DNA of 56,753 bases from Chiloscyllium plagiosum (lineage: Eukaryota). The stretch is taken from positions 1,992,229 through 2,048,981 of the forward strand of contig NC_057718.1 in assembly GCF_004010195.1 (NCBI RefSeq). The letters are read 5' to 3'. The translations under genes were made by a program, and so were the position numbers. The first letter of the stretch is position 1, and every line of letters starts with the position of its first letter. The notes beneath the pieces are model-generated. The model was not told the DNA's origin, searched no databases, and saw only the letters and a program-made list of their open reading frames with translations. This document shows, piece after piece, positions 1 through 56,753 of the stretch.

Positions 1-490
1 CTGCCTGCCTTGCTGTGTTCCCTCTCCCTCCTGATGCTGCCTGCCTTGCTGTGTTCCCTCTCCCTCCTGATGCTGCCTGCCTTGCTGTGTTCCCTCTCCC
101 TCCTGATGCTGCCTGCCTTGCTGTGTTCCCTCTCCCTCCTGATGCTGCCTGCCTTGCTGTGTTCCCTCTCCCTCCTGATGCTGCCTGCCTTGCTGTGTTC
201 CCTCTCCCTCCTGATGCTGCCTGCCTTGCTGTGTTCCCTCTCCCTCCTGATGCTGCCTGCCTTGCTGTGTTCCCTCTCCCTCCTGATGCTGCCTGCCTTG
301 CTGTGTTCCCTCTCCCTCCTGATGCTGCCTGCCTTGCTGTGTTCCCTCTCCCTCCTGATGCTGCCTGCCTTGCTGTGTTCCCTCTCCCTCCTGATGCTGC
401 CTGCCTTGCTGTGTTCCCTCTCCCTCCTGATGCTGCCTGCCTTGCTGTGTTCCCCCTCCCTCCTGATGCTGCCTGCCTTGCTGTGTTCTT
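1..490. repeat. 36-bp minisatellite (CTGCCTGCCTTGCTGTGTTCCCTCTCCCTCCTGATG)n, about 13 copies, in a PTK2B intron
   Basis: Near-perfect 36-nt period. The unit resembles the 'gatgctgcctgacctgctgtg' segment of the Penelope-like termini seen elsewhere, and the array runs into 'ccagcatctgcag'. Confidence 0.95.
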
Positions 491-874
491 CCAGCCTCCT
501 GCCTGTCTACTTTGGATTCCAGCATCTGCAGTGTTTTTTGTCTGTAACTGAAATGTCGTTGACAACTAATCACATGAATTATTCACTGATGTTGATGATT
601 GGCATAAGATCAGCCTTCCAGGAGATTGAACAGGAGATCTGCCCAGTTGTATTGTTTTACTCTCCAGCGGGATAGCTACTGATGTGGTTTTTTGGTGGGT
701 CAGAAATGTGGGGTTGGTGTCACAGGATCTTGTGTCAGTGCCCTGGGGGTGAGGAGTCATTGAGTGGAAAATACTTGATGGTATGGAGGATTGTGATTAA
801 CAGACTCAGCTGTGGGGCCGAAAGTAACAAACTGAGGAAATGTCACCTTGTCTCTCATCTCTTTTATTTTTCAG

Positions 875-899
875 GACAGCGACCAGGAGCCTTGCTACA
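875..899 (+). CDS. PTK2B: PTK2B 25-nt micro-exon (DSDQEPCY + 1 nt)
   Basis: Polypyrimidine tract ending ttttcag and donor gtaagt. Phase 0 to 1 joins in frame to the next exon, giving PCYTEF, comparable to mammalian Pyk2 VGYLEF. Confidence 0.75.
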
Positions 900-1868
900 G
901 TAAGTCCCAGGTTTACAGTGGAGTTGGTGGTGGTTGGGAGGGATCCAGCAATAGTATAGCATTGAATTGGACACTGCTCAAATCTCTCCTTCCAGCCAAG
1001 CCTGACTGTTGCCCAGGTTTTACTATGTGGACAAAGGTTGATTGAGAACCTGAGCAGAGTCTAGATTTGAGTGGGGCTGGAAAATCACAGCAGGCCAGGC
1101 AGCATCCGAGGAGCAGGAGAATTGACATTTTGGGCAAAAGCCCATCATCAGGAATTCCTGTCGATTTTCCTGCTCCTCAGATGCTGCCTGACGTGCTGTG
1201 CATTTCAAGCACCACTCTGATCTTGACTATAATCTGCCGTACCCACCTCTGCCTCCTGAGAACCTGGGCAGGCTGCAGCTCCCCAGGATTGCAGTGTGTA
1301 TGTTGAGACTGCAGTTATACACAGGCACTGACTGACCACATGCTCTCTGCAGCTCTGTCAGTGATGACACTTCCATACGAGCTGTTAATTCTAATCACCT
1401 TTCGTAAGGTTTGTAGTGAATGTAGTTTTTAAACAATCATACTGTTCACGTTGGGTCACCCAGCAACACAGAACTCTGTCTGAATCCTGCTCCAGTCCCT
1501 GGAGAGTGACCCGGGGGGAGCATTCTGGGGACTTAAGTGAAGTTGGTGAAGCGAGTGTTGGTAGGGAGGGAACCAAGAGCAGGAAGCTGAGTGCTGTGAG
1601 GAGGCCAGCACTCGGAATGTGCTGGGTACCTCTCAGGAAGAGTAACAGCCACAACACCATCTCACAGCATCATCAGCCTGCACCCCATGGACTGCTGTAG
1701 GTGGTTCAAGAAGGCAGCTCACCGCCACCTTCTCCAGGGGCAACTAGGGACTGGCCCCAGCCAGTGATACCCACATCCCACGAGTGAAGGTTAGACTGTG
1801 CGCTGTCTAAAATGCTACTTGGTGCAGACATTCTAATCACCGTGTTCTTTCTGTCCCTTGTTTTGGAG

Positions 1869-1915
1869 CTGAGTTCACAGTGCCACCCGAGAAACCTCCG
1901 AGGAAAAACCTCCCG
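1869..1915 (+). CDS. PTK2B: PTK2B exon, proline-rich region (TEFTVPPEKPPRKNLP)
   Basis: Matches Pyk2 EFTGPPQKPPR. Acceptor ttttggag, donor gtgagt, phase 1 to 0. Confidence 0.9.
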
Positions 1916-2472
1916 GTGAGTCCCTGACCGAGTGTCCTGCAGCTCTGGGGAGTAATCTGGGAATGTTGTGTAAGCCTGATGTGGGGGGGGGGGGGGGAGA
2001 GCTGATTTGGTTGGAGAGCTGATATCAGCAATGAGTTACTCTGTGCGTTCTGTAACACCCCTCACCACCAAATCTTCAATATATCAGCCAGTCTCTAGAG
2101 TATCCGAGTATACAACGCTGAGGGGAACCCTGTGGGCTCTCTGAACAGATGCCACTCCAACTTTGCAGCATTATATACTTCCCCTTGTCCAGCTTGCCTT
2201 GTGAAATTATTTGAGAGTGCCCTCCATGAATTGATGCCAATTCTGAAAGTCTTGCCCAATTTGTTGAGAGTTCAGCTGCACTGAGACCAAGCCTCTTCTG
2301 AAACCACGGAGCAAGAGGAGACACTCAGTCGTCTGAGCCTATTCCAGCACCCACCCAGACTGGTTCCAGTTCTGGTCACCCTGCCGTGGGAAGGATATTA
2401 TTAAACTGGAGAGGGTTCAGAAGAGATTGACCAGGATGTTGCTGGGAATGGAGGGTTTGAGGATAGGAGTTG

Positions 2473-2673
2473 AAACTTTATTGCTGGAACAGCACAGCAG
2501 GTCAGGCAGCATCCAGGGAACAGGAGATTCGACGTTTCGGGCACAGGCCCTTCCTCAGGCCTGTGCCCGAAACGTCGAATCTCCTGTTCCCTGGATGCTG
2601 CCTGACCTGCTGTGCTGTTCCAGCAATAAAGTTTCAACTTTGATCTCCAGCATTTGCAGACCTCACTTTCTCC
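2473..2673. mobile_element. Penelope-like terminal element with an internal inverted repeat of about 80 bp and a 16-bp TSD
   Basis: TTGAGGATAGGAGTTG at 2457-2472 and 2674-2689. The arms are reverse complements around ~2550. Confidence 0.85.
2531..2558 (-). ncRNA. Minimal type I hammerhead ribozyme core
   Basis: Minus strand reads CUGAGGA-agggc-cugu-gccc-GAAACGUC. Confidence 0.65.
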
Positions 2674-3597
2674 TTGAGGATAGGAGTTGGGATATCATGT
2701 TGAAGTTGTATTAGATACTGGGGAGGCTCCTTCTGGAGTACAGTACTGTGTCCAATTCTGGTGTCCTTGTTATAGGAAGGATATGATTAAACTGGATAGG
2801 GTTCAGAAGAGATTGACCAGGATGTTGCCAGGAATGGCGAGTTTGAGATATGAGGAGAGACTGGATAGGCTGGGACTTCCTTCACTGGCAGTGTAGGAGG
2901 TTGAGGACTGACCTTATAGGGGTTTGTAAAATCATACGGGAAACAGATAAGGTGACTAGCCAAGGGTCTTTTTCCCTAGGGTGGGGGAGTTGAAAACCAG
3001 GGGACATATTTCTAAGGCGAGAGGGGAAAGTTTTAAAAAGGATTTGAAGGACAACCTCTTTACACAGAGAGGTGTTTGTGTTTGGAGTCTACTGCTAGAG
3101 GAACTGGTGGATGCAGATACAGTTACAACACTTAAAAGATCTGGATAGGCACATGAATAGGAAAGGGAGGGGAAGGATATGGCCACGCACAGGCAGGTGG
3201 GAAACGTTCAGTTTGGGATTGTGGTCAGCACGGACTGGTTGGACCGAAGGGTCTGTTTCTGAGCTGTTTGACTCTGAGTGAATCTCTGCAATACTCCCTC
3301 GAAAGCAAGTTGATCTTTTCTCGATTTCCTGATACTAAAGCAATCTGGGGATATGGGGATAGTACGGAGGGAGAAATAGTATTGTTACAGCAGATCAGCT
3401 GTGAGCGTATTGAATGGCAGAGCAGGCCTGAGGGGCTGAATGGCCTACTCCTGCTCCTGTTCCCATGAGCATGCTGAAAGGTATCTAAATTCACCATCAG
3501 CGTGCTCCCATTTCAGAGGGTGCCTTTCCTAAACAGTGAATGAAACCTTTCTGTGTCAGCTTCAGCACCTGATGATGCTCCTTTTCCACACATTCAG

Positions 3598-3741
3598 CCA
3601 ATACAAGCAGCTCCCACAGCCAACCTGGACCGCTCGAATGACACCATCTATCCTCAGGTCATGGAGCTGGTTAAGTCGGTGCTACACCTGAAGAACCAGG
3701 TCTATCAGCTCCCCTGTGAAGAGTACATCAACCTGGTGAAG
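3598..3741 (+). CDS. PTK2B: PTK2B exon, start of FAT domain (PIQAAPTANLDRSNDTIYPQVMELVKSVLHLKNQVYQLPCEEYINLVK)
   Basis: The PTANLDR...VMELV motif of the FAK/Pyk2 FAT domain. cag/gtaagc boundaries, 144 nt, phase 0-0. Confidence 0.95.
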
Positions 3742-4254
3742 GTAAGCTGGTTAACCTCGGGCAGGGGGCGATGGTCCCCGTCTTGAAGCCATCATAAAAC
3801 AAAGAAAAAGCACAGCAAGATCCCATAATAGTGCCAGGGCACGTTTTCCATCCAGTGCAAAAGGCAGATGAAGTTTAATTTGATCCCATCTGAAAGACCC
3901 TGCCAGTGTTGGGTCTGAACCTGTCAATCATCCTGGTCAGAGGACAACAGCAATCATTGAGTGAAGAAGCTTCCTGTCTATTAATGTGTCGGGGATTATG
4001 TTTATAAATATCGTGCTGCTTCAGGCTCTGACCCTCAGGGTTTTAGTCAAATTGAGTCGTGTCATGGTTGTAATTCTGGAATCAGGAGCGGCTCATCATC
4101 CAGAGGACATCAGCTCAAATCCCAACAAAGGCAGTTGTAAAAGTTCAGGATAGAAGCAAGTTCTGTACTGAAACAACAAATGCTGAAGATCACAGCGGGT
4201 CAGGCAGCATCCAAGGAGAGAGAGCAAGCTAACATCATCCAGACTGGAAACATT

Positions 4255-4572
4255 AGATTTAGATTACTTACAGTGTGGAAACAGGCCCTTCGACCCAACA
4301 AGTCCACACCGACCCACCGAAGAGCAACCCACCCAGACCCATTCCCCTACATTTACCCCTTCACCTAACACTACGGGCAATTTAGCACGGCCAACTCACC
4401 TAACCTTGCACTTTTTTTTGGACTGTGGGAGGAAACTGGAGCACCCGGAGGAAACCCACGCAGACACAGGGAGAATGTGCAAACTCCACACAGTCAGTTG
4501 CCTGAGGTGGGAATTGAACCCGGGTCTCTGGCGCTGCGAGGCAGCAGTGCTAACCACTGTGCCACCGTGCCA
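4255..4572 (-). mobile_element. HE1-like tRNA-derived SINE
   Basis: Minus strand begins ggcacggtggcacagtggttagcactgctgcc...gggttcaattccc (A and B boxes) and ends in a LINE-like tail with (atcta)n. Confidence 0.85.
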
Positions 4573-5204
4573 CCCACTTAGCTTGCTCTCTCTCCATGGA
4601 TGCTGTGATTTCCAGCATGTTTTGTTTTCGCTGTAAAAATTCAATTTGGAAATGATACTTTCAACAGAATGAAAATCAGACATCAATAAAACTGACCCTG
4701 AAACTCTTACCTTGTTACAAAAATTTCACCTGCCTGTGTGATATCATTGCAGGACAAATGCAAGACAGGGACTAGCATGTGGAAAATCAAACGCCAACTC
4801 AAAATTCCAGGGATCACTGAAGGACAGCGTAAATACACAAATGGCCACAAGAGTGTGCTATCAGACTTCCCTCTCCTGAATGATTTGTTTTTCTATTCAT
4901 GGGATGAGGATATTGCTGACTAGGACCCAACATTTATTTACCTAACCCCCTGCGTCACTCAGTGATCCAAACTCCACTTGACTTGTTTGAACCCCCTTAG
5001 GAATGGGAAATCTATTAGAGGTTAGTTTGATTTGTAAATGTCTTGGTAATAAGAGGTGTGTATCAATTGTATGGAATTTGATCAGAGTAACTGCACCTTT
5101 TCAAGACTACGGTTGCCTGACAACTCATTCCCCCAAGTAAGACCTGGTCCGTAGCCAGTCCGTGTGGAAGGGCATCACGTGCTGACTGGATGGTTTCTGT
5201 GATG

Positions 5205-5415
5205 AGGAGGTGCTGGTATTGGACTGGCGTGGACAAAGTTAAAAATCCCACAACACCAGGTTAAAGTCCAACAGGTTTATTTGGAAGCACTAGTTTCAGA
5301 GCGCTGCTCCTCAGTGACTAGCTACCTGATGAAGGAGTGGCACTCTGAAAGCTAGTGCTTCCAAATTAACCTGCTGGGCTATAACTTGGTATTGTGTGAT
5401 TTTTTTTTTAACTGG
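5205..5415. mobile_element. Penelope-like terminal inverted element (family 2)
   Basis: acaacaccaggtt...ccaacaggtttatttggaagcactag and its reverse complement surround a CUGAUGA...GAAAGCUA core. Confidence 0.7.
5326..5354 (+). ncRNA. Minimal hammerhead ribozyme core
   Basis: CUGAUGA-aggagu-ggc-acucu-GAAAGCUA. Confidence 0.6.
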
Positions 5416-6844
5416 ATTGTTTCTGGACTGTTTCTGGACACTGTGTATCATTATCCAATTTCCTTTCACATAACCTGATATTTTCTCACACTCCATTGGC
5501 CAGAACCATAGAACATCACAAGAGTTTGTTCAGGAGATGTGGTGGGAGTAACAAATTTGGTGTGAATTTACTGTAATAATTCACCAGACGCAAAGGAAGA
5601 GCTCAGAGATATTCTGAGGGTATGGCCCACGTCATATCGTTTCATCCTCATTCCCACTTGTCAAATCCCGGACAGTGAAGAAATACCAACATCAGCTTCT
5701 GAACCTGTGGGTATTAATCAGCAAATAGCACTTTGACTCATTGTTTCCCTCATGTTGCAGAAAGACATGTGTCAGATTTCACTCAAAAAGCATTAACCTC
5801 CGGACAACTTGGTGACTGCTTCATCATAAATAATTATTAACAACAGAAACAAAAACAGAAATTGCTGGGAAAACTCAGCAGGTTTGGCAGAGGGTGAGAA
5901 CTGAAGCATTAACTCTGATTTCTCTCCACAAATGCTGCCAGACCTGCTGAGCTTTCTAGCAATTTCTGCTTTTGTTTCTGATCTGCAGCATCTGCAATGC
6001 TTTTGGTTTTCATTTGATAATTATGAGGTGGATTACAATCTAGTATCTGATTTATGATGGTTTATAAACCCCACATAATCTCACTCCACCTGTCTGCCTT
6101 CCTTTAATCTATGTGACACTGACCTCCACCTCCTTTCGGTTCTCTGCTGTTGAGCACAAGGCCTGCTACATCTTTGCCGGTAAGGCAGTCTGCTGTTTCT
6201 CTGAACCCATCTGCCTTATTTCCCTGAATCACCTTAATGTTTCACCAAACACCCAACAAAACTTGCTGATCACATCATGTAGAGTTGTCAGTTTCACTTT
6301 CACATGAACAAATGCATTCCAGATTATCTGCAGTATTCTTTAACAAGTTCCTTTCTGACCAAGACTGGAATTTCATCCGCTGCTAAGATAATGGGGGATT
6401 TCACCCATTGCTCAGTGTAGGTGACAGGAACCATTTCCATTGGGGCGAGATTTTATTTCCTCCATTTGCGTCTTATTTCTGTCTGTGATTTCTTCCAGCA
6501 GTGTTGAAACCATTTTTGTCGCTATTTAAATTCAGGAATCCCCCTGTCAATGTGCAGTTTCAAACACACTTAGGGCAATGGGTGAACAAATGATAAATCG
6601 CAGAGGAATATAAATGTCAGTGCAAAGGGATATACTTTGGCAGGAAGAACAGAGAGAATGTAAAACAAAGGGTACAGTTCTAAAGGGGTGCAGGAGCTCA
6701 GTGACCTGGCTGTGTCTGTGCACAAACCATTAAAGGTGGGTGGAGGCGAGAGTCATGTTTAAAGCAGACAGTATCTTGGGTTTTATTAACAGAGGCACAG
6801 AGTGTAAGAGCAGAGACTGAAACAGAAATTGCTGGAAAAACACA

Positions 6845-7112
6845 GGCAGCACGGTGGCCCAGTGGTTAGCACTGCTGCCCCACAGCGCCAGGGACCCAGG
6901 TTCGATTCCTGCCTCGGGCGACACTCTGTGTGGAATTTACCTGTTCTCCCCATGGGTTTGCTCTGGTTTCCTCCCACAGTCCAAAGATGTGCAGGTTTGG
7001 TGGATTGGTCATGGGGAAATGCAGGGTTACACTGATAGTGTGGGATGCCCTTTGGAGGGTAGATGTGGACTCGATGGGTTGAAGGGCCTGCTTCCACACG
7101 AAAGGGATTCTA
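6845..7112 (+). mobile_element. HE1-like tRNA-derived SINE
   Basis: ggcagcacggtggcccagtggttagcactgctgcc...ggttcgattcc (A and B boxes) and a CR1-like tail. Confidence 0.8.
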
Positions 7113-7321
7113 TCAGTTCAGCAGGACCCTGTGGAGAGAAAGCAGAGAGTTTTTTATTTCAAAAATATACTTTATTCATAAACTATTTTGATGATCTGTA
7201 CAATTGGCCATGCCATACATCCGTAAACATTCCATTTCTTGGTATACAGAGACAGAGTAATCATTCATATATACAGGTCTGTACGATTCGTATCCATTTG
7301 GATCCATATACTATCCATATC

Positions 7322-7745
7322 CATGGAGTTCAACCTGGATAAATGCGAGGTGATGCATTTTGGAAGGTTGAATCTGAAAGCTGAGTACAGGATTAAGGAT
7401 AGGATTCTTGGCAGTGTGGAGGAACAGAGGGATCTTGGTGTGTAGGTACATAGATCCCTTAAAATGGCCACCCAAGTGGACAGGGTTGTTAAGAAAGCAT
7501 ATGGTGTTTTGGCTTTCATTAACAGGGGGATTGAGTGTTAAGACACAGAGAGTTGTGAGAGCATGGAATGCGTTGTCAGCAGCAGTTGTGGAAGCAAGGT
7601 CATTGGGGACATTTAAGAGACTGCTGGACATGCATATGGTCACAGAAATTTGAGGGTGCATACATGAGGATCAGTGGTCAGCACAAAATCGTGGGCTGAA
7701 GGGCCTGTTCTGTGCTGTACTATTCTATGTTCAATGTATGTTCTA
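7322..7745 (+). mobile_element. CR1 LINE 3' fragment inserted in the 3' region of a Tx1-like element
   Basis: MEFNLDKCEVMHFG...GSVEEQRDLGV and a (ttctatg)n tail. Confidence 0.85.
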
Positions 7746-7749
7746 TATA

Positions 7750-8015
7750 TTTAGCTGGGGGGTCAGCAGAGCACCCTTACTGCGTGGGCCCCTGTGCTGA
7801 GGCAGGCAGATGTTACACAGTGGTCTTTCCCCACCACGCCTTGGCAGCAGCTGCCCCAAGCTTCAGCACGTCCCTCAACACGTAGTCCCGGACCTTGGAA
7901 TGTGCCAGTCTGCAACACTCAGTCGGGGTCAACTCCTTCAGCTGGAAGATCAACAGGTTTCGAACCACCCAGAGAGCGTCCAAGAAAGCAGAGTCCAGTG
8001 ACCCTCCTTCACTGG
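7750..8015 (-). mobile_element. Tx1/L1-clade LINE ORF2 C-terminal fragment (3' UTR probably extends to about 7150)
   Basis: Minus-strand ECCRLAHSKVRDYVLRDVLKLGAAAAKAWWGKTTV*, and an A-rich 3' end near 7150-7180. Confidence 0.7.
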
Positions 8016-8807
8016 TTGTGGAACTCATATAAGACCCTGGTTAGGCCTCAGCTGGAGTGTTTATACCTGTGGGCGCCACACCTTCTGATGGCTGTGACTG
8101 CACTGAAGGTGGGGGTGACTGCAGAGGAGGTTCCAGGAATGAGAAAATCCCATCGCATGGATAGATTGGAGAGGTTGGGATAGTTGTCTCCAAGAAGGAC
8201 AGAATGGGAGACTGACCAAGCTGTTCAAGCTCCCACGTGGCCTACACAGACTGTTCCCATTGGTGGGAGAATTGTGAACCACAGGGCACAGCTTTAAGGC
8301 AATTGGCAAAACAAGTAAAAATTGCAGCGAGTGGCTGGGCTCAGGAATTCATTGGCCTGTCAGTGTGGAGGCATTACAGAGGGATGTGGATATTTATCTG
8401 GAAAGGAAGAATGTGCAGGGTAACAGAGCAGGGTGTAGTACAAGGTGCATGTCTCATTCTGAGGATCCGCAGACACGTGGGGCTGAATGGCCTTCTCCTG
8501 TTTTGTGACTCTAGAATTTCCATTGGAATGTACAGGACAGTTGAAAATCAGAGTCACACTGGCAGTGTGTTAGAGGTTTGCCTTCACTGTCTGATCTTAA
8601 GAATCTGGAGTCACGTAGACAAATGATAGGCTCGGGGAGACAATAAGTATTTTAACCTGGCCTCTACGTTTCCAGTGTCCTGTAACTGGAAAATCAAACC
8701 AATGAACTGTTACAGCTGCAGCTACTGCATCAATTGTTTAGGCCACACGTTCATTCTGATGATTTCCAATCGTGCTTGTAACACCATGACCATTCTCTAC
8801 ATTCTAG

Positions 8808-8888
8808 ACAGTGGGAGTCAACCTTCGAAAATTGACTGGCAGTGTAGATGAGCTGTTGCCGTCGCTACCTGCAACATCCCGCACAGAG
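8808..8888 (+). CDS. PTK2B: PTK2B exon, FAT domain (TVGVNLRKLTGSVDELLPSLPATSRTE)
   Basis: Matches Pyk2 NVGLTLRKLIGSVDDLLPSLPSSSRTE. tag/gtgagt boundaries, 81 nt. Confidence 0.95.
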
Positions 8889-9309
8889 GTGAGTCCCAGT
8901 TCATTTTATTACCATCTGCCTCAGTCACTGACCCGCTACGTTTTAGGAGCAGGATTCTTTTCAAAGTGCATTCCTTAATCAGCAGACCTCACTATTTCGA
9001 AAGACATGTGGTTTAGCTGTCATCAGCTTAATTTCTGAGGGAGGGAGGTTTTCTTAAAATTCTGCATTTCCAACAGAGGTTATGTGGAATATTTCACACT
9101 CAACTGAAAGGAATCTTAGTTGAGGTTTTTAACCAGCTTTTCTGGTGAATATTTTGATAAGGAGTTGAGAAAGATTCCTGGTGACAGCCTCCAGGTGAGA
9201 GAGTGGAAAAGTTGAGAAGTTTCTTTTTTTTTAATCCCCCTCAATCAGATTGCCCCTCAGCTGTAAGGAGAGCCCTCCCAGACTCCCATTTCTCCAAATC
9301 CCTGCTCCT

Positions 9310-9780
9310 TTAGACTGAGGTTCAGAAAACATTCACTGGGATGTTGTTGGAACTGGAGGGTTTGAGTTATGAGGCAAGGCTGGATAGGTTGGGATGACTC
9401 TCACTGGAATGTAGGGGACTGGGGGGGGGTGACTTTATGGAGGTCTATAAAATCATGAGGGGCATCGATAAATTGAATGGCAGGTATCTTTTCCCCAGGG
9501 TGGGGGATTTCAAAACTGGGGGTATATTTTTAAGGTGAGAGGAGAAAGATTTTAAAAGGACATGAGGGGAATTTTGTTTGAACACAGAAAGTGGTTCACA
9601 TGTGGAATGTACTTCCTGAGGAAGTGGTAGATGAGGGCACAGTTACAACATTTAAAAGAGATTTGGATAAGTATACGGGTAGGAAAGAGTTGGAGGGATA
9701 TGGGCAGGTGGGGCTAATTTAGTTTGGGATTATGTTCGGCATGGACTGGTTGGACTGAAGGGTCTGTATGACTCCATGAC
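9310..9780 (+). mobile_element. CR1 LINE 3' fragment
   Basis: Similar to the 2800-3280 copy (gaggttcagaaa...ggactggttggactgaagggtctg). Confidence 0.75.
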
Positions 9781-10443
9781 CAGTCCAGTAAATCACATCT
9801 GCACTCTCAGCAAGATTGGATCATTTTCTATGAATGATCAGAAGCCTTTCCCCCTCCGTTACTGAATTTCACCACATGTAGCTAAAATAATACACAAATC
9901 AGAATCATCATGTTATTTGGTTGAAGACTCCCACAGCCTGAAGGCTGAGTTACAGTGTAATTTACAGAGAAAATCATAAATAACAGAAGCAAGCAATTTA
10001 GCAAGAACAGGGAAGTGGTGGATGGGATGTTAATAGAAATGCTGAATTAAAATGGAATGACGATTATAATACAATTCACCATTCCTACATACTGACACTG
10101 AAGTCCATGTAATTGTTGGCTGCTCAGAGCTTTGAATCCTTTGTAACTCAGGAGGAGGCCATTCGGCCCATTGAACTTGCTGCAGCTCTTCCATTGAGCA
10201 TCATTCCCCAGCCAATCTCCGGCCTTTCCCCCAACCCCTCACACATCATTTCCATCCAGCTAACTCTCCAATGTCCTCTTGAATGAGAGACCTAAAGCAG
10301 GCCTGACGTATCTGATTGCTGCTCGTAATCTAACCCCTGGAGTCCAGGCATTGTTCTTGTCAACTGATGTGCCCCCTCCCAGATCTGCTGACAGTGCTGC
10401 AGGTCAGCTGTAACCAGGGTTTCTTCATCTTGTTTCTGTTCAG

Positions 10444-10659
10444 ATCGAGGGGACACAGAGGCTCCTGAACAAAGACCTAGCTGAGCTGATAAACAAGATG
10501 AAACTGGCCCAGCAGAATGCGGTGACCTCGCTGAGTGAGGAGTGTAAGAAGCAGATGTTGACAGCTGCCCACACTCTGGCCGTAGACTCCAAGAACCTTC
10601 TGGATGCTGTGGACCAGGCCAGGGTTCGGGCAGGACAAGCCAAACCAGTCCCGAACTGA
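10444..10659 (+). CDS. PTK2B: PTK2B terminal coding exon (IEGTQRLLNKDLAELINKMKLAQQNAVTSLSEECKKQMLTAAHTLAVDSKNLLDAVDQARVRAGQAKPVPN*)
   Basis: Near-identical to the Pyk2 C-terminus. IEGTQ and QQNAVTSLSEEC distinguish Pyk2 from FAK. Acceptor cag at 10441-10443, stop TGA at 10657-10659. Confidence 0.97.
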   Translation: MEGTQRLLNKDLAELINKMKLAQQNAVTSLSEECKKQMLTAAHTLAVDSKNLLDAVDQARVRAGQAKPVPN

Positions 10660-12554
10660 TGACAACTCCATCGATTCAGACAGCAGATGCACCAGACAGG
10701 AACAAAGTCCTCCACTGAAACAAGCAAGAAACTGATTCATTAAAATCCAACACGGGACAGCTAGTTATTGAGGCTGGGGGAGGCTGGGGCACTGATGAGG
10801 GCATTAATTAAGTAAAGCTGGTAACCATTTTCCAGGGGAGAAAGGTGCTTTTGTTTGGAGGGGTGGAGGGGCTACCGATGACTTTAATCCAAGCGATTCC
10901 GTGTACATAAGGGAACGGTGATGCATTTCAAGCTGATCTATGCCCAAGTTGTTAATAATCACAATAATCTGTGGCAGATGGTAGTTAGTGGTGGTGCTGG
11001 AGTTTTAACCAAACTCAACCCAAGAATGCACTTCGCGTTTGAAATGCTTAATTTGGGAGTGACTAAAGAGATCTGGAGATGGTAAGATTTGGTGAAAGTT
11101 TGTATTCCTGTGTTGTTTTGCTCAGTGCCAAATATTCTACTCTGTAAACACCGAGATTAATAGCTGGCTGATAGCACCAGGAAGCGTGACTGAATGTTGC
11201 TGCTGTCTGCTCCTGTTGCGATCAGAGAATGATCAGCTCCTTGTGCTTCTCTTGCGAATGGTCAGGTGATTGGTGGTTTATGAGGAATCCGTACACGCCA
11301 CATCCTCCAGGATAACCTGTTTCTAAGATACAAGGAAAACAGAGGCAGCTGTGATTGGACCCAGTCTTGTAAATGAATAACTCTGAATGATTGTGTTTCT
11401 GACTGTGAGAAAATGAGTGATGTTGATGTGGGCTTGAGGAAGGTTAGTGATTTTGGAATGGAAAATCCTGGATCAAAGTATGAGGCTTTCTACCCTAAGT
11501 TTCTCAGCTTCAGATTGGATTATCCCAACTTGAGAAAATTTAGAAAGTTGTGTCTTTTCACCTTGTTCACTGTGATATATCCATCTGGTGGAAGCAGGCC
11601 ATTGTGTAACTCCACTGTATGACTCTGCAGCAATAACTGTGTATGTTCCCCTTCTGGACCGACGGTCAGTCTGGTTTTTACACCATCTCCAGCTGTGCAG
11701 CTCACAAACCATACAGGTGAATGGGGATCGACCCCCTCATTCACCCCTCTCTCGCCCCATTGCAGTTGTGTTGGCTGATACTCTCTGACCAGTCCCTCTG
11801 ACTGCAGTCATACTGTGCATTGACAGTGTTGTCCAGCCTCTCAGCTCAGCTCTCATCACACTGCGCTTGTGTATTGCAGATCCTTCAGTTTGGTCTCACA
11901 TTCCCATCCTGTCTGGGACGTGGGAGCAGAATTGTCGGGCCTCAAATGAGGGTGAAGATTGAGGGTATTTTTCAATGACATTTCTGGGCAAGTATGTGGT
12001 TGAGCATGTGCCCATCAAAGCTGCCTGTCAGTGACCTGCCCTGTGCTGCTGAAAGTCCTCTGGTTAGTCCAACCCCTACAATGGCCTGTACACTGCCCAT
12101 ATCAGTCCCAAGCAGGGGAGGAGGAGAGACCAAGCAAAATCCCAATGCTCGACTGTTTCCCCCTCCCACCTGGGCTGGGGGGGAGCGGGTGGGGCCTAGG
12201 AACAGTCCTAACTCCTGCTGTCCAATCCAATGTGAAATTCCAATCACCATAATCGCTTTTGTCTTCTTACCTGGAACAGTCTATCCTTGTTGTGTCAATG
12301 CAGGAGCTGCTGAAGAGTCCGGAATTGGAGCACTGTTTCTGGGAACATGCTGTCACACTGGCTAATGCAGAGAATGAAAACCCCAACTTGTCCCAGTTAA
12401 TAGCCCCCAGGAATAGAGAGGGACTTTATGGGGAACTGGTGCAATTATCAGGTTAATATCTGAGACACAATTAACCCAGACCATTGCAACATCCCATAGG
12501 TCCCGATTGGACAGAGTGCAGAGGGAATTCATGTTCCAACATAGTATTGACTTT

Positions 12555-12860
12555 TTATTCATTTGTGGGACCTGGGCTTCACTGGCTGGGCCCAGCATTT
12601 ATTCCCCATCCCTAGTTAATCGTTGAGAAGGTGGGGGTGAGCTGCCTTCTTGAACTGCTGCAGTCCACCTGCTAATAGTTGACCTACAATGCCCTGAGGG
12701 AGGGAATGCCAGGATTCTGACCCAGTGACTCTGAAGGAACAGCGATGTATTCCCAAATCAGGATGGTGAGCGGCTTGGAGGGGAACTTGCAGGGGTGGTG
12801 TTCCCATGTATGTGCTGCCCGTGTCCTTCAGGATGGGAGTGGCCGTGGGTTTGGAAGGTA
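12555..12860 (-). mobile_element. LINE/SINE 3' end (L2/CR1 group), antisense within the putative PTK2B 3' UTR
   Basis: Reverse complement of the 'cagcagttcaagaaggcagctcacc...aaatgctgggcccagcc' tail also seen near 1680, 29690 and 32100. Confidence 0.7.
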
Positions 12861-13843
12861 CTCACCGTCTATGGTATGTTTTGTCGTGAAAACCTCCCTT
12901 TCACGCATTCTTTAACAGTTGTCTCTTTTTATCTTAAACACAATAACTTGTGTTTTGAAAGTCCCGTTGTGTTGTAAAGGTAAGAGAGTGTGGGAAAGCT
13001 GAGATTTAGCCTCCTACAGTGACCTGGGGTAACTCCTGGGGGTCACTAAAGCCTGCATGTTGACTGCTGTTTTTGGCAGTGTGTGCGCTTCTTGAAATGC
13101 AGCTGTGCAGTCGATGCTTTGTGTCAGTGAGTTCCTGGATCTCTCAAAGTGCCGGTGAAGTGCTATGTGTCAGGGCCAAGTGGGACCCGACTGGTTTGTG
13201 AGAGTTAGAAACAGGAACTGACCACACCTGAGAGAGCTGCAGCAGCCTGGCTGAGAGAAGGACAGGATGGTCACTCTGCCTCCCTGCCAACTGTTGGATT
13301 CCGAATTCCATTAGTCCAACCAGAACCCAAGGACACAGCACTCACTACGTACCAATAAGCTTTGAGACATGAGCCCAGCTAGCTAGGATTGGGAATGGGA
13401 GGGGTTTGGGGCAAGGGAGGTAAGGAGTGTCTGACGCCATCAGCCAGTAAAACTCTGAAGCTGCATAGACCCCAAAGAAATGACCAGTAGAGTTCTTAAG
13501 AACATGCAATTGCACGACATGGGGAAGCCCTCCCAGCCAGTCTTTCCAAAGAACTGTCAGGTTTCACTCTGATCTCACAGTAAAGGAATTCCAGGAACAG
13601 GAGAATGAGTTGAGCAGTTTATTCTGTCAGAGGATTTCCACACTGGAAACGATAAACCAGCCAAAGATGTCAGGTTCCCAGGCAGTAATGTTTGACGTGT
13701 GTGTCTGCTCGACTCTCGCTCAGCACCCCTGGGCTTTCCACATGTTATCGCTGTCACGTGAATGAATGTACATGTCAGAACTGGAAGCTAATTGAACATT
13801 CGCCTGATTTGAGATGTGACGATGCTGTTTGGATTCTCACTAA

Positions 13844-13849
13844 AATAAA
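13844..13849 (+). promoter_or_regulatory. Probable PTK2B polyadenylation signal AATAAA (3' UTR about 3.2 kb)
   Basis: AATAAA followed by a T-run and a GT/T-rich downstream element, at the end of a mostly unique stretch after the stop codon. Confidence 0.55.
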
Positions 13850-14125
13850 TATTTTTTTTTCTAAAAGCGTGTCATTTATTTGTTATTGATCACGTTGGGT
13901 GAGATGTTTTACTCCCTTTGGATTTGAAAGTTGTGAGAGGGGGAGCACATGGAATAAACTGAGTGGCCTCCAGGCGACGTCCTGATCCCTGCCTTGCCCA
14001 GCTGAGCTGTGATTGGGTAAGGAACGGTTCCCTCAGCCTGCTCCACCATCCCCCTCCGGTCATCATTTCAACTAAACCTCACCAGAATTTGGTGCATCAG
14101 CTTGAATACTATGCTAACTTGGAGT

Positions 14126-15515
14126 GCCAGCACTCCCTCAGCACTGACCCTCTGACAATGCAGCACTCCCTCAGCACTGACCCACCGACAGTTCCGCACT
14201 CCCTCAGCACTGACCCTCTGACAGTGCGGCATTCCCTCGGCACTGACTCTCTGACAGTGCCCCCTCCCTCGGCACTGACCCTCTGACAGTGCAGCACTCC
14301 CTCAGCATTGACCCTCCCACAGTGCAGCACTCTCTCTGCACTGACCCTCTGACAGTTTGGCACTCCCTCAGTACTGACCCTCCGACAGTGAGGCACTCCC
14401 TCAGTACTGACCCTCCGACAGTGCGGTGCTCTCTCAGTACTGACCCTCCGGCAGTGCGGCCCTCCCTTAGTACTGACCCTGCAACAGTGCGGCGCTCCCT
14501 CAGTACCGACCCTCTGACAGTGCGGTGCTCCCTCAGCACTGATCCTACGACAGTGCGGCGCTCCCTCAGCACTGACCCTGCGACAGTGCGGCGCTCCCTC
14601 AATGCTGACCCTCCGACAGTGTGACACTCCCTCAGCACAGACCTTCCGACAGTACGGCACGCCCTGAGTACTGACCCTCTGACAGTGCTGCACTCTCGCA
14701 GCATTGACCCTCCGACAGTGCCCACTCCTTCAGTACTGACCCTCTGAGAGTGCGGCTCTCCCTCAGTACTGACCCTCCGACAGTGCACCTCTCCCTCAGT
14801 ACTGATCCTCTGACAGTGCAGCACTCCCTCAGTACTGACCCTCTGACAGTGCGACACTCCCTCAGCACTGACCCTCCAACAGTGCGGCACTCCCTTAGCA
14901 CTGACGCTCCGACAGTGTGGCACTCCTTCAGCACTGACCCTCCGAGAGTGCGGCTCTCCCTCAGTACTGATCCTCCGACAGTGCGACACTCCCTCAGCAC
15001 TGACCCTCCGAGAGTGCGGCACTGCCTCAGCACTGACCCTCCAACAGTGCGGCACTCCCTCAGCACTGACCCTCCGGAAGTGCGACACTCCCGCAGCACT
15101 GACCCTCCAACAGTGCGGCACTCCTTCAGCACTGACCCTCCGACAGTGCGGCTCTCCCTCAGTACTGATCCTCTGACAGTGCAGCACTCCCTCAGTACTG
15201 ACCCTCTGACAGTGCGGCACTCCCTCAGCACTGACCCTCCGACAGTGTGGCACTCCCTCAGCACTGACCCTCTGACAGTGCGGCACCCCCTGAGCACTGA
15301 CCCTCCGACAGTGCGGCACCTCCTCAGCACTGACCCTCCGACAGTGCGGCACTCCCTCAGCACTGACCCTCTGACAGTGAGGCACTCCCTCAGTACTGAC
15401 CCTCCGACAGTGCGGCACTCCCTCAGCACTGACCCTCTGACAGTGCCGCACCCCCTCAGCACTGACCCTCTGATAGTGCCGCACTCCCTCAGCACTGACC
15501 CTCTGACAGTGAGGC
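14126..15515. repeat. 33-bp minisatellite (CACTCCCTCAGCACTGACCCTCCGACAGTGCGG)n, about 42 copies
   Basis: Clear 33-nt period, which produces the repetitive 11-aa ORFs on both strands. Confidence 0.95.
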
Positions 15516-15929
15516 CCTCCTTTCGTGCTGCAGTGCCCATTGCTCTGTGATCTGATGTTGGGCTCCCGTAAAGCGTGAGAGTCTCCAGGGTTCTGTGTAT
15601 CTCCAATCGAATGTTTTATGATGGCCATGGGTTTGTCGTAACTGAGCTGGGCAGCAATTGAATTGGCTCCCTTTCTCATAGTGTTGCAGTTAGGAGGTGG
15701 GTGAGAGGAGGGGGTCACTGCCACATTACGGTGTTGCCATTGTCCTTGACAGTTGATGGTAAAGTTGGAGCCAGTGAGTGGGAGTGTGTTTGCGGTGTGG
15801 GGTCAGACCATGATGACCCCCTCCCTGTGCAGTGTTAACATTATTCAGCGTTGGGTGGAACAGTGCATTCTTGTTCACAGTTCAATTCTGAGTGAGTGCA
15901 AACTCAGCAGTTTGTTTTGGGGAACAGTA

Positions 15930-16274
15930 TCAGAGAAGTGACCACGGACGCAGCTATTTCAGTTTCAGTGACAGGAACCCTGCCCATTTCCTCTCCCATA
16001 ATTGACATGCACTTTGTGTAAAACAGAAAACTTTTGCAGTTTTTTTTCCCTTCATTTAAAGCCTTTAACTTGTGTAACTCCAGCGCTGCCCCAGAGTGAC
16101 ATTTCCCCTCCAGCTTGACATTAGCAGGAGAGACGAAAAAGAGAGATTTCAAACGTTGGAAAGAAAATTGCAGAAAGTTTCAGTTTTAAACAAAGAATGT
16201 CAGTAATAGGAGAGCAAATGGGCGGGTTCCCATCACTGAAACTGAAATAGCTGCTTCTGTGGTCACTGCTCTGA
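15930..16274. mobile_element. MITE-like element with long degenerate terminal inverted repeats
   Basis: tcagagaagtgaccac...gcagctatttcagtttcagtga...cccattt and aaatggg...tcactgaaactgaaatagctgc...gtggtcactgctctga are reverse complements. Confidence 0.6.
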
Positions 16275-16989
16275 CCCCTTTCTCCTTCCAACTCCTTGTC
16301 CCCTCCTACCCCCTTCCCCATCCTGTGCACAATTCCCCTTCACCCTCCCTTTACACTCCCCTGTATCACTGATTCCCCCACCACTCGGAGCTGAGTTGGG
16401 GAAGGTTGCTGGTGCTGTTTGTTGAATTGTCCCCTGGTCTTAGTGCCTCTCAGAACAGATACATTTACAGAATGATCCCACATGTGCTTTAGCCCCACTT
16501 AGCTGTCTATTTGCTCAGAGTCAATAAAGTGTGGAGCTGGAAAAGCACAGCAGGTCAGGCAGCATCAGAGGAGCAGGAAACTGGAGTCCTGATGAAGGGT
16601 CCTGTCTGAGACGGTGGCTCTCCTGCTCCTCGGATGCTGCCTGACCTGCTGTGCTTTTCCAGCTCCACACTTTATCGACTCTGACTCTCCAGCATCTGCA
16701 GAGCTCATTATCGCCAAGTCGCTCTGCTCAAACCATGGGGTGAGGCAGGTGGCTCTCTCATATTTATCCTTCTTGCAAACTCATTTCAATGACCTCGATA
16801 AGGAACCAAAATTTCCCATTTCATCATTCACTCCCTCTTAATCAGCACCATCCACTGACTTTGGTCATCTTCAGTAACCTGAGGGTGCAGCCAGGAGGTG
16901 CTGCAGCATCATGACAGAGACTGCCTCTCCCTGTGCCCCTCACTCTGCTGGTAATGTCACTCGATGGGTAATCCAGAAACCCTGTGCCA

Positions 16990-17410
16990 ATGCGCTGGCT
17001 GGATAGGCTGGGAATCCTCTCACCTTAGCGCGGGAGGCTGAGAGCTGACCATGTAGAGGTTTATAAAACCATGAGGGGTATAGGTAAGTTCAGTGTCATT
17101 TCCCTAGGGTGGGGAATTTCAAGTCTCGGGCGGGGGGGGTGGGTGCAGTTGTGAAGGGGGGGGTATTTTCAAGATGAGAAGAGAAAGATCTGAAAAAGAC
17201 ACTAGGGGAATTTGTTTATACACAGACAGTGGTTTGTGTGTGGAATGACCTTCCTGAGTAAGTGATGGATGTGGGGACAGTTACAATGTTTAAAAGACAT
17301 TTGGATGAGTCCATGAACAGGAAACGTTTGGAGGGCTGTGGGTTAGTAGCAGGTAGCTGGGACTAGTTTAGTTTGGGATTATGTACAGCATAGACTGGTT
17401 GGACCGAAGG
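16990..17410 (+). mobile_element. CR1 LINE 3' fragment
   Basis: Same 3' sequence family as the copies at 2860-3250 and 9370-9770. Confidence 0.7.
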
Positions 17411-17415
17411 CTCAG

Positions 17416-17724
17416 GTGGCCTCCAACGCATCTCGTCACCGCAATTTCCCTTCCCACATGGTTAAAGGTGCCCTCCAACGCATCTTGTCCACATCCCGCA
17501 CCTCCGCCCTCAGACCCCACCCCTCCAACCGTAACAAGGACAGAACGCCCCTGGTGCTCACCTTCCACCCTACAAACCTTCGCATAAACCAAATCATCCG
17601 CCGACATTTCCGCCACCTCCAAACAGACCCCACCACCAGGGATATATTTCTCTCCCCACCCCTTTCCGCCTTCCGCAAAGACCATTCCCTCCGTGACTAC
17701 CTGGTCAGGTCCACGCCCCCCTAC
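17416..17724 (+). mobile_element. Penelope-like element ORF fragment (RT C-terminal/linker region), truncated by a gap
   Basis: RTPLVLTFHPTNLRINQIIRRHFRHLQTDP...FLSPPLSAFRKDHSLRDYLVRS, typical of fish Penelope-like ORFs. Confidence 0.75.
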
Positions 17725-18004
17725 NNNNNNNNNNNNNNNNNNNNNNNNNNNNNNNNNNNNNNNNNNNNNNNNNNNNNNNNNNNNNNNNNNNNNNNNNNNN
17801 NNNNNNNNNNNNNNNNNNNNNNNNNNNNNNNNNNNNNNNNNNNNNNNNNNNNNNNNNNNNNNNNNNNNNNNNNNNNNNNNNNNNNNNNNNNNNNNNNNNN
17901 NNNNNNNNNNNNNNNNNNNNNNNNNNNNNNNNNNNNNNNNNNNNNNNNNNNNNNNNNNNNNNNNNNNNNNNNNNNNNNNNNNNNNNNNNNNNNNNNNNNN
18001 NNNN

Positions 18005-18252
18005 AGTCCTTGCCTTTCCAAATACATGTACATCTTGTCCCTCAGGATTCCCTCCAACAACTTGCCCACCACCGAGGCCAGCCTCACCGGTCTATAGTTC
18101 CCTGGCTTGTCCTTACCGCCCTTCTTAAACAGTGGCACCACGTTTGCCAACCTCCAGTCTTCCGGCACCTCACCTGTGACTATCGATGATACAAATATCT
18201 CAGCAAGAGGCCCAGCAATCACTTCTCTAGCTTCCCACAGAGTTCTCAGGTA
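18005..18252 (-). mobile_element. CR1 LINE ORF2 reverse-transcriptase fragment
   Basis: GEVPEDWRLANVVPLFKKGGKDKPGNYRPV. Confidence 0.9.
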
Positions 18253-18359
18253 CTTAAAAAACTTTAAAAAGAAGTTAAAAAGCTCAAAATGAGATCGCAG
18301 CAGCAAAGGCTTCTGTTCTACACAATATCTTTAAGACAAGACAGGGAGGCTGTGAGTAT

Positions 18360-18920
18360 GGAACACAGGAACTGGAGGAGGCCATTCAGCCCCTCAAATC
18401 TACTCCACCATTCAATGAGATCATGACTGGTCTATGTCCTCATTCCAGAGACCTGCATGGGCCCATTTCCCTTGAAACCCTTGCTTAATAAACATTTTTC
18501 TATCTTAGGTTTAACTTTAAGAATCAAATTAGCATCAGCCACCATTGTGGAAGAGAGTTCCAAACCTCTCCCACCCTTTGTGTGTGGAAATGCTTCCTGA
18601 CATCTCTCCTGAACGGTCTGGTCCTAATTCTCAGATTACGCCCCTAGTTCGAGAATCCCCAACCAGTGGATATAGTTTATTTTCATCTTCCCTGTTTTCT
18701 TCGTTAATATCCTGAAGACCTCAATTAGATCTCTCCTTAACCTTCTAAATTCTAGAGGATGAAGCCTAATTTGTCTCATCTCTCCTCATAATGTAACCCT
18801 TGAAGTTCAGTTATCATCCTTGCAAAGCTGTGTTGTACTCCCTCCAAGGCCAATCTATCATTCCGAAGGTATGGTGTCCAGATCTGCTCACAGTATTCCA
18901 ACTGGGGTCTACAGGATCAT
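18360..18920 (-). mobile_element. Old CR1 LINE 3' fragment
   Basis: Reverse complement of a CR1 C-terminus and 3' UTR (ggccattcagccc..., cagtattccaactggggtct). Confidence 0.65.
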
Positions 18921-21900
18921 GTCTACATTCCTGTGCACCTGCCCTCTAGATCTGAATGCCAGCGTTCCATCCAAGTCAGTACAAAGTGAGTGAGTGCCAG
19001 GAGGATGAGTGAGCTGCTGAGACACAGTCTGGGCCAGTCCATGAGCTGGTGCCTGTCTGTGTAGTGAAGACTCTGTGCTGTGCCAGGGCTGCCTGAGGTG
19101 CAGCATTGAAATGCAGAGCTACACGGGAAGGGAGGTGTCATGAGGAGGTGGTGAGGCTGGTATATGTCCAGTGCCAGGGTCTGTGGATGTGGGCTACGTC
19201 CATGTGCTCATTGCCAACAGTGCATTGCCTGAGAGGCTGGTGCAGGTGCCCAGAGGAACAAGGGGTGAGCTGGAGTCACTCAGTAACTGCTTGGGGGAAA
19301 ATCTCAGCGACTAGTTTCTATCCAGGGAGGTGGGAGAATGAAAAGGGGGAACACTGACGAGTTAAGACTCAGTAATAATGGTGGTGGGTGGCAGTTGGGG
19401 AGGTGGGGTTTAGAGATAAGCAATAACTCCCGTCAGTAAACCTCCTGAGAAGCTCACCTCGGGATTCGTTGGACAATGTGACTTGGTGCCTTTGGCAATG
19501 AACCATAAACATTCATGTTTATTTATTTGTCATGTCTGCTCCATAGAATTAATCTGCACAAGATGAAAATCTTAAGTAAGCTTCCTTCTTCCTCTTGACT
19601 AGATGTCCTACATCTCTTGTCGCCCAAGGTTCCTTACCCTACCATCCCTTCCTTGCCTCAGTGGGACAAACCTACCCAGAGAAACTGAGACAACTTCAAA
19701 GGGAGGAAATCCAACAAGAAAAGACTGAGGGCCACGGATCAACCATAAATGTGAAGGACAATCAACCTTTTATCAAAAACACCGTACCGTCATCACCAAA
19801 ACCCTAAGGTACTGTGTGATACAAGGTAACTCACCTTCAGATATTGAGTTCAGATCAAAGGTTTCCCTCTCTATATTCTTTATCTACCAACAATATCTGT
19901 TCAACCGTTCATCTGTGTCCTGTCTTAATTGTGACTGATGGTCTGTGTGTGTTCAGGGCTTTTAAAACGTATCATTTCTTACATCAGAGCAGATTCAAAT
20001 TTCTCGATTTTTACCACCTTTTCTTTTACAGCGAATTACTTTACAATAAGTTGCCTTATTTGCTGTTAAAGATGAAAGCTGGTGTGCATTGTTTTATGTC
20101 AGGCCGATTGGTCACCTTGGTGGTGTGAGAAGGATCTTGTACGTTTTGGGGTGGTTTGTGTGGCAGTGGGGCACGATTCACAATGTAACTCTTCCCATTC
20201 CATCGGTTCCCTAACGTCCTTCAGGGAGGGACATACAATATGGAACAGTATAGCACAGTACAGGCCCTTCGGCCCTTGATGTTGTGCTGACCTTTCATCC
20301 TACTCTAAGATCAAACTAACCTACATGGCCTTCATTGTACTATCATCCATGGGCCTATCCAAGAGTCGCTTAAATGTCCCAAATGTTTCTGACTCTATTC
20401 CCACCGCTGGCAGTGCATTCCACACACCCACCACTCTCTGTGTAAAGGACCTCCTTCTGACATCTCCCTTAAACCTTCCAACAAACACATTAAAATGACG
20501 CCCCCTTGTGATAGCCATTTCTGCCCTGGGAAAAAAGTCTCTGGCTATCCACTCTATCTCTGCCTCTCAACATCTTGTACACCTCTATCAAGTCACCTCT
20601 CATCCTTCTTCGCTCCAGTGAGAAAAGCCCGAGCTCCCTCAACCTTTCTTCATAAGACATGCCCTCCAGTCCAGGCAGCATCCTGGGAAATCTCCTCTGC
20701 ACCCTCTCTAAAGCTTCCACATCCTTCCTATAATGAGGCGACCAGAACTGAACACAATATTCCAAGTGTCGTCTAACCAGGGCTCCACAGAGCTGCAGCA
20801 TAACCTCGCAGCTCTTAAACTCAATCCCTCTGATAATGAAAGCCAACACACCATCCGCCTTCTTAACAACCCTATCCACTTGGGTGTCAACTTTGAGGAA
20901 TCTATGGACATGGATCCCAAGATCCCTCTGTTCCTCCACACTGCCAAGAATCCTGCCTTTAACCCTGTGTTCTGCATTCAAATTCAACCTTTCAAACTAA
21001 ATCACTCCACACTTTTCCAGGTTGAACTCCATCTGCCACTTCTCAGCCCAGCTCTGTATCCTGTCAATGTCCCATTGCAACCTACAACAGCCCTCCACAC
21101 TATCCACAACTCCACCAACCATCGTGTCATTGGCAAACTTACTAACACATCCTTCCACTTCCTCATCCAAGTCAGTTGTAAAATCACAAAGAGCAGAGGT
21201 CCCAGAACCGATCCCTGTGGAACACCACTGGTCAGTGAGCTCCATGCTGAATTCTTTCCATCTACCACCACCCTCTGTCTTCCATAGGCCAGCCAGTTCT
21301 GTATCCTGTATTCCATGCCTCCTTATGTTCTGAATGAGCCTACCATGGGGAACCATACCAAACACCTTGTTAAAATCCATGTACACCATAGCCACTGCTC
21401 TACCTTCATCAATGTGTTTTGTCATATCCTCAAAGAATTCAGTAAGGTTTGTGAGGCATGACCTGTCCTTTCACAAAGTTATGCTGACTATCTCTAATCA
21501 GAAATCCTGTCTCTCAGAATCCTCCCCAATTGTTTGCCCTCACCGATGTAAGACTTTCTGGTCTGTAACTGTGAGGATGCAAAGTCCATCGCCAAAGGTG
21601 CAGCAATCTCTTCCCTCACTTCCTTTAGTAACCTCGGGTATATCCCATCTGGCCCAAAGGACTTACCTATCCTCATGTTTTTCAAAATTTTCAGCACATT
21701 CTCCTTCTTAACATCAAGCTGTTCAAGCATATCAGTCTGTTTCACGCTGTCCTCAGAAACGACAAGGTCCCTCTCAGTAGTGAATACTGAAACAAAGTAT
21801 GCATTAAGGACCTCCCCTATCTCCTCCGACTCCAGGTACAAGTTCCCTCCACTCTCCCTGATCAGTCCCACCCTCACTCTGGCCGTCCTCTTGTTCCTCA

Positions 21901-21984
21901 TGTAAGTGTAGAATACCTTAGGGTTTTCCTTAATCCTACCCACCAAGGTTCTGTTGTAGGAAAGGTTTTGGAAAGGATTATAAG

Positions 21985-22430
21985 AGATAAGATTTATAGA
22001 ACAAAGAAAATTTACAGCCCAGGAACAGGCCCTTCGGCCCTCCAAGCCTGAGCCAAACCAAATCTACTGTCTAAACCTGTTGGTCAATTCCTAAATATCT
22101 GTATCCCTCTGCTCCCTACCAACTCATACATCTGTCCAGATGTATCTTAAATGAATCTACCATGCCTGCCTCTACCACCTCTGCTGGCAACGCGTTCCAA
22201 ACGTCCACCACCTTCTGTGTTGCCGCGTGTATTCCCCCTTAAACATTCCACCTCTCACCTTGAAAGCATGACCTCTCGTTATTGAATCCTTCACCCTGGG
22301 AAAAAGCTTGTCTCTATCCACCCTGTCTATACCCTTCATGATTTTGTAAACCTCAATCAGGTCCCCCCTCAATCTCCTTTTTTCTAATGAAATTAAACCT
22401 AACCTACTCAACCTCTCTTCATAGCTAGCA
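21985..22430 (-). mobile_element. CR1 LINE 3' end nested in the older CR1
   Basis: SYEERLSRLGLISLEKRRLRGDLIEVYKIMKG. Confidence 0.85.
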
Positions 22431-23110
22431 CNNNNNNNNNNNNNNNNNNNNNNNNNNNNNNNNNNNNNNNNNNNNNNNNNNNNNNNNNNNNNNNNNNNNN
22501 NNNNNNNNNNNNNNNNNNNNNNNNNNNNNNNNNNNNNNNNNNNNNNNNNNNNNNNNNNNNNNNNNNNNNNNNNNNNNNNNNNNNNNNNNNNNNNNNNNNN
22601 NNNNNNNNNNNNNNNNNNNNNNNNNNNNNNNNNNNNNNNNNNNNNNNNNNNNNNNNNNNNNNNNNNNNNNNNNNNNNNNNNNNNNNNNNNNNNNNNNNNN
22701 NNNNNNNNNNNNNNNNNNNNNNNNNNNNNNNNNNNNNNNNNNNNNNNNNNNNNNNNNNNNNNNNNNNNNNNNNNNNNNNNNNNNNNNNNNNNNNNNNNNN
22801 NNNNNNNNNNNNNNNNNNNNNNNNNNNNNNNNNNNNNNNNNNNNNNNNNNNNNNNNNNNNNNNNNNNNNNNNNNNNNNNNNNNNNNNNNNNNNNNNNNNN
22901 NNNNNNNNNNNNNNNNNNNNNNNNNNNNNNNNNNNNNNNNNNNNNNNNNNNNNNNNNNNNNNNNNNNNNNNNNNNNNNNNNNNNNNNNNNNNNNNNNNNN
23001 NNNNNNNNNNNNNNNNNNNNNNNNNNNNNNNNNNNNNNNNNNNNNNNNNNNNNNNNNNNNNNNNNNNNNNNNNNNNNNNNNNNNNNNNNNNNNNNNNNNN
23101 NNNNNNNNNN

Positions 23111-23914
23111 AAACTGCAGAATTGGGCTGAGTGGTGGCAAATGGAGTTCAATGTAGCTAAATGTGAGGTGATGCACTTTGGTAAGAATAACAGGAAGGCA
23201 GAGTACTGGGTCAATGGAAAGATTCTTGGTAGTGTGGATGTGCAGAGGGATCTTGGAGTCCATGTACATAGGTCCCTGAAAGTTGCCACCCAGGTGGATA
23301 GTGCTGTGTTAGGTTTCATTCGTAGAGGGACTGAGTTCCGGAACCGCAATATCATGCTGCAACTATACAAAACGCTAGTGCGGCTACACTTGGAATATTG
23401 TGTGCAGTTCTGGTCGCTATATTTCAGGATGGATGTGGAAGCATTGGAAAAGATGCAGAGGAGATTTACCAGGATGTTGCCTGGTCTGGAAGGAAGGTCT
23501 TATGAGGAAAGGCAGAGAGACTTGGGTCTGTTCTCATTGGAAAGAAGAAGGCTAAGAGGGGATTTGATAGAGACATACAAGATAATCAGAGGATTAGATA
23601 GGGTAGACAGTGAAAGACATTTTCCTAGGATGATGATGTCAGCTTGTACAAGGGGGCATAACTACAAATTGAGGGGTGATTGATTTACGACTGATGCCAG
23701 AGGCAATTTCTTTACTCAGAGAGTGGTAAGGGTGTGGAATGCCCTACCTGCTAATGTAGTCAACTCAGCCACATTAGGGAGATTTAAACAATCCTTGGAT
23801 AAGCACATGGATGATGATAGGATACTGTAGGGGGACGAGCTGAGAATAGTTCACAGGTCAGCACAACATCGCGGGCCGAAGGGCCTGTTCTGCGCTGTAT
23901 TGTTCTGTGTTCTA
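23111..23914 (+). mobile_element. CR1 LINE 3' portion
   Basis: MEFNVAKCEVMHFG...LEYCVQFW...RRLRGDLIETYKI...TRGH and a tgttct tail. Confidence 0.9.
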
Positions 23915-25327
23915 AGGCTTTTCCTGCCCCTCCTAGCTGTCCGCAGACCATTCTTCAGTTCCTTCCTGGCTACCTTGCAACCCTCTAGCCCTGTCTCATC
24001 CTTGCCTCCTCAACCTTAAGTAAACATCCTTCTTCTTCTTGACGAGATGTTCCACATCCCTTGTTACCCAAGGTTCCTTCACCCTACCATCCCTTCCTTG
24101 CCTCAGTGGGACAAACCCAGCACTATCAGCAGGTGCTCCATAAACAGCCTCCACATTTCTGTCCTGCACTTCCCTGAGAATATCTGCTCCCAATTTACAC
24201 TGCACAGGTCCTGCCTAATAGCATTGTAATTTCACCACTCACCACGCCCCCCCCACAAAAGAATTAAATACTTTCCCATACTGTCTGCTCCTATCTCTCT
24301 CCATACCGATTGTAAAGGTCAGGGAGTTGTGATCACTATCACCGAAACTACCACCGAGAGATCTGACACCTGGCCTCGTTCATTGCCAACCACCAAATCC
24401 AATCTGACCTCCCCTCTAATTGGCCTATCTACAGATTGAGTCAGGAATCCTTCCTGGACACACCTGACAAAGTCTGCTCCATCCAAACTATCTGAACTAA
24501 GGAGGTTCTGATCAATATTAGAGAAATTGAAGTCACCCATTACAACAACCCTGTTACTCCTGCACCTTTCCAAAATCTGCCTCCCAATCTGCTCCTCCAT
24601 GTCTCTGTTGTTGTTGTTGGGCGGGGTTGGGGGGCAGTAGAAACCTCCCAATAAAGTGCCTGTTCCTTTCCTGTTTCTGCCTTCCATCCACACTGACTCT
24701 GTAGACAAACCCTCCTCGACGACCTCCCTTTCTGCAGCTGGGATACTATCCCTGATTAGCAATGCCACTCCCATCTCTTTTATACCTCCCTCGTCGTTCC
24801 TTTTGAAACATCTAAACCCTGGAACATCCCCCCATTCCTGCCCCTGTGATATCCAAGTGTCTGTAATGGCCACATCATCATCGTCCCAAGTACTGACCCA
24901 TACTTTAAGTTCATTACCCTTATTCCTGATACTTCTTGCATTAAAATAGACACACTACAACCTATCACACTGACTGCACCTTTGCCCCATCAACTGTCTA
25001 TCCTTCCTCACAGACTCTCTGCATGCTGTATCTACCTGTTCACTTCCTATTCCATCATCTGATCCACAGCTCCAGTTCTATCCCCCTGCCAAACTAATTT
25101 AAACCCTCCCAAAATCTGCCATCCTTAACCAGTATGGCCTACCATTGACTCCAGACCCACAGCGATGTGGTTGACCCTGAACTGCCCTTGGAAAACAGCT
25201 AAGCAAAATGTCACGTGGAGGCCCAGTGAGGGGTGAGTAAAACTTATCCCCCATTCCTTTGTAGGACATAAAGAAATGCAGAGAGCCAAAAGCAAGACTT
25301 GGCCATTTATCTACAATGTGTGAATCT

Positions 25328-25460
25328 CTATTTTTAGCTAATCTTTTCATAAGTGGACCGCCCATTTTTCTAATCTTCTTCCTGTGTGTTGGAAAAGGAC
25401 AGCGAGAGACAGCACACATTGTGCGGAAGAGCGCAAAGTGAATTTTGGAAAAGTAAAGTA
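25328..25460 (+). promoter_or_regulatory. Candidate proximal promoter of the Ig receptor gene
   Basis: MEF2 consensus CTATTTTTAG (25328-25337), GC box CCGCCC (25358-25363), and ETS cores CTTCCTG (25378-25384) and GCGGAAG (25423-25429) just upstream of the ATG. Confidence 0.3.
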
Positions 25461-25463
25461 AAC

Positions 25464-25524
25464 ATGTTTGCAATTTTTCACCCATGGCTTGCAGGTCTAG
25501 TTCTGGGCCTCTACTCTTCAATGG
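25464..25524 (+). CDS. Ig-superfamily receptor, leader exon (MFAIFHPWLAGLVLGLYSSM-G)
   Basis: aacATG start, 20 mostly hydrophobic codons, and a phase-1 donor G|gtaagt in frame with the V1 exon. This is the typical IgSF leader arrangement. Confidence 0.8.
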
Positions 25525-25589
25525 GTAAGTACACCTTCACTACACAATCCTCAAACTGGGCTCAGCTTTGCTTATTTCAACTCACAAGC

Positions 25590-25702
25590 AGAAAGTGAGG
25601 ATTGCAGATGCTGGAGAGTCAGAGTCGAAAAGCACAGCAGGTCAGGCAGCATCCGAGGAGCAGGAGAGTCAGCATTTCAGGCATAAGCCCTTCATCAGGA
25701 AT
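25590..25702 (-). mobile_element. Penelope-like terminal fragment with a degenerate hammerhead core
   Basis: gaaagtgagga...gcagatgctgga...cagcatccgaggagcaggag...gcccttcatcagga. Confidence 0.7.
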
Positions 25703-26039
25703 GTCCAGCGCCCCACTTTTCTACTTATTACATCCCCACTTATCGAGGTGTCTTTTGTAGTCTGATCATTGTGTTTAAAGGATTAAGATTGCTTTGACCT
25801 CAAGGGAGAATGCAGCATCAGGTACCACACTGAGCCAGGAGAGTCAGTGAGGCCTGCCCTGGTGTGCAGTAGGTATCTACTCAATGACAAGGTACACGCA
25901 GCTGTATGGCACCATCATCCACACGCTCTCCTCCAAAACACTCACACTCATATCAGTGTGAGCAGGGGGTGTGAACACAGAGGGTGAGCTGTCAGTGTGA
26001 ACACGAGGTGTGAGCAGGGGATGTGAGCAGGAGGGGTAT

Positions 26040-26462
26040 GCTGGTTGGGGAATGGATGAATGATGGGGTTTGCTGATTGGTGATTGGATTAGTGATGACG
26101 TTAGCTGGTTGGGGAATGAATGAATGATGGCATCTGCTGGTTGGTGATTGGATGAGTGATGGGGTACTCTTGTTGGGGTATCAATGAATGATGAGGTACA
26201 CTGATTGGTGACTGATGGATGAGTGATGAGGTTAGCTGGTTGGGGAATGGATGAATGATGGTGTATGCTGATTGGTAATTGGATCAGTGATGACGTTAGC
26301 TGATTGGGGAATGGATGAATGATGGGGTATGCTGGTTGGTGATTGGATGAGTGATGAGGTTAGCTGGTTGGGGAATGGATGAATGATGGGGTATGCTGGT
26401 TGGTGATTGGATCAGTGATGACGTTAGCTGGTTGGGGAATGGATGAATGATGGGGTATTCTG
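26040..26462. repeat. Minisatellite of alternating 32-bp A and B units (64-bp higher-order repeat) in intron 1 of the Ig receptor
   Basis: gctggttggggaatggatgaatgatggggtat alternates with gctggttggtgattggatcagtgatgacgtta. Confidence 0.85.
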
Positions 26463-27611
26463 GAAGCTATAAACTGGCCATCACTGATTGTCGGGGATGT
26501 TAAACATCCTTGTCTCCTCCTCCTCCAACCCAACACGGATTGGGTAAAACTATTAATCTGGAGCCCTGGGCTAGTCCTCCCAAAATCAGGGATAAAATCT
26601 CACTGTGGCAGCTGGGGCAATTTAAAAATCTGTAAAAGATTCAATAATGGTGAACGTGACAATGTTGTAGAAATCCTCCTGAATTCAAAACCCTAATCCT
26701 GGGTCACTCATGTCCTTTAGGGAAGGAATCTGCCATTCTTACCTGGTCTGGCCTACACGTGACTCCAGACCCACAGCTATGTTGGCGACTCTAACTGCCC
26801 TCTCACATGACCCAGAAGGGGCATTAAGTATTGGCTTTGTCCATGATGCCGACACCCTGGATGGGAAAATGAAATGTAGCTGAGATCCTGCACGTTCAGG
26901 TCCTGTTACTGTCCTGTCAGGGTGGAGTCAGTACTCAGCAATGAGCTGGACAGAGAATGGTATTTACTGGGAACCAGGACAGGATGAACTCTTCAAACAG
27001 AGCAGTAAGAGCTGGAGAAACTCAGCAGGTCTGACAGCTTCTGGGACGGGGGAAAGAAAGAGTTAATGGTTCCAGGCTGGTTTGACACTTTCTTCAGAAT
27101 TCAAGATCATTTGATCTTCACAGTCCTTTCAATGACAATCCCAGAATGTCACAGCTGCAGGGATCAATGGATTCATTCTGACAAACACATGGGGTGTAAG
27201 GTTGGGAGGGGGTTGGGAAGGAGGTGGTGAACAAAGTAATTTCGCAATTTAAAATGTAACTGACAACAGGAACGGTTGAAATCTTTGATCCTCTGAACAA
27301 CCTTGCCGAGCTCCAGGTGAAATTACTTTATGATGTTGTCCATCTTGGGGTCAGAGTCTGGGGATGTAGCTTGTGTTTGTCCCACTCAGAGTAGAGTGGT
27401 CTTGCCCTGATTTGAGCTCAGAGACCTGGAGGAACCCCCTGGAAATGAGCCCAAGCTTTGTCTGTCAGAGCTGGTGGGATGTCAATCTCCTGAATCCAGA
27501 ATGTGCTGAGCAGCTGTAACCAGGTTCACTGTGTGGGGTCCCAGCAATACTGCGGCTATCCACCTTGGGCTTCTCAGCTTTTCTGGTCTAATGTTTATTT
27601 CCTGTGCGCAG

Positions 27612-27965
27612 GTCCTGAGGCACATCCCATTCTCGCTCAGTTCCCAAAAAATGTGAAGATACCAGAGGGTGGAACTGTGCAGATTCAGTGCCGTTTGGAG
27701 AGAAGCTTCAGAAATAACACAGTGGAAAATTACACTGTCCACTGGTACCACCCTGGAAACAAGACACGTACCTTATTGACTCATTATGTTAATGGAGTTA
27801 CTTACCGATCGAGAGAATTCTCTGAACGGTTTCAGCTTTCCAGGAATGTGTCCAGTAACAGCTACATTCTGACCATCAGAGAGCTGCAGCTCAATGACAC
27901 CAATACCTACATCTGTGGGATTTGGGGGAACGTCTTTGGGAAAGGGACTTGGCTGAATGTGACCA
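27612..27965 (+). CDS. Ig-superfamily receptor, V-set domain 1 with germline-joined J motif
   Basis: EGGTVQIQC...VHWY...RFQLSRNVSSNSYILTIRELQLNDTNTYICGIW...FGKGTWLNV. cag/gtaagt boundaries, 354 nt, phase 1-1. Confidence 0.93.
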
Positions 27966-28099
27966 GTAAGTACTTATAACATTATGTAAATTTTCTCTCA
28001 AATAATGTCATCACATAATTAATTCTTTGCAATGGTGGCTCACAGACGCCTGGCTTTTGGAAATCTGAGCAGTAAAGTACAGAATGGTACAGATTTCAG

Positions 28100-29785
28100 T
28101 ACAAACCAGGGAACAGGAGGGCAAACTCTCTGCTGGTTAGAGTCATATCTGACTCAAAGGAAGAGGGTTGTGGTTGTGGAAGGTCAGTCATTTCTGCTCC
28201 AGGACATCTCTGCAGGAGTTCCTCAGGGAGTGTTCTAGGTCCATCTTCAGCTGCTTCATCAATGACCTTCCCTCCACCATAAGGTCAGAAGTGGGGATGT
28301 TCGCTGATGATTGCACAATGTTCAGCACCATTTGTGACTCCTCAGATATTGAAGCAGTCCGTGTCTGTGGTCATGAGAGATTGAAGAACAGTTTGTTCCC
28401 CTCTGTTATCAAATTTATGAACAAACCTTTCAAGTGTTAATGTTGATGTCTGTCTCTGCAACTTCTCTGCAGCTGTAACACTGTATTCTGCACTCTGTTC
28501 TGTTACCCTGAGGTACTTAGTAAGGTATGATCTATCTGTGGAGCACACACAACAATACTTTTCACTGTATTTCAGTGCAGGTGACAAGAAAACATCATTC
28601 AGTGTCCCAATCCAACAGCCCCTGGACAATATCCAGGCTTGGGCTGACAAGTTGCAAGTAACATTCGTGACACATAAATACCAGGTTGTGACTATCATCA
28701 ATAACAGACAATCTAACCACCACCCCTTGATATTCAATGGTGTTTCTGTCACTGAATCCCCCACTATCGACATCCTGGGGGTCATCATTGACCAGAAACT
28801 CAACTGGACTCACCACATTAACTGTGGCTACAAGAGCAGGTCAGTGGCTGGGAATATTGTATTGAGTAACTCACCTCCTGACTCCCCAGAGCCTGTCCAC
28901 CACCTACAAAGCACAAGTCAGGAGTTTGATGAAATACTCCCCACTTGGAGAAAGTGAGGACTGCAGATGCTGGAGATCAGAGTCAAGAGTATTGTGCTGG
29001 AAAAGCACAGCAGGTCAGGCAGCATTCGAGAGCAGGAGAATAGACTCTGAGTTTTGGGCATTAAGGTGGTAAAAACAATGACTGCAGATGCTGGAAACCA
29101 GATTCTGGATCAGTGGTGCTGGAAGAGCACAGCAGTTCAGGCAGCATCCAAGGAGCTTCGAAATCAACGTTTCGGGCAAAAGCCCTTCATCAGGCTTTTG
29201 CCCGAAACGTCGATTTCAAAGCTCCTTGGATGCTGCCTGAACTGCTGTGCTCTTCCAGCACCACTAATCCAGTTTTGGGCATTAAGCCCTTCATCAGGAA
29301 TGAATACTCCCCACTTGCCTGGATGGGGGCAGCTCCAACAACACTCAACTACCCATACCATCCAGGACAAAGCAGCCGCTTGATTGGCACCTCACCCTCA
29401 AGCATCCACTTCCTCCACCACCGACGCTCAGTAGCAGCAGTGTGTACTATCTACAAGATGCACTGCAGAAATTCACCAAAGATCCTCAGACAGCACCTTC
29501 CAAACCCATAAATCACTTCCATCTAGAAGGCCAAGGACAGCTGATACATGGGAATACCACCCTCTGCAAATTCCCCTCTGGGCCACTCCCCATCCTGCCT
29601 TGGAAATATATCACCGTTCCTTCAGTGTCGCTGGGTCAGAATCCAGAAATTCTCTCCCTAAGGGCAATGTGGATTAACCCACAGCACATGGACTGCAGCG
29701 GTTCAAGAAAGCAGCTCACCCCCACCTTCCCAAGGGGCAACTAGGGACAGGCAATAAATGCTGGGCCCAGCCAGAGACACCCTAA
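28100..29785 (+). mobile_element. L2/CR1-group LINE 3' part with nested insertions, in the V1-V2 intron
   Basis: WLESYLTQRKRVVVV...AGVPQG, FSCFINDLP...MFADD, LDNIQAWADK, ILGVIIDQKLNW and RRSVAAVCTIYKMHC. Confidence 0.85.
29166..29193 (-). ncRNA. Minimal type I hammerhead ribozyme core
   Basis: Minus strand reads CUGAUGA-agggc-uuuu-gccc-GAAACGUU. Confidence 0.65.
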
Positions 29786-30204
29786 TTCCTGGAATCCATT
29801 GAAAGAAAAACCTAATTTCAAAAACTCATTACTGTTTTCAATCCCATCCTGACCTCACTCTTCCCCATCTCTGATCTCCACCATCCGTATGGATAAATTA
29901 ACATCCACATTCTCTTAATTCTGGACCCTTAAGCATCCCCAATTGTCACTTCTTTCCATTGGCAGCTGGTCCAAACCTTGTTTTGTAAAGTTCCTGTGGT
30001 CTTCCTATGGACACTTTGTATATAGCACCATTCATAATACCAAGAAGTTGTTGTTGATCTGACTCAGTAACAAACCAACACAGCTAGATCAGACTTCTCT
30101 CAATGTTCAGCAGCTGTCTTGTTGACACTGACCCTTTGAAAACTGACAATACTGACCTTTAGACCAGATTCTAACTTCAGTGATGGTTTTTTTCCCCCTA
30201 AAAG

Positions 30205-30549
30205 GTGCAAATGTCCCAGTCCTTCTCCAGTGTCCGAGCCTGGAACATGTCACTGAGGGTCACACTGTCCGGTTACAGTGCACCGTGAGGAATGCTACTG
30301 TGACACACACTGATGTTCACTGGTACCGGGAACAACCAGGGAATAACACAGAGTGGGTTTTAATACATGATGTGAGGAACAACACACAATGGAGCCCAGG
30401 ATTTACTGAGCGATTCCAGTCTTCCAGACACCCCTCCAATAACAGCTTCATTCTGACCATCACAAATGTGCAGCCCAGTGACACTGGGATCTATTTCTGT
30501 AAAGTGTGGGGAGACATCAGTGGGAATGGAACCCAGCTGAATGTAACAG
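30205..30549 (+). CDS. Ig-superfamily receptor, V-set domain 2 with J-like motif
   Basis: EGHTVRLQC...VHWYREQPG...RFQSSR...FILTITNVQPSDTGIYFCKVW...SGNGTQLNV. aag/gtaagt boundaries, 345 nt, phase 1-1. Confidence 0.93.
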
Positions 30550-30674
30550 GTAAGTCTTGTTTACACAATCTGCATCAGGCCTCACATTGTGAGAGACAGT
30601 TGGAAAATATCCAATATTTGAACTAAGTTATTGTGAAGCTGTACTTGCTCACATCCCTCTCTCTCTGTTTGCAG

Positions 30675-30803
30675 TTCCTGCAGTGGGAATGAACAGCGAG
30701 CTGTGGAGTGTCTGGATCAGTGTGGGGGCTGTACTGGGAATTATTCTCGTCGCTGGAGCTGCTATTTGCTTCTGTATCAGACACACTCGGAAACTGTCAT
30801 CCT
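30675..30803 (+). CDS. Ig-superfamily receptor, transmembrane exon (VPAVGMNSELWSVWISVGAVLGIILVAGAAICFCIRHTRKLSS)
   Basis: Hydrophobic helix followed by a basic stop-transfer RHTRK. Acceptor tttgcag (alternative in-frame acceptor giving a start at 30684), donor gtaggt, phase 1-1. Confidence 0.88.
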
Positions 30804-31026
30804 GTAGGTGGAAATCAATCTTTCGCTGAAACAATATTAACAAGGAATACTCTGGTTTGAATTAATGGAACAATGTATTGAAGTTAAATGATAGTAAACA
30901 CAGAATCAGATACAATTTGAAATGTTTATTGCAGTCCTCCAGTGATGACTTCAGTCTGTCTGTGCATCATTGGAAAATAATTCAGAATCATTTCTTTAAT
31001 TCTGCCCTCAATGCTGTCTTTTGTAG

Positions 31027-31100
31027 CTTCTTCCCATGGTACTGGAGAACACAGCCTGATGCTGGAATATGAAAACATTTCTGCTTTTAGAAACACAAGG
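31027..31100 (+). CDS. Ig-superfamily receptor, cytoplasmic exon 1 (SSSHGTGEHSLMLEYENISAFRNTR)
   Basis: ttttgtag/gtaagt boundaries, phase 1 to 0. Contains LEYENI. Confidence 0.82.
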
Positions 31101-31704
31101 GTAAGTGAAAGCAGGCTGTCAGTTTCCAGCTTTTTTATTGCTGCTGCTTCAGTGTCAAAGATGTAAGATGAACATTTTATTGACCTTTGGCATCACCTGG
31201 GTGATACCTCGCTCCTGGGTGTGAATGTCAGCTGTGAGTCTCTGCATCAGTGTGTCCAGTCTTCCCTCAGTAATGTCAGGGCTGTGCTGGGGTTTCAAAC
31301 AGGCACATACCCCTGTCAACATCCTGCCAGTTACCACTGGCCAAAGACTCAACTGGACACACTGTCTCAATACTCTGACTACAAGACCAGGTCAGAGGCT
31401 TGGAATACTGCTGTGAGTAACTCCCCTCCCATCACCCCAACGCCTGTCCATATAAAGTCATATACATCTACAGCACAAAGGCAGGCCATTCAGTCCATCA
31501 TATCCACACTAGTCAAAAACAACCACCTCACCGTTCTAATCCCATTGTCCAGCTCTTGGTCTGTAGCCTGGTGTGTCTCTGTATCACAAGTGCACATCTA
31601 AATACCTCTCCAATGTGATGGGGGTTTCTGCCATCCCCATCCCCACAGACAGCGAGTTCCTGATCCCTACCAATCTCTCGAGTGAAAAAGATTTTCTCAC
31701 ATCT

Positions 31705-32222
31705 GGGGAGGTGATGGCCTACTGGTGTTATCGCTTGACTCTTCAACCAGAAACCGTGAATAATGTTCTGGGGACCTCGGTTCGAACCCAGCCACGGCAG
31801 ATGGTGGAATTTGAAATCTGGAATTAAGAGTCTCATGATGACCATGAAACCATTGTCAATTGTCAGAAAAGTCCATCTGGCTCGCTAATGTCCTTTAGAG
31901 AAGGAAACTGCCATCCTTATCTGGTCTGGCCTACATGTGACTCCAGACCAGTATTGTGGTTGACTTTCATCTGTCCTCTGAAATGACCTAGCAAGGCGCT
32001 CAGTTGTATCAATTGCTTGGAAATATATTCCTGTTCCTTCACAATCATTGGGCCAAAATCCTGGAATTCCCTCCCTAAGGCCATTGTGGGTCAACCCACA
32101 GCACATGGACTGCAGTGATTCAAGAAGGCAGCTCACCCCCACCTTCTCAAGGGGCAACTAGGGACGGCCTATCAATGCTGCTCCAGACAGCAACGCCCAA
32201 GTCCCACAAATGAATAAAAAAA
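31705..32222 (+). mobile_element. tRNA-derived SINE with a LINE-derived tail, nested in an old minus-strand CR1 fragment (about 31455-33150)
   Basis: ggtgatggcctactgg...ggttcgaaccc boxes, and tail caagaaggcagctcacc...aatgaataaaaaaa. Confidence 0.7.
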
Positions 32223-33299
32223 CAAAATCTCCTCAAAACCTCCTGTCCCTTACTTTAAATCTATAACCCAGTCATTAATTACTCTATCAACAGGAAAAGC
32301 TCCTTCCTGTGTACCCTATCTACCCCCGTCATAATGTTATACATCTCAGTCAGGCTGTTCTGCTCAAAGGAAAACAAACCCAGTCTTTCCAATCTCTCTT
32401 CAAAACTGAAACTCTCCAGCCCAGGCAATATCCTGGTAAATCTCCCTCTGCACCCTCTCCAGTGCTATCACATCCCTCCTACTGCATCTTACTGACCAGC
32501 GCTCTTACATTTAAGTCTCAGTCATTTCTATAAACCACAAACAGCAAGGGCCCCAACCCTATTCCCTGTGTGACTCCAGGTTTCCAGTTCCAAAGTTACC
32601 CCTCAATAATCACCCTCTGCTTCCTGCCACTCCATTAGTTATGGATCGGATATGCCAAATGTCCTTGGATCCCCATGGGCATTAACCTTCACAATAGTCT
32701 CCATGTGGGACCTTATCAAACGTCTTGCTGGAGTCCAAGCAGAGTACATCAAAAGCACTGTCCCATCCCCACACCTGGTCCCCTCTTCAATCTAGCTGGT
32801 CAGGCACGGCCTCCCCTTAATAAAACCATGATGTCTGTGCTTGATTGATCCCTGCCTCACCAAGTAAGGGTTCATTCAATCTCTCAGAATTGCTCCCCAT
32901 CGGTTCCCCATCACTGAGGCTAGATTGACAAGCCTGTAGTTTCCTGATTTATCCCTTTCTCCTTCCTTGAATAATGGAACCACATTAGCTCTCCTTCAGT
33001 CCTCTGGCACTTCTCCTGTAGCCAGGCAGGAATTGCCAGTGTCCTGACTATTTTCCCCCATTGTCTCACTCAACAGCCTGGGACCCATTTCTTCCAGCTC
33101 GGAGATTTATCGACTTTTAAATCTGCCAGACCACTCAGAACCTCCCCTCTGTCTTTAATAGTGTCACTGTCCTTCTCCCTGATTACTGTACCCACACTGT
33201 TCCTCTCACTAGGTACACACAATATTCAGTTCAAACCTGACCTACATCATCTGGCTCCATGCACAAATTACTATGTGGCACTTAATGGCCCCTACTCTT

Positions 33300-33705
33300 T
33301 CCCTCATCTTCCACCTTGGACCCTCCAACCCTCCACTGTATCAATGTGGATTTCACCAGTTTACTCATTTCCCCTCCCCCCACACCTTATCCCAGATCCA
33401 ACTTTCCAACTCGACACCATCCTCTTGACCTGTCCATCTTCTTTCTAACCTATCCATTCGACCTCCTCCCTGACCTATCACCCCCACCTTTATCTACCTA
33501 TTGCATTCCCAGCTACCTTCCCTCCAGCCCCACCCTCTCCCATTTATCTCCCAGCCCCCCAGGCTCCCTCTTACATTCCTGATGAAGGTCTTACTCTCGA
33601 AAAGGTGACTCTCCTGCTCCTCGGATGCTGCCTGACCTGCTGTGCTTTTCCAGCACCACACTTTTGACTCTGATCTCCAGCATCTGCAATCCTCACTCTT
33701 TCCCA
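33300..33705 (+). mobile_element. Penelope-like element 3' end (GIY-YIG C-terminus remnant, pyrimidine-rich UTR, degenerate hammerhead terminus)
   Basis: atcttccaccttggaccctccaacc...atcaatgtggatttc, then cctgatgaagg...gatgctgcctgacctgctg...ccagcatctgca. Confidence 0.7.
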
Positions 33706-34409
33706 CTCTTTCCATATCCCTTTTAGCTCTGTTAATCTCTTTTTCAAGTTCCCTCTAGGGATTCAGCTGTTTTGAGCTCTCAGTATCTGCCATAATCCAC
33801 CTTTTTTCTGTTAACCCAAAGCTGTATATCCCTCAATGTCCATCTTCACAGGATTTAATGGTCCTACCCTTTTTGTTTACAAGATACAAGTCAGGAGTGT
33901 GCTGGAATATCCCCCTCTTGCCCTGGATGGGGGCAGCTCCAACAACACAAGAAATTTGACACCATCCAGGACAAAGCAACCTGCTTGATTGACATCACAT
34001 CCTCAACCATCCACTCCCTCCACCACCTGGCTAGCTGATAGATCAATAAAGACAACGTGGCAGATGCTTAAGGGGCCATTTTAGTATACCCAGAATAATT
34101 ATATTCCTACCATAAAGGACCAATACACAACCTGTAGTTAACTACACAAGTTAAGGAAAACTTCAAACTGAAGGGCAAAGCATTTAACTATACACAGGTG
34201 AGTGACAGGTTAGATCATTGACCAGAATATAATGTCAGAGAATGACTAAAAGGTTAATGAGAAGGAAGAAATTAGACTATGGGAGAAAGCTAGCTGGAAA
34301 TGTAAAAATGGAGGTACAAACAGGAAAAGTGTAAACAAATGGATGTTAGTCTTCGAGACAGAGTGAGAATGTTGGCCAATAGTAGGTAAGGATATGGCAA
34401 ATGAAATGG

Positions 34410-35135
34410 GTAAAGTTAAAACTCACACAACACCAGGTTATAGTCCAACAGGTTTATTTGGAAGCACTAGCTTTCATAGCGCTGCTCCTTCACCAGGGAG
34501 TTTGTGGGGCAGGATCACAGAACCCAGAATTTATAGTAAAAGGTCAAAGTGTCATACCAACTGATGCAATGCCATATAAGAGGTGAATTTACATTTGCAG
34601 ATTTGTATTTGCAGATACATTCTATTTTGTTCAAAAAGCACAATCTGTAGGCTGTGAGTCCATGTGATATTTTATAAATTCCTACTTTGGAAATAGAACC
34701 AGTCTGGCTCCAGGTTAGGATACAGACAGACTCTAACCTCACACCTTTAATGGACTGTCTGAGAAGACGTCACTTTTTTTTAAAACCTTAAGTTGTCTCC
34801 GGACTGTGACTTGAAAGGAACTCTGGGATTTACATATTAATGAATCGAAACCTGCATCCCCATTCCAAGTGAGTAAAGACTTCACAGCCATCCAAGTTTG
34901 TTCAATACATCGCATCAGTTGTATGAATATAGATCTAATTGGTATCAACCTGGAGACCATCTGATTGGGACTTTTCATGCTAAATTCTGTGTCCTATGAC
35001 TCTGCCCCACTAGCCACCTGACAAAGGAGCAGTTCTCCAAAGGATTGTGCTTCCAAATAAACCTGGTGGGCTATAACCTGGTGTTGTGTGATTTTTAACT
35101 TTGTCCACCCCAGTCCAACACTGGCTCCTCCAAAT
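34410..35135. mobile_element. Penelope-like terminal inverted element (family 2)
   Basis: aaagttaaaactcacacaacaccaggttatag at the left end and ctataacctggtgttgtgtgatttttaacttt at the right end. Confidence 0.7.
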
Positions 35136-35670
35136 CACAAATGAAATGAAATGAACGAATATGTTGCTTGTACTTTCACCACTGGGGATACATAACTATA
35201 TTCCAGCTCCAAACAGGAATCAGACTGGACTCAAACTGTTAACTGTTTCTCTCTCCACAGGAGCTACCAGACCTGCTGAGTTTCTCTAGCAATTTCTTTG
35301 TTATTTTAGATTTGGAGCATCCTCAGTATTTTGTTTTTACCTTTGTTTGATCTATTGGTGGTAATATTTATATCTGGTTAACATTTTTTGTGTCAAGTTC
35401 TTCAATACCCTTTTCTTGAAAGACTTAGTCACAATCCTCCAAATCTTCCAACCAGGTGAAAAATCAGACAAGGTTGTAATTTCTGTGATAGACTTACAAG
35501 TTGTCAACGATCACTGCAAACCAGTGAAGGGGATTGTACACGAGGCAGTGTGTAAGCTGCAGGGTCATGGCGAGATGTTGTGTTTTCTCAGTTTTACAAT
35601 CTTACTGTCCCTTTGGAGTTTCCACCCTTCAGTAATTTATATCATACCATTTCATTCCATTTGGTTACAG

Positions 35671-35712
35671 AAATCGGATGATCTCCAAGTTGATCCCGAT
35701 CAGATCTATGTG
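35671..35712 (+). CDS. Ig-superfamily receptor, cytoplasmic exon 2 (KSDDLQVDPDQIYV)
   Basis: ttacag/gtaagg boundaries, 42 nt, phase 0-0. Acidic residues precede the Tyr. Confidence 0.7.
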
Positions 35713-35810
35713 GTAAGGAACCAAAACACCAGTCAGTTCCATCATTCCAAGCAACAGTTCCGTCAAAAAATTAATTTACATTCTTGTTTTCTCTCCTTTC
35801 TGTTAATAAG

Positions 35811-35849
35811 AACATGCCTCACATTGTTAAACTCCTTCCTGATGGCTGA
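35811..35849 (+). CDS. Ig-superfamily receptor, cytoplasmic exon 3 (NMPHIVKLLPDG*); the exon continues to a donor after 35853
   Basis: Long pyrimidine tract ending aag, completes YVNM. TGA at 35847-35849 followed by ccag|gtaagt. Confidence 0.6.
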   Translation, partial: NMPHIVKLLPDG

Positions 35850-35929
35850 CCAGGTAAGTTCCTGTTAATTCCAGGCTGCATTCATGTGTGAGCTAAGGGA
35901 ATATCTTTTACATTCAATTTATAACAATG

Positions 35930-36335
35930 ATACCTGGGCTGCAGGGGTTAGATTATGAAGAGAGATTATACAAATGAGGCCTGTTTTCTTCAGAATTTAC
36001 AAGGTTAAGGGATGATCTGATCAAAGTCTTCCAGATAGTAACAGGAAAGGACAGGGTAGATAAAGATAAAATGTTTCCACTAGTTGGGGATTCTAGAACT
36101 AGGGGGATTAGGGCCAGACCATTCAGGAGAGATGTCAGGAAGCATTCCCAGACACAAAGGGTGGGAGAGGTTTGGAACTCTCTTCCACAATCAGCAGTGG
36201 ATGCTGGATCAGTTGTTAATTTATCTGTCTCAGATTTAAAATTAAGAGATATGGACCAAAGGCAGGTAAATGGAGTTAGGCCACAGATCGGTGGGACAGG
36301 CTCAAGGGGCTGAATGGCCTACTCCTGCTCCTATG
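35930..36335 (+). mobile_element. Old CR1 LINE 3' fragment
   Basis: MFPLVGDSRTRG...TQRVGEVWNSLPQ and a tail gaggggctgaatggcctactcctg-like sequence. Confidence 0.7.
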
Positions 36336-36988
36336 ATGCTGCATTTTGATGGTGGTGATTCCTGTTGCTATTTGTCATGCCAAGTCTGGAGACCAGAGTA
36401 CTAATAATCTGCAGGTTTTACAATGTTTGAAACCCTGGGGATATGTCTGTACAATGAAGGAAAATCTCTGTGACACATGGGTGCTGGCGTAATGTGTAAA
36501 CTACTGGTGATGATGAGATGTGGACAGTCTGACATCAAAACCATAGTAAGACAGGAAATAGAGGGGGGAGGGTGGATATGGAATAAAGGAAAGTCGGTGG
36601 ATTTTGAAAACAGCTGATGTGGAAGATAAACTGATCCAGGCCGGTTGGAACTTGCTGGGTGTAAATTCTGTACAGCACCAGAATGGTTAATGCCACAATA
36701 ACATGGTGGCTCACTGGGAATGCGTATTTACACTGAGGGGAAAGAACAGGCTACCCTTGCTGATTGCTTGTGTTAGACCCAAAAGGCACAGACTGTACCA
36801 GCAGCGCTGTATACTGACTCAGTAGCTACTCACTTGTTATTGAAGGAGAGCCATTTCATTCCTGGGCTACATTGGTGAGAAACATTACAGGGAATGGGGT
36901 GGAGGTGATGTTGGAACCAGAGATGGGGTGATGTTGATGGGGATGGGGCACCGAAAGACAGCAAATGCACCTTATTCCGGATTTACAG

Positions 36989-37012
36989 ATGACCCAGTGT
37001 TTCAGCGACATG
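36989..37012 (+). other. Candidate 24-nt exon downstream of the in-frame stop (DDPVFQRH in phase 1)
   Basis: tttacag/gtaaac boundaries, open in phase 1-1. Confidence 0.35.
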
Positions 37013-37803
37013 GTAAACAGTGGGGAGATGGTAACGCGGCTGAGCAGGGTGTCGATTTACTGGTGAACTGGGGAGGCACATAACAGATAGAATTTAAGGC
37101 GGGGGATTGTGGTGTGAAGTGGAGATGTGGATAAATAGCAGAACTTTAAAGTGGGGGAGGCATGGGTGGGGGAGTAGGGACAGAGGAACCTGAGGCTGTT
37201 ACAGGTCAACCACGGTTACTGATTCCTGCTCCACACTTTGTTCTCAACTATTCCTAGAAACTGCTCTTCACCCCCTCCCCTCTGCACCTCTCCATTTCTC
37301 CCTCCTCTCTCACTCGCGCCTCTCACCATAACTCCGACTTTCTCCCCCACCCCCTCCCCCTCCTCCCTCCATCATCCCCCATCCGTACCTCTCCACCTCT
37401 GCTTTTCTCCACCCTCCCCTCCTTTACCTCTCCATGTCTCCAGCTCTTCAGTTTGCGTGCAGTGTTGGTCTCCTTACACAAGAAAGGACACACTTTGAGA
37501 CTGTAAAGGTCACAAGGGGAGAAAGCAGAAATACAGCATTGAGCGAGAGAATTGGCCATGATCAGATTGATTGGTGGAACAAGCTTGATGGGCCGAATGG
37601 CCTACTCCTGCTCCTAGTTTCTATGTTTCCACATTTCCATCTCTCCATTACCTCATCGTGCTCTCTCTTCACCATTTTACACCTGTCCCGGTGAATGTTT
37701 TGCCATGTTAAAGGGGGCTATATAAATGGAAGTTAACTTGTTTTTGAAATCAATATCCATGCAGCTCACCGGCCCTTAAATTGTTCCTATTTGTGTTGAA
37801 CAG

Positions 37804-37923
37804 ACAATGACCATGAGCTTCAATACTGCACCAATCCTGAACAGCAATTCTCCAACCACGAGAAGAATCTCCTCGGTCATTTCCCTGCTCCTCAGCAGCA
37901 GCCTGTACCTCACCAGGACTTAG
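37804..37923 (+). other. Candidate distal cytoplasmic exon (DNDHELQYCTNPEQQ...HQDL in phase 1)
   Basis: Pyrimidine-rich tract ending aacag, open frame with a Tyr, weak donor ag|gtttat. Confidence 0.35.
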
Positions 37924-39006
37924 GTTTATCTGTAATTGATGGACAGATTGGATCAAACACTCCTTTCCCACATTTCTGTGAATCTAATCCTAACCTGATG
38001 TCCGTGATGATCCTAAATGACTTCTCCAGACCGAGAAACAAATCCTTCAAACATACAGATCAATGCTGAGAGCCCAGTGAGAGTCACCACAATCATTTCT
38101 GGGCATTATACCCTCTGGAAGCACCCTGGAGTGGGTGTGGGGTGGCAGGGTGGGGGTGGGGGGGTGGGGTGGGGCTGAAGATTCACCAGAGTAATGACAG
38201 CATGACAAGGATAAATTATGAGGATAGGTTCTGTAAATCAGGTCTGTATTCCTTTGAGTTGGAATGGTTGAGGGGGTGATTTGNNNNNNNNNNNNNNNNN
38301 NNNNNNNNNNNNNNNNNNNNNNNNNNNNNNNNNNNNNNNNNNNNNNNNNNNNNNNNNNNNNNNNNNNNNNNNNNNNNNNNNNNNNNNNNNNNNNNNNNNN
38401 NNNNNNNNNNNNNNNNNNNNNNNNNNNNNNNNNNNNNNNNNNNNNNNNNNNNNNNNNNNNNNNNNNNNNNNNNNNNNNNNNNNNNNNNNNNNNNNNNNNN
38501 NNNNNNNNNNNNNNNNNNNNNNNNNNNNNNNNNNNNNNNNNNNNNNNNNNNNNNNNNNNNNNNNNNNNNNNNNNNNNNNNNNNNNNNNNNNNNNNNNNNN
38601 NNNNNNNNNNNNNNNNNNNNNNNNNNNNNNNNNNNNNNNNNNNNNNNNNNNNNNNNNNNNNNNNNNNNNNNNNNNNNNNNNNNNNNNNNNNNNNNNNNNN
38701 NNNNNTGAGTGGGTGATTTGGGTGAGTGGGTGATTTGGGTGAGATGTTCCAGGTGATTCAGGGATACATAGGAATTACTAAACTGACTGAATCTTTAAAT
38801 GTGACCAATGAGAGATGAGGAGGGTGTATCTCTCTCCAGAGGGGGACACTTCTACATCAATATCTCACCACGGGCTGGCAGGTTCCTCAGTCGAAGCAAT
38901 TAAATTTCAGACAAACCCAACAGTTTCTCCTCTGGCTTTCTGCTTGTGTTCTGGTCATCATCGTCCCTCGTACATGCTGTGACCAAAATGTAACCTCTTT
39001 GTCCAG

Positions 39007-39146
39007 ATCTTGGTCTGTTTGCTGTCCTTGAAGAGAAGCCACAGTATGAACACACAGTGCTGCAGCACGGCCTCAGCCTGACACAAGAGATGGACTTTGA
39101 CACTGTCCCGGCGCATCTCCCATCATGGGAGCAAGCTGGGAGGTGA
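39007..39146 (+). other. Candidate terminal exon (DLGLFAVLEEKPQYEHTV...QAGR* in phase 1)
   Basis: Acceptor taacctctttgtccag, open phase-1 frame with EEKPQY. Confidence 0.25.
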
Positions 39147-40177
39147 GACAGCAGCCTGGAGAGTCAGGTGTAATGGCATGGGGACAGGGGGCTATGCCCA
39201 TTGTCTGCAGGTGATGGGATAGGTACTGAGTGCCCTGTGTCCTTCAGCCCACTGAGACCCATTGATGATCAAATCATGGCTGTCGAAAGACCTGGCCCAC
39301 CCCCACTGGGACTTTGCCAGCAGCACAAGGGGCATGTTGCCACCCAGGGCAGGTCACCTAATGTCTCCCTAAGGAGCTGAGTGGAGGTAGGAGGTCCGTC
39401 CTAAAACAAGGAGCTCATGTCCTGGGCCCACCTTGAGAACATCAATGACCTGGCCACCTGGAAGATTCCACCACCTCGCCCCCTCCTATGAGCAAGCACC
39501 TGACCCCACACTCCCCAAAGAGGAATATCCCTGTGATCCTCCATCCCATTTACTCAGGTCTCTGCCATTGAGGCTACTCTGGGACCTCCTGCAGTCCCAG
39601 CACTGGCCACGACCCATGGGGGTGCTGCTGAGTCTGAAGGAATGAGGACTCTGCAATTGGCCAACTGCTCTGAGAGAGATAGAAGCTGTTATATTTACAT
39701 AGCACCCTTTAACAGGGTAAAACCTTCCTGGGCACAGGGAATGCTGGACTTTCCCCGTGGTGATCCTTACAGCCTGTGCTGATGGACCGTGAACAGGAAC
39801 CCCACCTTCACACAAACCCTAAAGATGCAAAGTTTCTTAGTTTCCTTGACAACTGCTTCTGGCTGCATCACTCCACATGATCGTGTATCTCATTGTCCAC
39901 GTGGTGGGCTCTGCTCACTTATTCCTTATTTTCGATAAAAGTGAAAGGTTATTGGGGCAGGTGGAAATGTAATCAGAATAGCCACTGAATGGCAGAGCAT
40001 GCTCAAGGGGCTGATTGGCCTGTACTTCACCCTGTTTTCTATGGTTCCAATTTTTGGTGTTACTCGTGTTCCTAATTCACATGCCCATATGTTTTTGACT
40101 GCCCGCAAAATTAAGAGTGAACAGCCAATTCTCAAAATTTAAAGTCGATAGAAAAGAGGCTGGACACTAAACATCTG

Positions 40178-40604
40178 CATTGTGGATAGTGACGAAGGAT
40201 GTAGTAGGTTGCAGAGAGACATTGATAGGATGCAGATAGGATGCAGAGCTGGGCTGAGAGTGGCAAACGGAGTTTAATGTGGACAAGTGTGAGGTGACAC
40301 ACTTTGGTCGGAGTAACCGGAATGCAAAGTACTGGGCTAATGGTAGGATTCTTGGGAGTGCAGATGAGCAGAGAGATCTCGGTGTCCATGTACACAGATC
40401 CCTGAAAGTTCCCACCCAGGTTGACAGGGTTGTTAAGAAGGCATACAGTGCTTTGGCCTTTATTAACAGAGGGATTGAGTTCCGGAACCAGGAGGTTATG
40501 CTGCAGCTGTACAAAGCTCTGGTACGGCCACACTTGGAGTATTGTGTACAGTTCTGGTCACCGCATTATAAGAAGGATGTGGAAGCTTTGGAAAGGGTGC
40601 AGAG
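40178..40604 (+). mobile_element. CR1 LINE ORF2 fragment
   Basis: DKCEVTHFG...QRDLGV...LYKALVRPHLEYCVQFWSP. Confidence 0.9.
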
Positions 40605-41165
40605 NNNNNNNNNNNNNNNNNNNNNNNNNNNNNNNNNNNNNNNNNNNNNNNNNNNNNNNNNNNNNNNNNNNNNNNNNNNNNNNNNNNNNNNNNNNNNNNN
40701 NNNNNNNNNNNNNNNNNNNNNNNNNNNNNNNNNNNNNNNNNNNNNNNNNNNNNNNNNNNNNNNNNNNNNNNNNNNNNNNNNNNNNNNNNNNNNNNNNNNN
40801 NNNNNNNNNNNNNNNNNNNNNNNNNNNNNNNNNNNNNNNNNNNNNNNNNNNNNNNNNNNNNNNNNNNNNNNNNNNNNNNNNNNNNNNNNNNNNNNNNNNN
40901 NNNNNNNNNNNNNNNNNNNNNNNNNNNNNNNNNNNNNNNNNNNNNNNNNNNNNNNNNNNNNNNNNNNNNNNNNNNNNNNNNNNNNNNNNNNNNNNNNNNN
41001 NNNNNNNNNNNNNNNNNNNNNNNNNNNNNNNNNNNNNNNNNNNNNNNNNNNNNNNNNNNNNNNNNNNNNNNNNNNNNNNNNNNNNNNNNNNNNNNNNNNN
41101 NNNNNNNNNNNNNNNNNNNNNNNNNNNNNNNNNNNNNNNNNNNNNNNNNNNNNNNNNNNNNNNNN

Positions 41166-41670
41166 GGCGCTGCTCGGGACGAACCTCGAGAAACACCACT
41201 GCATTCCTCTCCAGACTTCCTCTGCATAGGCACATTCCAGAATGAGGTGTGTGACAGTCTCGTCCCCCCCGCAGCCGCTTCGAGGGCAGCGTGCGGTGCG
41301 GCTGGGAGTCCGGGCGTGCATAAAGGATCTCACAGGCAGAACTCTTCTCACCACCAGCCAAGCCATGTCTTGGTGCTTGTTGGAAAGTTCTGGCGATGAG
41401 GCATTCTGCCAAATGGCTTTGACAGTCTGCTCAGGGAACCGCTCGATAGGATCTGCCCTCTCCTTTTCCCGAAGGGTCTCAAGGACACTACGTGCTGACC
41501 ACTTCCTGATGGACTTGTGGTCAAAGGTGTTTTTCTTCATTAATTTCTCCACGAAGGACAGGAGATACGGAACGGTCCAACTACTCGGAGCGTTCCGCGG
41601 CAGCGAGGCCAGGCCCATCCTTCGCAACACCGGGGACAGGTAGAACCTCAGTACGTAGTGACACTTGGTT
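41166..41670 (-). mobile_element. Tx1/L1-clade LINE ORF2 fragment including the zf-RVT Cys-rich motif
   Basis: KHQDMAWLVVRRVLPVR...CPRSGCGGDETVTHLILECAYAEEVW. Confidence 0.85.
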
Positions 41671-42464
41671 ACCACATATGCAAGGACATGACTGGATATC
41701 AACTGAAAGTGAGAGCAATGGTCAATTGACAGATCCCTAACCCTGGGGTCCTGAGGTCAGTTGTAGGACCTGTATGAACCAACTTTCTGAGATGATCTGT
41801 TGGGTTAACAGATTTGTTCCCTCTCTCCAACTCATTGCTTCAATTTGTTTGATTTATTAAAGATATTACAACAAAGGCAGTCTATTATTCTGAACAGAAG
41901 TGACCACTTGTCCATCAGCGAAGTAGATAAAGCTTCTGGTGATGTTTCAGGACCTCCCAGTGTTTCCGACTTTAACAACACTTCCCCACTTCCTGCTTGT
42001 CTCACATTTTAGACTTTTCAATTGTTGCATTTTTCTAATTCATATATTTTTTCACAGTATTTAACTGTTTGATCAAAGTGAAGTGTTTTCAACGTTTTAA
42101 GATAAAATCTGATCGTGATTCTACCCTTGATAATATTTCTGTGGTTTCATCTCTGACGCTTGTCTCAGTTGGATTAAGCTGTTGTGGTTTTGAGATTAAA
42201 TTGTTAGTTGCATTTAGCTGGTTGGTAAATACCCATCTTGGTAAGTTCTTACATGTCCAGAGATTGGCAATGTGGCAAATACTGAGCAGGAGAAAGAACT
42301 GTTTCTGAGTTGAAAGGTGCTAAAATTGCACCAGAGTGTCTCAGATTTCAATGGGCAGGTAATTTGGACTGGGCTGAAGCAAGGACCAATGTACTCCTGT
42401 CAGACCAAGCCTCACACCAAATGCTCTGTACACATTTCCATTTCACATACACACTCCAAGTGTG

Positions 42465-43393
42465 TGTACAAAGTTAAAAATCACACAACACCAGGTTATA
42501 GTCCAACAGGTTTAATTGGAAGCACACTAGCTTTCGGAGCGACACTCCTTCATCAGGTGATTGTGGAAGGCTCGATCGTAACACAGAATTTATAGCAAAA
42601 ATTTGCAGTGTGGTGTAACTGAAATTATACATTGAAAAATTGATTGTCTGTTAAGCCTTTCATGTTAGAATACAGTGATAGTTTCACTTCTTTCATGTGT
42701 AAATCACAAAAACTTTTTTTAAAAGTTGCATTCTCGGGTTAGCTGTTAACAATGGTGATAGCTAGACAATNNNNNNNNNNNNNNNNNNNNNNNNNNNNNN
42801 NNNNNNNNNNNNNNNNNNNNNNNNNNNNNNNNNNNNNNNNNNNNNNNNNNNNNNNNNNNNNNNNNNNNNNNNNNNNNNNNNNNNNNNNNNNNNNNNNNNN
42901 NNNNNNNNNNNNNNNNNNNNNNNNNNNNNNNNNNNNNNNNNNNNNNNNNNNNNNNNNNNNNNNNNNNNNNNNNNNNNNNNNNNNNNNNNNNNNNNNNNNN
43001 NNNNNNNNNNNNNNNNNNNNNNNNNNNNNNNNNNNNNNNNNNNNNNNNNNNNNNNNNNNNNNNNNNNNNNNNNNNNNNNNNNNNNNNNNNNNNNNNNNNN
43101 NNNNNNNNNNNNNNNNNNTTTGTGATTTACACATGAAAGAAGTGAAACTATCACTGTATTCTAACATGAAAGGCTTAACAGACAATCAATTTTTCAATGT
43201 ATAATTTCAGTTACATCACACTGCAAATTTTTGCTATAAATTCTGTGTTACGATCTAGCCCTCCACAATCACCTGATGAAGGAGCGTCGCTTCAAAAGCT
43301 AGTGTGCTTCCAATTAAACCTGTTGGACTCTAACCTGGTGTTGTGTGATTTTTAATTTTGTACACCCCAGTCCAACACCGGCATCTCCAAATC
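42465..43393. mobile_element. Young Penelope-like inverted termini flanking a gap
   Basis: About 42465-42710 and 43119-43365 are near-identical reverse complements, each with a hammerhead-like core. Confidence 0.8.
42528..42556 (-). ncRNA. Minimal hammerhead ribozyme core
   Basis: Minus strand reads cac-CUGAUGA-aggag-ugucg-cucc-GAAAGCUA-gug. Confidence 0.65.
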
Positions 43394-43743
43394 AAGTGTG
43401 TGTAGTGACAGAGTTCCTGTTGGCAATGTATGTTGTATAAGATAATGGGCCTGAAAGTATTAGTATTGAAATTACATGAAGCTAAATCCAATTTTAAGTT
43501 TTTTTAATTCATTCATGAGATGTGGATGTCACTGTCCAGACCAATATTATTGCCCACCCCCAATTTCTCAGAGGGCAGATGAAAGTCAACTGCTTTGCTG
43601 TGGTTCTGGAGTCACAGGACAAACAGAACCCCGAAAGACTCCCGAAAGGACATTAGATTTGTTGTGTGGAGAAAGAATATTCTGGAATGAGGTCTCATTG
43701 GAGGCAGATTCCACATCTCTGGCTGTTGGTAATGTTTGTAGTT

Positions 43744-43870
43744 CCTGAAGAAGGGCTTATGCCCGAAACGTCGATTCTCCTGTTCCCTGGATGCTGCCTG
43801 ACCTGCTGCGCTTCTCCAGCAACACATTTTCAGCTCTGATCTCCAGCATCTGCAGACCTCATTTTCTCCT
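43744..43870 (+). mobile_element. 127-bp Penelope-like terminal insertion with a 14-bp TSD
   Basis: TAATGTTTGTAGTT at 43730-43743 and 43871-43884. Confidence 0.85.
43745..43772 (+). ncRNA. Minimal type I hammerhead ribozyme core
   Basis: CUGAAGA-agggc-uuau-gccc-GAAACGUC. Confidence 0.65.
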
Positions 43871-44624
43871 TAATGTTTGTAGTTAAGCCAAGCAAGTTCA
43901 TGCAACTTGCTCCCATCGTTATCATGCTTTGTGTATGATAAGGCCCTCTACCTGTTCAGACTCACTAGGAGTTTATCCTTTTCCACTTCTTTGTTCAATA
44001 GGCCCATAGTCCCAGCGTGTAAACAATGGATGAGGGTTCTTGTGCAGGAATAGTAGCATCCAAACCCCTGAGCCAGGAGGCTCAGCCCCTGATCCCTCCC
44101 TGCTCCAGATGTGTGCCATAATGTATCTGAACAGGATGGTTCCAATCACAGTGAGGGAGGCATGGTGCCGCATTAGGCCCAAAGCACAAGCCACCAGAGG
44201 TACCACAACATGCAACATGGTGATCAGCCAAGTGACCGCTACCTTACAGCTCACGGTGACTTATGTAGAAAACAATCCCATTTAACCCAGGACCAAAACA
44301 AAAACCGAGAGAAAAACAAGTGAGCAGCAGCTGCATGAGAGAAGCTGGCAGGGTGAAGGCAGTTCCCCAGAAGGAAACTTTCACCCTGCAGTGAGGAAGA
44401 GGCACAGGAAAACCAGGAAGAGGCTTCAACCCAGTCACACTGGGAATTGACCGAGTCTTTACAGAGTAGTTCAGAGCTCCAGATGTAAAGTTAGCATTCG
44501 CACTCGGTAAGAGGGAGAAAGTGTACAATGACAGAAGGAAGGATGATGTTGGGATGGAGCAGGCTGGGATGGATAGAAGTGAAAAGGAACAGATGCTTGA
44601 CAACAGGAATATCATCTCCATCAT

Positions 44625-45122
44625 GGAACCATAGAACCCCCAACAGTGTGGAAACAGGCCCTTCAGCCCGACAAGTCCACACTGACCCTCCGATGAGTAA
44701 CCCACCCAGACCCTTTCCCCCATCCTATATTTACCCCTGACTAATGCACCTAACAGGGTAAAAACAAGGACTGCAGATGCTGGAAACCAGATTATAGATT
44801 AGAGTGATGCTGGAAAAGCACAGCAGGTCAGTCCTTCCTGATGAAGGACTTTTGTCCAAAACTTCGATTTTCCTGCTCCTCGGTTGCTGCCTGACCTGCT
44901 GTGCTTTTCCAGCACCACTCTCATCTAATACACATCCCTGAACATTATGGGCAATTTAGCACGGCCAACTCACCTAACCTACACATGTTCAGACTGTGGG
45001 AAGAAACCCACGCAGACACAGGGAGAACGTGCAAACTCCACACAGGCAGTTGCCTGAGATTAGAATCGAACCTGGGTTCCTGATGCTGTGAGGCAGCAGT
45101 ACTAACCACTGAGCCACCGTGC
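44625..45122 (-). mobile_element. HE1-like SINE with a Penelope-like hairpin inserted at about 44755-44928
   Basis: Same SINE as 4255-4572, split by a gtaaaaacaa...ctgcagatgctgga... element. Confidence 0.8.
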
Positions 45123-45449
45123 AGCATCATGAGCAGACTTCTTGAGTAACAGTTGTTATAGAAAGAATAAAGGTCAGAGAATGAAACTATTCCAACACCA
45201 CGCTCTGGGCCTACTGCAGCCAGTAGTCCCCATTCAAGGCACCATCCTGGCTGTAGCTGATGCCCCTTTGAGTCCCTGAGTCCAAGCTCTGGTCCTACCG
45301 CATCCAGGAGTCCCTGCTCCAAGAGTTAGGAAAGCATAATTTTGATGAAATAAAGATCCAGCAAGCAACACAGAGATACAGTGTTGCAAAAATACACACT
45401 TTCAAGTTTTAATAGCTAGAAATACCACAGAATTAACATACAACCTAAA

Positions 45450-46730
45450 GGCTTATGGACAAGAAAAATGCTGTTGCATTGCTATTATTGTCATGTTTGA
45501 AAGCTTGAAGAGACTCCAGACGACATTAAAAAAATTAAGAAAAGTGCAGTTCAATGCAAAATTACATGTTTTAAGGTCATCAGTATTTACTTATTGCAGA
45601 TTCATTAAATCTGTAAGGAAACTAGAGGAGACAACATTGAAGCTATAGGTTTGAAACAGTGTTCATGTAATAAGAATGAATAATCTCATTAAGAAGAAAT
45701 GGCTGGAGAATTAATAAGTCATAAAGATTTAATGTCAGTGATGGGCAAACAGAATACATGATTGGACACCTTGAAGAAAACAATCTTAAGATGCAATGTT
45801 GTTTTAAAATCAAGTACTAAATCTTAAGTTGAATAAGTAAATATATTATTGCATTCAATAGGTCCAACAGCAGATGATGTTATAGATTGGCAAAATGTAA
45901 AAGAGGGCACATATACTTTGAAGAGATTCTAACAGGTTTTGATAATTACTTCAACCTGAGGACAAGTAAAGTCTTTGAAATTAGAAGATTTGACAGAAGA
46001 GCTCATCATCCAAGGAATTATGACCATGGATCTTTGAAATAGATTTTGATTTAGTATTATTGTTGAATCTTTGTCAGACTTATTATAGTCTAAAGAAGAT
46101 TTAAATTTAGAGAAAGTGATTCAAATTATGTGGAAACCAGATATCAGGAAGATTCATAGACAGCCCCTGAGAGGAGAAGGACAATGCTGTCACTGGAGGG
46201 TAACAAAATCCAGCAGAGAATGTACAAACACTATGGACAGATGTGGCAAGCCACAGGAACGGTGTAGGCTGTACGGATACAGTGGGGTAAAAACAATGAC
46301 TGCAGATACTGGAAACCAGATTCTGGATCAGTGGTGCTGGAAGATACAGTGGTCAGTGTCAGTGCTATGGAACAAAAAAAAATGCCTCGCAGATACAAGC
46401 AGTGCCCAGCCATGACCAAACAATGCTACCTCTGTAATTGAGGTTTTGAATGTTGCTGTCCCATCAGTTCAAATACCATGATGAAAGGAACCGAGATTAC
46501 AGCTGGCAGTGATAAAACCATACACTCCAGGTGAAAGAACTCTCCAGAGTACGGGCTAGCTATGAGTGACACAACAGCACAAAGGCAACGGAAGAGAATT
46601 GAAAATGCTTACATAATTCACAATCAACACCTCTCCTTTGAGTCTGAAAATACCTTGATCTCAACATCCTTAAATAGCAGGAGGAGTTCACTTATGAGGT
46701 TAGAAACAGTTGTCCAACCAGTCAAACAGC
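45450..46730 (+). mobile_element. Possible highly degraded Gypsy-like LTR retrotransposon relic
   Basis: A-rich stretch with fragments reading EELII, DLNLEKVIQ and RCGK, reminiscent of gag. No intact ORF or LTR pair seen. Confidence 0.3.
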
Positions 46731-47509
46731 CAGAGGAAACAGATCCTGAGGTCAAGAAGGAGCAGTTTAACCCACGTGACCCCATTATTCCACCCTGTTT
46801 ATCTACTCTTCCAGCTTCTTCCATTGGACAAAAGATACAAACATTTGAAAACATGTACCAACAGATTCAGACTTATGAATGGATCTCTCTTATATTTGAG
46901 CTGATCTTTCTCTGCACCTTCTCTGTAGCTGTAACATTATATTCTGCATTCTGTTCCATTTCCCTGGTGTATGGTATGATTTATCTGGATTGCACAAAAT
47001 ACAATACTTTCAACTGTATCTCAATACATTTGATAGTAACACATCAAATCAAATCAAATGATGAGTGTTTAACAGAAGGCAGTAACACAGTCTGCTGAAT
47101 AAGGTGTTATAGCCTGTTACCAGATAACAGGTTGAGACAAGTTCAAGAGAAATATTGCAAGTCTTTCAAAGAAACATTTCCAGCCTCAGTGACAACAACA
47201 AAGTTGAGAAGTGATAGCCCATTCCAGGAATGGAATAGAATAGCAATTCATTGTCACGTGTAGTTTGACCAAAACAAATACAGTGAAAATGTCAGCCCAG
47301 ATTTCTGTAAAACTACACGAGACAATAAATTACTATTCTTTTCCATTCCAGGAATGGACTATTATTTCTCAACACCTGTATTAATGATAGAAGTCAGAGA
47401 TAGGAAGAAAAAAGTAAAAATAAAACATTTCATCGCAGATCAATTTAAGTTCTGGGGAGGTTGATGAAGATGATGATCAGTGGAAATTCGGAAGCTGCTG
47501 CCAAAGAGA

Positions 47510-48865
47510 ACCCCACACTGGGCCGCACCCTCCACACCAGGCCAGGACCCTCCATACCAGGCCGGAACCCTCCACACCAGGCCAGGACCCTCCACACCAG
47601 GCCAGGACCCCCCACACCAGGCCGCGACCACCCACACCGGGCTGGGACCACCCCACACCAGGCCAGGATCCTCCACACCAGGCCAGGACCCTCCACACCA
47701 GGCCAGGACCCCCCACACAAGGCCGCGACCACCCACACCGGGCTGGGACCCCCCACACCAGGCCAGGACCCTCCACACCAGGCCAGGACACTCCACACCA
47801 GGCCAGGACCCTCCACACCAGGCCAGGATGCTCCACACCAGGCCGGGACCTCCCACACCAGGCCTGGACCCCTCACTCCAGGCCAGGACGCCCCACACCA
47901 GGCCGGGACCCTCCACACCATGCCGGGACCCCCCACACCAGGCCGGGGCCCCCCACACTAGGCCGTGACGCCCCACACCAGGCCAAGACGCCCCACACCA
48001 GGGCAGGACCCTCCACACCAGGCCGGGACCCCCCACACCGGACTGGGAACCCCACACCAGGCTGGGACCCCCCACACCAGGCCAGGATCCTCCACACCAG
48101 GCCAGGCCAGGACGCTCCACAGCAGGCCAGGACCCTCCATACCGGTCTGGGACCCTCCACACCAGGCCAGGACGCTCCACAGCAGGCCAGGACCCTCCAT
48201 ACCGGTCTGGGACCCTCCACACCAGGCCAGGACGCTCCACAGCAGGCCAGGACCCTCCATACCGGTCTGGGACCCTCCACACCAGGCCCAGGACGCCCAC
48301 AGCAGGCCAGGACCCTCCATACCGGGCTGGGACCCTCCACACCAGGCCAGGACGCTCCACACCAGGCCAGGACCCTCCACACTGGGCTGGGATCCTCCAC
48401 ACCAGGCCGGGACCCCCCACACCAGGCCAGGACGCCCCACACCAGGCCAGGACCCTCCACACCAGGCCAAGACCCTCCACACCAGTCCAGGTCCCTCCAC
48501 ATCAGGCCGGAACCCTCCACACCAGGCTGGGACTCTCCGCACCAGGCCAGGACCCTCCACACCAGGCCAGGACCCTCCACACCAGGCCAAGACCCTCCAC
48601 ACTGGGCTGGGGCTCACCACACCAGGTCGACACCCTCCACACCAGGCCGGGACTCCTCACACCAGGCTGGGATTCTCCACACCAGGCCGGGACCCTCCAC
48701 ACCAGGCCGGGACCCTCCACACCAGGCCGGGACCCTCCACACCAGGCTGGGACCCTCCACACCAGGCCGGGACCCTCCACACCAGGCCGGGACCCTCCAC
48801 ACCAGGCCGGGATCCTCCACACCAGGCCGGGCCCCTCCACACCAGGCTGGGACCTTCCACTTTGG
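47510..48865. repeat. 20-bp GC-rich minisatellite (CCACACCAGGCCAGGACCCT)n with a local 60-bp higher-order block
   Basis: 20-nt period, with three near-identical 60-mers at about 48105-48290. Confidence 0.95.
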
Positions 48866-49059
48866 GCTTGAAGCCTCCTGTTCACTGAGCCCAGGCCTGG
48901 AGAAGACACCTTCCACTGAAGACGTTATCAAAGGCAAGATAATAAATGGAAACATTTAGATAAAGGAGAGAAAGGAAAATGTAAGAAGCAGATGGAGTAG
49001 ACAAGTTCCTGGGCTGAGCAGCCCCCAGGCTGTACTGCTACCCACTGCCATGTTGCTTG

Positions 49060-49340
49060 TTAAATGGATCATTTGGGACAGAGATGAGGAGACATTTCTT
49101 TTTCCAAAGAGTAGTGAGCCTGTGGAATTCATTACCACAGGAAGGAGTTGATGCCAAAACATTGGATGCATTCAAGAGGCAGCTAGATATAGCACCTGGG
49201 GTGAACAGGATCAAAGGTTATGGGGAGAAAGCAGGATTAGGCTATGGAGTTGGATGATCAGCCATGATGGTGATGAATGGTGGAGTGGCTTGAAGGGCCG
49301 AATGACCTCCATCTGTGCATAGCCTCTAACTTTCTATGTT
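49060..49340 (+). mobile_element. CR1 LINE 3' fragment
   Basis: RRHFFFQRVVSLWNSLPQ...FKRQLD. Confidence 0.75.
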
Positions 49341-50654
49341 TATCTGATGATGCCATGTAGTCTTTGGGTGGAAAAGGGCGAATCTGGAATGAGGTCCCAA
49401 TCAGGTATCTCTGGCTCCTGGTGATGTTTGTAATTCGGCCTCATTTATCATTGTAACTTTACCTGTTGTTGCTATGCATTGAGGTGCATCTGTTTGTTCA
49501 GGCAAGTGCCTCCAATTGTTAAGAGGCCAAAGTGATTTATCCTCCATCACTTCTAATTAGGTAGGCTCCTAGATTCAGCAGAGAAAAGATGGTTGGTGGA
49601 GGGCCTTGTGGCTGAGCTCCTGGGTCTGGCCAAAGTGCCCATCAACAGGCCACAACTGGGGTTTTGGGGAGGGTGGGGGTGGTTAGAGTGGAGGCGTGGG
49701 TGGTGGGGGGTTGGTAGTGTTGGGAGTGGCGGGGGGGGGGGGGGGGGGGGGGTCATTGTGCCTGACTGCCTGCCTCTCGTTCACAGTGATCTCTGAGCTT
49801 GGTGTCCACTGTCCCCTCACTGACACAATACAGACCTCCGGTGACTGAGGAGCATCGATCTCTGGAGAATGCTGTTTTGATAAATTTCCAGTGAAGTTCC
49901 TTCCATTTCTGCTAACTGTTTGAGACAAAAACAGAAAAGCTCAATGGGTCTGGCAGCATCTGTGGAGAGAAATCACAGTTAATGTTTCTGAACAGTCAGT
50001 TGACCTGAAATGGTGACCCTAATTTCTGCCTGAAGACACTGAGCTTTTCCAGCAATTCTGATTTTGTTTCTGATTTCCAGCATCCACAGTTCTTTCAGTT
50101 TCTGTGAACTGTTCGAGTTTGTTTCTGTTCCATTTCACACCACCCTCCACCAGGGCTGCGGAAGCCCATTGAAGGTTATTTTCAGAGAAGAGGGGCTGTC
50201 AGCTGTCTGAGTATTTTGAGATACTATGACGAATGCCCAGAGAAGATGGGCTTGAACCTGGGCCCCCATCACTGCATTGATGGTGCAGCTAATGTCAGGG
50301 AGTCAGGGATTCTGACCTGGTGAAGGGTGATGGATAGCCAGAGATGGAAGGAACACATTCAGGTTCTGAAATGATTTGGAAAGATGTTCCTGTGAGATCT
50401 GCTCAGCCCACAATGAATCATGTCATTTCCTCTGCCCTGGATCTTCAAAGCAAACCCCACTTTTCCAAAGTTCTGCCAATGCCTCGGAATCCTGTCGGCT
50501 CACGAGTCTGTTCAAGCAGTTCTCTGGGGGTGGTCAGAGCAGATAAAGCAGACACAGCCGAAGTGAACTCAAGGATTTACCCTGAGTACGGAATCTCTGT
50601 CTGGGAAATGATGTGGAGGAGCTGGGGTAGACAAAGTTTAAAAACAACGCCCCG

Positions 50655-51055
50655 TATTCAGCCTAGGGACCCTGCAACCACACTGGATCAATGTGGATTT
50701 CAACAGCTTCCTCGTTTTCCCTCTCCCCGCACAATCCCAGTCCCAAGCCTCCAACATGGCAACCCCCCTCCGGACCTGTCCTTCACCCTTTCCCATCTAT
50801 CCACTCCATCCCCCCCCTGACTTATCACCATCTCGCCCACCTTCATCTACCTATTGCTTTCTCAGCTACCTTCCCCCCAACCCCAGCCTCTCCCATTTAT
50901 CTTTCAGCACCCCAGTCCATAAGCCTCATTCCTGATGATGAGCTTATGCCTGAAGCATTGATTCTCCTGCTCCTCAGATGCTGCCTAACCTGCTGTGCTT
51001 TTCCAGCAACACTCTTGACTCTGATCTCCAACATCTGCAGTCCTCACTTTCGCCT
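50655..51055 (+). mobile_element. Penelope-like element 3' end with a degenerate hammerhead terminus
   Basis: cctagggaccctgcaacca...atcaatgtggatttc, a pyrimidine-rich UTR, then cctgatga...ccaacatctgcag. Confidence 0.7.
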
Positions 51056-54000
51056 AATGTATCTGACTCTACTACCACCGCTGGCAGTGTATTTCACGCA
51101 CCCACCACTTTCCGTGGAAATAACCTACTTCTGACATTTCCTCCCCTAAACCTTCCTCCAATCACCTTAAATTTATTACCCCTCATGACAGAAATGTCTC
51201 TGGCTATCCACTCTATCTCTGCCCCTCATCATCTTGTACACCTCTATCAAGTCACCTCTCATCCTTCTTCTCTCCAATGAGAAAAGCCATAGTTCCCTCA
51301 ACCTTTCTTCATAAGACATGCCCTCCAGTCCAGGCAGCATCCTGGGAAATCTCCTCTGCACCTTCTCTAAAACTTCAACATCCTTCCTATAATGAGGCGA
51401 CCAGAACTGAATACAATATTCCAAGTATGGTCTAACCTTTGCTTTATATAACTGCAGCATAACCTCACGCTCTTAAATACAATCCCTCTGCTAAGGGAAA
51501 GCCAACACACCATATACCTTCTTAACAACTCTATCAACTTGGGTGGCAACTTTGATGGATCTATGGACATGGACCCCAAGATCCCTCTGTTCCTCCACAC
51601 TGCCAAGAACCCTGCCTCTAATCCTGTATTCTGGATTCAAATTCAACCTTTTAAACTAAATCACTCCACACTTTTCCAGGTTGAACTCCATCTGCCACTT
51701 CTCAGCCCAGCTCGGCATCCCGTCAATGTCCCATTGCAACCTACAACAGCCCTCCACACTATCCACAACTCCACCAACCATCGTGTCATTGACAAACTTA
51801 CTAACCCACCCTTCCACTTCCTCATCCAAGTCATTTATAAAAATCACAAAGAGCAGAGGTCCCAGAACAGATCCCTGCAGAGCGCCACTGGTCACCAAGC
51901 TCCAGGCTGAATACTTTCCATCTACCACCACCCTCTGTCTTCCATAGGCCAGCCAGTTCTGTATCCTGTATCCCATGCCTCCTTACGTTCTGACTGAGCC
52001 TACCATGGGAAACATTATCAAACACCTTGTTAAAATCCATGTACACCATACCTCATCAATGTGTTTTGTCATATCCTCAAAGACTTCAATAAGGTTTGTG
52101 AGGCATGACCTGTCCCTCACGAAGCCATGCTGACTATCTCTAATCATAAATCCTACCTCTTAGGATCACCTCCAGTAATTTGACTCTCACCGACATAAGA
52201 CTGACTGGTCTATAATTCCCAGAGTTATCCTTACTCCCTTTCTTGAACCATTTGCCACCCTCCAATCATCTCGCACTACTCCAGTGGACAGTGAGGACAC
52301 AAAGATCATTTCCAAAGATGCAACAATCTCTTCCCTCACTTCCTGTTATAACTTAAGGTATATCCCATCTGCCCAGGTGACTTATCTATCCTCATGTTTT
52401 CCAAAATTTTCAGCACATCCTCCTTCTTAACATGACCCTGTTCAAGTATATCAGCCTGTTTCACACTGTTCTCAGAAACGACAAGGTCCCTCTCATTAGT
52501 GAATATTGAAGCAAAGTATTCATTAAGGACCTCCCCTACCTCCTCTGACTCCAGGCACAAGTTCCCTCCACTCTCCCTGATCAGCCCCACCCTCTCTCTG
52601 GCTGTCCTCTTGTTCCTCATGTAAGTGTAGAATACCTCCTTCTAGCTCTCCTAAATCCATTCTTCAGTTCCTTCCTGGCTAACTTGTAAGTAGGGAGGAG
52701 GGAGTTGGAGGAGGGGCGTTGGAAATGTGATAGGTGGAAAGAGGTCAAGGTGAGGGTGATAGGTCGGAGTAGGATGGAGGCGGAGAGGTCAAGAAGAAGA
52801 CTGCAGGTCAGGACGGCGGTGCCGGGCTGGAGGGATTCGGCTGAGACAAGGTGGGGGGAGGGGGGATGAAGAAACTGGTGAGGTCCAAGTTCATCCCCTG
52901 TGGTTGGAGGGTTCCCGGTCGGAAGATAAGACGCTCCTCCTCCGGCCGTCGGGTTGTTGTGGTTTGGCGGTGGATGAGTCCAATGACCTGCATATCCTCG
53001 GTGGAGTGGGAGGGGGAGTTGAAATGCTGTGCTACAGGTTGGTTGGGTTGGTTCGTCCGGGTGGCCCAGAGAGCACCTTTTCCAGGTTGAACTCCATCTG
53101 CTACTTCTCAGCCCAGCTCGGCATCCCGTCAATGTCCCATTGCAACCTACGACAGCCCTCCACACTATCCACAACTCCACCAACCTTCCTGTCAACGACA
53201 AACTTACTAACCCACCCTTCCACTTCCTCATCCAAGTCATTTATAAAAATCACAAAGAGCAGAGGTCCCAGAACAGATCCCTGCAGAGCGCCACTGGTCA
53301 GCGAGCTCCATGCTGAATTCTTTCCATCTACCACCACCGTCTGTCTTCCATAGGCCAGCCAGTTCTGTATCCTGTATCCCATGCCTCCTTACGTTCTGAC
53401 TAAGCCTACCATGGGAAACATTATCAAACACCTTGTTAAAATCCATGTACACCATAGCCACTGCTCAACCTTCATCAATGTGTTTTGTCATATCCTCAAA
53501 GACTTCAATAAGGTTTGTGAGGCATGACCTGTTCCTCACGAAGCCATGCTGACTATCTCTAATCATAAATCCTACCTCTTAGGATCACCTCCAGTAATTT
53601 GACTCTCACCGACAGTCTATAAGACTGACTGGTCTATAATTCCCAGAGTTATCCCTACTCCCTTTCTTGAACAAGGGAATACCATTTGCCACCCTCCAAT
53701 CATCTCGCACTACTCCAGTGGACAGTGAGGACACAAAGATCATCTCCAAAGATGCAACAATCTCTTCCCTCACTTCCTGTTATAACTTGAGGTATATCCC
53801 ATCTGCCCAGGTGACTTATCTATCCTTATGTTTTCCAAAATTTTCAGCACATCCTCCTTCTTAACATGAACCTGTTCAAGTATATCAGCCTGTTTCACAC
53901 TGTTCTCAGAAACGACAAGGTCCCTCTCATTAGTGAATATTGAAGCAAAGTATTCATTAAGGACCTCCCCTACCTCCTCTGACTCCAAGCACAAGTTCCC

Positions 54001-54195
54001 TCCACTGTCCCTGATCAGCCCCACCCTCTCTCTGGCTGTCCTCTTGTTCCTCATGTAAGTGTAGAATACCTCCTTCTAGCTCTCCTAAATCCATTCTTCA
54101 GTTCCTTCCTGGCTAACTTGTAACCCTCTAGAGTCCTGTCTGATCCTTGCCTCCTCAACCTGAAGTAAGCTTCCTTCTTCCTATTGACTAGATGA
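51056..54195 (-). mobile_element. CR1 LINE ORF2 with an internal tandem duplication of about 1 kb
   Basis: RT motifs (QGSVLGPLLFVIFINDLD, MEFNLEKC, LEYCIQFWSP). 51671-52689 is repeated at about 53077-54123. Confidence 0.88.
52690..53075 (-). mobile_element. Penelope-like GIY-YIG endonuclease C-terminal fragment
   Basis: MQVIGLIHRQTTTTRRPEEERLIFRPGTLQPQGMNLD. Confidence 0.75.
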
Positions 54196-56530
54196 CATCA
54201 AAATTGGAGGTGTAGTGGACAGCGAAGAGGGTTACCTCAGATTACAACAGGATCTGGACCAGATGGGCCAATGGGCTGAGAAGTGGCAGATGGAGTTTAA
54301 TTCAGATAAATGCGAGGTGCTGCATTTTGGGAAAGCAAATCTTAGCAGGACTTATACACTTNNNNNNNNNNNNNNNNNNNNNNNNNNNNNNNNNNNNNNN
54401 NNNNNNNNNNNNNNNNNNNNNNNNNNNNNNNNNNNNNNNNNNNNNNNNNNNNNNNNNNNNNNNNNNNNNNNNNNNNNNNNNNNNNNNNNNNNNNNNNNNN
54501 NNNNNNNNNNNNNNNNNNNNNNNNNNNNNNNNNNNNNNNNNNNNNNNNNNNNNNNNNNNNNNNNNNNNNNNNNNNNNNNNNNNNNNNNNNNNNNNNNNNN
54601 NNNNNNNNNNNNNNNNNNNNNNNNNNNNNNNNNNNNNNNNNNNNNNNNNNNNNNNNNNNNNNNNNNNNNNNNNNNNNNNNNNNNNNNNNNNNNNNNNNNN
54701 NNNNNNNNNNNNNNNNNNNNNNNNNNNNNNNNNNNNNNNNNNNNNNNNNNNNNNNNNNNNNNNNNNNNNNNNNNNNNNNNNNNNNNNNNNNNNNNNNNNN
54801 NNNNNNNNNNNNNNNNNNNNNNNNNNNNNNNNNNNNNNNNNNNNNNNNNNNNNNNNNNNNNNNNNNNNNNNNNNNNNNNNNNNNNNNNNNNNNNNNNNNN
54901 NNNNNNNNNNNNNNNNNNNNNNNNNNNNTGTTCCACATCCCTGGTCATCCAAGGTTCCTTAACCCTACCATTCCTTCCTTGCCTCAGTGGGACAAACCTA
55001 TCCAGCACTATCAGTAACTGCTTCCGAAACAACCTCCACATTTCTGTCATGCATTTCCCTGAGAACATCTGTTCCCAATTTATGCTCCCCAGTTCCTGCC
55101 TAATAGCATTGTAATTCCCCCTCCCCCAATTAAATACTTTCCCATACAGTCTGCTCCTATGGATGTTAGGAAGGCGTTTGACAGGGTCCCACATGGGAAA
55201 CTGATTGAGAAGGTTAAAGCACATGGAATTGAGGGAAATCTGGTGAGATGGATCAAAAGATTGGCTAGTCATCAGACAAAATCAGAAGTCCCAGGTTATG
55301 GTCCAACAGGTTGATTTGAAATCCTGAGCTTTCGGAGTGCTGAAGTGACTTCAATTGACAAAGGAGTTACACTCCGAAAGCTTGTGATTGCAAATTAAGC
55401 TGTTGGACTATAACTTGGTGTCATGTGACTTCTGACCTTGTCCACCCCAGTCCAACACCAGCATCACCACATCATGAGCAATAGGACTCACAGGGTAGTG
55501 GTAGAAGGCTGTTTGAGTGACTGGAGGCCGGTGTCCAGGGATATACCACAGGGATCAGTACTAGGATCATTATTGTTTGTTATATACTGAAATGATTCAG
55601 ATGAAAATGTGGGGGAAATTTAATGCAAGTTTGCAGATATCACCAAGATGGGTAGAGTGGTCTTAGATAGCCTTCTTCACTGTCATCGATGCCACCAATT
55701 TTGGTGTCATCCACAAAGTTCATAACCACGCCACCTAAATTCTCATTTAAGTCATTTCTGTAAATGATAAACCAAAGTGGATCCATCACTGATCTCTGTG
55801 GAACACCGCTGGGGTCACTGCCCTCCAGTCTGAAAAACAATCCTCCATTGCTACCCTCAGTCTCCAAAATCAAGCCAATTGGCTAGCTCATCCTGAATCA
55901 CATGTAATCTAACTTTGCGAATCAGTCTACCAGGAGGAACCTTGCCAAAGGCTTTACTAAAATCCAGGTAGGCAACATCCGCCTTTCTGCATTCTTCAAT
56001 CTTTTTGGTTACATCCACAAACACTCAGTCAGGTTTGTGAGACATGTTTTCCCTCACACAAAGTCATGCTGACTATCCCCAATCAGTCCTTGCCTTTCCA
56101 AATGCACGTAAATCCTCTCTCTCAGAATCAACTTCAACAACTTACCCATCACTGATGTCAGGCTCACGGCGCTGTAGTTCCCAGGCTTCTCCTTACAGCC
56201 ATTCTTAAATAAAGGCACAATACTGGCTACTCTCCAGTCCTGCGGCACCTTACCTGTGGCTGTAGATGATATCTGCAGCACATGGACTGCAGCAGTTCAA
56301 GAAGACAGCTCAATCCCACTTTCTCAAAGGTAATGAACAATGGGCAATAAATTCTGGCCCAGTCAGTGATAGTCACCTCCCAGGGGGGAATCTCCTCTGT
56401 ACCCTCTCCAGTGCAGTTATGTCCTTCCAACAGTGTGGTGACTAGAACTGCACATAATATTCTATATGTAATCGAACCTATGTTTTATAAAGTTGCGACA
56501 AAACATCCTTATTCCTATGTTCTATGCCCA
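54195..56530. mobile_element. Mosaic of CR1 fragments on both strands with a gap and a Penelope-like terminus (55280-55475)
   Basis: WAEKWQMEFNSDKCEV (+), FNWGRGNYNAIRQEL (-), VPQDWRVASIVPLFKNG (-). Confidence 0.75.
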
Positions 56531-56629
56531 GCAGAGCTTCTGAATTTTCTTTTTGACAAATTTATATGAACAACCATGTGGCAGAGCCTGTGTATCAGGA
56601 ATAGCAGCTAGACAGGACAATAAGTGCAG

Positions 56630-56753
56630 GACCCAAAATAAATCAAGACCCACAATCCAGAATAAAACCACACCCAAAAGCCATAATAAACCCAGACCCA
56701 CACCCCATAATAAACCCAGACCCACACCCCATAATAAACCCAGACCTACACCC
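56630..56753. repeat. 24-bp minisatellite (CATAATAAACCCAGACCCACACCC)n running off the window end
   Basis: Unit starts at 56682, 56706 and 56730, with degenerate copies upstream. Confidence 0.85.

Follow-up and report, generated by a model that had tools for sequence, protein, structure and literature searches.

Germline-joined VJ exons closest to the sigma-2 light chain in a predicted receptor gene and an apparently unnamed receptor family of cartilaginous fishes

The NITRs of bony fish are clustered, non-rearranging V or VJ receptors with inhibitory and activating forms, while PRARP and NCR3/NKp30 are non-rearranging VJ membrane proteins with a single V domain, to which PRARP adds a C1 domain and NCR3 a charged transmembrane (TM) segment. 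Moreover, VpreB and the Vj of marsupial TCR-mu are antigen-receptor V exons fixed in the germline. The same is described for IgM1gj with its joined sigma-2 partner in excerpts of PMC4279169, and some genes of the sigma-2 light chain (also sigma-cart, NS5 or type I) are germline-joined according to excerpts of PMC5192425 and PMC4279169; excerpts of PMC2193156 indicate that germline joining recurs in sharks. PRARP and NCR3/NKp30 are presented as VJ genes of the MHC in the available part of PMC10751288. Finally, the UrIg and UrIg2 genes, non-rearranging VJ-C1 genes of elasmobranchs, carry three and about nine C1 domains, respectively, and are linked to the MHC or an antigen-receptor complex (excerpts of PMC12227049).

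Here, a stretch of 56,753 nucleotides from Chiloscyllium plagiosum (the window) holds a real and intact gene of an apparently unnamed chondrichthyan receptor family. The seven exons (leader-V1-V2-TM-tail) are intact, and the spliced model yields a 347-residue protein that exactly matches P0055, which is C. plagiosum LOC122553190 by its NCBI name. The product is a type I membrane protein with two fixed VJ domains and two conserved YxN tyrosine motifs, and likely a germline-encoded immune receptor. The exons, in window coordinates, are as follows.

25464..25524, plus strand: leader exon, split leader, phase 1 (gene model; V1 splice in contigs of runs X3 and X5)
27612..27965, plus strand: V1, a joined VJ exon from the N-terminal lineage, with a 12-residue CDR1, the junction GIWGNV and 6 N-glycan sequons
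30205..30549, plus strand: V2, a joined VJ exon from the membrane-side lineage, with CDR1 and CDR2 of 8 and 7 residues, the junction KVWGDI, Ser in place of the J Phe and 6 sequons
30675..30803, plus strand: transmembrane exon without charged residue (gene model; predicted helix 261-295)
31027..31100, plus strand: cytoplasmic exon 1 with LEYENI, a YxN motif that is also loosely ITIM-like (gene model and motif comparison)
35671..35712, plus strand: cytoplasmic exon 2 with the first half of the second motif (IYV/NM across the exon boundary, YxN; gene model and motif comparison)
35811..35849, plus strand: last coding exon including the stop (gene model)

Both V exons have AG/GT splice sites and are in frame, and V2 splices straight to the TM exon, a C1 constant domain after VJ being absent. 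In a related organism, contigs of two runs (X3, X5), presumably RNA, join the leader directly to V1 and so speak for splicing of an ortholog. Two single-cell runs, of which 2% and 6% were covered, contained no reads on the gene's exons. The 400 nt upstream of the leader exon contain no Ig octamer within 1 mismatch, while the octamer was found at 5/5 IgL-type loci checked in the same way. Elsewhere in the window, tandem repeats and LINE-like reverse transcriptase remnants (14100-15800, 25880-26500, 47420-48960 and 20400-24950) give rise to long non-genic ORFs, and six N runs occur.

The preliminary description of this DNA reported two single-exon VJ domains with very short junctions, and its coordinates, motifs and J strands were all verified. 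V1 and V2 share the VHWY motif, followed by FSERFQLSR..NSYILTI and DTNTYICGIWG in V1 and by FTERFQSSR..NSFILTI and DTGIYFCKVWG in V2, while the J strands FGKGTWLNVT and SGNGTQLNVT each lie inside their V exon, 6 residues after Cys104 in both domains. Pfam V-set is matched at E=1.8e-16 and 8.5e-23 by the two domains, which are 49% identical (55/112). The absence of an RSS at the exon ends was likewise borne out: a whole-window scan found 4 weak matches, none less than 15 kb from the V exons. Among 51 distinct exons of the array to which the gene belongs, the 6-residue junction occurs in 51/51, a GT donor at the same place in 49/51 and a weak 11-spacer RSS-like match within 150 nt in 2/51; the scan used on these exons recovered the RSS in 6/7 split Ig/TCR V control genes. 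The RSS-flanked split V and J that mark rearranging Ig/TCR loci are hence not a feature of the family exons.

The two domains had also been read as an internal duplication, which holds in an ancient sense but not for a closest pair, since V1 and V2 as sisters were rejected (AU p=0.004), an outcome that the preliminary description had itself named as counting against its reading and that applies in the narrow form. V1 clusters with the N-terminal domains found in other sharks and in rays, whereas V2 joins the membrane-side lineage; both lineages predate the shark-ray split, with no recent duplicate pair. Given two separate old lineages, the two-domain layout stems from an old duplication followed by later shuffling.

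The gene sits outermost, at the lowest coordinate, in a 2.2-Mb array on contig C9, a membership absent from the preliminary description. Among 150 listed genome matches to V2, 122 fall in C9:2.02-4.26 Mb, that is, at least 122 V-exon matches, many of which carry stops and some of which are pieces of one exon. The 50 kb preceding the window gave no match to the gene's protein. In the array flanks, 70 of 129 long ORFs were scanned and comprised retroelements and one Cys-loop receptor gene only, with no syntenic marker set; the Cys-loop ligand-gated ion channel gene (L143-L144, G000:C9:4.31-4.33 Mb) lies about 55 kb past the far array end. A protein search retrieved 109 relatives, all named ones from sharks and rays (two records bear no species), and together with three short matches these carry 1-9 V domains per protein. 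The junction measures 6 residues in 269 of 310 family domains and 8 in one, with 40 unparsed. In addition, a profile search of 1.84 billion representatives returned two Callorhinchus domains with the same junction, which fall inside the family in trees, so that the family spans sharks, rays and the chimaera Callorhinchus. No description of it was found in the open literature, as distinct from subscription papers, and the available parts of PMC6795676 and PMC7677710 do not mention it.

Among the known systems, UrIg and UrIg2 (excerpts of PMC12227049) share with the family a single-exon VJ, a split leader, an elasmobranch host and repeated domains. The family, however, has V domains only, combined with putative signalling tails, and in the gene at hand V2 leads into the TM exon instead of three or more C1 domains. 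By analogy, the closest functional counterpart would be NITR, which is distant in sequence (mean 34 bits to four domains labelled NITR by inference, P0170 and P0173 among them). In contrast to NITR, the family lacks the I domain, and in its activating forms ITAM-like tails take the place of a charged TM; neither V plus I domain nor NITR-like sequence was found in this gene. NCR3/NKp30, with its single V and charged TM, differs from the two V domains and neutral TM found here, and PRARP is set apart by description, not by a named sequence.

Outside the array, the best matches are light-chain miniclusters on contig C39, in which a V with a 12-spacer RSS and a J with a 23-spacer RSS are accompanied by a single C exon ending in Cys-stop, an octamer lies about 310 nt before V, and split and joined genes are mixed. 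From this organisation (excerpts of PMC5192425), the 8/7 CDR lengths, which are fixed for CDR1/CDR2 in sigma-2 according to excerpts of PMC5985310, and horn-shark and dogfish light-chain relatives, we infer that C39 is the IgL sigma-2 (NS5/type I) locus, the alignment holding no named sigma-2 sequence. The NCBI name of the C39 genes is 'lambda-1-like'. For the rows called lambda, kappa, sigma, TCR, IgH, NITR and NCR3, the labels are likewise our assumption, based on sequence and RSS spacing.

Sigma-2 was the best match for 298/298 family domains against 61 references, 20 of which are sigma-2 and thus over-represent it. The mean best score was 91 bits (46.5% identity) for sigma-2 versus 57 for lambda, 55 for IgH and 49 bits for TCR-gamma, and neither lambda nor TCR-gamma was the closest V relative of any domain (0/298). 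The initial view of antigen-receptor-type VJ exons set in a predicted signalling receptor, with an Ig light chain nearest, was thereby confirmed, while the proposed Ig-lambda or TCR-gamma resemblance gave way to sigma-2 as the closest isotype. The framework FT[DE]RFQxSRD..N[SY][FY]ILTI is common to the family and sigma-2, and the Trp-Cys span equals that of sigma-2 in 215/289 family domains. CDR1/CDR2 measure 8/7 in V2 and 12/7 in V1, and CDR1 has 8 residues in 228/294 parsed family domains; the 8/7 combination is not diagnostic of sigma-2, because IgH and some lambda rows have it too. Taken together, the family and sigma-2 share the closest V domain, the split leader, the framework and, in most family domains, CDR1/CDR2 of 8/7. 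Unlike sigma-2, the family lacks the C1 domain, the RSS and the VH-pairing residues, this gene's leader lacks the octamer, and the family adds tandem V domains, a TM and a tyrosine tail on a separate chromosome-level contig (C9 versus C39).

Two other loci, L037/L061 (G000:C45:12483085) and L048/L062 (G000:C101085:14012), hold divergent germline-joined VJ genes with a single C and light-chain-like Cys-stop ends, possibly undescribed IgL sub-lineages. The gene on C45 possesses an octamer and in trees lies outside sigma-2 plus the family, whereas the C101085 gene, of which a Heptranchias ortholog exists, groups with sigma-2. P0171, a VJ-C1-TM protein of the frog Rhinoderma darwinii that may be PRARP-like or TCR-like and has no clear ortholog in the C. 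plagiosum genome, falls near sigma-2 plus the family at weak support.

Unless noted, trees were built from V only with the junction excluded (about 98-108 usable columns), with rows selected partly by hand and partly by greedy clustering at 62% identity. Tree comparison of the kind proposed in the preliminary description places the family as sister to sigma-2 in three trees at 86-98% bootstrap. In the 77-row tree the family clade reaches 99/94, sigma-2 97/83 and their sister relation 98/90; the corresponding values are 99/96, 95/94 and 91/87 with 45 rows, and 98/93, 95/90 and 86/65 in a 41-row V+J tree, from which IgH, TCR and sigma rows, having no joined J, were dropped and in which eight non-antigen-receptor VJ outgroup domains stand on the opposite side at 72/83. 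A 57-row V-only tree with distant outgroups collapsed without resolution. Family V domains do not lie inside the sigma-2 clade, the two sister groups being supported separately, and since the family is not nested, no donor gene is identified. AU tests gave p=0.36 and 0.51 for family plus sigma-2. For family plus lambda, the grouping was rejected with V+J (p=0.026), though with V only it was not (p=0.105); family plus TCR-gamma was not rejected (p=0.21). The midpoint root falls outside family, sigma-2 and C45. Hence, sigma-2 as the family's neighbour is clear, while the root placement is not.

The history that we favour, at a probability of roughly 0.62, is that a germline-joined sigma-2-like VJ exon was recruited early into a paired innate receptor family with paired-receptor function. 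In the stem of cartilaginous fishes, RAG activity in germ cells would have joined a sigma-2-like V and a J with a 6-residue junction; the joined exon would then have lost the C domain, the octamer promoter and the residues for heavy-chain pairing, and, once placed on a TM/tail module, would have been multiplied by exon and gene duplication. While IgM1gj/sigma-2, VpreB and TCR-mu Vj stay in the antigen-receptor complex, this exon would have founded a separate multigene receptor family. The usual story leads from innate VJ receptors to rearranging antibodies, and the favoured reading is its reverse: a light-chain exon that became fixed in the germline of the earliest cartilaginous fishes would have given rise to a megabase paired-receptor array, so that sharks would possess an independently evolved functional equivalent of the NITR cluster of teleosts. 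Germline RAG joining could accordingly found new gene families, and an intact VJ exon alone would be no evidence of a pre-RAG relic.

Between the two origins considered at first, recruitment of a germline-joined VJ thus stands as the favoured one, and a pre-RAG VJ lineage is less favoured, though the AU tests do not reject it (p=0.18-0.48). The latter, which we regard as unlikely, would have the family descend from a never-split VJ exon, with sigma-2 as the slowest-changing rearranging lineage beside it. These tests do not reject a clade that unites the family with non-antigen-receptor outgroups (p=0.178, 0.328 for V-only, 0.476 for V+J), although constraining the trees in this way costs 17.1, 6.4 and 0.4 in likelihood relative to free trees; an NCR3-like outgroup row, together with one TCR-beta row, attached inside the family in a 52-row tree, and the joined C45 and C101085 genes flank sigma-2 in trees. 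Such a history also agrees with sigma-2 being joined in gar, turtle and coelacanth (excerpts of PMC5985310) and with non-rearranging UrIg genes surviving only in elasmobranchs (available part of PMC12227049). However, it needs the sigma-2 V as sister to all other Ig and TCR, whereas in tree distance the family lies closer to sigma-2 (1.92) than to every other class (2.1-3.2), about as close as sigma-2 lies to lambda (2.02). Moreover, no bony-vertebrate domain of family-level similarity is among the best 150 of 7890 profile hits, below which single-domain members would rank. That the family, which is nearer in sequence to a rearranging receptor (46% on average to sigma-2) than any non-rearranging gene in the compared sets, is the surviving, expanded lineage of a never-split VJ exon invaded by the RAG transposon is therefore doubtful; if true, no other antigen-receptor V would be as primitive as that of sigma-2, which is joined in most lineages, and the family would be a new candidate for kinship with the gene that RAG invaded.

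Returning to the recruited sigma-2-like exon, its putative receptor role draws on ectodomain and tails. Sigma-2 conserves the VH-pairing positions, which we take to be Q38, P44, Y87 and F98 in Kabat terms, and in the family these positions are degenerate; the VL-interface Pro, found in 94% of 50 sigma-2 domains, does not rank among the top four residues in 301 family domains. Family domains carry 3.4 sequons on average, against 0.8 in sigma-2. In 17 N-terminal-type exons, dN/dS is 1.3-1.4 on the C'-C'' face (intervals include 1), 0.52 in the framework and 0.76 in CDR3, while overall dN and dS of 0.139 and 0.229 in membrane-side exons and of 0.058 and 0.091 in third-type exons reflect purifying selection. 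Fold prediction was poor from a single sequence (pLDDT 49.5) and, from a 44-row alignment, reached a mean pLDDT of 80.8, with a TM helix and two V folds joined by a short linker; a homodimer prediction for the ectodomain was uninformative at a score of 0.05. Structural matches comprised only engineered antibody constructs in Foldseek, without discrimination, and CD7, JAML, CD226, NCR3 and CD83 clusters in the ESM Atlas (0.95-0.96), which are generic V-set leads; the closest PDB sequences (best 60 per domain) were all antibody-derived and discriminate little. The domains would form glycosylated beads on a string rather than an Fv-like intrachain pair, since such a pair would need more than the roughly 4 linker residues present, and ligand contact would occur via the freed C-C'-C'' face instead of CDR3.

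A TM is present in 85/109 gene models, isoforms included, and charged in 1/85. The tails fall into ITSM/ITIM (40), ITAM-like (20), double-YxN (6), ITIM only (4), tyrosine-free (7), other (6), and long or fused types (2); among gene models, similar ectodomains thus sit on inhibitory- and activating-type tails, as in paired receptors. Members with ITIM/ITSM tails and members with ITAM-like ones would send opposing signals. The member studied here is conserved 1:1 across three shark orders, and both YxN motifs are kept in 6/6 sequences (this gene and five orthologs). In ITT-type tails, Grb2 binds to the YxN core (excerpts of PMC4263166), and the phosphorylated motif may recruit Grb2-family adaptors; the sign of this gene's signal could go either way, because the first YxN motif also fits a loose ITIM.

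The 1:1 conservation, along with purifying selection on membrane-side and third-type exons, would also suit a receptor of the same origin that serves in adhesion, in self-recognition or as a co-receptor, for instance as a surrogate light chain-like IgH partner. We consider such a role improbable, as the VH-pairing residues are degenerate and the family forms a large array with many broken copies, opposing tail types and variation concentrated on one face. Least probable is direct descent from a joined sigma-2 gene at C39 with the 6-residue junction EVWGYI, which has the right junction length, is near-identical to one family domain type (VWGYIYG) and groups with the family without AU rejection (p=0.157; p=0.118), yet is found in Chiloscyllium, Rhincodon and Stegostoma only, falls within carpet-shark sigma-2 (100/91) while the family reaches back to chimaeras, and stands among parsed sigma-2 junctions that otherwise measure 8-11 residues. 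The limitation to three genera and the nested position make its junction match a likely convergence; a 6-residue junction arises repeatedly, since the joined sigma-2 gene L031 (G000:C39:27806016) and a joined lambda gene, L044 (G000:C25:45174987), both have it.

Family exons also occur beyond the array, at L036 (G000:C34:26078293), L049 (G000:C98011:15223) and L038 (G000:C19:35346241), the last being a broken copy; two off-array exons resemble a divergent two-domain member of C. punctatum and Heterodontus (P0185, P0060). Within the array, the next gene downstream (G000:C9:2068585-2079400; L092, L002, L136) has two VJ exons, the second of which continues as an open frame of roughly 1500 residues, where an EISxxGN unit occurs 25 times (DISGNGTQLNVT). 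This unit resembles the family junction and J strand, and a similar extension is present in the skate protein P0090 (1999 aa).

Follow-up and report, generated by a model that had tools for sequence, protein, structure and literature searches.

CD28 and ICOS carry a single V domain with a MYPPPY-like ligand loop and signal through tyrosines in their own tails, and DNAM-1 (CD226) has two V-type domains. The DNAM-1 tail contains a conserved D/E-I-Y-V/M-N stretch, described as binding Grb2 through its Asn and as tolerating a change at +3 (PMC4647266). For the ITT motifs, YxN is reported to be conserved and YxxM not, and the YxNM of membrane IgG is reported to have bound Grb2-family adaptors only (PMC4263166). 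Direct binding of p85 has been attributed to Met at +3 in CD28, NKG2D and IgG (PMC4647266). Among multigene receptors, the teleost NILT genes are described with one or more V domains, ITAM or ITIMs in their own tails, Ig exons in phase 1 and tail introns in phase 0 (PMC3022915). In classical ITAM subunits (CD3, FcRgamma, DAP12, CD79), an exon border is described as interrupting the first tyrosine module (PMC4536121). Finally, the non-rearranging VJ genes of sharks, UrIg, UrIg2 and NCR3, combine V and J-like sequence in one exon. UrIg2 is reported to consist of VJ and nine C1 domains and has been linked to the antigen-receptor complex; the main text of that paper does not mention ITAM, ITIM or PTK2B (PMC12227049).

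The window analyzed here, a 56,753-nucleotide stretch of the genome of the bamboo shark Chiloscyllium plagiosum, contains an eight-exon gene model (leader, two V exons, TM exon, three small tail exons and a 3′UTR exon; Table 1) encoding 347 residues. Compared with the NCBI protein XP_043552721 (P0055; LOC122553190), the predicted protein is the same letter for letter. AG acceptors precede 31027, 35671, 35811 and 37804, and GT donors follow 31100, 35712 and 35853. A preliminary description of the window had read an LEYENI motif in the exon at 31027–31100 and a YVNM motif assembled across the junction of 35712 with 35811. Both readings hold: the LEYENI letters lie in an exon of the NCBI-identical model, and the phase-0 join gives YV/NM (slash, junction), as in the NCBI protein. 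Joining 35712 to 37804 yields YV/TM, also as proposed. The frame of LEYENI depends on the TM-exon donor at 30803. With a donor at 30807 the frame would change and both motifs would be lost, and this site is disfavored by the NCBI model and by contig depth (8.57 observed vs. 8.59 predicted for donor 30803 and 9.40 for donor 30807). In exon 3, a contig of organism A matches 30300–30461 with 0 differences. The idea that exon 7 arose by duplication of exon 6 found no support: 799 of 2000 shuffles reached its nucleotide alignment score. A FAK-family gene adjoins the receptor gene.

Table 1. Exons of the receptor gene, in positions of the window.
Feature	Position	Strand	Description
Exon 1	25464..25524	+	Leader peptide, including the start codon; 61 coding nt, phase 1; within model identical to P0055
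Exon 2	27612..27965	+	Distal V-set Ig domain, joined VJ (J-like end in same exon); Pfam V-set 1.8e-16; J motif at residue 129
Exon 3	30205..30549	+	Proximal V-set Ig domain, joined VJ, extra Cys148; Pfam V-set 8.5e-23
Exon 4	30675..30803	+	Short stalk, uncharged TM helix with GxxxG, basic stop-transfer
Exon 5	31027..31100	+	74 nt; carries Y311, the first tyrosine of the tail, within LEYENI (31062-31079)
Exon 6	35671..35712	+	42 nt, phase 0/0; 14 residues ending I-Y334-V; DPDQIYV at 35692-35712
Exon 7	35811..35853	+	43 nt; supplies N-M; stop TGA 35847-35849, 4 nt before last junction
Last exon	37804..38145	+	3′UTR in main isoform (3′ end provisional); T-M... if exon 7 is skipped

The ectodomain comprises two V-set domains before the TM, without C1 domains. 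Its best matches are members of its own shark family, followed by Ig light-chain-type V regions and not CD226; outside the family, Ig light-chain V regions come nearest, with 38% to a light chain of the whale shark. A PDB sequence search gave antibody fragments throughout the 60 matches listed, and the Atlas gave generic V-set neighbors including CD7, JAML and CD226, which are feature-level leads only. The TM helix has no K, R, D or E between E262 and R289, as the preliminary description had stated, and thus lacks the charged residue expected of adaptor-coupled activating receptors. The gene belongs to a multigene family of cartilaginous fish, present in sharks and rays and probably also in chimaeras, whose joined VJ-domain receptors have ITAM, ITIM/ITSM or twin-YxN tails. 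Among the titles and abstract openings listed in a search of the openly accessible literature, none described this VJ receptor family. A charged residue inside the TM (best window) occurs in one of 84 TM-bearing homologues, and 21 of 109 homologues have a full ITAM; none of the six YxN proteins contains YxxL/I-x6-8-YxxL/I. The ITIM/ITSM members branch as a clade of their own, and their tails are different.

How does this receptor compare with the described systems? It shares with DNAM-1 an uncharged TM and two V-type domains, and with DNAM-1 and the ITT of membrane IgG/IgE an I-Y-V/M-N core in which YxN is constant while +3 varies, as described for those motifs (PMC4647266, PMC4263166). Unlike them it has two YxN sites rather than one; each of its V domains finishes with a J-like motif and is closest outside the family to Ig light-chain V, and orthology to CD226 is not supported. 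With CD28 and ICOS it shares self-contained tyrosine signaling and, in the bamboo shark, the YxNM string, but it has two V domains, no MYPPPY-like loop, no PxxP anywhere in the 347-residue sequence and an unconserved Met, and the likeness to CD28 is one of motif by coincidence and not of family. The features listed above for NILT are all found in the shark family, a likeness that extends to paired Ig receptor clusters generally. However, the extra CX3C/CX6C/CX7C cysteine pair described for NILT V domains (PMC3022915) is absent from the shark receptor, whose family adds the J-like motif and, as a third class of tail, the twin-YxN form. Like UrIg, UrIg2 and NCR3, the receptor has V and J-like sequence in one elasmobranch exon; it differs from UrIg and UrIg2 in that all its Ig domains are V domains, its TM is uncharged and a FAK-family gene is adjacent. 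Compared with classical ITAM subunits, the bamboo-shark receptor lacks both the second YxxL/I and an acidic residue in the TM, a full ITAM being found only in its paralogues.

Six-frame translations of the window contain 1773 tyrosines, of which 129 fit the ITIM consensus, 48 YxxM, 47 YxN and three YxNM, so that by itself an ITIM match is weak evidence. We compared six orthologues from three shark orders, a small sample that amounts to three closely related pairs. Both tyrosines (Y1, Y311; Y2, Y334), whose conservation the preliminary description had named as a check, are kept in all six, together with both +2 Asn residues (12 of 12 sites, so that YxN is indeed common to both motifs), the Ile at Y2-1 and the 23-residue spacing. 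The +3 residue is hydrophobic (I, V or M) at 12/12 sites, but Met, the PI3K p85 type, occurs only in the bamboo shark (1/6); exon 7 begins N-V in the other five. An ITIM-type -2 residue is present at Y1 in two orthologues and at Y2 in three. One ITIM-consensus match thus exists somewhere in five of the six, at Y1 in the two carpet sharks and at Y2 in white shark, basking shark and cloudy catshark, and at neither tyrosine in Mustelus. Beyond Y2+3, sequence and length (3–10 residues) vary. Of 37 candidates, a homologue search with the tail recovered two, P0055 and P0069. Judged by sequence conservation, and not by motif match, the two YxN sites are real, and what the orthologues keep is two Grb2-type YxN sites.

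The second of these sites has a counterpart in the ITAM-bearing paralogues. These share a 14-residue block that matches exon 6 and ends at +1 of the first ITAM tyrosine, with which Y334 aligns. Annotated paralogue proteins lacking the block (P0015 vs. P0062, P0029 vs. P0031) set its border right after Y+1, and in the window a phase-0 intron after Y+1 splits the tyrosine module as in the ITAM layout. The motif probably inherited this split from an ITAM-bearing relative. The preliminary description had pointed to the assembly of the motif across a splice junction; such assembly is nothing unusual, a split at the first tyrosine module being described for classical ITAMs (PMC4536121) and implied for the ITAM paralogues. 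An upstream YxN is present in 16/16 ITAM-type paralogue sequences, some of them isoforms or near copies, and in 15 it lies at the Y311 position. At the paralogue tyrosine aligned with Y2, +2 is A, T or P, not Asn. A tree computed without the trait exon unites the YxN proteins in a single clade (100/100), which groups with those ITAM-type paralogues that share its TM (100/99). The data do not require the YxN proteins to be nested within the ITAM group (AU test, p = 0.186), and the proposed direction, from ITAM to YxN, is accordingly not proven. We consider it quite likely that the second YxN site is a remodeled ITAM. The ancestral exon ending at Y+1 would have been retained, and the exon supplying x-L-x7-YxxL exchanged for a small exon starting N-V.

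We favor, with moderate confidence, the reading that this type I receptor, with its pair of V-type Ig domains, uncharged TM and two conserved YxN tyrosines, signals by itself through Grb2-family adaptors. Ligand would cluster the receptor, Src- or Syk-family kinases would phosphorylate the tail tyrosines, and the phosphorylated YxN sites would dock Grb2, GRAP or GADS, like the ITT-like motif of DNAM-1; the output would be costimulatory. PI3K p85 could also bind YVNM directly in the bamboo shark alone, as supported by the p85 binding described for +3 Met elsewhere (PMC4647266).

The hydrophobic +3 (12/12) and the ITIM match in 5/6 orthologues would also fit binding of SHP-type proteins or of sorting adaptors. 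A mainly inhibitory tail, with one tyrosine acting as an ITIM for SHP-1/2 or SHIP, directly or via Grb2, and the ITIM-fitting residue having moved between sites among sharks, seems unlikely to us. The (I/L/V/S)xYxx(I/L/V) matches, a 23-residue spacing that might suit a tandem-SH2 phosphatase and a white-shark skip isoform that likewise reads L-I-Y-E-T-L all speak for it, but the -2 residue is conserved at neither site (2/6, 3/6) and Mustelus has no match, against an Asn at +2 in all 12 sites; the consensus is also common among random tyrosines (129/1773), and the family's own ITIM/ITSM members lie in the separate clade with different tails. The least probable reading, in our view, treats the tyrosines as YxxPhi sorting signals or relaxed ITAM relics of an internalizing or decoy receptor. 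YxxPhi is an adaptor-complex sorting signal, and I, V or M at +3 of every site fits it, as does a distal tail that is unconstrained and probably frameshifted in the bamboo shark. Asn at +2 is unneeded in such a signal, yet it is invariant here and newly fixed at Y2, where the paralogues have A, T or P.

The preliminary description had itself proposed a built-in costimulatory/inhibitory switch, an SHP-recruiting LEYENI against a PI3K-recruiting YVNM, tuned by exon skipping from YVNM to YVTM. That the tail bears its own tyrosine motifs stands; the switch as such we regard as improbable, a shade less so than the sorting reading. Both motifs do occur in the bamboo shark, and +3 Met is described as conferring p85 binding in CD28-type motifs (PMC4647266), but this combination is found in one of six orthologues, as is Met+3, and the ITIM -2 residue at Y1 in two. 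As for skipping, NCBI annotates a white-shark isoform in which YE/TL replaces YE/NV and, in the whale shark, an isoform without the second tyrosine, but none in the bamboo shark's own protein cluster (one member). The splice forms are all predicted by NCBI, and the use of the junctions is supported by annotation and, indirectly, by contigs. The last exon is homologous to the tail of whale-shark isoform X1, but in shifting frames; because the whale shark and the window differ in frame here, it is doubtful that a YVTM isoform would be functional, and the skip-isoform tails are, on this comparison, not conserved between species. That skipping can rewrite the motif is supported by the annotated isoforms of the two other sharks. 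Two spliced-looking contigs (X3 record 24, X5 record 32) start at the last exon (37804), and the depth of 1.22 in the exon 6 bin equals the 10.4-deep X5 record across 42 nt; the two spanning contigs are best explained with exon 7 included. Contigs of four of the 22 listed runs, in which intronic repeats dominate, gave no direct read across 35712 to 35811, and all 15 listed of 2660 contig joints are repeat-derived. Translation past the stop, which would reach an in-frame Y-C-T-N in the last exon, was rejected, since no orthologue continues in this way.

The YxN motif itself is ordinary, and it is the family context that carries the interest. Non-rearranging VJ genes have been sought as kin of the antigen-receptor ancestor (PMC12227049), and the present family is a multigene set of such genes with opposing signaling tails, for which useful annotation has so far been lacking. 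We tentatively suggest that it is an undescribed paired-receptor family of cartilaginous fish with germline-joined, Ig-light-chain-like VJ domains and activating (own ITAM), inhibitory (ITIM/ITSM) and Grb2-docking members, in which a small new exon in galeomorph sharks made the first ITAM tyrosine a DNAM-1-like costimulatory site that skipping may retune. If true, this would be a traceable change from ITAM to costimulatory motif by exon exchange at a conserved Y-x/x-L border. The family provides candidate innate or NK-type paired receptors of cartilaginous fish and a testable example of tyrosine-motif swapping at a conserved exon border.

Joining the eight exons of LOC122553190 (intron phases, in order, 1,1,1,1,0,0,1) yields a product of 347 aa identical to NCBI XP_043552721.1 (Chiloscyllium plagiosum LOC122553190); the window contains six assembly gaps. 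A leader precedes a pair of V-set domains (1.8e-16 and 8.5e-23 in Pfam), both closed by a J-like G-x-G-T-x-L-x-V, and an uncharged transmembrane (TM) helix with GxxxG leads into a tail carrying Y311 in LEYENI and Y334 in QIYV^NM, where ^ marks a splice junction. The preliminary description, whose coordinates were all correct, had suggested that this tail could be an ITIM-like plus CD28/ICOS-like switch whose motif exon skipping could rewrite; the two motifs are confirmed, and their interpretation is partly supported. The stop codon lies 4 nt upstream of the last exon junction. A stop so near that junction spares an mRNA from nonsense-mediated decay, so the receptor mRNA would escape it. The ectodomain has 12 N-glycosylation sequons and an extra Cys148 in V2 (exon 3), where aligned homologues mostly have Ser. 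Another frame of exon 7 reads T-P-S-stop, and most orthologues end P-S-(Q/R)-stop; the exon may be frameshifted after N-M-P in C. plagiosum, and the distal tail seems free of constraint.

Features of the window, with coordinates and strand
Feature	Coordinates	Strand	Remarks
Receptor exon 1	25464-25524	+	canonical AG/GT borders
Receptor exon 2	27612-27965	+	canonical AG/GT borders
Receptor exon 3	30205-30549	+	canonical AG/GT borders
Receptor exon 4	30675-30803	+	canonical AG/GT borders
Receptor exon 5	31027-31100	+	canonical AG/GT borders
Receptor exon 6	35671-35712	+	canonical AG/GT borders
Receptor exon 7	35811-35853	+	canonical AG/GT borders
Receptor exon 8 (last)	from 37804	+	canonical AG/GT borders
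Last exons of FAK-family kinase	3544-3783, 10414-10656	+	Pfam Focal_AT 8e-12, 1.3e-30
187-codon open frame, non-repetitive look	46535-47095	+	unassigned by Pfam
Tandem-repeat arrays with long repetitive open frames	1-670, ~14200-15800, ~25980-26460, ~47450-48900

The FAK-family kinase, probably closer to PTK2B/Pyk2, shares the strand of the receptor gene and lies ~15 kb upstream of it. The 187-codon frame returned no Pfam family and no usable Atlas match. LINE/SINE-like repeat fragments are numerous in the introns.

Bamboo, whale, white and basking shark, cloudy catshark and starry smooth-hound each contribute one protein of this TM and tail type, and the six form one clade (100/100) with or without the trait-bearing exon. 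All six keep both tyrosines, together with both +2 Asn, the Ile before the second tyrosine and the 23-residue spacing. The first site is L-E-Y-E-N-I in two and P-D-Y-(E/A)-N-I in four. The second reads Y-V-N-M only in the bamboo shark and Y-(T/E/M)-N-V in the other five; among these orthologues the p85 methionine is therefore confined to one species.

Y334 aligns with the first ITAM tyrosine of paralogues (e.g. T-Y-M^A-L-Q-x6-Y-S-E-L), which carry a 14-residue block equal in length and border to exon 6. Annotated forms missing this block restart exactly at Y+2 (P0015 vs. P0062; P0029 vs. P0031); the proteins compared are predictions and in part come from different gene copies. Classical ITAMs are likewise divided between exons at their first tyrosine module (PMC4536121). 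ITAM-type paralogues also have an upstream YxN, at the matching place in 15/16, so Y311 is an inherited site and no special ITIM. Rays, sawshark, sevengill, horn shark, carpet sharks and catshark have the ITAM type; the twin-YxN type was found in carpet, mackerel and ground sharks alone. That the twin-YxN type is derived is the simpler reading, but an AU test did not reject the two groups as sisters (p = 0.186). P0031, from Scyliorhinus canicula, has a tandem repeat of the 14-residue block that alone yields a new Y-T^N-L at the junction, a possible route for making YxN motifs.

The evidence from RNA is indirect. Contigs from 4 of the 22 listed runs, tentatively taken to be RNA, were aligned to the window; repeats dominated the table of contig joints. 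Two contigs reach the last exon, X3 record 24 from 37802 and X5 record 32 from 37801, and each runs 318 letters upstream of 37804. Exons 4-7 total 288, leaving 30 letters inside the V2 exon, which is the overlap that a graph branch should produce under an assumed assembly word of 31; with exon 7 left out, the remainder would be 73. The 2-3 letter overhang fits the end of exon 7 (CAG), not that of exon 6 (GTG). Depth in the exon-6-only bin is exactly that of the X5 record over 42 nt, and use of the TM donor at 30803 predicts a depth of 8.59, with 8.57 observed. These runs derive from organism B, a relative at ~95% identity; contigs of organism A match V2 and the last exon without any difference. 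No read crossing the YV^NM junction was directly observed in the four runs. At 30215-30803, X1, X3 and X5 contain a second, deeper contig set (differing from the window at ~5% of TM-exon and ~11% of V2 positions), which suggests that a close, more highly expressed paralogue sharing this TM type lies beyond the window.

We consider it reasonably probable that the receptor is ligand-clustered, tyrosine-phosphorylated, Grb2-family-docking and costimulatory or amplifying, all steps beyond the sequence being ones that we infer. Ligand bound by the V domains would cluster the receptor, Y311 and Y334 would be phosphorylated by a kinase of the Src or Syk family, Grb2-family SH2 domains would dock at both phosphotyrosines, and the signal would act alongside the family's ITAM and ITIM members. 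The proposal is modelled on DNAM-1, in which a conserved D/E-I-Y-V/M-N binds Grb2 via Asn and tolerates +3 change (PMC4647266), and on the Ig tail tyrosine motif, in which YxN is conserved and YxxM is not (PMC4263166). The two papers conflict on direct p85 binding via the +3 Met in IgG; YVNM here is a candidate p85 site. Against Grb2 docking count an ITIM-consensus match somewhere in 5/6 orthologues and a hydrophobic +3 residue at every site. An inhibitory tail is nevertheless unlikely: the ITIM -2 residue is fixed at neither tyrosine across the six, and the consensus is loose: of the 1773 tyrosines found when the window is translated in six frames, 129 fit it and 47 fit YxN.

Less likely again is the built-in switch. 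Joining exons in the window bears out that skipping exon 7 gives YV^TM, and NCBI annotation offers precedents: in a white-shark isoform Y-E leads into T-L with exon 7 skipped, and a whale-shark isoform skips both small exons and loses the second tyrosine. However, the skips differ between these species and tail frames are not kept; similarity between the whale-shark tail and the last exon of the window is spread over more than one frame, with stops in the window's frame, so this exon behaves like 3'UTR. Regulated, functional motif rewriting is possible but unlikely. A sorting or decoy role seems the least likely. The receptor's working mode is proposed, from sequence, to resemble that of an ITT-like receptor; by the features tested, it is not a member of the CD28, DNAM-1, NILT or UrIg families.

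Of 131 candidates from a V2-domain search, 109 were longer proteins; 108 of these are shark or ray by name, and the remaining one lacks a species name. A crude motif sort, whose rows include many isoforms and are not gene numbers, gave 39 ITIM/ITSM-type ends, 21 ITAM and 6 twin YxN without ITAM; 18 were truncated or of another kind, and in 25 no TM was detected. All nine C. plagiosum rows map to a contig of one and the same length, consistent with a single chromosome, but only two V exons lie inside the window. A wider V1 search brought in proteins of Callorhinchus milii whose V domains are similar; in one of them the start of the TM is similar too. Among 15 of 129 added rows looked up, the closest single-domain non-family relatives were Ig light-chain-type proteins of whale shark (38% identity) and coelacanth. 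Four carpet-shark paralogues (P0003, P0018, P0066, P0070) combine an ITIM-class TM with an ITAM-type end, which suggests that tail exons were shuffled within the family. A related Chiloscyllium single-V protein (P0131/P0260, LOC122552556), an isoform or neighbour, has no obvious TM and a C-terminal pair of Y-A-N motifs. Searches by gene or protein identifier and by topic, in mostly non-subscription literature without supplements, found no paper on these receptors among the titles listed. The receptor family as such merits more attention than the YxN/YVNM motif of this one member.
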